DNA of 64,000 nt from the human T2T-CHM13v2.0 reference genome, Homo sapiens. Below, piece by piece: positions 1 to 64,000 of this stretch. The stretch's first letter is position 1. Every line of letters begins with the position of its first letter. The DNA lies in the NCBI RefSeq assembly GCF_009914755.1, contig NC_060930.1, one strand, 5' to 3'. The position numbers and the translations under genes were made by a program. The notes under the pieces were generated by a model that was not told the DNA's origin, did not search any database, and worked only from the letters and a program-made list of their open reading frames with translations.

Positions 1-131
1 TTTTGTATTTTTAGTAGATATAGGGTTTCATCATGTGGTCAGGCTGGTCTTGAACTCCTGACCTCAAGTGATCTGCCCACCTCGGCCTCCCAAAATGCTG
101 GGATTACAGGCCTGAGCTACCGCGCCTGGCC
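1..131 (-). mobile_element. Alu left arm, truncated by window edge
   Basis: Reverse-complement Alu consensus (...ctcggcctcccaaaatgctgggattacagg...cgcgcctggcc). Confidence 0.9.
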
Positions 132-1689
132 TGCTATGACTTTTTTTTTAAAAGATGCCAACTTATATTAGAGGGTCTTAGATAACTTCCCAAGCCTACC
201 AATCACATATTTAGGGTTCTTAAGTAAATTCCTCCTTTGTGTTTTCTCTTTCCTCTTCTGTGTCATACTCACTGAATCACTATTAATTTTCATTATGAAA
301 ACTTTTAAATACATACATTGGAGTTATATGACTTAGCAATAATTACAATGCTTCTAACAAGTCATTATTACATTTGCTTATATATTCTTAGAGTATATTA
401 GAAAATTCTTTTACATCTCTTTAAACACTGGATTTTCACAACTACCTGGTGAGGTAATCAGAGCTAGTATTAATTATCCCAATTAGACAGGTGAAAGAGT
501 TCTGTCCCAGAGGGAATAAATAACTTGATTGGGTTCACCAGCCTATGAGTACCAGTCTGGGGACTCAAACCTAGGTGTCAGTAGTCAGTGCTATTGTCAT
601 TGAAGGTCATTTTTATTATTACCAACATTAATCTTAGTTTTGTCTCATTAGAAGAGCTAAGTGTTTTAGGTAATGTGACAGCTGTACTAGATGTGCATAA
701 GTGTTGTAGGTCACATAGCTCGTTATCAGGAAATCAGATGATGTCTGCAAATACTCCAATTTGCTCCACAAAGCTTTTGATCTGAAACTGTAGATTTTAG
801 TGGTTATGTAATACAAAGCAGGGGCTCTGAACCAGGCTGTTGCTGGTTCTTAAGAATGATTTAAACAGCACCTCTCAGAGAAATCCAGAGCATGACTTGA
901 ACTCTTATATGCCACCTATAAAGCAGATGAATAGATATCGCTCTCAATCTGTATAATAGGGGACAGGGGCAAGGGAAAGCACCAGGTGAAGGTGAGCTGT
1001 AACAGGACAACAACCTTCTCAGCCTAGCTTTGCACCTCACTCTAATGTGAGCTCACCTGAGCAACCTGAACATCCATCCTCTATACTCACCAGCAATGTG
1101 TGGACACATGTAAGCATGCACCTGGCCAACCTCTAGGTCCATGAGAATTTGCCTCAACTACTTATTGAAGATGTCCTATCTGCCTGCACCTCTCAACTTC
1201 TAATCCTATTCCAATGCTCCTTGCACTGTTATGTTTCTTGCTGACAACCCAACAGATTTCTTTAAGGAAACTAGAATTAGAAATAGCTATGGAGCACAAA
1301 GCTACCCAACAGAATTGCTTGGATGCAATGGCTTTAAATTCACAAATCTTGCCTCTGAACCAAAGAAAAGCATACTGTATGTGGAGACAGAAAGCTTAGA
1401 TTGGTGTACCAGTTCTTGTGCTTACAGTATCCAGCAATGTTAAATAAATAGCTTAATTGAGCTTTTGTTCATCTGTATAAAGTGGAAAGTATTCCCATCT
1501 ACTTCAGTGGATTGATCAGAATTTCCAGGACAATAATAACAATATTAATATGAACAGTTAACACTTACTGAATGCTTTCTCTATCATTATCAGTCGTTGT
1601 TTATTAGAATGGCCAAATTAACTGAAAATTAAGCATACACAAATCTGCCAGTACAGAGTATAGACTCATTTATTCTCAAAGATATTAAT

Positions 1690-1850
1690 TAATCCTCCCA
1701 ATAAATGCCATGAGAAAGATGCCATTGTTATCCCCACCATACAGTTGAGGAAACGGAGGCACAGAGAAGATAAATAACTTACCCAAAAATCCTACATTTA
1801 GCAAGCAGTGGAGCCAGGTCTGCCTGACATCAAAGCCTATGCCCCTAAAT
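1690..1850 (-). mobile_element. MIR SINE fragment
   Basis: MIR core-like 'acagttgaggaaacggaggcacagagaag...aataacttaccca'; ends approximate. Confidence 0.6.
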
Positions 1851-2452
1851 ATGGCACTTTGCTGAGCTACATGTAATCTTTAAAATAACACATAAATATA
1901 AAATAAAACATACCATTGCTATATGCCATGAACCTTTTATGATATTCAAGCTCTTTTAAGTTGTATGGCTTGTAAAAGGAGAAAAAAAGGAAATTATCTA
2001 AGCCAATAATATGATGCAGGATTTCCTAACCCCTGTTTTCATGTACCTCTATAGTAAATTCTTCTCAGGCCTTATCTGACTAATGTCAGGCAAGATTCCA
2101 GACCTGCTGGGGCTAGATTTTCATTGCATTAACATCTCTCTTTCCTCCAAGAAGAATGAGATGGTACAAAATAAATAAATAGCAATCAGAGACATGGGAA
2201 ATTTCCCTTCTCTAGGAGCTGTCCAAAGTCAACACTGGGTGATTTCATTTCTTCCATCCAGGGCACTCCTGTAATCTCAGGGGAATCATTAAACCTCTTG
2301 AGGCCCCAGTTTCCTTGGTTAAAATGTATATGTACATAATCCCTAAAGTGCTGGCCAAGCTCCCACCATGAGATAAGAATTTCAGGCCAACCTGACTCTA
2401 TAATGGATGGCCACAGGAAAGAACATGCTAGTTGTCTGTGATGCCAAGGACT

Positions 2453-2948
<496 letters not shown>

Positions 2949-3150
2949 AGGAGCTGCATTTTTATGCCATTATAACTTTTCTAGTTATTTTTTTCTTTTT
3001 CTCCACCAGACAGGAGTCAAAATTAAAGTCATCTCTGTTTTTTAAGAAGTAATTCCAAAAAGACCCCAATCAAACCTAATTCCTTAGGATTCTGTTTTCT
3101 GAAATCCTAGGCATGACAGTCCTTAAACCAGAATGATTGCTGCTACTCAC

Positions 3151-3183
3151 CATGGCTGGGCCATGCAGGGTCTTCACTGTCAT
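3151..3183 (-). CDS. IL17F: Interleukin-17F coding exon 1 (MTVKTLHGPAM); remaining exons left of window
   Basis: Translation matches the IL-17F N-terminus as I recall it; GTGAGT donor at 3150-3145; TATA box ~95 nt upstream of ATG; expected neighbour of MCM3. Confidence 0.93.
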
Positions 3184-3249
3184 GTTGCGCTGGTGGCTTA
3201 CTTTGTGCAGGAAGCTCTTTCTGTGAATGTATCTTCCTGTGTATGCCTG

Positions 3250-3400
3250 TGTTCTATCAATGAGAGTACCTGTTAGTTTTATAGCAATCATTGCCCCTGT
3301 TTCGATTGACCTGCTTACTGTCTTTAAGTTGTGGTTGACCCGGAGTTACTGACGAATGCAGGGGTTTTTTTTTTATTCCATTTCCCGAAGGGGAACAAAA
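3250..3400 (-). promoter_or_regulatory. IL17F: IL17F core/proximal promoter
   Basis: TATAAAA 3283-3277; near-consensus ROR element TAAGCAGGTCA 3317-3307; RUNX TGTGGTT 3330-3336; STAT-like TTCCCGAA 3382-3389. Confidence 0.75.
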
Positions 3401-3843
3401 GGGGGACCCTAAAGAAAGGGATGACAGGAAAAGGACCAAATTTTTCTTTCCTTCTACCCTACTTCCACCCCCATTGCCCACAAATCAGAGCAAAATTTTT
3501 AATTTACTACAGAGATGAACCAAGTTAGAAATTGTTGTCAAATCTTTTTTGTTCTTCCACAAATTGCCAACACCCTTGTCACGGACCATATGTTCTACTT
3601 TCCAGTCACGCAATATGAATCGTGATTTAAATGGGAGAAAACTCATCCTTAGAGGAGCCTTGGTACTAAACTATCTTTACCTCCATTTTATGAATGGGAA
3701 AACAAAACTAAAGAAATGAATGACATAAGTGAAAAATTCAGAAATGATATACCCTGGTAGTTTTGTTATCTCCCTGAACTAATTATTTTTTAACCCCATG
3801 GTTAGACTCCTACTGGTGCTTAATAAATAATCACTATTCATTG

Positions 3844-5033
3844 TGTTGATAAAACAAACTGTTTTCCTCTGCTCTCACACCACAACCAGCAACACAAAAG
3901 ATTTCCATGACCATGTATGTGGGCATTTATCTCCATCAACCAGCAAGCAATCAATTCTGCATCCAACGCCAGCTAAGCATCTTCTAATCCAATTCAATTC
4001 TGACGCTATCTCCAGGTAGGTAGAGTCAGATCCCACAGGCTGAAGGCTCAGTCCCACAAAACTGCTCCCACTTTAAGCACCAATCACAGGTCCAAGCCTC
4101 TGGGACTTCTGACTGACTGGCCTCAAGTTCAGGTTCCCACAAACCGCTTGAGTTTGATTAGGCTTGATTAATTTGTTAGAACAGCTCACAAAACTTAGGG
4201 AACACTAATTTATATTTACCAGTATATTCTAAAGGATATTTTTAAGGATACAAGTCAACAGCCAGATGAAAAGGTACACAGGGCAAGGTTTGAAAGGGTC
4301 ACAAGCACAGAAGTGTTCTTTCCCATGGAGCTGGGGTGCACCACCCTCCCAGCACAGGGATGAGTTACTGTTTACCTTTCTTAGAACTTCCACAAGTTCA
4401 GCGGTCCAAAGGCTCTTTGTATCCCATCCTCTTGGGCCTTTTATGGAGTCTTCATTGGGCAGACATGATTACAACATGGAAAACTGTAAACAAATGTGAT
4501 TGGATAAAAAGGGTATAACCTGATATTAACAGGTTGAATGAGGAAATTCAGCCAGGCCTGCCTGTTCAGATTTTTCTTGGCCTCTCTGAGCAGCCTTCCT
4601 TCCTCCTGGGTAGAGGGGAGGACCCTTCCTGAATTGAGGGTCTTATGGCCTATGATTAGACAAGGTAAATCAAAGAATTTCTTTATGGTCAGCTCCAAGA
4701 CAAAAGGTGTGGGGGGTGATGTTAGATGACAGGATATTTTCTGTTTCTATGGTCTTGGGGAGAAAAGGTGGGCAGGAGAAGTTCAGAGAGGGAGATTCTT
4801 TTTTCTGAGGCCTATTTCTTAGGCCTAAAGTGCCCCAACATTACAATAAAAGACTGTCTTTTTCACCTTTATTGCTCTGAAGCTGTCTGAAGCTGCTTCA
4901 GGAAACAAAGACAAAAAAGCTAAATACCCTAACAAAAGATATGCTTATTATTTTTATCACTTAGGATATAACGAGGGCTGTGGGAGTTATGAACCAGGAG
5001 CCATGGACAAATATACATATATGTAAAATCACA
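3844..5033 (-). mobile_element. MER21-like LTR
   Basis: Ends resemble MER21 consensus (tgtgattttacatat...ctcctggttcataactccc; ...gtggtgtgagagcagaggaaaacagtttgtttt); family by recall. Confidence 0.6.
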
Positions 5034-5126
5034 TTGATGCAACACTTAAATGCCCATTACCTTGGCTATCTCTAAGAATGGTTTTTTTTAACCAAAATTA
5101 ATTAGCAAGTAGAAGCCTTTAAATGC

Positions 5127-6884
<1,758 letters not shown>

Positions 6885-8676
6885 AAGCGTTTAAATGCTC
6901 TGACATGAAATTTAAATGATCTGCAAAAAGTTAATTTGTCTCAGTTCAGTTCAGGTTGTCAAACATTTGTTAAACACATTCTATGTGTCAGGCATTGTGC
7001 CCTAGAGATACACAGACATTCCCCAAAAAACAGTAACTTATCTTTTTTTACATTCATTAAGATTGGGTAAAATTACACATCATCTTTTCATAAGGCAGGA
7101 CACATTCTAGCAGGGCAAAGTTATTTTCCTCTAGCGTAACATGTTCGAACAACTCTTTGCCATTTTCTTCACATGAAGAAAATGAAGAGAAAGTTGTTCT
7201 TAGGTTCATTGGAAGGCCCTGAAAAACCGATCAAAATTCTGTGATCACAGGCCTTCCATCCACCCTGCTCCCCTCCATGCCTGTGCAATCCTCTGCAGCT
7301 CTCTCTGGAACAACCAGAAGTGTAACTTCTACAAAAAGATTTCCTCAAATCACCCTTTCAGGCATTGTTCCCTTCCTCAACCTCTTGTGCCAATACTTGT
7401 GTATCTTGCCCTCACATACATGTTTTAGGATAGTTCCCTGGGATCTTCATATATTTGGGTAACTTTACCCTGCTTCCCAATAATCTCTACCAGCCTCCTT
7501 CTCCAAATATACATCCTCAAATATACAATCTAGATTAAACAGTGTATTCTATGCAAAGACAGACTCAAGTCCCCTGGCCAACCCCTTCTAGCCAGACTGA
7601 ACCCCCTAAGCCCATCTTATGGAGAATTTTCAAGGCCTCCCCAGGAGTGACCTTCCATGTGCACAGTGAAGGTAGCTCCATGAAATCAAGAGCCATGTTT
7701 TCATCTTTGCTTATATCACTCATGCTCCCAAAGCAACATGTGCAATAGACCTTTAAATGTGTACTAAATTGAGTGGATTGAGTCACTCATTTTCTTCAGT
7801 GATCTCTTTTCCATTCAGAGCTGTACCTCAATGCATAGAAGAATATACCAGCTCTCTTGAAAGAAAGAATGAATAAATCAGTTGGAACCAAGAGTACCGA
7901 ATTCAAAACAAGAGGATTTGCTAGATTGCAGGGGAGAACAAAATGGTTCTTTATGTAAGCAGGAGGCAACACTGACCTTTGGTCACAGTTTTCCCCCTTG
8001 GGGTAAAAACAACTCTTATCAGGATGCCAGACTGGTAACTGGCTATCACTGAGTTCAAACTAAATCAACAGATCCAGATTCTTATCTCATCTAGCATTCA
8101 TTGAGCACTTCCTATAATGTAAATCATGTGCTAATACCAGGGACACACTAATGAACATATGATGGGCACACGGCTGACTATGGTGGAACCCTTCACTGAC
8201 TGGCTCTATACCACTCATGATCTAAGCTGTCACCAGCTTTAAGAGTTTCAATAATGCATTGGAGCCATTATTCAACACACTGACAGCGAGATGACTACAG
8301 TCAACTCCAAGAGCCCACAAAAAGAGATACCAAAAGACTCTGTTGTCTTAGCAATGAGTTACACACAGCCTCAAATGTGGTAAAATACTATACTTCTTCA
8401 AACATCCAAATCAGCAAGATGTTTTCATGCCCTCATATGTGCTTGGAGCCATGATACATTTTGTTGGGGCTAGTAGCACAGGCAATAGACTGTATTATTA
8501 CAGTCTCTACCTTAATGAGCTTAAAATAGTCATGGAAAAAAGTGAACACGCACATATAAACCAGTAAGATAATAATATGAGATTGCTGGGAATAATGATA
8601 AAATAAATGTACGCATTTAGTTTAACAAATACAACTTTTAAAAACTTTTATTCTCATTTTTAAAAGGGGTATCTAG

Positions 8677-8980
8677 CCAGGTGTGGTGGCTCATGCCTGC
8701 AATCCCCACACTTTGGGAGGCCAAGGAGGGCAGATCACTTGAGGCCAGGAGTTTGAGACCAGCCTGGGCAACATGGCAAAACCCTCTACAAAAAATACAA
8801 AACTTAGCTGGGTGTAGTGGTGCACACCTGTAGTCCCAGCTAATTGGGAGGCTGGGGCCAGAGGATCACTTGAGCCCAGCTACTCAGGAGGTTGAGGCTG
8901 CAGTGAGCAGAGATTGTGCCACTGCTCTCCAGCCTGGGTTACAGAGTGAGACCCTCTCTCAAAAAGAAAAAAGAAAAAAA
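8677..8980 (+). mobile_element. Alu (AluJ-like)
   Basis: Dimeric Alu with A tail. Confidence 0.9.
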
Positions 8981-9079
8981 GTGCATCTAATCAAGATATA
9001 CTACTGCAACATGACAGTATATCTGCAGTTACAGAAATTTATGCCTTGAAGTAAAGTGCTATCATAACAGAAAGCATGA

Positions 9080-10040
9080 AACAGTGGTCAGGTAGCACGC
9101 CATAGGCTGGACAGACGATAATCCATGCTCTACAATGGCAAAACATTTAGTTAAACCATTGCCTGCAATAACTTGAGAGGCAGATCTTGTACCTAATAAA
9201 CTTGAAGCTCTAGAGAAAGAGATTAGAAAACAGAATGTTAGTTGCATGTGTTTGGATACTGTTGTCTGCATTTGGCCAAGTAACACATAAAAGAGATGAG
9301 CTCAGGAAAGAGTTGGCAGGTTGATAAAAATGAAAGGAAATGAAGACAGTTCAGAAATTCAGAACCCTAATTACCCAGGCGTGGCGGTGGGCGCCTGTAA
9401 TCCCAGCTACTGTGGAGGCTGAAGCAGGAGAATCACTTGAGCCTGGAGGCAAAGGTGAGCCGAGATTACGGCACTGCATTCCAGCCTGGGCAACAGAGCA
9501 ATTGACTCTGTCTCAAAAAAAAAAAAAAAAAAAAAAGGAAAGAAATTAAGAAATTCAGAGCCCTGTAAGGTTGCAACAGAAGATTGAAAAAGCCTTTGAA
9601 AAAGAAATGCACAATAAAACCTTTCAACCAAGTAAATTACCGAAGGGCAAGAATTAGAATGAAGCATCTGGAAAAAAATGTTTAACTGGATAAAAGGACT
9701 CAATTAAAAGTGTAAAAGTATAGTTCTAGTAATCTGCCATCAAATCAAGACAGAGTTATAGGAATGAAGAAACAAAGAAATAGAAATGTTCTGGGAATTA
9801 TGCCTCAAAAAGAATTGACTCAGATTAGAAGTTCACTAAGTTTTTGAGAGAGCTCTAGAAATTAATCAGGAACCAATCCTCAGTCCCCCAACCATCAAGG
9901 AACAAGAATTAAAGCTCTAAGAAAGGTATATTCACCAACACCATGTCAGATGTGACCAAAGAGATTACAGGGAGAAAAAATAAATTTTTTAAACCTTCCA
10001 AGAAGTGGAGCCAGGGACCACAGAGTAAAAAGGAAGTGAG
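9080..10040 (+). mobile_element. Probable MaLR internal (MLT-int) fragment interrupted by an Alu right arm (9376-9536)
   Basis: MaLR-int-like sequence; Alu flanked by agaaatt(c/a)agaa repeat; ends approximate. Confidence 0.5.
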
Positions 10041-10267
10041 CCTCTCCCAAAAAGCAGAAAACTACAGACCCCACAAACTCTACATCATTCTTGGGGTTTT
10101 TTTTTCCTTTTAATGCAAAACATTTCCAGTTTCAGACTTTTTTGAAACTACTAATTCAATGTTTCGTATTTGTTTGAGTCAAATATTCAAAACCATTATG
10201 CACTTTCTAGAATCTCCACAAAATCACAATTCATAGAAACTAACCCTTCTTTTTAAATGTAATGATT

Positions 10268-10570
10268 AGGTATGAGTGCGGTGGCTCACGCCTGTAATCC
10301 CAGCACTTTGGAAGGCCGAGGCGGGTAGATAGCTTGACCTCAGGAGTTGGAGGCCAGCCTGGGTAACATGGTGAGACTTTGTCTCTACAAAAAAAATACA
10401 AAAATTAGCCAGGCATGGTGGTGCACACCTGTAGTCCCAGCTACTCAGGAGGTTGAGATGAGGGGATCACTTTAGCTAGGAAGTCAAGGCTCCAGTGAGC
10501 TGTGATCGTGCCACTGCACTCCAGCCTGGACAACAGATCGAGATCCTATCTCAAAAAAAAAGAAAAGAAA
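10268..10570 (+). mobile_element. Alu
   Basis: Dimer, TSD-like aatgatta. Confidence 0.9.
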
Positions 10571-11247
10571 TGATTATTTGTCAGATGAAAATGCTGTGCT
10601 AGGGTCTTCATATGCCAATATTTGTGAGAGTAGAAATTACTTGGGGTATAGGTAAACAAAACATAAAAAACACAGAAGTCTTCCTTTCCCTTCTGTCTCT
10701 GTAGTTGTCTCTCATTCATTCTCTCTCTCTCTTTCTCAAAGCATGCAATTTCTGATCTTCTGATGAAAAAAAAGCCGGGAGAGATGGCAGTGAGAGAAGG
10801 GGATCAGAGGCAAAAGCTGAGAAAAGAAAAGTAAGGAGAAAAAAATACTTCGGAAAGGAGTTTCCCCAGAGTGCTGTGTGAGGATCCCGGACGGAATACA
10901 GTTTAAGTGGCTGGACAAAGTTCCAGATCACATGAGGGACCTCTCAATTCTGAATCTATTCTGTGGACCTGTGAAGGCTTTTGCATTCAAGTTTTATCTA
11001 CTTGTTAGCGGAAACATCATTTATTAAACACTCACTCTGTACCAGTCTCTGTGCTGGGTAACAGGAAGAAAAAGTGCTACCAAAAAAAAAATTGCCATAA
11101 CAGTTTTCTCCTTCCAAGAGAGCTGCAAATTTTATATCAGACCAGATGGCACTTCTGTCTTGAAGAGAACTTACCTTTTTGGAAGTGTAAAGACAGAGCC
11201 TATTCCAGGGTAAAGACAGGGAAATTGCTACACATAAAAAATAATAT

Positions 11248-11540
11248 GGTCAGGCACAGTGGCTCATGCCTATAATCCCAGCACTTTGGGAGGCTGAGGC
11301 GGGAGGATCAATTGAGGCCAGGAGTTCAAGACCAGCCTGGGCAACACAAAGAGGCCTCCATCTCTACACAAAATAAAAAAAAAAATGCTGGGCATGGTGG
11401 TGTGCACCTGTAGTCCCAGCTACTTGAGGGGCTGAGGTGGGAGAATCGCTTGAGCCTAGGCAGTCAGGGCTTCAGTGAGCCATGATCCTGCCACTGCTCT
11501 CCAGCCTGGGTGACAGAGCAAGATCTTGTCTTCAAAATAA
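11248..11540 (+). mobile_element. Alu (AluJ-like)
   Basis: Dimeric Alu consensus. Confidence 0.9.
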
Positions 11541-11779
11541 TTATAATAATAGGAATTTCAGTTAACCCTAGAGAGAAGAGAAATGAGAGCTGCCATCCAG
11601 AAACTCCTAGTATCTGAGATGACCAGGGAACTAAGAGTCATGAGCTTTATATTCAAATTGTTTCAATGTGTATGTTGTGCTTTAATTCTTTAATTAATTC
11701 TTTAATTCTCTTCCATTATTTCCATGTCTAAGGTAAACCTCTTTATATACAAAACAGGTTTATGATGTCTACATGGAGC

Positions 11780-11816
11780 ATATATATATATATATGGAGA
11801 GAGAGAGAGAGAGAGA
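11780..11816. repeat. Compound (AT)n(GA)n microsatellite
   Basis: Directly visible. Confidence 0.9.
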
Positions 11817-11919
11817 GGACAACAGCCTCAGGAGGGGAGGCAGCACGTATGGATAGAGCAAGATTTAGAATGAGAAAGTTGGCTCTTTCTTACCCCTCAA
11901 TCCTGCAATCTAGGAGAAT

Positions 11920-12085
11920 CTTACTGCTCAAAGTTTGGTCCTGGGAACAGCAGCATCTAGCTTGTTCGCACCTGGGGGCTTGTTAAAACTGGAGACTCTC
12001 CAGCCCCCATCCCAAACCTACTCAATCAGGCTGCATTTTCACAAGATGCCTAAATGATTCATATCACATGAAAGCCTGGGATGCA
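11920..12085. mobile_element. MER5A-like hAT DNA transposon fossil
   Basis: ctcaaagtttggtcc...cagcagcatc...cccaaacctactcaatcag...tgattcatat resembles MER5A. Confidence 0.6.
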
Positions 12086-13667
12086 CCTCATTAGGGAACA
12101 TTAGGGAAGGTGCTGAACTTCCCATAAAATTGCAGTGAGGTTCACGGAACACATTACATTTTCTGAAACAGAAATTGAGACTCAAGTATCCTTGAAAGGC
12201 TATTGAGATTTGAAAAAAAAAAAAAAAGACGTCTTAAATCTCAGAGCTTCACTCCCTCATAGCTAAGAACCATACCTATCTTCCTACTTTGGAAGGCTCT
12301 TTGGCAAGCATGGGGATGAAGAGAATAATGGGAAACTGAGGCTGTTCTTTGTCAACGTTAGGCGGTGGCCTCCGTGGGCGTGGTCTGTCCTTGCAACCGC
12401 GGGCTGGCAGCAACTCCTCAGGGTTTCGTGCAGACTTCACTTACTCAGCAAGCAAGCTGATTTCCTGCGTTGAGGTGGATGGAATTAATCAACATGCTGC
12501 CAGAATGCAATGCCTGGGGAAAGCCCAGCTGAGCATCTGTCAAACACTGTCACATTTTCCTGGCTTCCTCCCACCAAAATTTCTCCTCAGTTTGATGAAC
12601 CTGGGATCAGCAACTTTTGCTCCTGTCCTTTCCCCAAGGACAACAAACTCTACTGACAACCAACAGAGTTTTGGGATGGTGGGTGGGGATGACAAGCCTG
12701 GGCCCGGAAAGATGACCTTTCACTCCATTCTTGCCCAGGATTAAATTTCCGAGCCTTTAGGCATTGGCCCAAATCTCATGCCTGCCCCCCAACCTCATTT
12801 ATTAAAGCAAATTCCTTTCCCAAACCCTCCACATGCGACACACTCAATTTTCTGCTTTTGCTCCACAAAATAGTTTGAATTTCTGAGTCTTCACCCTCTC
12901 CAGGCTAGTGTCTTGTTCCTGGAATGACCATTTCAGTTCTGCTCACCTGGGTTCTATCCAACCTCAATATCCACGTTCTCAGACCCAAAACCCACTCATG
13001 TCTTTCCTTCTTCCAAACTCTCATCATACTTTCATGACATTTCATTTAGCAATTAACTAGAGACAATGAGAGACAACTTTTTAACTGTCTACTTGAATGG
13101 CTATTTGCATGTGCTTTGGCTATTTGTATGTGCTTTGGCTTTTTACATGTTAAAGTGTTTATTCCTAATCTGCTCTCTGGATCTTAAACTTGTTGAAGGA
13201 GACAACTGTGACTTCTTTCCGCCTTTTACCCTTCCCACCATTCTCAAACCCCTAGCAAATTATTCTGCCCATAGCTGTAGATATTTATTGACTTGATTTA
13301 ATTTGATGTTAATACTAGCTTATTTCTTCTTCTACCTAATTTCTTGCTACCTTCAATTTCTAATATATCAGTACTCACAAAGTTGTCAACAAAAATGATT
13401 AAAGTCGGAATGTTCTAGAGAAGAGAAAACTTACACCACATATTTTCAAAACTTTAGAAATTTTTCAAAAGGGAAAGAGATTGGACTATCTCTAGAACAC
13501 CAAATCTTGATGAACAACTGGTAGTGATGTTCCAGAGTAGAGTTATGCATGGAGGGGCTGTTTGGATTGGACCACCTCCAAGGTCCCTTCCAAATTTGTG
13601 ATCCTATGGAAATTCAACAAAAAATGGTATTTCATTTAAAGATACAATTTCAGTCTTGGAAGTAGGG

Positions 13668-13725
13668 GTGTGTGTGTCTGCGTGTGTGTGCGCGCGTGCG
13701 CGTGCACGGATGCACACATGTATAT
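13668..13725. repeat. (TG)n/(CG)n alternating purine-pyrimidine tract
   Basis: Uninterrupted alternation 13679-13708. Confidence 0.85.
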
Positions 13726-13834
13726 GGGGTGGGGTAATAATATATCTTCTGCCCTCTTCAGTTTTTTCCTTCTTCTGTGGAAAACAATCACATGACTCCA
13801 AATGCTAAAAATTCCAAGTGTCTTAACTGTATGT

Positions 13835-13952
13835 TTCCCATGAAGATCTGGATTGAGAAGAGAATAAGAGGCAGCAGAGATCCAGTGAGAGCACTGAAAC
13901 AACCACACTTCTGAGAAATGTGTTACTTTCACTCCTGCACGGATCTGACTCA
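13835..13952. promoter_or_regulatory. Candidate T-cell enhancer core (RUNX + STAT + AP-1)
   Basis: AACCACA 13901-13907, TTCTGAGAA 13909-13917, TGACTCA 13946-13952, TTC-N4-GAA 13835-13844. Confidence 0.4.
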
Positions 13953-14821
13953 GAATGATGATTCTCAGGTTCTCCTAATTTCAGTTGAAATGCTGTGGAA
14001 GGACACAATGAAATGGCTTTCCTGTGAGGGACACTTCTTCATCTGTGCAGAGGTAAGGGCTTGAAGGATGTATGAAGGGCAAAGGAGAAAAAAAAAATGA
14101 ATATGGGGAGGTACCTGGGAAGGAAAAGTGGAACCTGCCTGCTCTTCCTCTGTCTGCCCTCCGGGGTCCAGAGCAGAAGGCAGGAGCTCCTAAGTTAGCA
14201 GGGCTCATTCCACTGCTCTCTCTAATGCTTTTGGCCCTGAGAAGGACTGGGGGCAGGGTAGTGTCAAAGGAAGGTGGATGAGAAAGGACACCAAGGAAAA
14301 AATAAAGACTGAAATGGTTCTTGGCTATGCAGAGCCCAGCCCTTGTTTAAGCTGGAGAGAAGGCTTCTTGTAGATTGCACATTTATGTCGATTATGCAGA
14401 TTTTGCGTTAAACAACTCAGGAGAATACCACTAGCAACTTTGTTATCCTGTGACATCTCTGATACCTTACAGGTCATCCCTAGACCTGGAAACCCATTAG
14501 TTTAGCCATTAAGTCAGGCAAGACATCTCCATATCTTTGATATCTCAGCTATCATAGATTTCAGGAGCCACACAGGTCTTTGGAAACAATCTGGTGCAAC
14601 CCACTCAGCTGATGATGGGAGTTAGAATGGCTTTCCTACAGATAGCCAGTGGTGGAGAAGCTTGGCCTGGACCCAGGCCTCTTGACTCCCTCTAGACTCT
14701 GTCTACAAATAAAGGGATCCCTCTCTCCAGCTCTTTCAGGGCCATTTTTCCCTGGTCTAACACTATCAGCTCTTTAACAATGTGCTGACAAAGGAGGGAA
14801 ATGATTATAATAGGAATAGCC

Positions 14822-15062
14822 CTGAGCTCTGCCTCCTGTCAGATCAGTGGGGCATTAGATTCTCATAGGAGAGGGAATCCTATTGTGAACTGCATGTGTG
14901 AGGGATCTAGGTTGTGCACTCCTTATGAGAATCTAATGCCTGATGATCTGAGGTGGAACGGTTTCACCCCAAAACCGTCTGCTCTCCAGCCCCACATTCA
15001 CCCTTGGACTGGGAAAAACTGACTTCCATGAAACCAGTCCCTGGTACAAAAAAAGTTGGGGG
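14822..15062 (+). mobile_element. MER1B-like hAT-Charlie element, 5' truncated
   Basis: Internal palindrome gcattagattctcataggag...ctccttatgagaatctaatgc; 3' end aaaccagtccctggtacaaaaaaagttgggg. Confidence 0.75.
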
Positions 15063-15251
15063 GTTGTCAGAGGACCAAATTTATAAGGCAAGCAGCACCT
15101 TCTAAGTGATACCTAGGACTTGGGGTCAAGATACCTGAGCAATTCTGTTCTCTAAAAATGAGAAATGAAATTAATCTTTGGACTTTTTATCTGAACCCTT
15201 TTTAGCCTTTACACATTATCTTTTACACATTTATCTTTGTATGAGAAAGGA

Positions 15252-16061
<810 letters not shown>

Positions 16062-16923
16062 TAACTCTGAATTGCAGATATTACTGAAAGTATTACGTCA
16101 TGAGAAGTCTATGTGTGAGATCTTAAAAATAAACTTCAAATCTCAACCAGACTAAATGTGGCAATTTTTAAAAGGTAGGGATGGGATTGAGGATTATACC
16201 CAGTGTCAGCAAAGACGTAGGACAATAAAATCATCCTCATACATACGTGTGAGATATATATAAATCAGCAAGTTAGTGAGGTATACCTAAAACTTTAATA
16301 ATGTTCCTATTTTTGGTCCAGCAATTATACTTCTAGGAAATTGTCCTAAGTAAAATAAGCATGTGAACCAAAATTTGGCAACATGGTTTTTCATCACAGC
16401 ATAATTTGTAATCTGAAAAACTGATAATATCCAACTACAGGTATCTGAAAAAACATACCAGATAAGTTCTCTGTGGGTGACTAGATCATAAGTATATTTT
16501 ATTTATTTCTTATGGTTATTTATAGTGTTTCACCAATGAAAAGATCCTAGTTTTGTAACAGGAAAAAAAAATATTTGAATTGTTCTTCGTTTAAGAATGT
16601 TAACAGGCTCCAGCAGGGCAGTTTCCTGATAACTAGAGTGACTACACTAGCACAAGCTTTGTGAGACAATATGAAATAGCAAACACCAGTCACTGCCAAA
16701 AAGGCCCCTTTGCTCTCAGGGCAAATCCCTGAGATGGCTCAGACAGCATCACCAGCTATGGATGGTCTTCCACTTCATCTCTGAATGCCAGTACCCACAC
16801 GCCTCGTCACACTAGAATTCTGTCATCCCATCCACGAGATTCACTCATAGATGTAGCTCTGACCACCTCCAGCTCCCCAGAGCACTCCCAGTCCTTTGAA
16901 GGGAGCACACAGTATGCTGGTTA

Positions 16924-17236
<313 letters not shown>

Positions 17237-17853
17237 CCAGTTAAGAATCAAGAGTGCCAGTAGGATCTCCACATTCTAGCTCTGAGACCCTGGGCAAATT
17301 ATCTAATCTTTCTAGGCCTATTTCCTTCTCTATAAAATTGAGACAATAAAATCCACGTCACAGAGTGGAAGATTTAATTATTATAATTTATATGGTGCCT
17401 AGTATATAGCAGCAGGGCCGTCGCTTCTCATCTGCCCCACACACGAGTACATAAAGTTGTGCCTGGGAGCCAAAGTTTGGTTGGGAGTTTAGAACCTATA
17501 TACATCATCCCTATGTTAAACTCTAATTTTCTCAGCTTTTTATTCTCCCTTAGGGTTAAATGTGACCTGTCAACATTTGCCTTTCTCCTGCAATCAGATT
17601 TTCAAACATCTGACTTTTAAGTTCAGTTTCAAAAACATTTTTTGTCCCTAAATTCCTAAACCAGTTTGTTAATCTCAAGTGCCTAATCTGAAACTTGCTT
17701 ATACAAATTGGATATACTATGAAGTGTCACTCTTAAAACTGGTTTTAAGATTCACCAAATTGAGTTATAGTAGTTATATTAGGGTAGTAAGGTAATTTTT
17801 ATTCTCTAGCTTCCTGAATATTCCATGTTATATTCGTAGTAATATTTTCTTTA

Positions 17854-18133
<280 letters not shown>

Positions 18134-18572
18134 TAACCACACACTTTTGTTTTTGGAGGTTTTTATCAGGTTTTATTGTGGTTCCTATTCAGGACTACAT
18201 GCACTGAAATTACTAGAAAAGCAGCACAGCACACATACGCAAGATTACAGGAGCTGACCTTTCTATTGCAAGGTTAAATAGTGGTACTTCAAGCTAGGAA
18301 GGTTTAGCTTGCTACAAAATGTACCTGCTGGGAGAACTATTATCAGAATGGTAAATCTCAGCAGAGGCTAATATCCCCCTACAGGCTGTGGGAAAATACT
18401 TAGAACTTAACAGTAAAAATATTCACAAAAAGACTGAAGAGAATGAGCTAGGATTACATGCTGGTTAATAACGGACCAGCCAGAATCCAAGACATATCAC
18501 TAAGGCGCCAGACCTGAAAAAGAAAGTAAACCAGGTTTACTTTTCAGGAATTTAAAATGGAGTTAAAATTAA

Positions 18573-18878
<306 letters not shown>

Positions 18879-19107
18879 GTGTTTCTAGAAATTCAATAAA
18901 ATCTCTTGAAATAGCTGGCAACATCCTGGGACACTATCCACAAAATAAGGAAGCATAGAAATCACTGTCCCTAAAAGGCATATTTAACATGGTGACCAAC
19001 AACTCATTCTGACCTGCCTCTCCAAGCAGTCCAACCCAGGTTTTATCAAGTGGTGCCAGTGCTAACGTCTTGTGGGTGGAACTGGCACTGAATGTAAAGA
19101 AAATCAT

Positions 19108-19408
19108 AGCCAGGCATGGTGGCTCATGCCTATAATCCCAACACTTTGGGAGGCTGAGGCGGGAAGCTCACTTGAGCTCAGGAGTTCGAGACCAGCCTGG
19201 GCAACATCAACACCGTCCTTACAAAAAATGTAAAAATTAGCTGGGCAGAGTGATGTGCACCTGTGGTCCCAGCCACTCAGGAGGCTCAAGAAGGAAGATC
19301 ACTTGAGCCCAGGAGGTTGAGGCTGCAGTGAGCCATGTTTGTACCACTGCACTCCAGCTTGGGCTACAGAGCAAGACTCTATCTCAATTTCAAAAAGAAA
19401 GAAAGAAA
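19108..19408 (+). mobile_element. Alu (AluJ-like)
   Basis: Dimer, TSD aaagaaaatca. Confidence 0.9.
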
Positions 19409-21280
19409 ATCACATTCATTACCAGAAGGGACCTCAGAAATCACGTAGTTCAACCACCTCCTTTTCCAGATGTAGAAACCATGCACTTTCCTCTAAGTGG
19501 CCAGCCTAGCTTGGCATGTTAACTCTGGTACCTAGTGTCAGAAAAGGAACTCAGATGCACATGCCTTTGCTTACCAGTGCAGGGCTCATGTCACCCTGCC
19601 AACCTTTTGGCTCTCAGGTGAGATTTCCTATGCAACCAGAGTTTAACGCTCCACCCTCCCCACTTCCCTACATGTACAGCAGACATGGCGTTACCTGGCT
19701 CTTGAGAAGTGGGGAAAGGAAAGGATGGCAAGGAAGGGAAAGAGCTTGCACAGAGCTTGTTAGGGCTGAGCACCTGAGGCAGCCAGCACACAGGTGACTC
19801 TTGTGCTTGCCATATTCTACTGACCAAACCCTCCAGGCAGAGCTCACTTCACAAGCTCAGAATCATTAGGACAACTGGTGTAGTCTGAAATCTCCTCAGG
19901 AGACATGAGAAAGAGAGGGCTGGCAGATTCACTCGTTTCTGTGAACCTTTCTCCTCTTTATCCCCCTTGATGTTTTCCTACCACCCGGCCCTGTTGTGAG
20001 GTAACACTGTCCTCAGGAGAAAGCTGAAAAATGCATTGCCGAGCTAGCGCCGAGAGGGTCCTCTCTGGGGGAAGTGCTTGCCTCAGAGCCACACTGACCG
20101 GAATGTGGGAACCATCAGAGAGTGGAAAGGCAGGGAAGAGATGAGAGTTCAGGAATGCAGCCAGGGTGAAATCATTGTAAATGGTTTTGATTAAAGGATC
20201 ATGTTTCATAAACATTTGTCAAAATGAATCACTTTGTTTTAATGGGCCCTCGAACTTGCAGTAATCAAAACCACTGCCATGAAGTAGTAATACACCAGGT
20301 GGGAACCTGCCATCTGCTTTCCCAATTATGTTTCACAAGCATCCTACAAGGCAGGAATCATCCCCATTTTACAGCTGAAATAAAGAGTAGCATAAAACTT
20401 ACCTGAAGTTATTCGGTAAATGGCGGAGAAGAGATTCAATTTCAACAATCCTTACCAAATTGTCCTTTTTGAAAACCACCCTTTCATTTTGCCACTTCAT
20501 TTATCCAGGGGAGTTAAGGAATAAGGTGCCATTTTTCAAGATACAAAAACTTACTTCTCTAAGCTCCCCAAATTATTTTAACTACAGTATTTCAGACCAC
20601 AAACCTAAATGTAAACAGACTTCTCTTTTGGAATGAGGCACGCAGATAATTTAGCGGTTTTCTCTGGTGAATCTGGGTCACCACTGCAATCTCTGCAGGG
20701 TGGCAACAGCGATACCCTCAGGGGTGACTGGCCTTGAGACATGTCAGCCCACTTGAGCAGCCTCTTTCAGGTCCCCACAGTAGGTCCTGCAGTGGATCAC
20801 CTGTCAACAAGCAAGAACCTATCCTGGAAAAGCTTACCAGCTCTTTTCTGTTCTTGTAAGCTGGGAACTACATAAACAAGTTTCTTAAAACTCAATGTAA
20901 AGGTTGAATCATGCTATTTTAATACAATTAGTATCTATTGTGGCTGCTATATAGTCTTCTACCTACTATTCTTTTGACTAGCTTGAAGAGTGATGAAATG
21001 GTCAGCAAAGTCAACCTGATATTACAGCTATTATCACAATGGTAGGTGCACATATCCCCCCACTCTGTGCCTCAGTTTCCTCAGAGGTGAAGGACAGACT
21101 AAGAGTCCCATTGACAGAATGTTTGCCTTTCTAGAACAAATCACTTGAGGAGATCCCTAAGAACTCCTAGAACTGTTCTTCATAGCTGTACCCCATCAGT
21201 AGCACCTGACATCCTCATGGTCCTCCCTGGATTCCTATATCTCTGTGTGTGCCCTCATTTGGTATATAATCATACTTAAT

Positions 21281-21408
21281 TTTTTTTTTAATAAAGACAG
21301 GGTCTCGCCATGTTGCCCAGGCTGGCCTTAAACTCCTGGACTCAAGCAATCCGCCTGCCTCAGCCTCCCAAAGTGCTGAGATTACAGGCATGAGCCACCG
21401 TGCCCAGC
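21281..21408 (-). mobile_element. Alu left monomer (FLAM-like)
   Basis: Single left arm with T tail. Confidence 0.8.
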
Positions 21409-22052
21409 TGTACACTTTATATTTTGAAATTTTCACCAACATATTGACATATCCCCAGCCTAGAAGCCTCAGAGCAGAAAGCGCCACTTTTGCACCCACT
21501 GCTATACCTAGCACAACTTCTGACTTATTGCCAATGCTCAACAAATGGCAAATTCTTCCTTCTGGTACCACTGCACTCTCTTTTGAAACTGTGCTCTCTA
21601 GACCACTTCCAGTAGGACTTAGATCTCGCTCGCATCAGTGAGGGGGAAAAAAAAATCCCAGATAAAACAGAATTCCCCAATAATTTTGTACTACTCCCTT
21701 TAAGAAAAAAATCCCTTTGTCCTAACGAACCAAAGAATATCTCCTGCTTTGTGGTAAAGGATCACCCCTCAGCAAAAATGGAAAAGAAAGTACCTCAGCA
21801 ATCTTACAGCCAAGAACTGGCACAACTTCAGAGCCACATCTGCCACCAGAAAGCAGCTTCCGGTCCATGTGACCGAGGCCCCCCATAAAGTCACATGATT
21901 CTTCTAAGTAACTTGAAAAATTCTTCAGAAGCTATTCAAACCATATAACGGTAGGACAGAAGTCCCGCCCTGGCCCCATCACAAGCTTCTGTGCAAACAG
22001 GCTAACCAACCCCAAAGAGTGGACACCCAGGTAGTTTCAAAAGCATCCTGTA

Positions 22053-22360
22053 GGCTGGGCACAGTGGCTCACACCTATAATCTCACAGTTTAGGAGGCCG
22101 AGATGGGAGAATCACTTGAGTCCAGGAGTTCAAGGCCAGCCTGGGCAACAGACAGACCTCATCTCTACTAAAAATTAAAAATAAAAACTTAGCTGGGCAT
22201 GATGGCACATGTCTGTGGTCTCAGCTACTAGGGAGGCTGAGGCAGGAGGATCACTTGAGCCCAGGAGGTCAAGGCTGTCATCAGCTGTGATTGTACCACT
22301 GCACTCTAGTCTGGGCACAAAGCGAGACCCTGTCTCAAAAAAAAAAAAAAAAAAAAAAAA
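22053..22360 (+). mobile_element. Alu (AluJ-like)
   Basis: Dimer + long poly(A). Confidence 0.9.
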
Positions 22361-22651
22361 GATACTGTAACAAGATCTCATTATGGGCAAGAACTCCCAG
22401 GATTTTGAGGTGTCTGACGTATCAGGTATTCTATCTTTATGAAGGGTAAGTTTAGATTCAGGCAAAAAGCGCCAGGCAGAGGGGCAATTCTTCTCCTGAA
22501 CTTTTACTCACTAGCCTCCCGTGGCCATTTAGCTATTTTAAATTGGCAGGGTTTGGTCTATACTATCAATTTTGACTGATAAACGCTGGTGCTGCTGAAG
22601 AAGAAAACTGCCTCTAGAGAAGACATGACCCCCAGAGATCACAGCAGGCTG

Positions 22652-22665
22652 CTGCCACCTTGTGG
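22652..22665 (-). promoter_or_regulatory. CTCF-like motif just past the MCM3 3' end
   Basis: CCACAAGGTGGCAG, one mismatch to CCASYAGRKGGCRS. Confidence 0.45.
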
Positions 22666-22785
22666 TAGTTTGCTGCAAATGCGGGAGCAGCAAACCCTGC
22701 ACGATTGCTCTCAAGGAAAACAATTCAATGTTATGTATAAAAAACACACTATGACTATTAAGACCATGTGTACGAAATGGCTAAG

Positions 22786-22791
22786 TTTATT
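22786..22791 (-). terminator. MCM3: MCM3 polyadenylation signal AATAAA
   Basis: tttatt on plus, ~545 nt past the stop, followed on minus by GT/T-rich element (tagtgtgtttttt). Confidence 0.8.
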
Positions 22792-23336
22792 CAACATCTC
22801 GGATATTCATCTGGATATTGGGTTTGTTTTGTGATACAATACATATTCACCTTAACTGGTGCTACTGCAAAGAAAGCTTTCTTGACCTGCATGACGTGCC
22901 TCAGAGCTTCTCTCCACCAATTGGAACCACCCAAAGCCTAGTCTAGACCAAAGTGCTCTGGAGAAAAAAAACAAAACAAAAAAACAGCAAACAGAAAACA
23001 GTTGTGCCCCCAAAAGTACTCAGAAGTCATATGTTATTTACAATTGGGTTTGTGTGGGATGGGAAGTAGGGCGGATGAGCCAGTGCTTTTGCAATGAAGA
23101 TGCAATAGTCATTGTCCTCTCCCACTGTCTCCTCTTTCCTCACCCCATGGCAGCTTTCATGACCCATTCCCAAAGGGTCCACCGAGTCCTGAACTCAGCT
23201 TCATCACCAACATTCCTCGCCTTCAGTTGAATTCAACACTGTTAAGGGAGTAGAGGCAAAGACTTGGGTCAGGGAGAGGGTGGGAAACACAGAACAAACT
23301 CTCTCGGCACAACCCAAGTTCAGAGACGAGGCCTCC

Positions 23337-23597
<261 letters not shown>

Positions 23598-24021
23598 CTA
23601 TACTAGGAAAATCCATAATATTAATACAGTAGAGGCGTCCCCTCAATATTCTTTCTCACACACACATCTGCCTCTGATGGCAGTGCTACCCTTGAGGAGC
23701 CCCCTTTAAAGCTAAACTATTGTACTAGCGTGTGGGAAATTGGCATTCCCATTCACTGTAAAATAGTAACCCGGTCAGCGTCAATGCGGGACAATTTAAC
23801 AGCACTTACTAAACCCTTAAAAGCGTATATCCTTTGGCCCAGGGAGCCCATTTCTAGGAACTCACCTTATAGCTATACTTGCATGAGTGCACACTGATAA
23901 ATTTAATACTGTTTTACTGTAAACAGGGAACAACCCAAATGTCTATCATCAGAGAATTTCATTAAATTTTTACCCATCCATACCATGGAAACCCTGCAGT
24001 CATTAAAAAGAATGAGATCAA

Positions 24022-24207
24022 ACAAGCACAGTGGCTTATGCCTGTAATCCCAGCCTTTTGGGAGGCTCAGGTAGAAGGACTGCTTGAGGCCAGGAGTCCA
24101 AGACCAGCCTGGGCAACATGGTGAGATCCCGTCTCTACAAAAAGTAAAAAATAAACACTGTAAAAAAGTAAAAAATAAACACTGCACTCCGGTCTCAAAA
24201 AAAAAAG
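24022..24207 (+). mobile_element. Internally deleted Alu with 22-bp duplication, inside an old L1-like fragment
   Basis: Left arm, aaaaagtaaaaaataaacactg x2, tiny right-arm remnant; tgagatc on both sides. Confidence 0.75.
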
Positions 24208-24822
24208 TGAGATCTATACGAGCTGATTCAAGCATTTTAAGATACAGTTGATGGTTGTCCTTGAGGGATAGAGTTACAATTGATTTTAATTTTTTTTCTA
24301 AATACTTTTCAATGTGTTTCAAATTTTTTTCAGTAAATACATTGTATTATGTGTTTAAAGTATAAAAAGAAAAAACGTAAAACTTGGCTATGGAGTTTCT
24401 TGGTGTCCAGTAAACAAAATTCATAGATAAAAATGTTTCCTAAAACCCTGGTGGTAAAAATTCTTCATTTCAAAAACAAATGGCCAAAATGTATCTATCC
24501 CACCAAGAAGAATCTGAGGTTACAGTAAGACATTAAGTTTTATCCTTATTGTAAAACTCTTCTCTCTCAGAAAGAGAGAATTATTAATTTAAACAACTGA
24601 AGATTCTGGGTAAAGGACATCCAGAAGTTCTTCATGCTTTTCTCATAACTTTTCAGTAAGTTTGAAATTAAATGAGAATATAAAATGTTAAAAGCCGCAG
24701 GCCTCTAGTTTTGAGTTCTATTGATGACCAGCAGTTTGTTTCCCACCCTCTCCAAGGGAACAAAGTCCCTTCCTCAGCGATACACAGAATTCTTGAAGGG
24801 GCAGGAGCAACATCCGTACTCA

Positions 24823-24957
<135 letters not shown>

Positions 24958-25354
24958 CTAGAGAAATCATCTCCACTCCCAATCTCTCACTCAGCCTGCT
25001 GAACACTCCTATTTCCTAGGGTTCTTATGGGGCCAGGCAGAACAATTAGGATATAGGGAAATCTTCATTGGATGATGAAGGAATTTAGTCAGGCAGGAGA
25101 CCCTCAATGTATATATTATCTGAAATGCTTATACCAGGTGAAACAGCACAGCACAGTTCATCAAGGAGGTGTATATAATATAGCAAAGCTTTTTCCAAAG
25201 TTTCTCCTGAAGCTCTCTTGGGACAAACCTCTTGGACATAGGCCCCAAGCAGGGAGCCAAACAAACAGGAGTCCACAAGAAAATAAAGTGCACAGAGCAA
25301 CTGGAAAAGTCCAAGAGTCACAGGAACAACCTCTTTCATCAGTAAGTGGGCTCA

Positions 25355-25519
<165 letters not shown>

Positions 25520-25722
25520 CTAACTACGGAGAAAAGGAAACAGAACCACTAAGTCAAAGTGAAGCACTAGGCTTAGGCCTTTGCAAACTGCTGCTTGTTC
25601 CAAACGAGACCAAGTCCCCAGACTAGAACACAAACAGGCGCTGCTTCCCAACGCTCTTTTCCACATCACTCACCCTTATAAATTCAACTATAAGCATGAA
25701 GGTTTTTCCCTTAGAATTTTGA

Positions 25723-26151
<429 letters not shown>

Positions 26152-26223
26152 TACCCAGGTTATCTTCATCCTCAAACCCCGCAGGTCTAGGAACACTCTC
26201 CATGAACAACCTGACATCAATAA

Positions 26224-26724
<501 letters not shown>

Positions 26725-27057
26725 CTAAGACCAAGGCAAGTGTGGCTGGGCTAGAGGGGTCACTGATGCAGGGGAACTGCATCAAGAACTCCCAGTCCCT
26801 TCTGCATCATAAGCAGGAAAGACTTCCATGTTTCCAATGGTTTACCTAGCTCCTCTTGTCCCTAAGTCCCAGGACCAGGGGCAGAAGTAGAGACTGCTAC
26901 CCATCTTTTCAAAATGCTGGGAAGTATGTTAAATGCTGTTTATATAGTAGGTACTCAATAAATGTTTACTGAATAAAGAAACAAATGTCTAGCCCATAAT
27001 GGTTAAGTGAAAACAATCCATTTCCTTATAAATCAGGTGTCTAATTGAAATCCAAGA

Positions 27058-27263
27058 CAACCCTTAACCTAGCAAAAAGCGAGGAAGAGTTTATCAGACT
27101 CACAACTCAACCCTTAACCTAGCAAAAAGCGAGGAAGAGTTTATCAGACTTACAACTCAACCCTTAACCTAGCAAAAAGTGAGGACGAGTTTATCAGACT
27201 CACAACTCAACCCTTAACCTAGCAAAAAGCAAGGAAGAGTTTATTAGACTCACAACTCAACCC
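27058..27263. repeat. Minisatellite, 50-bp unit x4, MCM3 intron 13
   Basis: cccttaacctagcaaaaagcgaggaagagtttatcagactcacaactcaa at 27061, 27111, 27161, 27211; 0-2 mismatches per unit. Confidence 0.95.
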
Positions 27264-27763
27264 CAAAAGGCTAACATTCACCAGACTGGGGTGGGAGTGG
27301 GCAACTAGGAAAAGGGAGTCTAGGCTTTGAGGCTTGATATCTAAAATGACAGAGGTGCAATGTCACAAACAGAAATAGGGAAACAGGATGAGTGGCAAGT
27401 TTGAGAGTTCAACTTTAAACATGAGCTTCTGAGGTGCCAATGGGACATTTGAAGAGACTACCAAGAGGAAAGGTAGAGTGGGACAAGGAAGATTACCAAG
27501 GTAGCTCTTTTGAAAACACCTACTTTTTTTTTTAAGATGCAAAGGAAGTAGGGGTAGACAGAGAAGCAGCTAACTGAAAGTACAGCACATCAACTAAACC
27601 AGAATCTCTAGGAGCCCTGGAATCAGCATTTTAAAGCTTTCCATCTGATTCTCTGGTGCAGTCAGGGTTGAGAATCACTGAGTGTTTCAGAGGAAAGAGT
27701 GAGGCAGACTGATGACTGGAAGACAAATACTGCTTTCTGTTGACAATCCAAATGTAGCCGTCA

Positions 27764-27982
<219 letters not shown>

Positions 27983-28794
27983 CTAGGGAAGAAAAGGGAG
28001 GATTGCTTATCCCAAGTCTTTTAGGCATGCCCATCAATCCTACTGCACAGAAAGGGAAATGACACTACCAGAAAAGCCCCAGGAGGCCCAAGCAAAGAAT
28101 TCAGAGTTCTGTGTTCTCTACAGATACCATATAAAAATGAGAAAGATGATAGCAATGATCAAGGAAATATACACAAGAGTGTTGCAGGAAGGAGGAGCAA
28201 GTGAACAGGGAAGATTAGGCATCTAACAACTGGAAAGATAAAAAGCTACAGCGTAGAAAAGGGAGAAAAATCATCAGTGATTGCAGGCCTGCAATGCAGC
28301 AGGAAGTTTGCCTTTATATACATTCTGTCATTTCACCCTCTTAATAACTTGGAGAAGTTTTATACATGAAGGAAATGGGACTCAAAGACCTTCAAGGAGA
28401 TTTTCCAAAGTCACACTAAAGGAGGGATAGGAAAGAAGTAATCTGAGGACAAATACGTAACTTCAGTAAACTCAGTCCGGAGAAGGAGAACTCTGACACA
28501 TTCCTAACAAATGTTTCTCACAGGGGCCGATGAATACCAAACTGGGATGCCTTTATCTTTTAAAATGCTATTGTCTGAATGGCCTTTCTTGACCTAATCA
28601 ATCAGAATGAATTGGAAATGAATGAATCAGAAATCTCAGTGTTTAGGACTAGATATGTGTACAAGTTTCAGGTGATTCTGATGTATCCAATCCTCTCATT
28701 TTATGGATAAGAAAGCTGACCTGACAGGTGAAAGGATTTGTCCACAGTCCAAAAGCTAGCTGCAGAGCTGGGATCAGACATGAAACTACTTCCA

Positions 28795-29156
<362 letters not shown>

Positions 29157-29688
29157 TCACTGACGTATCCTGGTCACTTCTTGTTTCAAGTTTCCTAAAT
29201 TACCATGTATATCCACAATGACATTCAAAAATAAATACATTCACATTTAAATTCATTCATCAAATCTTGTAATAATTTAGAAAGCTACCGGAGTTTGGAA
29301 GTCATACACTCCATGACAAGTTCTAATTCTTAAACCACCTAAAAAGCTGGTGAAATCCTGGCCTGCACTAGCAGACCTAGAGAATCCAAATTCTCTTGGA
29401 ATTCACTTACAGACCCCACACTAAGACAATTAAAATAGTGTATGACGCTCAGTTCTAGGTTCAATGAGAGGGCCTGGGACACACCAGAAGTTCGCATGTG
29501 GAAAGGAACAGTTAAAAAGAAAGTAAGCTGTTTAATGAGGAAGACAGGCGATACACAACCTCCAGAAAACAAGACTAACACCCACAGGTAAAAGTTGTGG
29601 GAAAATAGGTTTAAGCTTAATAAATATTCTAAAATTTCAAAACAGTGATGCTCTGCGCATGCTGTCACTGGGGGTATTAAGAAGTCCC

Positions 29689-29936
29689 GGCCGGGCTCAT
29701 GCCTATAATCCCAGCACTTTGGAAGGCCGAGATGGGCGGATCACGAGGTCAGGAGATTGAGACCAGCCTGGTCAACACAGTGAAACCCCGTCTCTACTAA
29801 AAATACAAAATTAGCCGGGCATGGTGGCACGCACCTGTAGTCCCACCTACCCGGGAGGCGGAGGTTGCAGTGAGCCCAGACCATGCCACTGCACTCCAGC
29901 CTGGGTAACACAGCAAGACCGCATCTCAAAAAAAAA
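29689..29936 (+). mobile_element. Alu with internal deletions
   Basis: Alu arms, TSD aagtccc. Confidence 0.85.
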
Positions 29937-30100
29937 GTCCCAGCAGGGATTTGAAAAGACAGAGTGGGTGAGGCTTGAGTAGATGATCTGGGATCATGTC
30001 TAATCCAAGAATCTATGTCTATGTAACATAATAAGAGTTCTGGACTTGGGTCTTTCTGCTGTAAAATCCTATGTGAACTACACTGCCCCTAAAAGATTTA

Positions 30101-30428
<328 letters not shown>

Positions 30429-30957
30429 TTAGACAAATTCATGGACACCTATATTAGGTTACCAGAAATTGCTTTGAATAACCATCATGGTTGCCTGTTA
30501 GTCATTTTTTCAAAGTCCAGTCCAAATATCATACTCTCTGGGAATCCTTCCTTGACATTCATACCCCTTCAGGGAAGTCTAAAAGAAATTAACAGTTTAT
30601 TCGTCTATGCTCAAATAGCCTTTCACGTTCATTCCTTTGTAAGTACCACACTGGGGTAAATATTTATAAATATGTACGGAAGTCTTTCTATCTACCTTTG
30701 TGCTTCCCCCGCTCCGGATCTGAGCTCTTTGAAAAGAGTGTTTATTAATTTTACATTGCTTGTAAGAGGAAAGACTAGGTCACTTCCCAGAAGTCACTCC
30801 TATGTTTGCTGAATGAATCACAGCTTCTGGAGGCCAATGTCATTTTAACTAATAAGAGACATGTTATCTCTGGGGTCCTTATTTCATTTTCCTTTATAAA
30901 AGGAAATGATTAAAATTGTATAACAGGAAGCCCTTCAGACCAGGAAAAAAGTCACTA

Positions 30958-31257
<300 letters not shown>

Positions 31258-31978
31258 TTAGTGGTTTTGCCTCTCAGAAAAGCCAGGGTCAAAACAAAGC
31301 CTAGAACCCATTATCATAACTCCCATTTATATGGAACATAGACAAGACTCTTTCACATATTTTTATTTAATTATTACAGGTATTATTTGTAAGTTAGGTA
31401 GTTTAGGTAGAAAGTTTAGGTATTATTTGCTCTATTTTGTAGGTGGGAAAACTACAGCTCAGAGAAGCTAAAGTTGACTAAAAGTTTTCTGACTCCAAAT
31501 TCTACATTCTTAAACCAACAGCTTTGAAGATTATGCTATGCTTCTTACTGCATCATGGCCAAAAATAGGTGTAAGATCCCACATTTCATGCTTTGAGCAC
31601 CTGATCACACGTCTCCTTCACCAAGTCTACCTACAAAGTCTCAAATGTTTGCTATCTGCTGACCCTTCATCACAAATGGCTACATGACACTTGCCATCTT
31701 TCATATATAAGGCACACCCACCATCAGGCGTATCATCAAAACTCTATTTTAAGAAAAGACCTGAACCTGCGCTGAATCACCTAAACATTTACAAGGCAAC
31801 TGGCCAGGATAAAGGATATATTGTGGACCCAGAAAAGAAGAAAATTAATCCACGTGGTTATGACTCCAGGCATGGCTTTGACCTGGGCATATAAGGCCTT
31901 AGCTAAGCTTAGATATACACATGCTCTAATATAACACATATTTCAGGTTCCCTTGAGGAAGAGTTATGAGAATGCTCA

Positions 31979-32284
<306 letters not shown>

Positions 32285-32491
32285 TCAGTTATTCCCAGAC
32301 CCAGAAATGGACAAAAGACACACCTTAGGATACCCTCCACTAAGCAAGAAGGGGAGGTGGCTAAACAGTTGAGGGCTCTTCAACATCAACCCAGACACTG
32401 AAACACCTACCACCACCTGGGTTGGGCCTGAGAAACTACCATCTGTTTAGCGCCTTTCCATTAGTTACTCTTACTATTCTTATGGCCTCAC

Positions 32492-32666
32492 CATCGCCAT
32501 CCTGCTCCCCAGGTGCTCTGTAACGGTGCATCCGAAGGACATGGTCTGAGATCTCCCGATCCTGCTCAGGATCCATCTGATCCAGCATGATGAAGAGCAA
32601 GTCAAATCGTGACAGCAGTGAGTCCTGTAGCCCAATGTTCTCCATTGGAGTCTTATACTGGTCATA
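32492..32666 (-). CDS. MCM3: MCM3 exon 10 (Arg finger)
   Basis: [25 protein letters not shown]...EQDGD. Confidence 0.96.
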
Positions 32667-33147
32667 CTGGGGAATGCGAGGACAACAGAAGTGGACATGA
32701 CATCAATAGGAAGAAAGAACAACAAGGCTGCTGCAGTTCTGGGAGTGGGAATGAAAGGCTTGACCTCAAAGAGCAAAACAGACAAAAAGCAGTGAAAAAG
32801 GGAAGTGTTTTAAAGCCATTAAACAATGTAAATCATCTCTTCTACCTGCAACCCTTCTTTAACTGAGCTTCCTAGGAAGCCCCACTTTCTACTACAGGAA
32901 CCTCTAACAGGCTGAGTGTAGGTCTGAAAACCAGGCCCCTGCTTCCCAAACCTTATTCTGCTCTTCTCATTCCCAAGGCAGGACCTGACTCTGAAAGATG
33001 ATCCCTTTCCCCTACCTGTCATAAAGACAGGGCAAGTTGGTTAGGCTACAAGCACTTAGAACTTTTTGGAGTCCCTTACTCAGAAGATACAAGTAAAACC
33101 TCAACTAAAATGGTCAATGATCTATATATCATAACATCTTAGAAACT

Positions 33148-33456
33148 GGCCAGGCACATCCACTCACACCTGTAATCCCAGCACTTTGGGAGTCTGAGGC
33201 AGGTGGACTGCTTGAGCCCAGGAGTTCGAGACCAGCCTGGGCAACATGCAAAACCCTGTCCCTATAAAAACTTAAAAAGAAAAAAAAATTTGCCAGGCAT
33301 GGTGGTACGCATCTGTAGTCCAAGCTACTCAAGTGGCTGAGGTGGGAGGATCACCTGAGCCCAGGGAGGTCGAGGCTGCAGTGAGCCAGGATCACTCCAC
33401 TGTACTCCAGCTTGGGTGGCAGGGTAAGACTATGTCTCAGAAAAAAAAAAAAAAAA
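33148..33456 (+). mobile_element. Alu (AluJ-like)
   Basis: Dimer + poly(A). Confidence 0.9.
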
Positions 33457-33671
33457 TCAAGGGAGTTTTTCCTTGGGATTCAAAAACCCCAATACTCTCC
33501 TTTCAATTCTGGGCCTACTGGACTGATACTTACCCATCCACATACACTTCACAGTCAGAGAACATAAAAACCTTTAGGTAATAATGATTTTGACCATGTT
33601 CACGTTTCAGGTCCTGCCATTTTTCTTGTATTTCCCAATCACTCTTGAGAATGACATAAACATACATTATC

Positions 33672-33812
33672 ATTTATTTTATTTTATTTTACTTTTAAAG
33701 ATGAGGTCTCACTATATTGCCTAGGTTGGTCTCAAACTCCTAGGCTCAAGTGATCCTCCCACCTCAGCCTCCCAAAGTGCTAGGATTACAGGCATGAGAC
33801 ACTGCGCCCAGC
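33672..33812 (-). mobile_element. Alu left monomer (FLAM-like)
   Basis: Single arm, (TTTTA)n tail, TSD tatcatt. Confidence 0.8.
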
Positions 33813-34963
33813 CCTATCATTAATTTTAAAAGCTATGGTTTTCAACCTTGGCTACACATTAAAACCAAACCTGTGGAGCCCCTCTAAACCATAGCTACCA
33901 AGAGCTCCAACTCAAGAGATTTTAATTCAGAAACTCTGAACGGGGGACCATGCAACTGTATGTATAAAAAACACCATCGCATCGCAACAAGGTGTTCCCA
34001 TACACTGTGGGATTGATTATAAACTGCCAGGACACAGCATGAGCTCTGGGCTCAAATCCTGGCTCTGCGATTTTCAAGTTTGTGGCTCTTGAGCAAGTTA
34101 CATAATCTTTTGTACCTCCATTTTCTCATCTGTAAAATAAAGATAACTACACATTGTGAGGTAGTTACTGATAGGATAAAAGGAGTTGGTAAATACAAAG
34201 CATTTATGAGCATTCATTAATAGAAGTATTAATATGGTACAATCTTTAAAGAGGGTAATTTTGCAATCTCTACCAAAAGAAAAATGCACATAACTCTTAA
34301 TCCAGTAATTTCCTTGCTAGGTATTTATACTACAGATATATTCCCAAATCTATCCACACACATAAAGGGATGGCCACTACAGCTTCATTCAAAATAGGGA
34401 GGAAAAAATGGAAACCACTAAATACCCATCAGATGGAGACTAGTTAAATACATCCCTGTGACGGAATACTAGAAATCTATTTTTTTAAAAGGAAAAACTC
34501 AACAAACCCCACGCACAGACAAATATAAAAGATTATATCTAGCACATCACAGTCATGGTAAAAACAGAGATAATTCTTAACAAGGAAATAGTGTATTTGC
34601 TGGTACATGCTTAAAGTTTTGTTTCCTGCAACACTTCGAAGCTGTTATTTCTTGGCAAAGTGACAGGAGAGAGAAGCAAGTCTTTTCGTTTTCATACTAT
34701 ATACCTGTTCTGTTTAGAAATTCTCCCGCCACATGCATGTAGTCCTTTTATTTAATGGACGGTTAAATATGTTAAATGGACTGTTTAACTGTACTGTTAA
34801 AAAGTTACTTTTAAATAAGGAACTTTCCAGGGGATTCTGCTGTGCAGGAATGGGTGAGGAACACTGCTCTAAACAAAGGACAATAACAAGAAAATGGCCT
34901 TACTTTTAGTCTTTGGCCTATTATTCCCCTGGGTCACCTAGAATACACTTCTCAGCCCAGTTA

Positions 34964-35254
<291 letters not shown>

Positions 35255-35718
35255 CTACAGTCTAGGTTATAGGGGCCAGAAGGGAAGGATTTCAATCTCC
35301 TTCCTAGGAATCTCTCACTTTGCACGTGAGAATGCGGCAATGGTGTGTTGGCTCCGAGAAACTTAGAGGAAACCCTGGTGGGTCACCTTTTCAGCTCTAA
35401 TCTAAATATTAATAGTATCTCTTTGTCCCACTTTGACCCCTAAGTAACTAGCTTCTCACAAATTTCCTTCATAGATTCTCTCTTCGGCCTCAACCTCAAG
35501 TAATACCCCAACTAGACCTCTGCCTTCTCTTCACTGGTCTCCAAATCCCTTCCTCTAGTTCATAAAATAGTACAATCTTCATTTTTATTTCCTTTCTAAT
35601 GTGCTAAGACTTAATCCTTTATATCGAAAACATTCCTGTAAATAGATGAACACCAAAGACTTAAATAATTCACCCACCATTGCTGAATACTCAGTCCTCT
35701 ATAATCTGGACCCAACTA

Positions 35719-36084
<366 letters not shown>

Positions 36085-36249
36085 TCACCACTCACGGAAG
36101 AATATTTATATACTATAAATCAGGAATTCCAGAGATGACAAAAAAAAAAAAGATTCATTTTAGCCTTTTGTCCTTTGATAGGACTGAAATACTGCTAAGT
36201 ACAGAATATACAATCTTACATATTATAGGTCTCCACAACCACTCCATCA

Positions 36250-36438
<189 letters not shown>

Positions 36439-36536
36439 CTACAGGAGAAATAACCAATGGCAAGCCTAGTGAGATTCAATGGGACTTTGTGGAGCTCCAC
36501 TTTATATACTTTGGCCTATAGAAAATACTTGAAAAG

Positions 36537-36846
<310 letters not shown>

Positions 36847-37448
36847 GAAAATACTTAAAGAAACACACAAACAGGTACATTGTTCCTAACTGCAAAAAAT
36901 TATTTTCTAAGACAAATTACACTATCAGGCCATTATCAGAGTAGGCACAGAGCAGCCTGGATTCCAAAACTTGTTTAGAGGTTTAATCTTTAAGGGAAAA
37001 AAGTATCCCCAGGTTCAAAACATTTTAGGTTTAATAAGAACATGTACTGTGCTTGAACAGTAACCTTTATCATCACACATTCATATATGTAGTTCAATTC
37101 TAAATGTGGATATACATCCTATCTTAAAAAGATAAAAACAAGTTGGAGAACTAAAACAAAGAAAAAATGTTTAAGTAGTAATGCATCACTAACGCCTTCA
37201 GTAATAAATAGACTTACTGGTACACGGGCAAGTTAACACCTATCCTAATATTTGTACTAGGCTCATTTAGCAGCCCAGCAGGTAGCAGGTATTAAAATTG
37301 TTTAATAACAACAGAATTACTAAAGAACAAACAGCAAAAACACCCTTCATTTGTTGATTGAGACAAAAATAGAAAAAGCTAACACCAAACCTCAACCCTT
37401 CCTTCTGATCTAGTACAAAAATAGCCATGCACCAAAACACAACTCTTA

Positions 37449-37655
<207 letters not shown>

Positions 37656-38108
37656 CTAGTACCCCTAGCAGGAGTAAGCCTTTTTAGGCTGCCAAACTAG
37701 ACCAGCCAATTAGAGTTGGTGGGGAGGGGGCAGGTAGCTATTGTGAATTAAACAACTGGTTCTGTCTGTGATCCAAATATGCTGATCATGCCCCACCTCT
37801 GGAATTGACCCACAGAACTTCAGACAGAACTGTGTATGGGGACGAAGTGTAATTAAATGAGAAACTCCCAGGAAAGCCATGAGGCTGTAATCATTGTCAC
37901 CAATAACTCTCATTTTTGGCATATGATGGTTAAGTATTACCAGCTTTATCTGATAGAAAAGAGGTATTGAAGGTATCCTGTCTCCCAGGCAGGTAGAGTG
38001 CTCCACCTATCAGATATAACTCTCTGGAATACGGCAAACTGGAGAAAGGATATTACCAGAAATGGAAGCTGTCAACAGCATTCCATATACTTTAAGGCAG
38101 ACCCTTTA

Positions 38109-38348
<240 letters not shown>

Positions 38349-38589
38349 CTAGAAAAAGGCACACAGAGGGACAGAGTGATCTCCGTCCTGTCTTAAAAAT
38401 GCCACACTCACCTGTCATGGCAAATAAGATGACTTCATAAAATTTTATTATTCAGTAACAAAAAAAGCCAAGTACCTTCTCTAGCTTTTTGTGTTCCTGT
38501 CTGTTTTAGTAACAACCATCGAATGGAAGGGGCAACCCATAGTCTGAATGGACTATGGTTATATTAACATCTAAATTAAGATTCTTACT

Positions 38590-39080
38590 TCCCCTCTAAA
38601 GCTGAATATATGCTTACATTCTGAAGCAGTTTTTCCACTCCTAGGTAATACCCAACAGAAACATTCACCCAAAGCCATGCATTGTAATGCTCATAGCAAC
38701 ATTATGCCTAGTAGTCAAAAATTTTAAAGTGTAAAAATGCCATCAATAGTGTAATGGTTAAACACGGTATATTCACATAAATGAATACTATACAGCAATA
38801 AAAATGTATGAAACACACCTATACACAACATGGATAAATCTCATAAACACAATGTTGAGCATAAAAAGCCCATAAGTATTTAAATAAAAAACAGCTGAAA
38901 GTAATCCATACTGTTAGACATCAGGATAGTGGTTACCCCTAGGTAACATGAGCCCTCAAGAGGGACTTCTGTGTGCTAATATTTCCTCATTTGGAGCTGG
39001 TTACACAGGTGTACTCAGCTTGTAAAAATTCATCAAGCTATACACTTATGTGAGCTTTCCTGTACGTATATTAAAGTTTT
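38590..39080 (+). mobile_element. Old L1 (L1M) 3' fragment
   Basis: L1 3'-end-like phrases (ccactcctaggtaatacccaacagaaa; tggataaatctcataaacacaatgttgagc); ends approximate. Confidence 0.55.
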
Positions 39081-40142
39081 ACTTCCTTCACATTTGAATT
39101 TTCTAAAAACACAGTTGTCACTTATTGAGTGTTTGCTATGTGCCAGGCACTGTGCTATTACTTCACAAAATTATCTCATGTAATTATCACAACAACTTTG
39201 TAAAGAAGGTATTTTCACACGTCATGCCCAAGGAAACCAGGAGACTAGGAGAGATTAAGTAAGTTCCCCCAGGTCACACAGTTAAGTAGCAGAGTCTTGA
39301 CTTGATACAGGTGTTAACTCCAAAGCCCACGCTCTTAAGCATCACCATAGACAACCTCCAGAAGATCTGGTCCAATGTATTTCACTTTTCAAGTAAAGAA
39401 GCTTGGCCACAGTAATCAACAGAAGAGTACTTCCCAAGTACTTCCTGAAGAGGAAATTCTAAAAAAGTGGAGATCTTAAGGTCCGAAGAAGACAACAGAA
39501 TGACTTAGAAAATACAACTGGCATGAATTAAAGAGACACAGGTCCTAGTCCTTAAGGCCATCACTAACTGGGACCGTAAGCAAATTGTTTAACTTCTCTG
39601 ATCTCAGCATTTCATCTGGAGGTAGACTAAATGATGCTAAAGTATGTTTAAGTTATAATTCTAAGATATTCATTCGTTTTTGTTTATGTTTCATTTCTCC
39701 ACCACTGTGAAGACTAATGACGAGGACTGGGTCTTATTTATATCCTTGTCCTCCATAGCGCCTAATAGTGCTTTGAATACAGTAGTTCTCAATTAAAATT
39801 TGATGAGGGGAGGAGAGGAATTGTTTGATAGAATCAGTTCAGACATCAAGTAATCCATATAAATGATCTTTTGTCTCCAGAGGAAAACCTTGCATTGTCC
39901 TCAATCCAGATCAATCTGAACACCAAGAAGAAAGCATTTTCCTATGCCAACCTGCTCCCAAACCCGCAACAAAATATTTGTAAAGATTACATAACAGTCT
40001 AGCATTATTTTTCTACTTTTTAAAAAGCAGATTCTAAAATTATAACGTTGTTAAAACATCTATGTAGATGACTTCTTCTTTTGACTATTCCTTAATTTTC
40101 TAAAATGAACAAGTGTTTTCTTAAAAAAATAATAAGAGTTGT

Positions 40143-40437
40143 GGCTGGGCATGGTGGTTCATGTCTGTAATCTCAATACTTTGGAAGATGGAAGCAGGAG
40201 GATCACTTGAGGCCACGACTTCAAGTCCAGCCTGGGCAACATAGCGAGACCCTGTCTCTAGAAAAAAGTGAAAAAAAAAATTAGCGGACCTGGTGGTGCA
40301 TGCCTATAATCCCAGGTACTCAGGAGGCTAAGGTGAGAAGATTCGTTGAGTCCAGGAGTTTCAGGCTGCAGTGTTCTATAATGGCACCACTGCACTCCAG
40401 CCTGAGAGAGACAGATCCCGTCTCTAAAAAAAAAAAT
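40143..40437 (+). mobile_element. Alu (AluJ-like)
   Basis: Dimer + A tail. Confidence 0.88.
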
Positions 40438-40449
40438 AAGAATTGTGAA

Positions 40450-40618
40450 GCCAGGTGGCGTAGCACATGCCTGCAATCCCAACTACTTGGGAGGATCACT
40501 TGAGCCCCGGAGTTTGCAAATTTAGTGCACCATGACTGCACCTGCAAATACCCACTGCACTCCAACTTAGGCAACATAGGAGAACCTCATCTTTAAAAAT
40601 AAATAAATAAATAAATAA
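40450..40618 (+). mobile_element. FAM-like fossil Alu monomer
   Basis: Monomer keeping the 7SL-derived insert (cacctgcaaatacccactgcactcca ~ cgcctgtgaatagccactgcactcca), (TAAA)n tail. Confidence 0.65.
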
Positions 40619-40736
40619 GAATTGTGGGCTTTTCATATTAAACTCTGGCCTGCAATCAATCTTTCCTTTGGATTAATCCTTATTTTTCACCCTTTACAGA
40701 AAAAAGACTTCAGATATTACACAATTCCTTGCCTTA

Positions 40737-40961
<225 letters not shown>

Positions 40962-41366
40962 CTAGACGATGATACAGGTGGAACCCAAACATATGCAAGC
41001 CTATAATGACTCCAAATACTGTGTTTTTTTGACTAGGTTACGATATTTCAATATTACCTTTTATTCACTTTTTTATTTATATATAGACCACCACCATATC
41101 CATGTAAAATTTTAAGTACCACCAATCCCAACTAATAAATAGGTGGAGTTAGAGGTTGGAATTAGAGATTGCCAGGAACCAAGACTCCTCCAGCTCTCAG
41201 CAGAATTCATCATTCTACTAACACATGTGATTACTCAAGGTCCCCCAATCATTGTACACACTGAGCCCTCCAAGTTTTACCACGTAATTCCAATGCTCCA
41301 CCTCTTTGAAGCCGCAAGCTACCCAGATCTACTTTGCCTCTCCTGCTTTCCCCATCTCCCTGTCTA

Positions 41367-41636
<270 letters not shown>

Positions 41637-42037
41637 TTAGACAGGGCAGAACTCAAAAAAATGGATCCTCAAAACAGCAGACATTCTTAGATCATTAAAA
41701 ACAATGAGAAAATCCAGCTTCTGCTTTCTCCTATAAGTCTCAGTAAAACACCATCCTATAAGACTCAGTAAAATACCAGAACTAAGGACCAACTTCACCT
41801 CAACTTATCAAAGATATAAAAATGATATTCAGCTAAACATTGGAAGGAGGGGCATTTGGGAGGAAAATGCCAACCACCCACTTTTTGAAAAAAAAAAAAA
41901 AATAGGTGCAGGTGAGCTACGAGGGCTTGTAGATCAATCCTGTTTCATACAAGTCCTCTCCTGAGAGGCTGTTCCAATCTGGCCAAGAGGGAAGGGAGCC
42001 ATTCTCACTGACAGCCAGTATATCCCCTTGCCTCTCA

Positions 42038-42172
<135 letters not shown>

Positions 42173-43089
42173 TCACCATAGCCACAAATTTAAAAACAAT
42201 GTTTCTAAACAGAAGTAGTTCTCATAGCCAGATAGCTAAGTCAATCTCTGCAGCAGAGCTGAATCCCCAGTAAGTATGTGCTCATCAATTTCTCCCTTTC
42301 ATTCACTGTTTTTAGATTCGAAATAACACCCTAAGAGGGGACTATAAGAATTATAATGACTTCCTCAAGGTCCATGCTGTTATTCCCATCATCATGGACA
42401 ACTTTTCTGCATGCTGTAATTTCTGTCTTTAGTGGAGAATTAAAATGAGCTCATGAGAAGTCTAAATGGACAGTAAGTGCAAACTTTGTTAAAATGTTAA
42501 GTTAAACCTAGCAATGTGAATGTTAAAGGTAACAACGTGAATAGATGGATATGTTGTTTCACTGTAGTAATCATTTCACCATGTATATCAAAACATGTGC
42601 ACTTCAAATATATACAATAAAAATGTAAATAAAACAGACTCTTAATAGTCACATTAAAATGGCTTTTCATTTAAGAATTATGTAAAAAGTAATATTTTTT
42701 CCAATCATCTCTATAATACGGAAAGGGTTCTCATACCCCGACCTAAAGGAATAGAGAATCTCAGCTATTTGGTCACATCATCAACCCTTCAAGATGGTTT
42801 TTTCAACATTCTATGGCTTTAAGTCTTGGGTTGCACATAAAATCCCCTTGGCCTGCACACAAAACACTTTTTATCTGCATCTTAGTTGGTATTGAAAAAG
42901 AATGCAGCCGAATTATGGAGTCTTTTCCTCCAGGTAAAACGTCAGTCCCTAAAATCTGAGCACTCTGCAACGCGGCTGGTCACTATAGCCCTAGGGCAGC
43001 CCCTCCCCCACAGTCTCCTCAAATCAAGAGAGAGCAGTGAAATGCAAAAGGCCGAGGTGGGCTTTGCCAATCTGCTTGCACTTAATGGG

Positions 43090-43850
<761 letters not shown>

Positions 43851-46764
43851 AGGGTTTTTCAAGCTGCAGAACTTTTGACCCGATGCAACGACCAAATTCA
43901 GAGGATGGTGCTTTATAACGCAGGGAGATGAAAACATAAAAGCAAATCATTTTTAAGATATATCCAAATCAGAACTGCCCTCCAGTGGCATCCTAGTGTA
44001 AAAGTGGATTTTGAGAATCTATAGGATAGAATATAGAACTACAGTACCTTAGGGAAAGATTAGTTAAAAACCCATTTGCTATCTGATACCGTTGCCTGAC
44101 GAACTCCATAAAGACATCGCCGCAGAGAAGGATGAAGTGAAAAAAAAAATCTGTGTTTACCCTGCCCCCTAGAGACTTCATCGTGTGTTATACAAATTTT
44201 GGAAACCGTTACTACTCCATCTTACTTAATAACAGGTAAATTAAAGGCTTTCTGGTCTTATAAAAAGATCACAAGATCCTTTTAAGTAACTTAGCTTACT
44301 GAACGATCAGCTCAAGAGGGGAAAAAGTGTTTCACGTCACTTTGATTAAATATCAATCAGTAACTAACAGCAAATCTGAAACCATAATGACTAAAAGATC
44401 ATCGCACGTCCAAATTTGTATGTTTGTTTTCAGTCCGTCGTGGTTGGCTTTTTCTTATATTTCTAGTTTTATTTTGAGATATAATGTATATACAGTAAAA
44501 TGCACAAATCTTAAGTGTACAGCTCAGTGAATTTTTACCTGTGCTTACACCCATGTAACCACTCTGCACAATAAAGAGCAAGCCCATTGCCCCAGCATGT
44601 GTTTTTAATTTTACTGAACAAGAAGCTGAAATACTGGATTGCCCAACATCAGACATTTGATAATTCTTTATCTGAAATTTCAGCCAACTATTAGCTTATG
44701 TTTTAAAGTCTTCAGGACTCACTATGTACTGATAAATATTCTAAGAATAATCTGCCTAAACAAAATATATAGGCCATCTATTTGTGTGGGTATATGTATT
44801 TCTAGTTATTATTCAGTTTATAGTTACTGTATGTTTTGTGCCATCCTAGTGGGCAGATAAATCGATCCTTAGCCAAAGCAAAAAGGCTGTCATTTGACTG
44901 CTTGCTTTTATGTTTATTAACGGGCAAAAAAAAAAGAAAATTCTAGAATAAAGATACTGTTTGCCGTTATATAGCAAGAGGTAATTACTGATTTATTAAG
45001 ACTTTTTACTCATAACTCTTATTTTATGAACTTATTGGACAGAGTACTGAGATATCCTCTGCTCTGGAAACAATTTGAAATTAACACTAAAAGAACCGGG
45101 AAGCTTAGTTCAAACTAGCAAAGAAGTCGAGTCATTTGTAGTAGAAAGTCCAAAAGAGTGGAAATCTGAAAACCACATCTTTGATTCTCACACTTTTTTC
45201 TGGGCTTGTTTCCTTATATACAGTATAAGATGAAGAAACTGAATTAGAATATCTCTGATAATCTGTCTTACTCTAACATTCCATGAGCTAATGGCAAATT
45301 TGGAAACTATGTAAAGACAATTCTATTTAATGAATTAATCATGCCATGGTCTTTGATAAAGACTTGATTTGTCCCAATATAATCATCTTCAGCTGTGAAG
45401 GACACACCGCTATTTAATTGGTGTTTCTCCCTTCTTTCATTAGGGCATGAAATCTTTAAGCAGAGGAAATGTATTTCCTTTGTTATCCCGACACCTGCAA
45501 ACTGCCCAAAATCAATCAGGTTGTTGCTACAGAAAAATTAGGGGCATTTGTACATATCTCATAAAAAGTCCAGCTGAGCTTAGCCCGTAGTCCTCCTCTA
45601 TCCTGATTCAAAATTAAAAAGCACATATAATCTAATAAAGTAGTGTATCTACAGTTTCCATACTTGGGTCACATTCCTGCTTTCCTCCATTTCAATTTTC
45701 TTTCCACCCTAGACTTTAATGGACTCAAGCCCATCTCCAAGGCTGCCTAAACGCTAGGGGGCTCCCTGGAGAGCAGAGTATACAGGAAGAGAATGGAAAG
45801 AAAACAAGATTGCAAAGAGATTGCAAAATAGATGTAATACTGCCATTTTTCTATGTCCTCAGGGTCCAAAAAATACCCAAAGACACAATACAAATCCATA
45901 ATAAATATTATTACAAGAAATTATATATACCTTTGTTCAAACTAATGAACATTATATGTTGCAAAACATTTCAAATAATACCCTGTAATTAATAACTTGT
46001 TTAGGCACTCAGGAAAGTGCCATAATTCATTAGCAGTCCTTTGACATTTACTCAAAGGCCACCAAAGCTTGGAGGTGAGCAAATCTATGCCTCCAGGTGT
46101 CACAGCAGCTCAAGGAATAATCTGTAGGCACAGGCTTGCCCTAACCTCACAGTTCTGCAGTGTGAAGTCAGAATCTTCAGATGCTGTAGCATCTAGAGTT
46201 TCAAGCACCAAGACAGGCAGATTTGGTTACTCTTTCTGGCTGCTCTGTATATTACCTGCACGACTAGGCAACTTACTTAACCACTCTGTGCCTCAGTTTC
46301 TTCACCTTTCAAATTAGGTTAGTAGTATCTAACTCAAATGTTTAAGTATCCAGTGAAGTCATAACAGATGTAAACTACTGAAAAAAGTGCCTGGTATGTA
46401 GTAAGCATTAAATAAATGTTAACCATTGGTAGTGGTGGTGAATGGTAGTTGGAGAGGAGTCAAGGGATAGGAGAAGGGGAGGAAGCACTGTAGTGCATTC
46501 TGAAACAATTCAGACAACCAAATTCAAACCCCCTTCCCACTTCCACCAAAAAACTTACAATACAACCAACCCAGACACTTCCTTGAGTGGGACCTTTTTC
46601 TGCTGGAAGTCCAATTGGCTAAAAAAAATAACATAGGCAGGGTGTTGTTTGGCTCGGATTCCGACAGTGTTGGAAGCCATCAGATGCATTTACTCCATGC
46701 TCAAAGAACATTATGGAATACTAAATGGACTCCTTTATAAAACTCTTTTAAAAGAGTCTGGTCA

Positions 46765-47178
<414 letters not shown>

Positions 47179-47394
47179 TCAGTGATCATGATTTTCCCAT
47201 TAAATATAACAACACAGTTGGCTTGCCAACAATTAGTGATTCATTGGTATTTGCCAAGGTTAATTTCAGTAATCTGATTTCTTAGTCCGTAAGAAGTCAT
47301 CCCCATTCTTTTTCTTTCTGAGAGATAGGTTCACTATGCTGCCCAGAATGGTCTTAAACTCCTGGCCTCAAGTGATCCTACCACCTTGGCGTGA

Positions 47395-47706
<312 letters not shown>

Positions 47707-48069
47707 AGCCCCCATTCTTAATTGTACAAGTCTTTACTGATGCTCTGAAGAGCTTTGCTTCAATGCTTAGAACCACAGATTTGCAGAAGGAAATGATTAA
47801 ACACAAATTGAGTGAATATGAATATAGCATATGAAATGCTCTGATAATAACTCCATTCTGTAAATCTGTCTAGATTTGTTGTAAGCATGCATTTTTAAAG
47901 ATACAGTCCCTTAATGTAATAAAATGATGTACATTGGCATGGTAGGGGAAAAAAGAAATAAATGTTTTTAAAAATGATGAAGAGCTTTAGCCATACCAAA
48001 CAATCAAATATTAGTTAAGCATCTGTAATCTGTATACCTAATTCTGTCCTGGAACAAAGACTTTTAGAT

Positions 48070-48689
<620 letters not shown>

Positions 48690-48956
48690 TGAAATAGTTT
48701 ATGATTTAGCTTGAAATAATAGTAACCATTCATTGAGCATGTACTATGTGCCAGACACTTTGCTAAGCACTTTATAAACCATAAAATCTCATTTAATTTT
48801 TACCTCACCTTGTGAAGTGGTCATTTTTAATCCTCATTTTACAAGTGAGAATACTAAAGTTTAAAAGATCTCAGAATTCTGTACTAGCAAGAGGCAGGTG
48901 TAGGATTTGAACCCAGATCTTTATTACTATACCAAATAGCATTTAAGAACAAATGA

Positions 48957-49298
<342 letters not shown>

Positions 49299-49811
49299 TT
49301 ACTTCAATATTAAGTGAACAGGTATTTCTTATTTTAAAATATTTTAATTGAGTTAAAAATATGTGATATGGGCATAGTATAAAACATCATATTTATTAAA
49401 AATAACATATAAATTTGCACTGATTGAGGGAAGGCTAATGAGAGGAGGGAGTATTTGATTTGAGGATCAAAAGTGGGCAATATTGCCTCTAGAGAGATGT
49501 GGCAGCAAGGACATTTTAAGTAAAGGCAGACATGGCCAAGCCCTTAGGAGATACTAATGTGACTAGAATGAAGGGTCCACAGGAAAGGTGAGTACAGGGT
49601 ACGACTGAAAGCAGCTGGGTACATTGGGCCTGACTCTAGAGGTCACAGCCAACAGAATAAGTACACAGTGCCTGATTTAGTAGGAAAAAGGGAGCCATTG
49701 ATGGCTTTTGAGCAAAGGAGAGACTATCAAAGTTGTGCTTTAGGAACATTAATCTGGCCAGAGCATGTGTAGAATTAATTATTTCAATCAAATAAAAGGA
49801 AATGAAGCTGG

Positions 49812-50140
<329 letters not shown>

Positions 50141-50267
50141 AATGAGGCCAGGAAAAGTTGTTCAAAAGTGGATCAGAAAGGAAAGGATGAGGGCAAGACA
50201 TTTCAGAGGGAAAACCGACAGATAGAAAAGCTATTTGGATAGAAGCAGGAGTGAGGGAAAAGGAGGG

Positions 50268-50631
50268 TGATATGGTTTGGCTGTGTCCCCACCCCCGAAT
50301 CTCATCTTGAATTGTAACTGGCATAATTCCCACGTGTTGTGGGTGGGACCTGGTGGGAGATAACTGAATTATGGGGGCAGTTTCCCCCATACTGTTCTGG
50401 TGGTAGTGAATAAGTCTCACGAAATCTGATGGCTTTATAAGGGATTTCAGCTTGCGCTTGGTTCTCATTTCTCCCTTGTCTGCTACCATGTAAGATGTGC
50501 CCTTCACCTTCCACCATGATCGTGAGGCTTCCCGGCCAGGTGGAACTGTGAAGCCTTTAAACTTCTTTTTCTTTGTAAATTACCCAGTCTTGGGTATGTC
50601 TTTATCAGCAGTATGAAAACAGGCTAATACA
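50268..50631 (+). mobile_element. THE1 solo LTR (MaLR)
   Basis: tgatatggtttggctgtgtcccc...ggctaataca; 5-bp TSD GAGGG. Confidence 0.88.
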
Positions 50632-50855
50632 GAGGGATAAAAATTATATGTAGGTAGCATAAATTAGACACAGTGCCTCGAGGGCTTACAGAAAGCATAC
50701 AATGTTAAAGATCTTTATTTAGATCTTTAGTTAGAATGAAGAGTTGTTTTATAGTTAACACAAAGGAAAAGAAATTTCAGAGACAGTCAAGTCTCCCAAA
50801 ACATCGGTAGTCAAAGGAAGAATTCAACCTTGACATTTAGTTTCAAAACTTTGGC

Positions 50856-51232
<377 letters not shown>

Positions 51233-52694
51233 TCAATAAGGGAAAGTATACATAAAGTATGCCTTAATCAAGTTTATTCTAAAAACCTAAGCAAAGGAAA
51301 TAAATAAAATTATAAAAGCCTCATGACTGCATCTGGTTAGAAAGGGGGCTGGAGATCCAATGCTCCTTGAAATGAGTTGAATATTTCTTTTAATTGTTTC
51401 CATGTTATTTGCCTGAGAAACTGTAGCTCCTATCCACAGCATTCACACCATCAGTGTGATAGGCTGATAGAAGCCAGGGCTTGGGACAACTGAATCTCAT
51501 TGTATCCTTTACTCACCGAACATTTGACAACACAGGAGCAAAACCTGAAAGATGCTTGTGAGGCACTGTGAGATACAAGCTGCAGAAATGGTTGTATTGA
51601 TCAATCACTTGCCCTTCAGAGAAATATAATAAAATCATCCTTCCTATCCCTCACCTCAAATCATACCCACAGTTCCCTTCCAGCATCTTACTACATTCTT
51701 CCAGGTCAATTTCAGGAATCTTTAGATAAAAAGAAACACAGTCCTTCGTTACTGTTCTTCCAGCCCTCCTGTATTCTGCTGGTTTTAGAGAGTGTAGAAA
51801 AGCTGTTGGAACTCTAATTTTACATTTTATGTACTATAAGGATCAAAACAAAAATATCTGAGAAGCTTAGAGATCTAATGTTCACCTCTTTTGCCCAGCC
51901 TTTCACTGGATTCTTTGATGAGCCTCCAAAAAATATCTCTGATCTGAAACCAAACCCAGATGGAAATTTTTCCTGGCCTCTGTCCATCTGGTCAGCCACC
52001 TGTTTCTCTGTTAATACAGGAAGGGGATATGAGAAAACTGAAGGTGTTGGCTCAGAGCCTGTAGAGGTCTGGGGAAGGTGGCTTTTAAAATAATCATTCT
52101 TTATTCACTGGCATGCTTCAGTGCCACCTTCATTACTTGGAAATGCAAAGTACTCCAACAATATTTATTAAAAAAATAAATGAATGTCAGAGTACATATT
52201 AAAATTTCAGAGCTGGAAGTCACCTTACAGGCCATTTAGTCTAAAGCTCCATTTCATAGTTTAGATAACTGAGGTCCAGAAAAATCGATTACACTCTAAA
52301 ATTAACATATTTAAAATGAAATGTTTTTTAAAGGTAGAGAAATACTCAGGACAGAACAAGACCCTCAAAGAAAAGTAGATTTGAGCAAATCATACTTTTA
52401 AGATTCAAAAATACATTATTGAAAGACTAAATTAATGGACTGGGTGAAAGCAGAGCATACTTATTTGAAAAGAGATAAACTAGGAGATGGAGCTGAGGAA
52501 ATTGCTCATGAGATGGCAGAGTGGGGGAAATGGAGATATAATATGAAAAATAATTTAATATTCTTTGCTTAGGATTTATATTTTATATCCCTATAAATGC
52601 AAAAAACGATGGTAAGCAAATAAATTGGTAAACACAAAGGTAAATCTAAGAAAGTCTTGACTGTAAAAATCAATACTAATAATAATAACTAGAA

Positions 52695-53035
<341 letters not shown>

Positions 53036-54167
53036 CTAGATGTAAATAACTAGGATTGTCTTGCAGTATTTTTTTTTCAATGATGGAAAAGTTCTGTATC
53101 TGCTCTGCCCAATCTGGTAGCCATTAGCCACATGTAACTATTGTACATTTGAAATGTGGCTATGCAACTAAGGAAAATAATTTTTAATTTTATTTAACAC
53201 TGATTAATTTAAATTTAAATAGCCACATATGGCAAGTAGCTATTGTATTAGCACAGCTTTAGACAATAATAACATGGCAAGTGACTAGAGCCAATCAAAG
53301 TTAAAAATCTAAGATCTTTGTATTATTTGGGAGGAGAATGCAGATTTTGAAGGCAGTTGTTTGTGTTAAAAATTTAAGGATAAAGCCTAGAAAAATAAAA
53401 AGAGAATGTATCATTTCTAAAGTAGTAGAGGAAAAGGAAACAAAGAAAACACTATAAATAAACAGAAGATAGTAAGAGAGGTGGAAAAAATTAAAGAAAA
53501 GCATGGTAAGTAGAAAGCACAAGAAATACAATGGAAATAAATAAGCAATGAACTAGTTTATTTTTTGGTAGAATACAGAAGTTTAATGGAGCTACCATAT
53601 GAGAACACTGGGTGAAAATATCAGGTAACAAAAGATATACACAGTATTAGGCCTTTTTATATAAAGTTTCAAAACATACAAACTTACTATTTATTTTGCT
53701 AACACAAAAATATAGCAAAATATAACAATATTCCTGGGATGAATGACACAAACCCACTCATAGAAGAGGGACAAAAGAAGGGCAGGTCTTTGGTTGAGTA
53801 TAAATATTTTATTTAAAAAAAAATACTTGAAGCAAAATGTTAACATATACAAAATCTGGGTAGTGAGTGTGAGTTTCAAACCATTTTCTGTTTGAAACTG
53901 ATAATAGTTTCAAGCTATTATCTTTTATAAATAAAAACTGAAATTCAAAAGGAACACATTAGGCCAAACTATCCAAATACTTTCCTCTTTTCTTTGTGTT
54001 GGATTATTTCTATCTGACTGGTTTAGATCTTAGGAATTAAACTTGGTTTCTTGTTGATTAGGAAAGTTCTGTCCACAAAATAATAATCTAACATTATTAT
54101 TAATGCCCTCCCCACAGCAGAGGACTAAGGAGCTGGATATCCCATTTCCTGTTTCCTTAGAATAGGG

Positions 54168-54912
<745 letters not shown>

Positions 54913-54924
54913 TGGGGTTAGCAA

Positions 54925-56680
<1,756 letters not shown>

Positions 56681-57232
56681 TCAACTCTGTTCTATTAACG
56701 GAATTAGTGAGTACCCTTAGGTGCCATTTTATGGCAGTAGAGGAGGAGGAAAGAAGAGACAGAAGAAAAGGATAAGGATAGAAAGGGAGAAGGGGAAAGA
56801 AGGAGAAAGGGTTGTGGTAGAGGGCTCCCAATTGCCTTTGCTCACACAGAAGCCGCCAGCACCATATCCCTATAAATGACAGTTGGATGGAACAACCTAG
56901 TCTTCTTGCTTTGACATTTTTCACTGGGTGCTTCTTTCATCATATTGCAATTAGTGTTTACATGCCTGTTTACTCCAGTGAACCATGTCTTGTTCTGCTT
57001 CTTACCCTGAGCACTTAGCCCAGTGCTTGACACACACAGAGTAGGCCTTAATAATGTCTGTTGAATTAACACTGAATACACAACTTCAGATCTTAATTGA
57101 TTTCTTGCCCTCTTGTTTCCATTCATACAGCTTCCTTTTGTTCTGTGAGCCCTCCCAGCCTTTCTCTTTTGCTTCATTGAGTTCATGGTCCCCCTTTCAG
57201 GCCCTCAAAATTGTAAACCTTTATGCTTTTCC

Positions 57233-57530
<298 letters not shown>

Positions 57531-57919
57531 ACTTTTATGCTTTTTCCATTTTTGGCTCTAAGTTGGGACACTTAAACTAGTTCTAGGTGGCCCACAGAGT
57601 GCCTTCTTAGGAAGACAAAGGAAACAGGCTGGGGACAGTGTCTGGGAACAGGAACTTTCTGGGGCCCCAGAAGTATCAGTATCACCAATTCCTGAGCCTG
57701 ACTTTTTTTACTTTGTGAGGGGTTTGACAGGGAGCTATGGTTGAGAGGATAGAGGAGAGGAATGTGGCAGTTCCTGATACCAAGTTTTCATATCCTTCCC
57801 ACCGCTTTGTCCCAGGCCGAAGCATAGAGGCCTACAAGCATTCCCTCACACCCAGCCCTGGCCTGCCAAAGCCAGCCCTGGTCTTTGTGGTAACAAACTT
57901 CTCTCTCCTTCCCTCCCCC

Positions 57920-58347
<428 letters not shown>

Positions 58348-59359
58348 TAAGTTGTAGCTCAAGGGATTTTCTCATGAAGACATGGGGTGCAATGTCTCCT
58401 GGAGGCCAGCTGGCTCACCTTGGGCCCATTTCCTCATTGGCCAACCAGCATACAAGACCTGCTCACCGGGCAGCAGTGAGCTGCTTGACAGCCATATTGA
58501 GGTGGAGGCAAGTAAGGAGGAAAGCTGAATGTCAGTGAGATATTGGCACAGTCTTCGTACACTACAGTGAGGCAGATACGTGTGGGCAGAGCCACCTGTG
58601 GCTTACTTAGAGGAAGGCTGCTATTTGCTTCAAGAGAGGACAAAACCAACAGGTCCATACTTATCTCTCCCTGTCAGCAGATTTGGGTGGCTGTGGCTGG
58701 CCAAGGACACAGCCATGAGATAGACTCATGAGACAGCCAGTCTCACTGGGCTCTGGACAGGACTTGGGTCTCTGGATGGGTCACAGCCTGGGTGAATGAC
58801 AGCCAGGAGAACAACTCTCTGGTTCCATTCCTCCCTGCCTTAGGCTCTAGCTTGAGCAAAGTGGTAGCAGAGCACAGGGGCCTAGGACATTAGCAAGTTC
58901 AACTATATTGGAGCCTTCACAGAAGCATGTGTTTTTCTAGGAGCATCCCTGATGAGCTCCAGCAGTTAAAGGAGGATGAAAACAATAGCCTCAGCAAATT
59001 CTGCAGCAGTTGGGGGCATCCCTGGGAGTCTTTTTTCAATAACATTGTCCCTCACCTATTGCATGACCAGCCACTCTCTGAAATAAAGGTAGAAATAGGT
59101 GCAGGATCTTTCAAGTTGAGCCTGGCTAAGTGAGGTCCACCCTGACCCTCCCATCACCCACTGGGGTTGGAAAGAAAGAAGAGGAATCCTCCAAACTTAC
59201 CGACCCACAGCCTCCAAACTGCCCCAATAGGAAGGCTATGCAGCAGGAAGGAGTTGTGAACTGTGAACTTTCACATAGCACAAAGGACTTGCCCAAACAC
59301 TATGCTAAGAGACTTGACCAGACTTCAGCCTGGCTTCTGCCTACACTAGACTGTGTCCC

Positions 59360-59754
59360 TGTCTTAGTCTGTTTGTGCTGATATGACAAAATGTCTGAAA
59401 CCAGGTCATTTATAAAAGAACAGAAATTTATTTCCACATAGTTCTGGGGGCTGAGAAGTCCAAGATCAAGGCATTAGCAGGTTCAGTGTCTGGTGAGGGC
59501 CTCTGTCTTTGCTTCCAAGATGGTGCCTAGAATGCTGTATCCTCACGTGGCAGAAGAGCAGAACAGCGAAAGGGGGCTAGTTACCTCCAGCCACTAATAA
59601 GGTCACTAATCACATTTTATAAGGTCACTGATCACATTTATGAGAGCTCCACCATCATGACTTAATCACCCCCTGAAGGCCCCACTTGTTAGTGCTATCA
59701 CATTGGTGATTAAGTTCCAACATGTGACTTTGGGGAGACATTCAGACCACAGCA
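59360..59754 (-). mobile_element. MST/MLT1-type MaLR solo LTR
   Basis: tgtcttagtctgtttgtgctg...ttcagaccacagca; 5-bp TSD GTCCC. Confidence 0.8.
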
Positions 59755-60409
59755 GTCCCTAAAGGTGGCCCCAGCCCCTGTGCGAAGTCTTTGCTCAGAA
59801 AAACACAATGCTGCTAAGCTGCAAAATGTACTGTGTCCCAACCCACTTTGCCAAACAGTTTTCAGTAATTTTCCACTCACTCCTTCTGTAATTTTCCATT
59901 TTTCCCAGACTTTCTTTGTCCTCTCTTTTTTTTTACTTCCCCATACCCCCTTTTAATTACCTCTATGATCTCCCTTTAAATGTCCCATTTACCATTGTCT
60001 TAGTTGGAGGTGAGCTCAGTTTATACTAAAGTCTCTCTTCAATACTGCAGTGGTTCGAATAAAATATCTTTCTTTAAAAAGTGACTGATGCTCTTCTCTT
60101 CAACAAGACCAATCTGGAATTTCCACCAATGGCCTCAGCCCTCATGCTCCCAGGCCAAGAAATAGTGGGACCATCCCAGGCACAACAGTGGGATCTATAT
60201 GGGGTCTGCTGAGCCCCAGCAGAGATATGACACAGGCTCACTATCATGGAGAAGCCAGCCATCAACAGGCCCCTGAAGATAGTTGACCACAACACTGCCC
60301 TCCTGACCTAATCACCTCCCCAAAAGCCCCACCTCTTAATATAATCGCCTTGGGAGTTAGGTTTCAACACATGAATTTTGAGAGGACCCACACATTCAGA
60401 TCATAGCAC

Positions 60410-60845
60410 CATTAAACAACAACTTTGCCCCCTGCCCCTAGCCCCTGGTAATCACCATTCTACTTTCTATACATACATACGAATTTGATTACTTTAGATA
60501 CCTCATATTATTGGAATCATGCAGTATTTTTCCTTTTGCAATTGGTTTCACTTAGCATAATGTCCTCAAGTTTCATCCATGTTATAGCATGTGACAGGAT
60601 TTCCTTCATAATAGACAGGCCACATAATATTCCATCGTATGTATACACCACATCTTGTTTATCCAGTCATCCATCAGTGAACATTTGGGTTGTTTCCACC
60701 TCTTGGCTATTGTGAATAATGCCGCTGTGAACATTCTGTATCTCTTGACATTCTGTTTTCAGTTCTTTTGGATATATACCCAGAAGTGGATTGCTGATCA
60801 TTCTATTTTTAATTTTTTGAGTACCCACCATACTGTTTTCCGAAG
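60410..60845 (-). mobile_element. L1M 3' fragment (preceded by MaLR LTR fragment ~60300-60408)
   Basis: tttcacttagcataatgtcctcaagtttcatccatgttatagcatgtgacaggatttcc is typical L1MA/MB 3' sequence. Confidence 0.75.
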
Positions 60846-61065
60846 ATGATGGGCATTTTTATTATTGGTGAATACCCTGGACTTAATATAATGCCTAGGC
60901 ATAAAGGAGACCTTCAAATGCTTTTTGAATACATAAATAATAACAGAAGAGACTAAGGGTAATAAAAACACAGACTTAGGCCTCTCCACCGTGACCTTTT
61001 TTAGCTAAGGCTTAGCCATAATCATTAAAAGCCCTGATCCAGAGGCCTATCTATTCCACGCTTCA

Positions 61066-61467
<402 letters not shown>

Positions 61468-61506
61468 TTATCTATCCATTTCCTTTATTAAATTTTTAAA
61501 TTTCTT

Positions 61507-62021
61507 CTAACAGAAAAAGTATTGATGCCAGTTCCAATAGTTACTTTCCTGCCCTTTGGGGCAGGACAGTTCGATATGTGTACCTCCAGAAGCCCCAGCA
61601 CACATTAGGAAGCCATCTTTGGTCCAGAACTTCTCTATCTGTGCTATCTTTCAGCACCTCCTCAAAATCAGGCTGGTTTTCCAGGCGATAGCACAGATGG
61701 CATCCACAACCTCATAGAAGGCATGCTCAGCAATAGATCTGTCTACCCCAAGGAACTTAGCAGCAAGACACAGAGGCACCAGGGAGGCCAGCAATGCAAC
61801 CCAGTAGCTACTTTCTGAGACACAGACAGAGGCAATTTTATGTGGATGGTTTTCCTTTGAAGATGTGTGGCCAGCTTTTCAAAGATAAAGTAAAATGTCT
61901 CCTTAGACATCAGGAAGGTTTGCCTCCAACTGTCGGGGATGTCTGCCCACTCAGAGGTCCTGCTGAAGATGGGACAATGTGGAGAGAGCTCTGGTCCTGT
62001 GGGCTCTAAGAGATCAAGCAT
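61507..62021 (-). pseudogene. Decayed PIF/Harbinger (HARBI1/DDE_Tnp_4-like) transposase coding fragment
   Basis: Manual translation WRQTFLMSKETFYFIFEKLATHLQRKTIHIKLPLSVSQKVATGLH/fs/LASLVPLCLAAKFLGVDRSIAEHAFYEVVDAIC...GFLMCAGASGGTHIELSCPKGQESNYWNWHQYF shows the family motifs in order and spacing. Confidence 0.8.
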
Positions 62022-62594
62022 CTGGCTCTATGAACAGAGAACAGATGACCTGCTTTGGTTCTCCAATATTGATTCAGTTTGACCTGCATGGTCTGGGCCA
62101 GGGAAGCCACCTGCTCAGCCTCTTCACTCTCAGCCACAAGCACAGCAGCAATGGCTCTCCTTTGCAGGACAGCTTGTGCAAGATGTTGCAGTCCCCCCTG
62201 AGCTTGATGCTGAAAGCATGCTTTGAGGGTGGTGGAGGCCTTTGAGTTGAGTTGGGTACAGTGATGTGTGAGTGTGTGTGACTTTCCTAATAAAAGTCAA
62301 TGAAATTTTCCCCCAGGTAACCGTGGAAGCTCAGGGTTGAGTTAGTTGATGAATATCAGGCCTTCCATTATGAAGTGAATGCAGGTATGAATGAAATTAT
62401 ATCTGTGTAACCACACATCAGTATCTTCCCTCCATGTTCTTACAGAATCAGTCAGCAATACAAGAGCCAAAGTAAAACAGCTCAGAGAAAATAAGACTCA
62501 TTCTTAGTGTGGATATCATTCTTTTCCTCACACAGACTTCCTCTCCTTAATGACCCCTTCCTTCTAAAGGACTTTTCATTTTTCCTGGCCTTCT

Positions 62595-63056
62595 TGTAGC
62601 AGGACGAGCCACAGACAGAGCTCCTCAGACACGGAATTAAAGAAGGAAGGAATTTATTCGGCTGGGAGCATTGGCAAGACTCCTGTCTCAAGAGCCAAGC
62701 TCCCCAAGTGAGCAATTCCTGTCCCTTTTAAGGGCTCACAACTCTAAAGGGGTCCACATGAGAGGGTTCTGATGGATTGAGCAAGCAGCGGGTATGTGAC
62801 TGGGGGCTGCATGCACCAGTAATCAGAACGAGACAGAACAGGACAGGGATTTTTACAATGCTCTTCCATACAATGTCTGGAATCTATAGATAACATAACC
62901 AGTTAGGTCAGGGGTTGATCTTTAACTACCAGGCCCAGGACGCGGCGCCGGGCTGCCTGCCTGTGGATTTCATTTCTGCCTTTTAGTTTTTACTTCTTCT
63001 TTTGTTGGAGGCAGAAATTGGGCATAAGACAATATGAGGGGTGGTCTCCTCCCTTA
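62595..63056 (-). mobile_element. LTR2 (HERV-E family) solo LTR, full length
   Basis: Minus strand TAAGGGAGGAGACCACCCCTCATATTG...CTCGTCCTGCTACA; 4-bp TSD TTCT. Confidence 0.88.
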
Positions 63057-63098
63057 TTCTGACTCTCTTCACCAAGCAAACACATTGGCAAAATTCTA

Positions 63099-63478
<380 letters not shown>

Positions 63479-64000
63479 ATTGGCAAAATTCTACAGGAAG
63501 TCCCTCCCACACACTAAATTCAAAGAGTGCCCTGACAAACCAAACTGCTTCACCAGTTTTACTTGCCCTGATCATCTAACGTCCCCCACAAGCAGGCACA
63601 TGAAGATGGTTAGTTTTTTGTTTTGTTTTTGTTTTGTTTTAAGACAAAAAGCCAAGACCTTTTTCAATCTCGGGTTTCTGCCTTTTAGTTAAAAAATTCA
63701 CTCTATATTTCAATCTATTATGAGGAAGGACCTGCTTGACAGGAGTGAAAAAAAAATCAATTATTCCTTAAAGTTTTCAGAAAGAAAAACCACATGGAAG
63801 AATAGACTTTAACATTAGCATTGGATATTTCTAGATCTCAGCGCTCTCACATTGCCAAGTCACTTGGAATGTCTAATCAGCTGCCTAATGGAGGAACTGA
63901 GACTGCAAAGCATTCTTGACACACCACTGCAGTGCTTTCTCTTTCATACTGCAGTGCTTTCCTGCTGTTTCTTACTTAATGAAAATCTACTTCCATAATA

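What the first reader, a model, noticed from the sequence alone, without database searches (positions are those of the whole stretch)
61507..62021. Fossil PIF/Harbinger transposase-like gene upstream of MCM3
Seen: minus-strand translation across one 1-nt frameshift (~61792) and one stop (61651-61653) gives ~140 aa: WRQTFLMSKETFYFIFEKLATHLQRKTIHIKLPLSVSQKVATGLH / LASLVPLCLAAKFLGVDRSIAEHAFYEVVDAICAIAWKTSLILRRC*KIAQIEKFWTKDGFLMCAGASGGTHIELSCPKGQESNYWNWHQYF. Known: HARBI1/ALP1-type Harbinger transposases carry in order WxxxFRMSxxTF, VAxxLxxLA, an HTH with FGVxxST...EVxxAI, GFPxCxGAIDGTHIxIxxP (first catalytic Asp) and YxNRKxxxS. All five appear with near gap-free spacing, but the catalytic Asp codon reads GGA (61585-61587). 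Inference: Harbinger coding remnants are rare in the human genome apart from domesticated HARBI1. Only two frame breaks in ~420 nt suggests a domesticated, possibly catalytically dead gene that stayed under selection until fairly recently (unitary pseudogene). I do not know whether it is already annotated.
Basis: partly seen in the sequence, partly recalled or inferred. Interest (0 to 1): 0.85.

Follow-up and report, generated by a model that had tools for sequence, protein, structure and literature searches.

The report
Broken Harbinger transposase relic near MCM3
About 18 kb upstream of human MCM3 lies a single-copy, broken and truncated remnant of the first half of a Harbinger-type transposase gene; it belongs to a rare but already described class of ancient "protein fossils", and nothing here shows it was a recently lost host gene.

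Summary
On the minus strand of 61507-62021 the three open stretches, the frame change at 61792-61793, the TGA at 61651-61653 and the GGA at the catalytic-Asp position (61585-61587) are all as described.

The Harbinger identification also holds, but only with a purpose-built profile. Pfam, BLASTP against HARBI1 and a word-based protein search found nothing. A profile of 150 HARBI1-like transposases ranks two of the three pieces first and second among 2159 six-frame ORFs of the window. The read-through, with X at both breaks, scores 52.7 bits, E 2.5e-15. It forms one alignment over profile positions 43-180 with one insertion and one deletion, and 0 of 2000 shuffles exceed 5.7 bits.

Only the N-terminal half is present. 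The rest of the catalytic core, a Myb-like partner ORF and further copies were not found.

The "domesticated gene, recent unitary pseudogene" reading is neither shown nor excluded. The frame is better kept than long neutral decay predicts, but no intact protein relative turned up and other vertebrate genomes could not be searched.

PIF/Harbinger protein fossils in human are already in print (PMC9004415).

Verdict: new member of a known kind, modest interest.

The parts
62019..62021 (-). ATG, candidate original start codon
   Evidence: It lies two codons after an in-frame TAG at 62028-62030. hhalign puts residue 23 of this ORF opposite HARBI1 residue 24, so the Met sits within a few residues of HARBI1's Met1. 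It could be chance.
61794..62018 (-). Frame A: N-terminal region of the transposase (W..F.MS..TF block and the LSVSQKVATGL block)
   Evidence: This ORF ranks 2nd of 2159 window ORFs, E 0.0025, profile positions 43-87. hhalign gives E 0.0021 against HARBI1 residues 24-80, probability only 13%. P0138 aa 79-141 align to 62012-61836. As a lead only, Atlas features resemble eukaryotic clusters that partly carry DUF8040, a domain also listed on some HARBI1-like proteins.
61792..61793 (-). Frame change (two bases skipped between frame A and frame B)
   Evidence: The read-through joined here, with X at the break, gives one continuous profile alignment. The two tblastn pieces of P0138 abut here, at 61836/61833.
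61654..61791 (-). Frame B: helix-turn-helix-like region (FLGVDRSIAEHAFYEVVDAI)
   Evidence: hhalign of P0001 against the family alignment: probability 90.9%, E 1.1e-6, HARBI1 91-171 opposite P0001 41-120. Alone it is weak: E 7, profile 99-124, rank 6 of 2159.
61651..61653 (-). In-frame TGA stop
61510..61650 (-). Frame C: linker and the start of the DDE core (GFLMCAGASGGTHIELSCP...NYWNWHQY)
   Evidence: Best ORF of 2159, E 1.3e-5, profile 142-180. It takes most of the tblastn hits.
61585..61587 (-). GGA (Gly) at the column of the first catalytic Asp
   Evidence: Profile alignment 'GaiDcth' opposite 'GASGGTH'; codon read.
61507..61509 (-). Stop codon; homology ends about here (profile position 180 of 364)
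   Evidence: G+C falls from about 0.50 to 0.36-0.37 just below this point. No later profile positions were found significantly anywhere in the window.

Best explanation
This is a dead, single-copy relic of the first ~170 codons of a PIF/Harbinger (HARBI1-like, DDE_Tnp_4-type) transposase reading frame. It holds a candidate start codon, the N-terminal region, the helix-turn-helix-like region and the first catalytic motif. It is broken by one frame change and one TGA. The first catalytic Asp is replaced by Gly, and everything after profile position 180 is missing, including the second Asp and the Glu. It cannot encode a working transposase or nuclease (shown). I infer that it stems from an old Harbinger transposon insertion in a vertebrate ancestor, of a lineage distant from HARBI1. 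I also infer that its downstream half was lost by deletion and the surroundings later filled by L1, Alu and another repeat. The surviving piece has changed less than free neutral decay over that time would allow, either because the DNA evolves slowly or is constrained, as in the published ancient TE protein fossils, or in part by luck. Today it most likely has no protein function. Any present role would be non-coding and remains untested.
For: Identification. (1) 38 of 150 family proteins give tblastn HSPs in 61400-62300, and 13 have E<=0.05 there against 1 elsewhere in the 64 kb. (2) The 500-base bin at 61500 holds 35 of 586 HSPs, with a maximum of 14 elsewhere. (3) The best match is P0138, a tarpon 'putative nuclease HARBI1', with two collinear pieces across the frame change, E 2.9e-7. 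(4) The profile ranks the pieces 1st, 2nd and 6th of 2159 ORFs, in collinear order. (5) hhalign gives E 1.1e-6. (6) The read-through scores 52.7 bits, E 2.5e-15, with 0 of 2000 shuffles above 5.7 bits. (7) In a second set of 62 proteins, the four best hits fall on the same spot.

Dead and truncated. The breaks are seen. No DDE_Tnp_4 hit appears in six frames of 57001-64000, and no significant later profile positions appear in the window.

TE-fossil class. The same profile confirms six other short, broken Harbinger-like pieces in this genome. One, near chr2:145.73 Mb in T2T, is probably the ZEB2-desert fossil of PMC9004415 table 4 (hg38 chr2:145,279,820); the coordinates were not lifted over. 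That paper reports 20 pre-amniote PIF/Harbinger fossils in human.

Against a living gene family. No protein of 217-2000 aa scored E<=1 among 108 word-sharing candidates, in a database that holds bird, frog and fish HARBI1.
Against: A transposon origin predicts other copies, terminal inverted repeats and a Myb-like second ORF. None was found. The DNA and P0001 searches of the genome return only the locus itself plus noise. No Myb-type Pfam hit or match to the Myb part of fused fish proteins appeared. Repeats and TSDs were not searched, because the downstream end is missing.

The frame is unusually whole for an old neutral relic. In a simulation, at most one stop and at most one frameshift in 171 codons has probability below 5% once neutral divergence exceeds about 0.10-0.18 substitutions per site. 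The best fit is 0.04-0.06 (the indel-to-substitution ratios 0.05 and 0.10 are assumed, not measured).

The neighbouring old L1 piece shows 3 frame changes in 114 codons, against 1 in 171 here.

Pfam itself gives no hit, so membership rests on my own profile.
Confidence: 0.6

Rival explanations
1. Unitary pseudogene. A Harbinger transposase was domesticated as a catalytically dead host gene upstream of MCM3. It was kept by selection on the protein for a long time and was disabled and half deleted fairly recently in the human lineage.
For: Single copy in the genome. One stop and one frameshift in 171 codons fits only about 0.04-0.06 substitutions per site of neutral decay. A start codon is retained at a HARBI1-like position. 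Conserved family columns are poorly kept (10 of 26, against a family mean of 0.82) while the frame is well kept, as expected if the protein was maintained after catalysis became dispensable. A precedent in print is the ATF7IP Crypton relic, open in non-mammals and dead in mammals (PMC9004415, section 10).
Against: Only the N-terminal half exists. No related protein of 217-2000 aa scored E<=1 in a database with vertebrate NCBI proteins, so no close intact orthologue is annotated; lengths of 68-215 aa were not searched. The low match to conserved columns is equally explained by descent from a Harbinger lineage distant from HARBI1. The contrast with the adjacent L1 is not significant: at the L1's frameshift density, P(at most 1) is about 0.06-0.13 (my arithmetic). 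Papers on Harbinger-derived vertebrate genes name only HARBI1 as transposase-derived (PMC9392472, passages read). Searches for HARBI2, HARBI1L, HARBI1-like and HARBI1P1, and for MCM3 with PAQR8 and transposase, found nothing relevant.
Confidence: 0.17
2. Neutral relic of intermediate age with no constraint at all. A Harbinger copy, possibly from a low-copy or horizontally acquired family, became fixed in early mammals or primates and simply has not had time to decay further.
For: The decay estimate of at most about 0.10-0.18 substitutions per site overlaps the divergence of the flanking old L1, whose copies are 73-78% identical. The locus sits among ordinary Alu, L1 and other repeat insertions.
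Against: No other copy was detected at DNA or protein level. Harbinger activity in tetrapods is described as anciently lost (PMC9004415, section 10). Kojima 2018 (PMC5753468, passages read) lists no Harbinger repeat family in human Repbase.
Confidence: 0.2
3. Chance resemblance, or a relic of another transposase superfamily such as hAT.
For: Pfam gives no Harbinger hit. BLASTP against HARBI1 exon 1 finds nothing. The overlapping upstream ORF 62006-62296 has a weak hAT-like_RNase-H hit, E 0.023, 15.3 bits against a cut-off of 27.
Against: Read-through E 2.5e-15, with 0 of 2000 shuffles above 5.7 bits. Three pieces are collinear in two frames. hhalign gives E 1.1e-6. The hAT hit is weaker than an obviously spurious Metal_resist hit on the same ORF and vanished in the long-frame scan.
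Confidence: 0.01

Closest known systems
PIF/Harbinger 'protein fossils' of the human genome (Frith 2022, PMC9004415: fossils near ZEB2 and MTX2, 18 further pre-amniote ones, and the repeat UCON84)
   Same: Short, broken DNA stretches whose translation matches Harbinger transposases, mostly missed by RepeatMasker, each apparently solitary. One of them was probably re-found here with the same profile (L014). This locus has the same nature.
   Different: At 513 bases and 138 aligned residues it is as long as the largest entries of that paper's tables 3 and 4. It covers the N-terminus and start codon. It is the most divergent from HARBI1-like proteins (mean identity 0.198, against 0.27-0.41 for four other human fossils). 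Whether it is in that paper's Zenodo list, and whether it is pre-amniote, could not be checked.
HARBI1 (human chromosome 11, domesticated Harbinger transposase gene)
   Same: Same domain order. hhalign places the two pieces opposite HARBI1 residues 24-80 and 91-171.
   Different: No pairwise BLASTP similarity. The locus is broken, truncated at the equivalent of HARBI1 residue ~171, has Gly in place of the first catalytic Asp, and is not found by Pfam DDE_Tnp_4 in the genome scan that finds HARBI1.
Fish Harbinger transposases annotated 'putative nuclease HARBI1' (e.g. P0138 of Megalops cyprinoides and eel relatives fused to a Myb_DNA-bind_5 part)
   Same: Best tblastn match, collinear across the frame change.
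   Different: Only 24% identity over 106 and 63 residues. No Myb-like part was found next to the human relic.
ATF7IP Crypton relic (as described in PMC9004415, section 10)
   Same: A transposon ORF possibly used as coding sequence in early vertebrates and dead in mammals.
   Different: For ATF7IP, open frames in other vertebrates are documented. Here none is known.

Membership tests
PIF/Harbinger transposase (HARBI1-like, DDE_Tnp_4) | Significant, collinear profile similarity over the N-terminal region, HTH-like region and first DDE motif | tested here: met
   Read-through 52.7 bits, E 2.5e-15, profile 43-180. ORF ranks 1, 2 and 6 of 2159. hhalign E 1.1e-6 and 0.0021.
PIF/Harbinger transposase (HARBI1-like, DDE_Tnp_4) | Pfam DDE_Tnp_4 (PF13359) match above the gathering score | tested here: not met
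   0 families for both pieces at E<=10 and none in six frames of 57001-64000. The genome scan with PF13359 finds HARBI1 and chr5:91.94 Mb, not this locus. Only about 27 residues of that domain are present.
PIF/Harbinger transposase (HARBI1-like, DDE_Tnp_4) | Complete DDE catalytic triad | tested here: not met
   The first Asp column is Gly (GGA, 61585-61587). The region of the second Asp and the Glu is absent. Motif-like hits at 60110-60302 are non-collinear and not significant.
Autonomous Harbinger transposon | Second ORF for a Myb/SANT-like DNA-binding protein | tested here: not met
   No Myb-type Pfam hit in six frames of 57001-64000 at E<=1. No hit of the Myb parts of fused fish proteins near the relic at E<=1.
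Autonomous Harbinger transposon | Terminal inverted repeats and 3-bp target-site duplication | not tested
   The downstream half of the element is missing, so no pair of ends can be compared.
Transposon family (any) | Further copies in the same genome | tested here: not met
   The 521-base DNA query returns only itself (1 candidate). P0001 returns itself plus 5 matches with E 0.48-6.9; the two scanned with Pfam show nothing. Sensitivity for very old copies is low.
Unitary pseudogene of a domesticated gene | Intact syntenic orthologue in other species, with selection on the protein | not testable with these tools
   No vertebrate genomes or alignments are on hand. Indirectly, no related protein of 217-2000 aa scored E<=1.
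Unitary pseudogene of a domesticated gene | Fewer disabling changes than neutral decay since the family's last activity | tested here: inconclusive
   The simulation bounds neutral decay at about 0.10-0.18 substitutions per site. The contrast with the adjacent L1 (3 frame changes in 114 codons) is not significant.
Ancient conserved TE protein fossil (Frith 2022) | Orthologous sequence shared with reptiles or amphibians; phastCons conservation | not testable with these tools
   The list is in a Zenodo record and a PDF supplement.

The most novel reading that the evidence does not exclude
The relic is what is left of a second Harbinger-transposase-derived host gene of vertebrates, distinct from HARBI1. 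That gene would have been catalytically dead and kept by selection next to MCM3 for a long time, then lost in the lineage leading to humans. That would make it a rare documented case of a domesticated transposase gene later discarded.
Probability: 0.13. Interest if true: 0.6.

Novelty: new member of a known kind. Interest (0 to 1): 0.3.

Why it matters
Harbinger transposons have long been silent in our lineage, so each relic is direct evidence of the transposons of early vertebrates. Such relics are often kept because the host reuses them. This one is long, includes the start of the gene and is unusually unbroken, so it is a good candidate for asking whether it was preserved as DNA or as protein, or is simply young. 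Comparative alignments can settle that in an afternoon. If it proved to be a lost host gene, it would add a second transposase-derived Harbinger gene to HARBI1. Otherwise it is one more entry in a known catalogue.

Tried and rejected
- **Pfam on the pieces and on six frames of 57001-64000:** no Harbinger hit.
- **BLASTP against HARBI1 exon 1:** nothing.
- **Word-based protein search with P0001, lengths 217-2000 aa:** nothing.
- **Protein Atlas:**
  - The 75-aa ORF gave no usable hit.
  - The 94-aa ORF gave a DUF8040-type lead only.
- **Genome scan with an alignment:** not accepted for this genome. Single proteins P0138 and P0107 were used instead. They found HARBI1 and other fossils but not this locus, which shows the low sensitivity of that scan.
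- **Search for the missing C-terminal half:**
  - 'ISWPGSMRAEAIGGNSRL' (60163-60110) and 'GWLLHDS' (60266-60240) resemble the WPGS.HD and GWLLGDS motifs.
  - They are in the wrong order for one gene. Their window-wide profile E-values are 14 and 19.
  - The second lies 31 bases from a repeated element (60297-60408).
  - Rejected as a continuation, but not explained.
- **My recollection that this repeat continues through 60080-60296:** not borne out by a BLAST of the two local copies; only 111 bases align.
- **hAT origin of the upstream ORF:** rejected as noise.
- **Literature:**
  - 'AmnHarb1', a family name I half remembered, occurs in no held paper.
  - HARBI2, HARBI1L, HARBI1-like and HARBI1P1 gave nothing relevant.
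  - MCM3 with PAQR8 and transposase gave nothing.

Full report
**What is there**

Read on the minus strand, 62027-61507 contains three stop-to-stop open stretches of 94, 75 and 47 codons.
- The second and third stretches are separated by TGA at 61651-61653.
- The first and second lie in different frames. Joining them requires skipping 61792-61793.
- An ATG at 62019-62021 follows an in-frame TAG by two codons.
- ORFs of these lengths are common in the window: 69, 175 and 547 of 2159 six-frame ORFs reach 94, 75 and 47 aa. Length alone means nothing.

**First tests were negative**
- Pfam found no family for either piece, even at E<=10.
- Pfam found nothing relevant in all six frames of 57001-64000.
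- BLASTP against the first coding exon of human HARBI1, taken from the window's own genome, gave no alignment for the larger piece and only E 5.2 for the other.
- A word-seeded search of 5.8 billion proteins (lengths 217-2000 aa) scored none of 108 candidates at E<=1.
- A genome-wide scan with Pfam DDE_Tnp_4 found the two HARBI1 exons and a relic on chromosome 5, but not this locus.

**A family profile settles the identification**

I aligned the HARBI1 exon with four vertebrate orthologues and searched 1.84 billion representative proteins with that profile. It found 17,176 proteins at E<=0.001, and I took the best 150.

tblastn of these 150 against the 64-kb window gave 586 HSPs at E<=10.
- The 500-base bin starting at 61500 holds 35 of them. 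No other bin holds more than 14.
- In 61400-62300 there are 41 HSPs from 38 of the 150 queries.
- 13 queries reach E<=0.05 there, against one anywhere else (best E 0.031).
- The best query is P0138, a 'putative nuclease HARBI1' of the tarpon Megalops cyprinoides.
- It aligns aa 79-141 to 62012-61836 in one frame and aa 142-242 to 61833-61516 in the next, with a joint E of 2.9e-7. The match is therefore collinear across the frame change.

An HMM of the 150 proteins (364 positions) was run without filters against all 2159 ORFs of the window.
- The 47-aa ORF ranks first: E 1.3e-5, positions 142-180.
- The 94-aa ORF ranks second: E 0.0025, positions 43-87.
- The 75-aa ORF ranks sixth: E 7, positions 99-124.
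- These are in the right order. The best unrelated ORF has E 2.7.

hhalign of a 147-sequence alignment gave two results.
- The lower piece: probability 90.9%, E 1.1e-6, HARBI1 91-171.
- The upper piece: E 0.0021 but probability only 13%, HARBI1 24-80.

The read-through, with X at the frame change and at the TGA, scores 52.7 bits, E 2.5e-15.
- It forms a single domain, positions 43-180 against residues 31-168, with one insertion and one deletion.
- None of 2000 shuffles exceeds 5.7 bits, and the reversed sequence, also included, does not appear among the eight best listed.

A second set of 62 relatives of P0138 puts its four best hits on the same spot.

As a lead only, the language-model Atlas places the 94-aa ORF near eukaryotic clusters that partly carry DUF8040. 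That domain is also listed on some HARBI1-like proteins.

Pfam's silence is understandable. Its DDE_Tnp_4 model starts at the GxxDGTH motif, and only about 27 residues of it are present here.

**What is missing**
- The profile column of the first catalytic Asp holds Gly, codon GGA at 61585-61587.
- Homology ends at profile position 180 of 364, at about 61510. There G+C drops from about 0.50 to 0.36-0.37.
- No later part of the protein is found significantly anywhere in the window.

Two motif-like stretches further down resemble the WPGS.HD and GWLLGDS motifs: 60163-60110 'ISWPGSMRAEAIGGNSRL' and 60266-60240 'GWLLHDS'. They lie in the wrong order for one gene and have window-wide E-values of 14 and 19. 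The second lies 31 bases from a repeated element (60297-60408). I do not count them as part of the relic.

No Myb-like partner ORF was detected.

**Surroundings**
- Below the relic lie about 70 AT-rich bases.
- Next comes an Alu-like element in plus orientation. I recognised it by eye, from memory of the Alu consensus. Its lower end at 61089-61129 matches other loci.
- About 245 apparently unique bases follow.
- Then comes an old L1 ORF2 C-terminal fragment on the minus strand (60409-60841). It is 73-78% identical to 39 other scored copies.
- The solved human ORF2p chains align to it in two alternating frames, which means 3 frame changes within ORF2p residues 1151-1264 (the third frame gave nothing).
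- Above the relic, 62022-62593 is unique.
- 62594-63063 is a ~465-base repeat with many copies at 86-93% identity (1323 first-look candidates, 40 scored).

**Copy number**
- The 521-base DNA query finds only itself in the 3.1-Gb genome.
- The protein query finds itself plus five matches with E 0.48-6.9. The two examined with Pfam are noise.
- My profile confirms six other Harbinger-like relics in the loci fetched: chr10:31.73 Mb, chr5:91.94 Mb, chr2:145.73 Mb, chr1:72.25 Mb, chr5:139.11 Mb and chr2:79.45 Mb.
- None is close to this one. Identities are 13 of 62, 10 of 42, 8 of 51 and 2 of 10 shared columns.
- This relic is also the most distant from the HARBI1-like family: mean identity 0.198 and maximum 0.274, against 0.327 between family members and 0.27-0.41 for the other relics.

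**How decayed is it?**

At family columns with at least 70% consensus, the relic matches 10 of 26. The family mean is 0.82 and the minimum 0.54. That means either much amino-acid change or descent from a distant Harbinger lineage.

The frame, by contrast, is well kept. I simulated neutral substitution on a real 171-codon ORF and modelled frameshifts as Poisson at assumed indel-to-substitution ratios of 0.05 and 0.10.
- The observed one stop and one frameshift fit best at 0.04-0.06 substitutions per site.
- The chance of at most one of each falls below 5% beyond about 0.17 (ratio 0.05) or 0.10 (ratio 0.10).

The adjacent L1 gives a rough local yardstick of 3 frame changes in 342 bases. At that density the relic would be expected to carry 3.6-4.5, and seeing at most one has probability about 0.06-0.13. 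This is my arithmetic. It is suggestive, not significant.

**Interpretation**

That this is a relic of a Harbinger-type transposase ORF is, for practical purposes, certain. That it is dead is shown. Its history is not.

The literature makes the class known.
- Frith 2022 (PMC9004415; sections 7, 9, 10 and passages read) found 2 pre-tetrapod and 18 further pre-amniote PIF/Harbinger protein fossils in human. Only one of the 18 had been found by RepeatMasker before.
- That paper also shows that the repeat UCON84 is Harbinger-derived, and attributes the survival of such fossils to exaptation.
- A 2026 T2T repeat survey lists PIF-Harbinger among 44 TE families (PMC13732488, one passage read).
- Kojima 2018 (PMC5753468, passages read) states that no Harbinger repeat family was known in human Repbase.

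One of my six other relics lies near chr2:145.73 Mb in T2T. It is probably Frith's ZEB2-desert fossil (hg38 chr2:145,279,820), but I did not lift the coordinates over.

I therefore read the MCM3-upstream relic as another solitary Harbinger protein fossil. It most likely comes from an old transposon insertion whose surviving piece has evolved more slowly than free neutral DNA.

- It is favoured by single-copy status and frame integrity.
- It is weakened by the absence of the C-terminal half and of any related annotated protein.
- I give it about 0.15.
- A merely middle-aged neutral copy is about as likely.

**Limits**
- No vertebrate genome other than this one, no multi-species alignment, no Dfam and no GENCODE track were available.
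- The genome scan scores only the best first-look candidates. It missed this locus with P0138, so 'single copy' means no copy detectable by these searches.
- The indel ratios in the simulation are assumptions.

Noticed in passing
window 62594-63063: A repeat of about 465 bases with many genomic copies at 86-93% identity (1323 first-look candidates, 40 scored). It abuts the unique DNA upstream of the relic. The family was not identified, as no repeat library is on hand.
   Followed up: partly
window 63078-63148 and 63473-63544: A stretch of about 71 bases is repeated at 90% identity on either side of the masked Alu at 63149-63491. That is far longer than a normal Alu target-site duplication.
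   Followed up: no
window 60409-60841 (minus strand): An old L1 ORF2 C-terminal fragment. It aligns to solved human ORF2p residues 1151-1264 in two alternating frames (3 frame changes) and is 73-78% identical to other genomic copies.
   Followed up: yes
window 60297-60408 and 59652-59754: A repeated element of about 112 bases (80-90% identical to 39 other scored copies out of 2246 candidates). It starts exactly where the L1 fragment ends. A second, 69% identical copy lies 650 bases further down.
   Followed up: partly
window 60110-60302 (minus strand): Two short stretches resemble the Harbinger WPGS.HD and GWLLGDS motifs. They hit several family proteins at the right query positions, but are in the wrong order and not significant. 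The coincidence is unexplained.
   Followed up: partly
window 62006-62296 (minus strand): A 96-aa ORF overlapping the relic's start has a sub-threshold hAT-like_RNase-H hit (E 0.023, 15.3 bits, cut-off 27) around 'MQVKLNQYW'. Judged noise.
   Followed up: partly
G000 loci L013/L022 (chr10:31.73 Mb), L010/L016/L021 (chr5:91.94 Mb), L014 (chr2:145.73 Mb), L015 (chr1:72.25 Mb), L023 (chr5:139.11 Mb), L024 (chr2:79.45 Mb): Six other short Harbinger/HARBI1-like protein relics in the human genome score 32-60 bits against my family profile. L023 has a 91-codon open frame without stops.
   Followed up: partly
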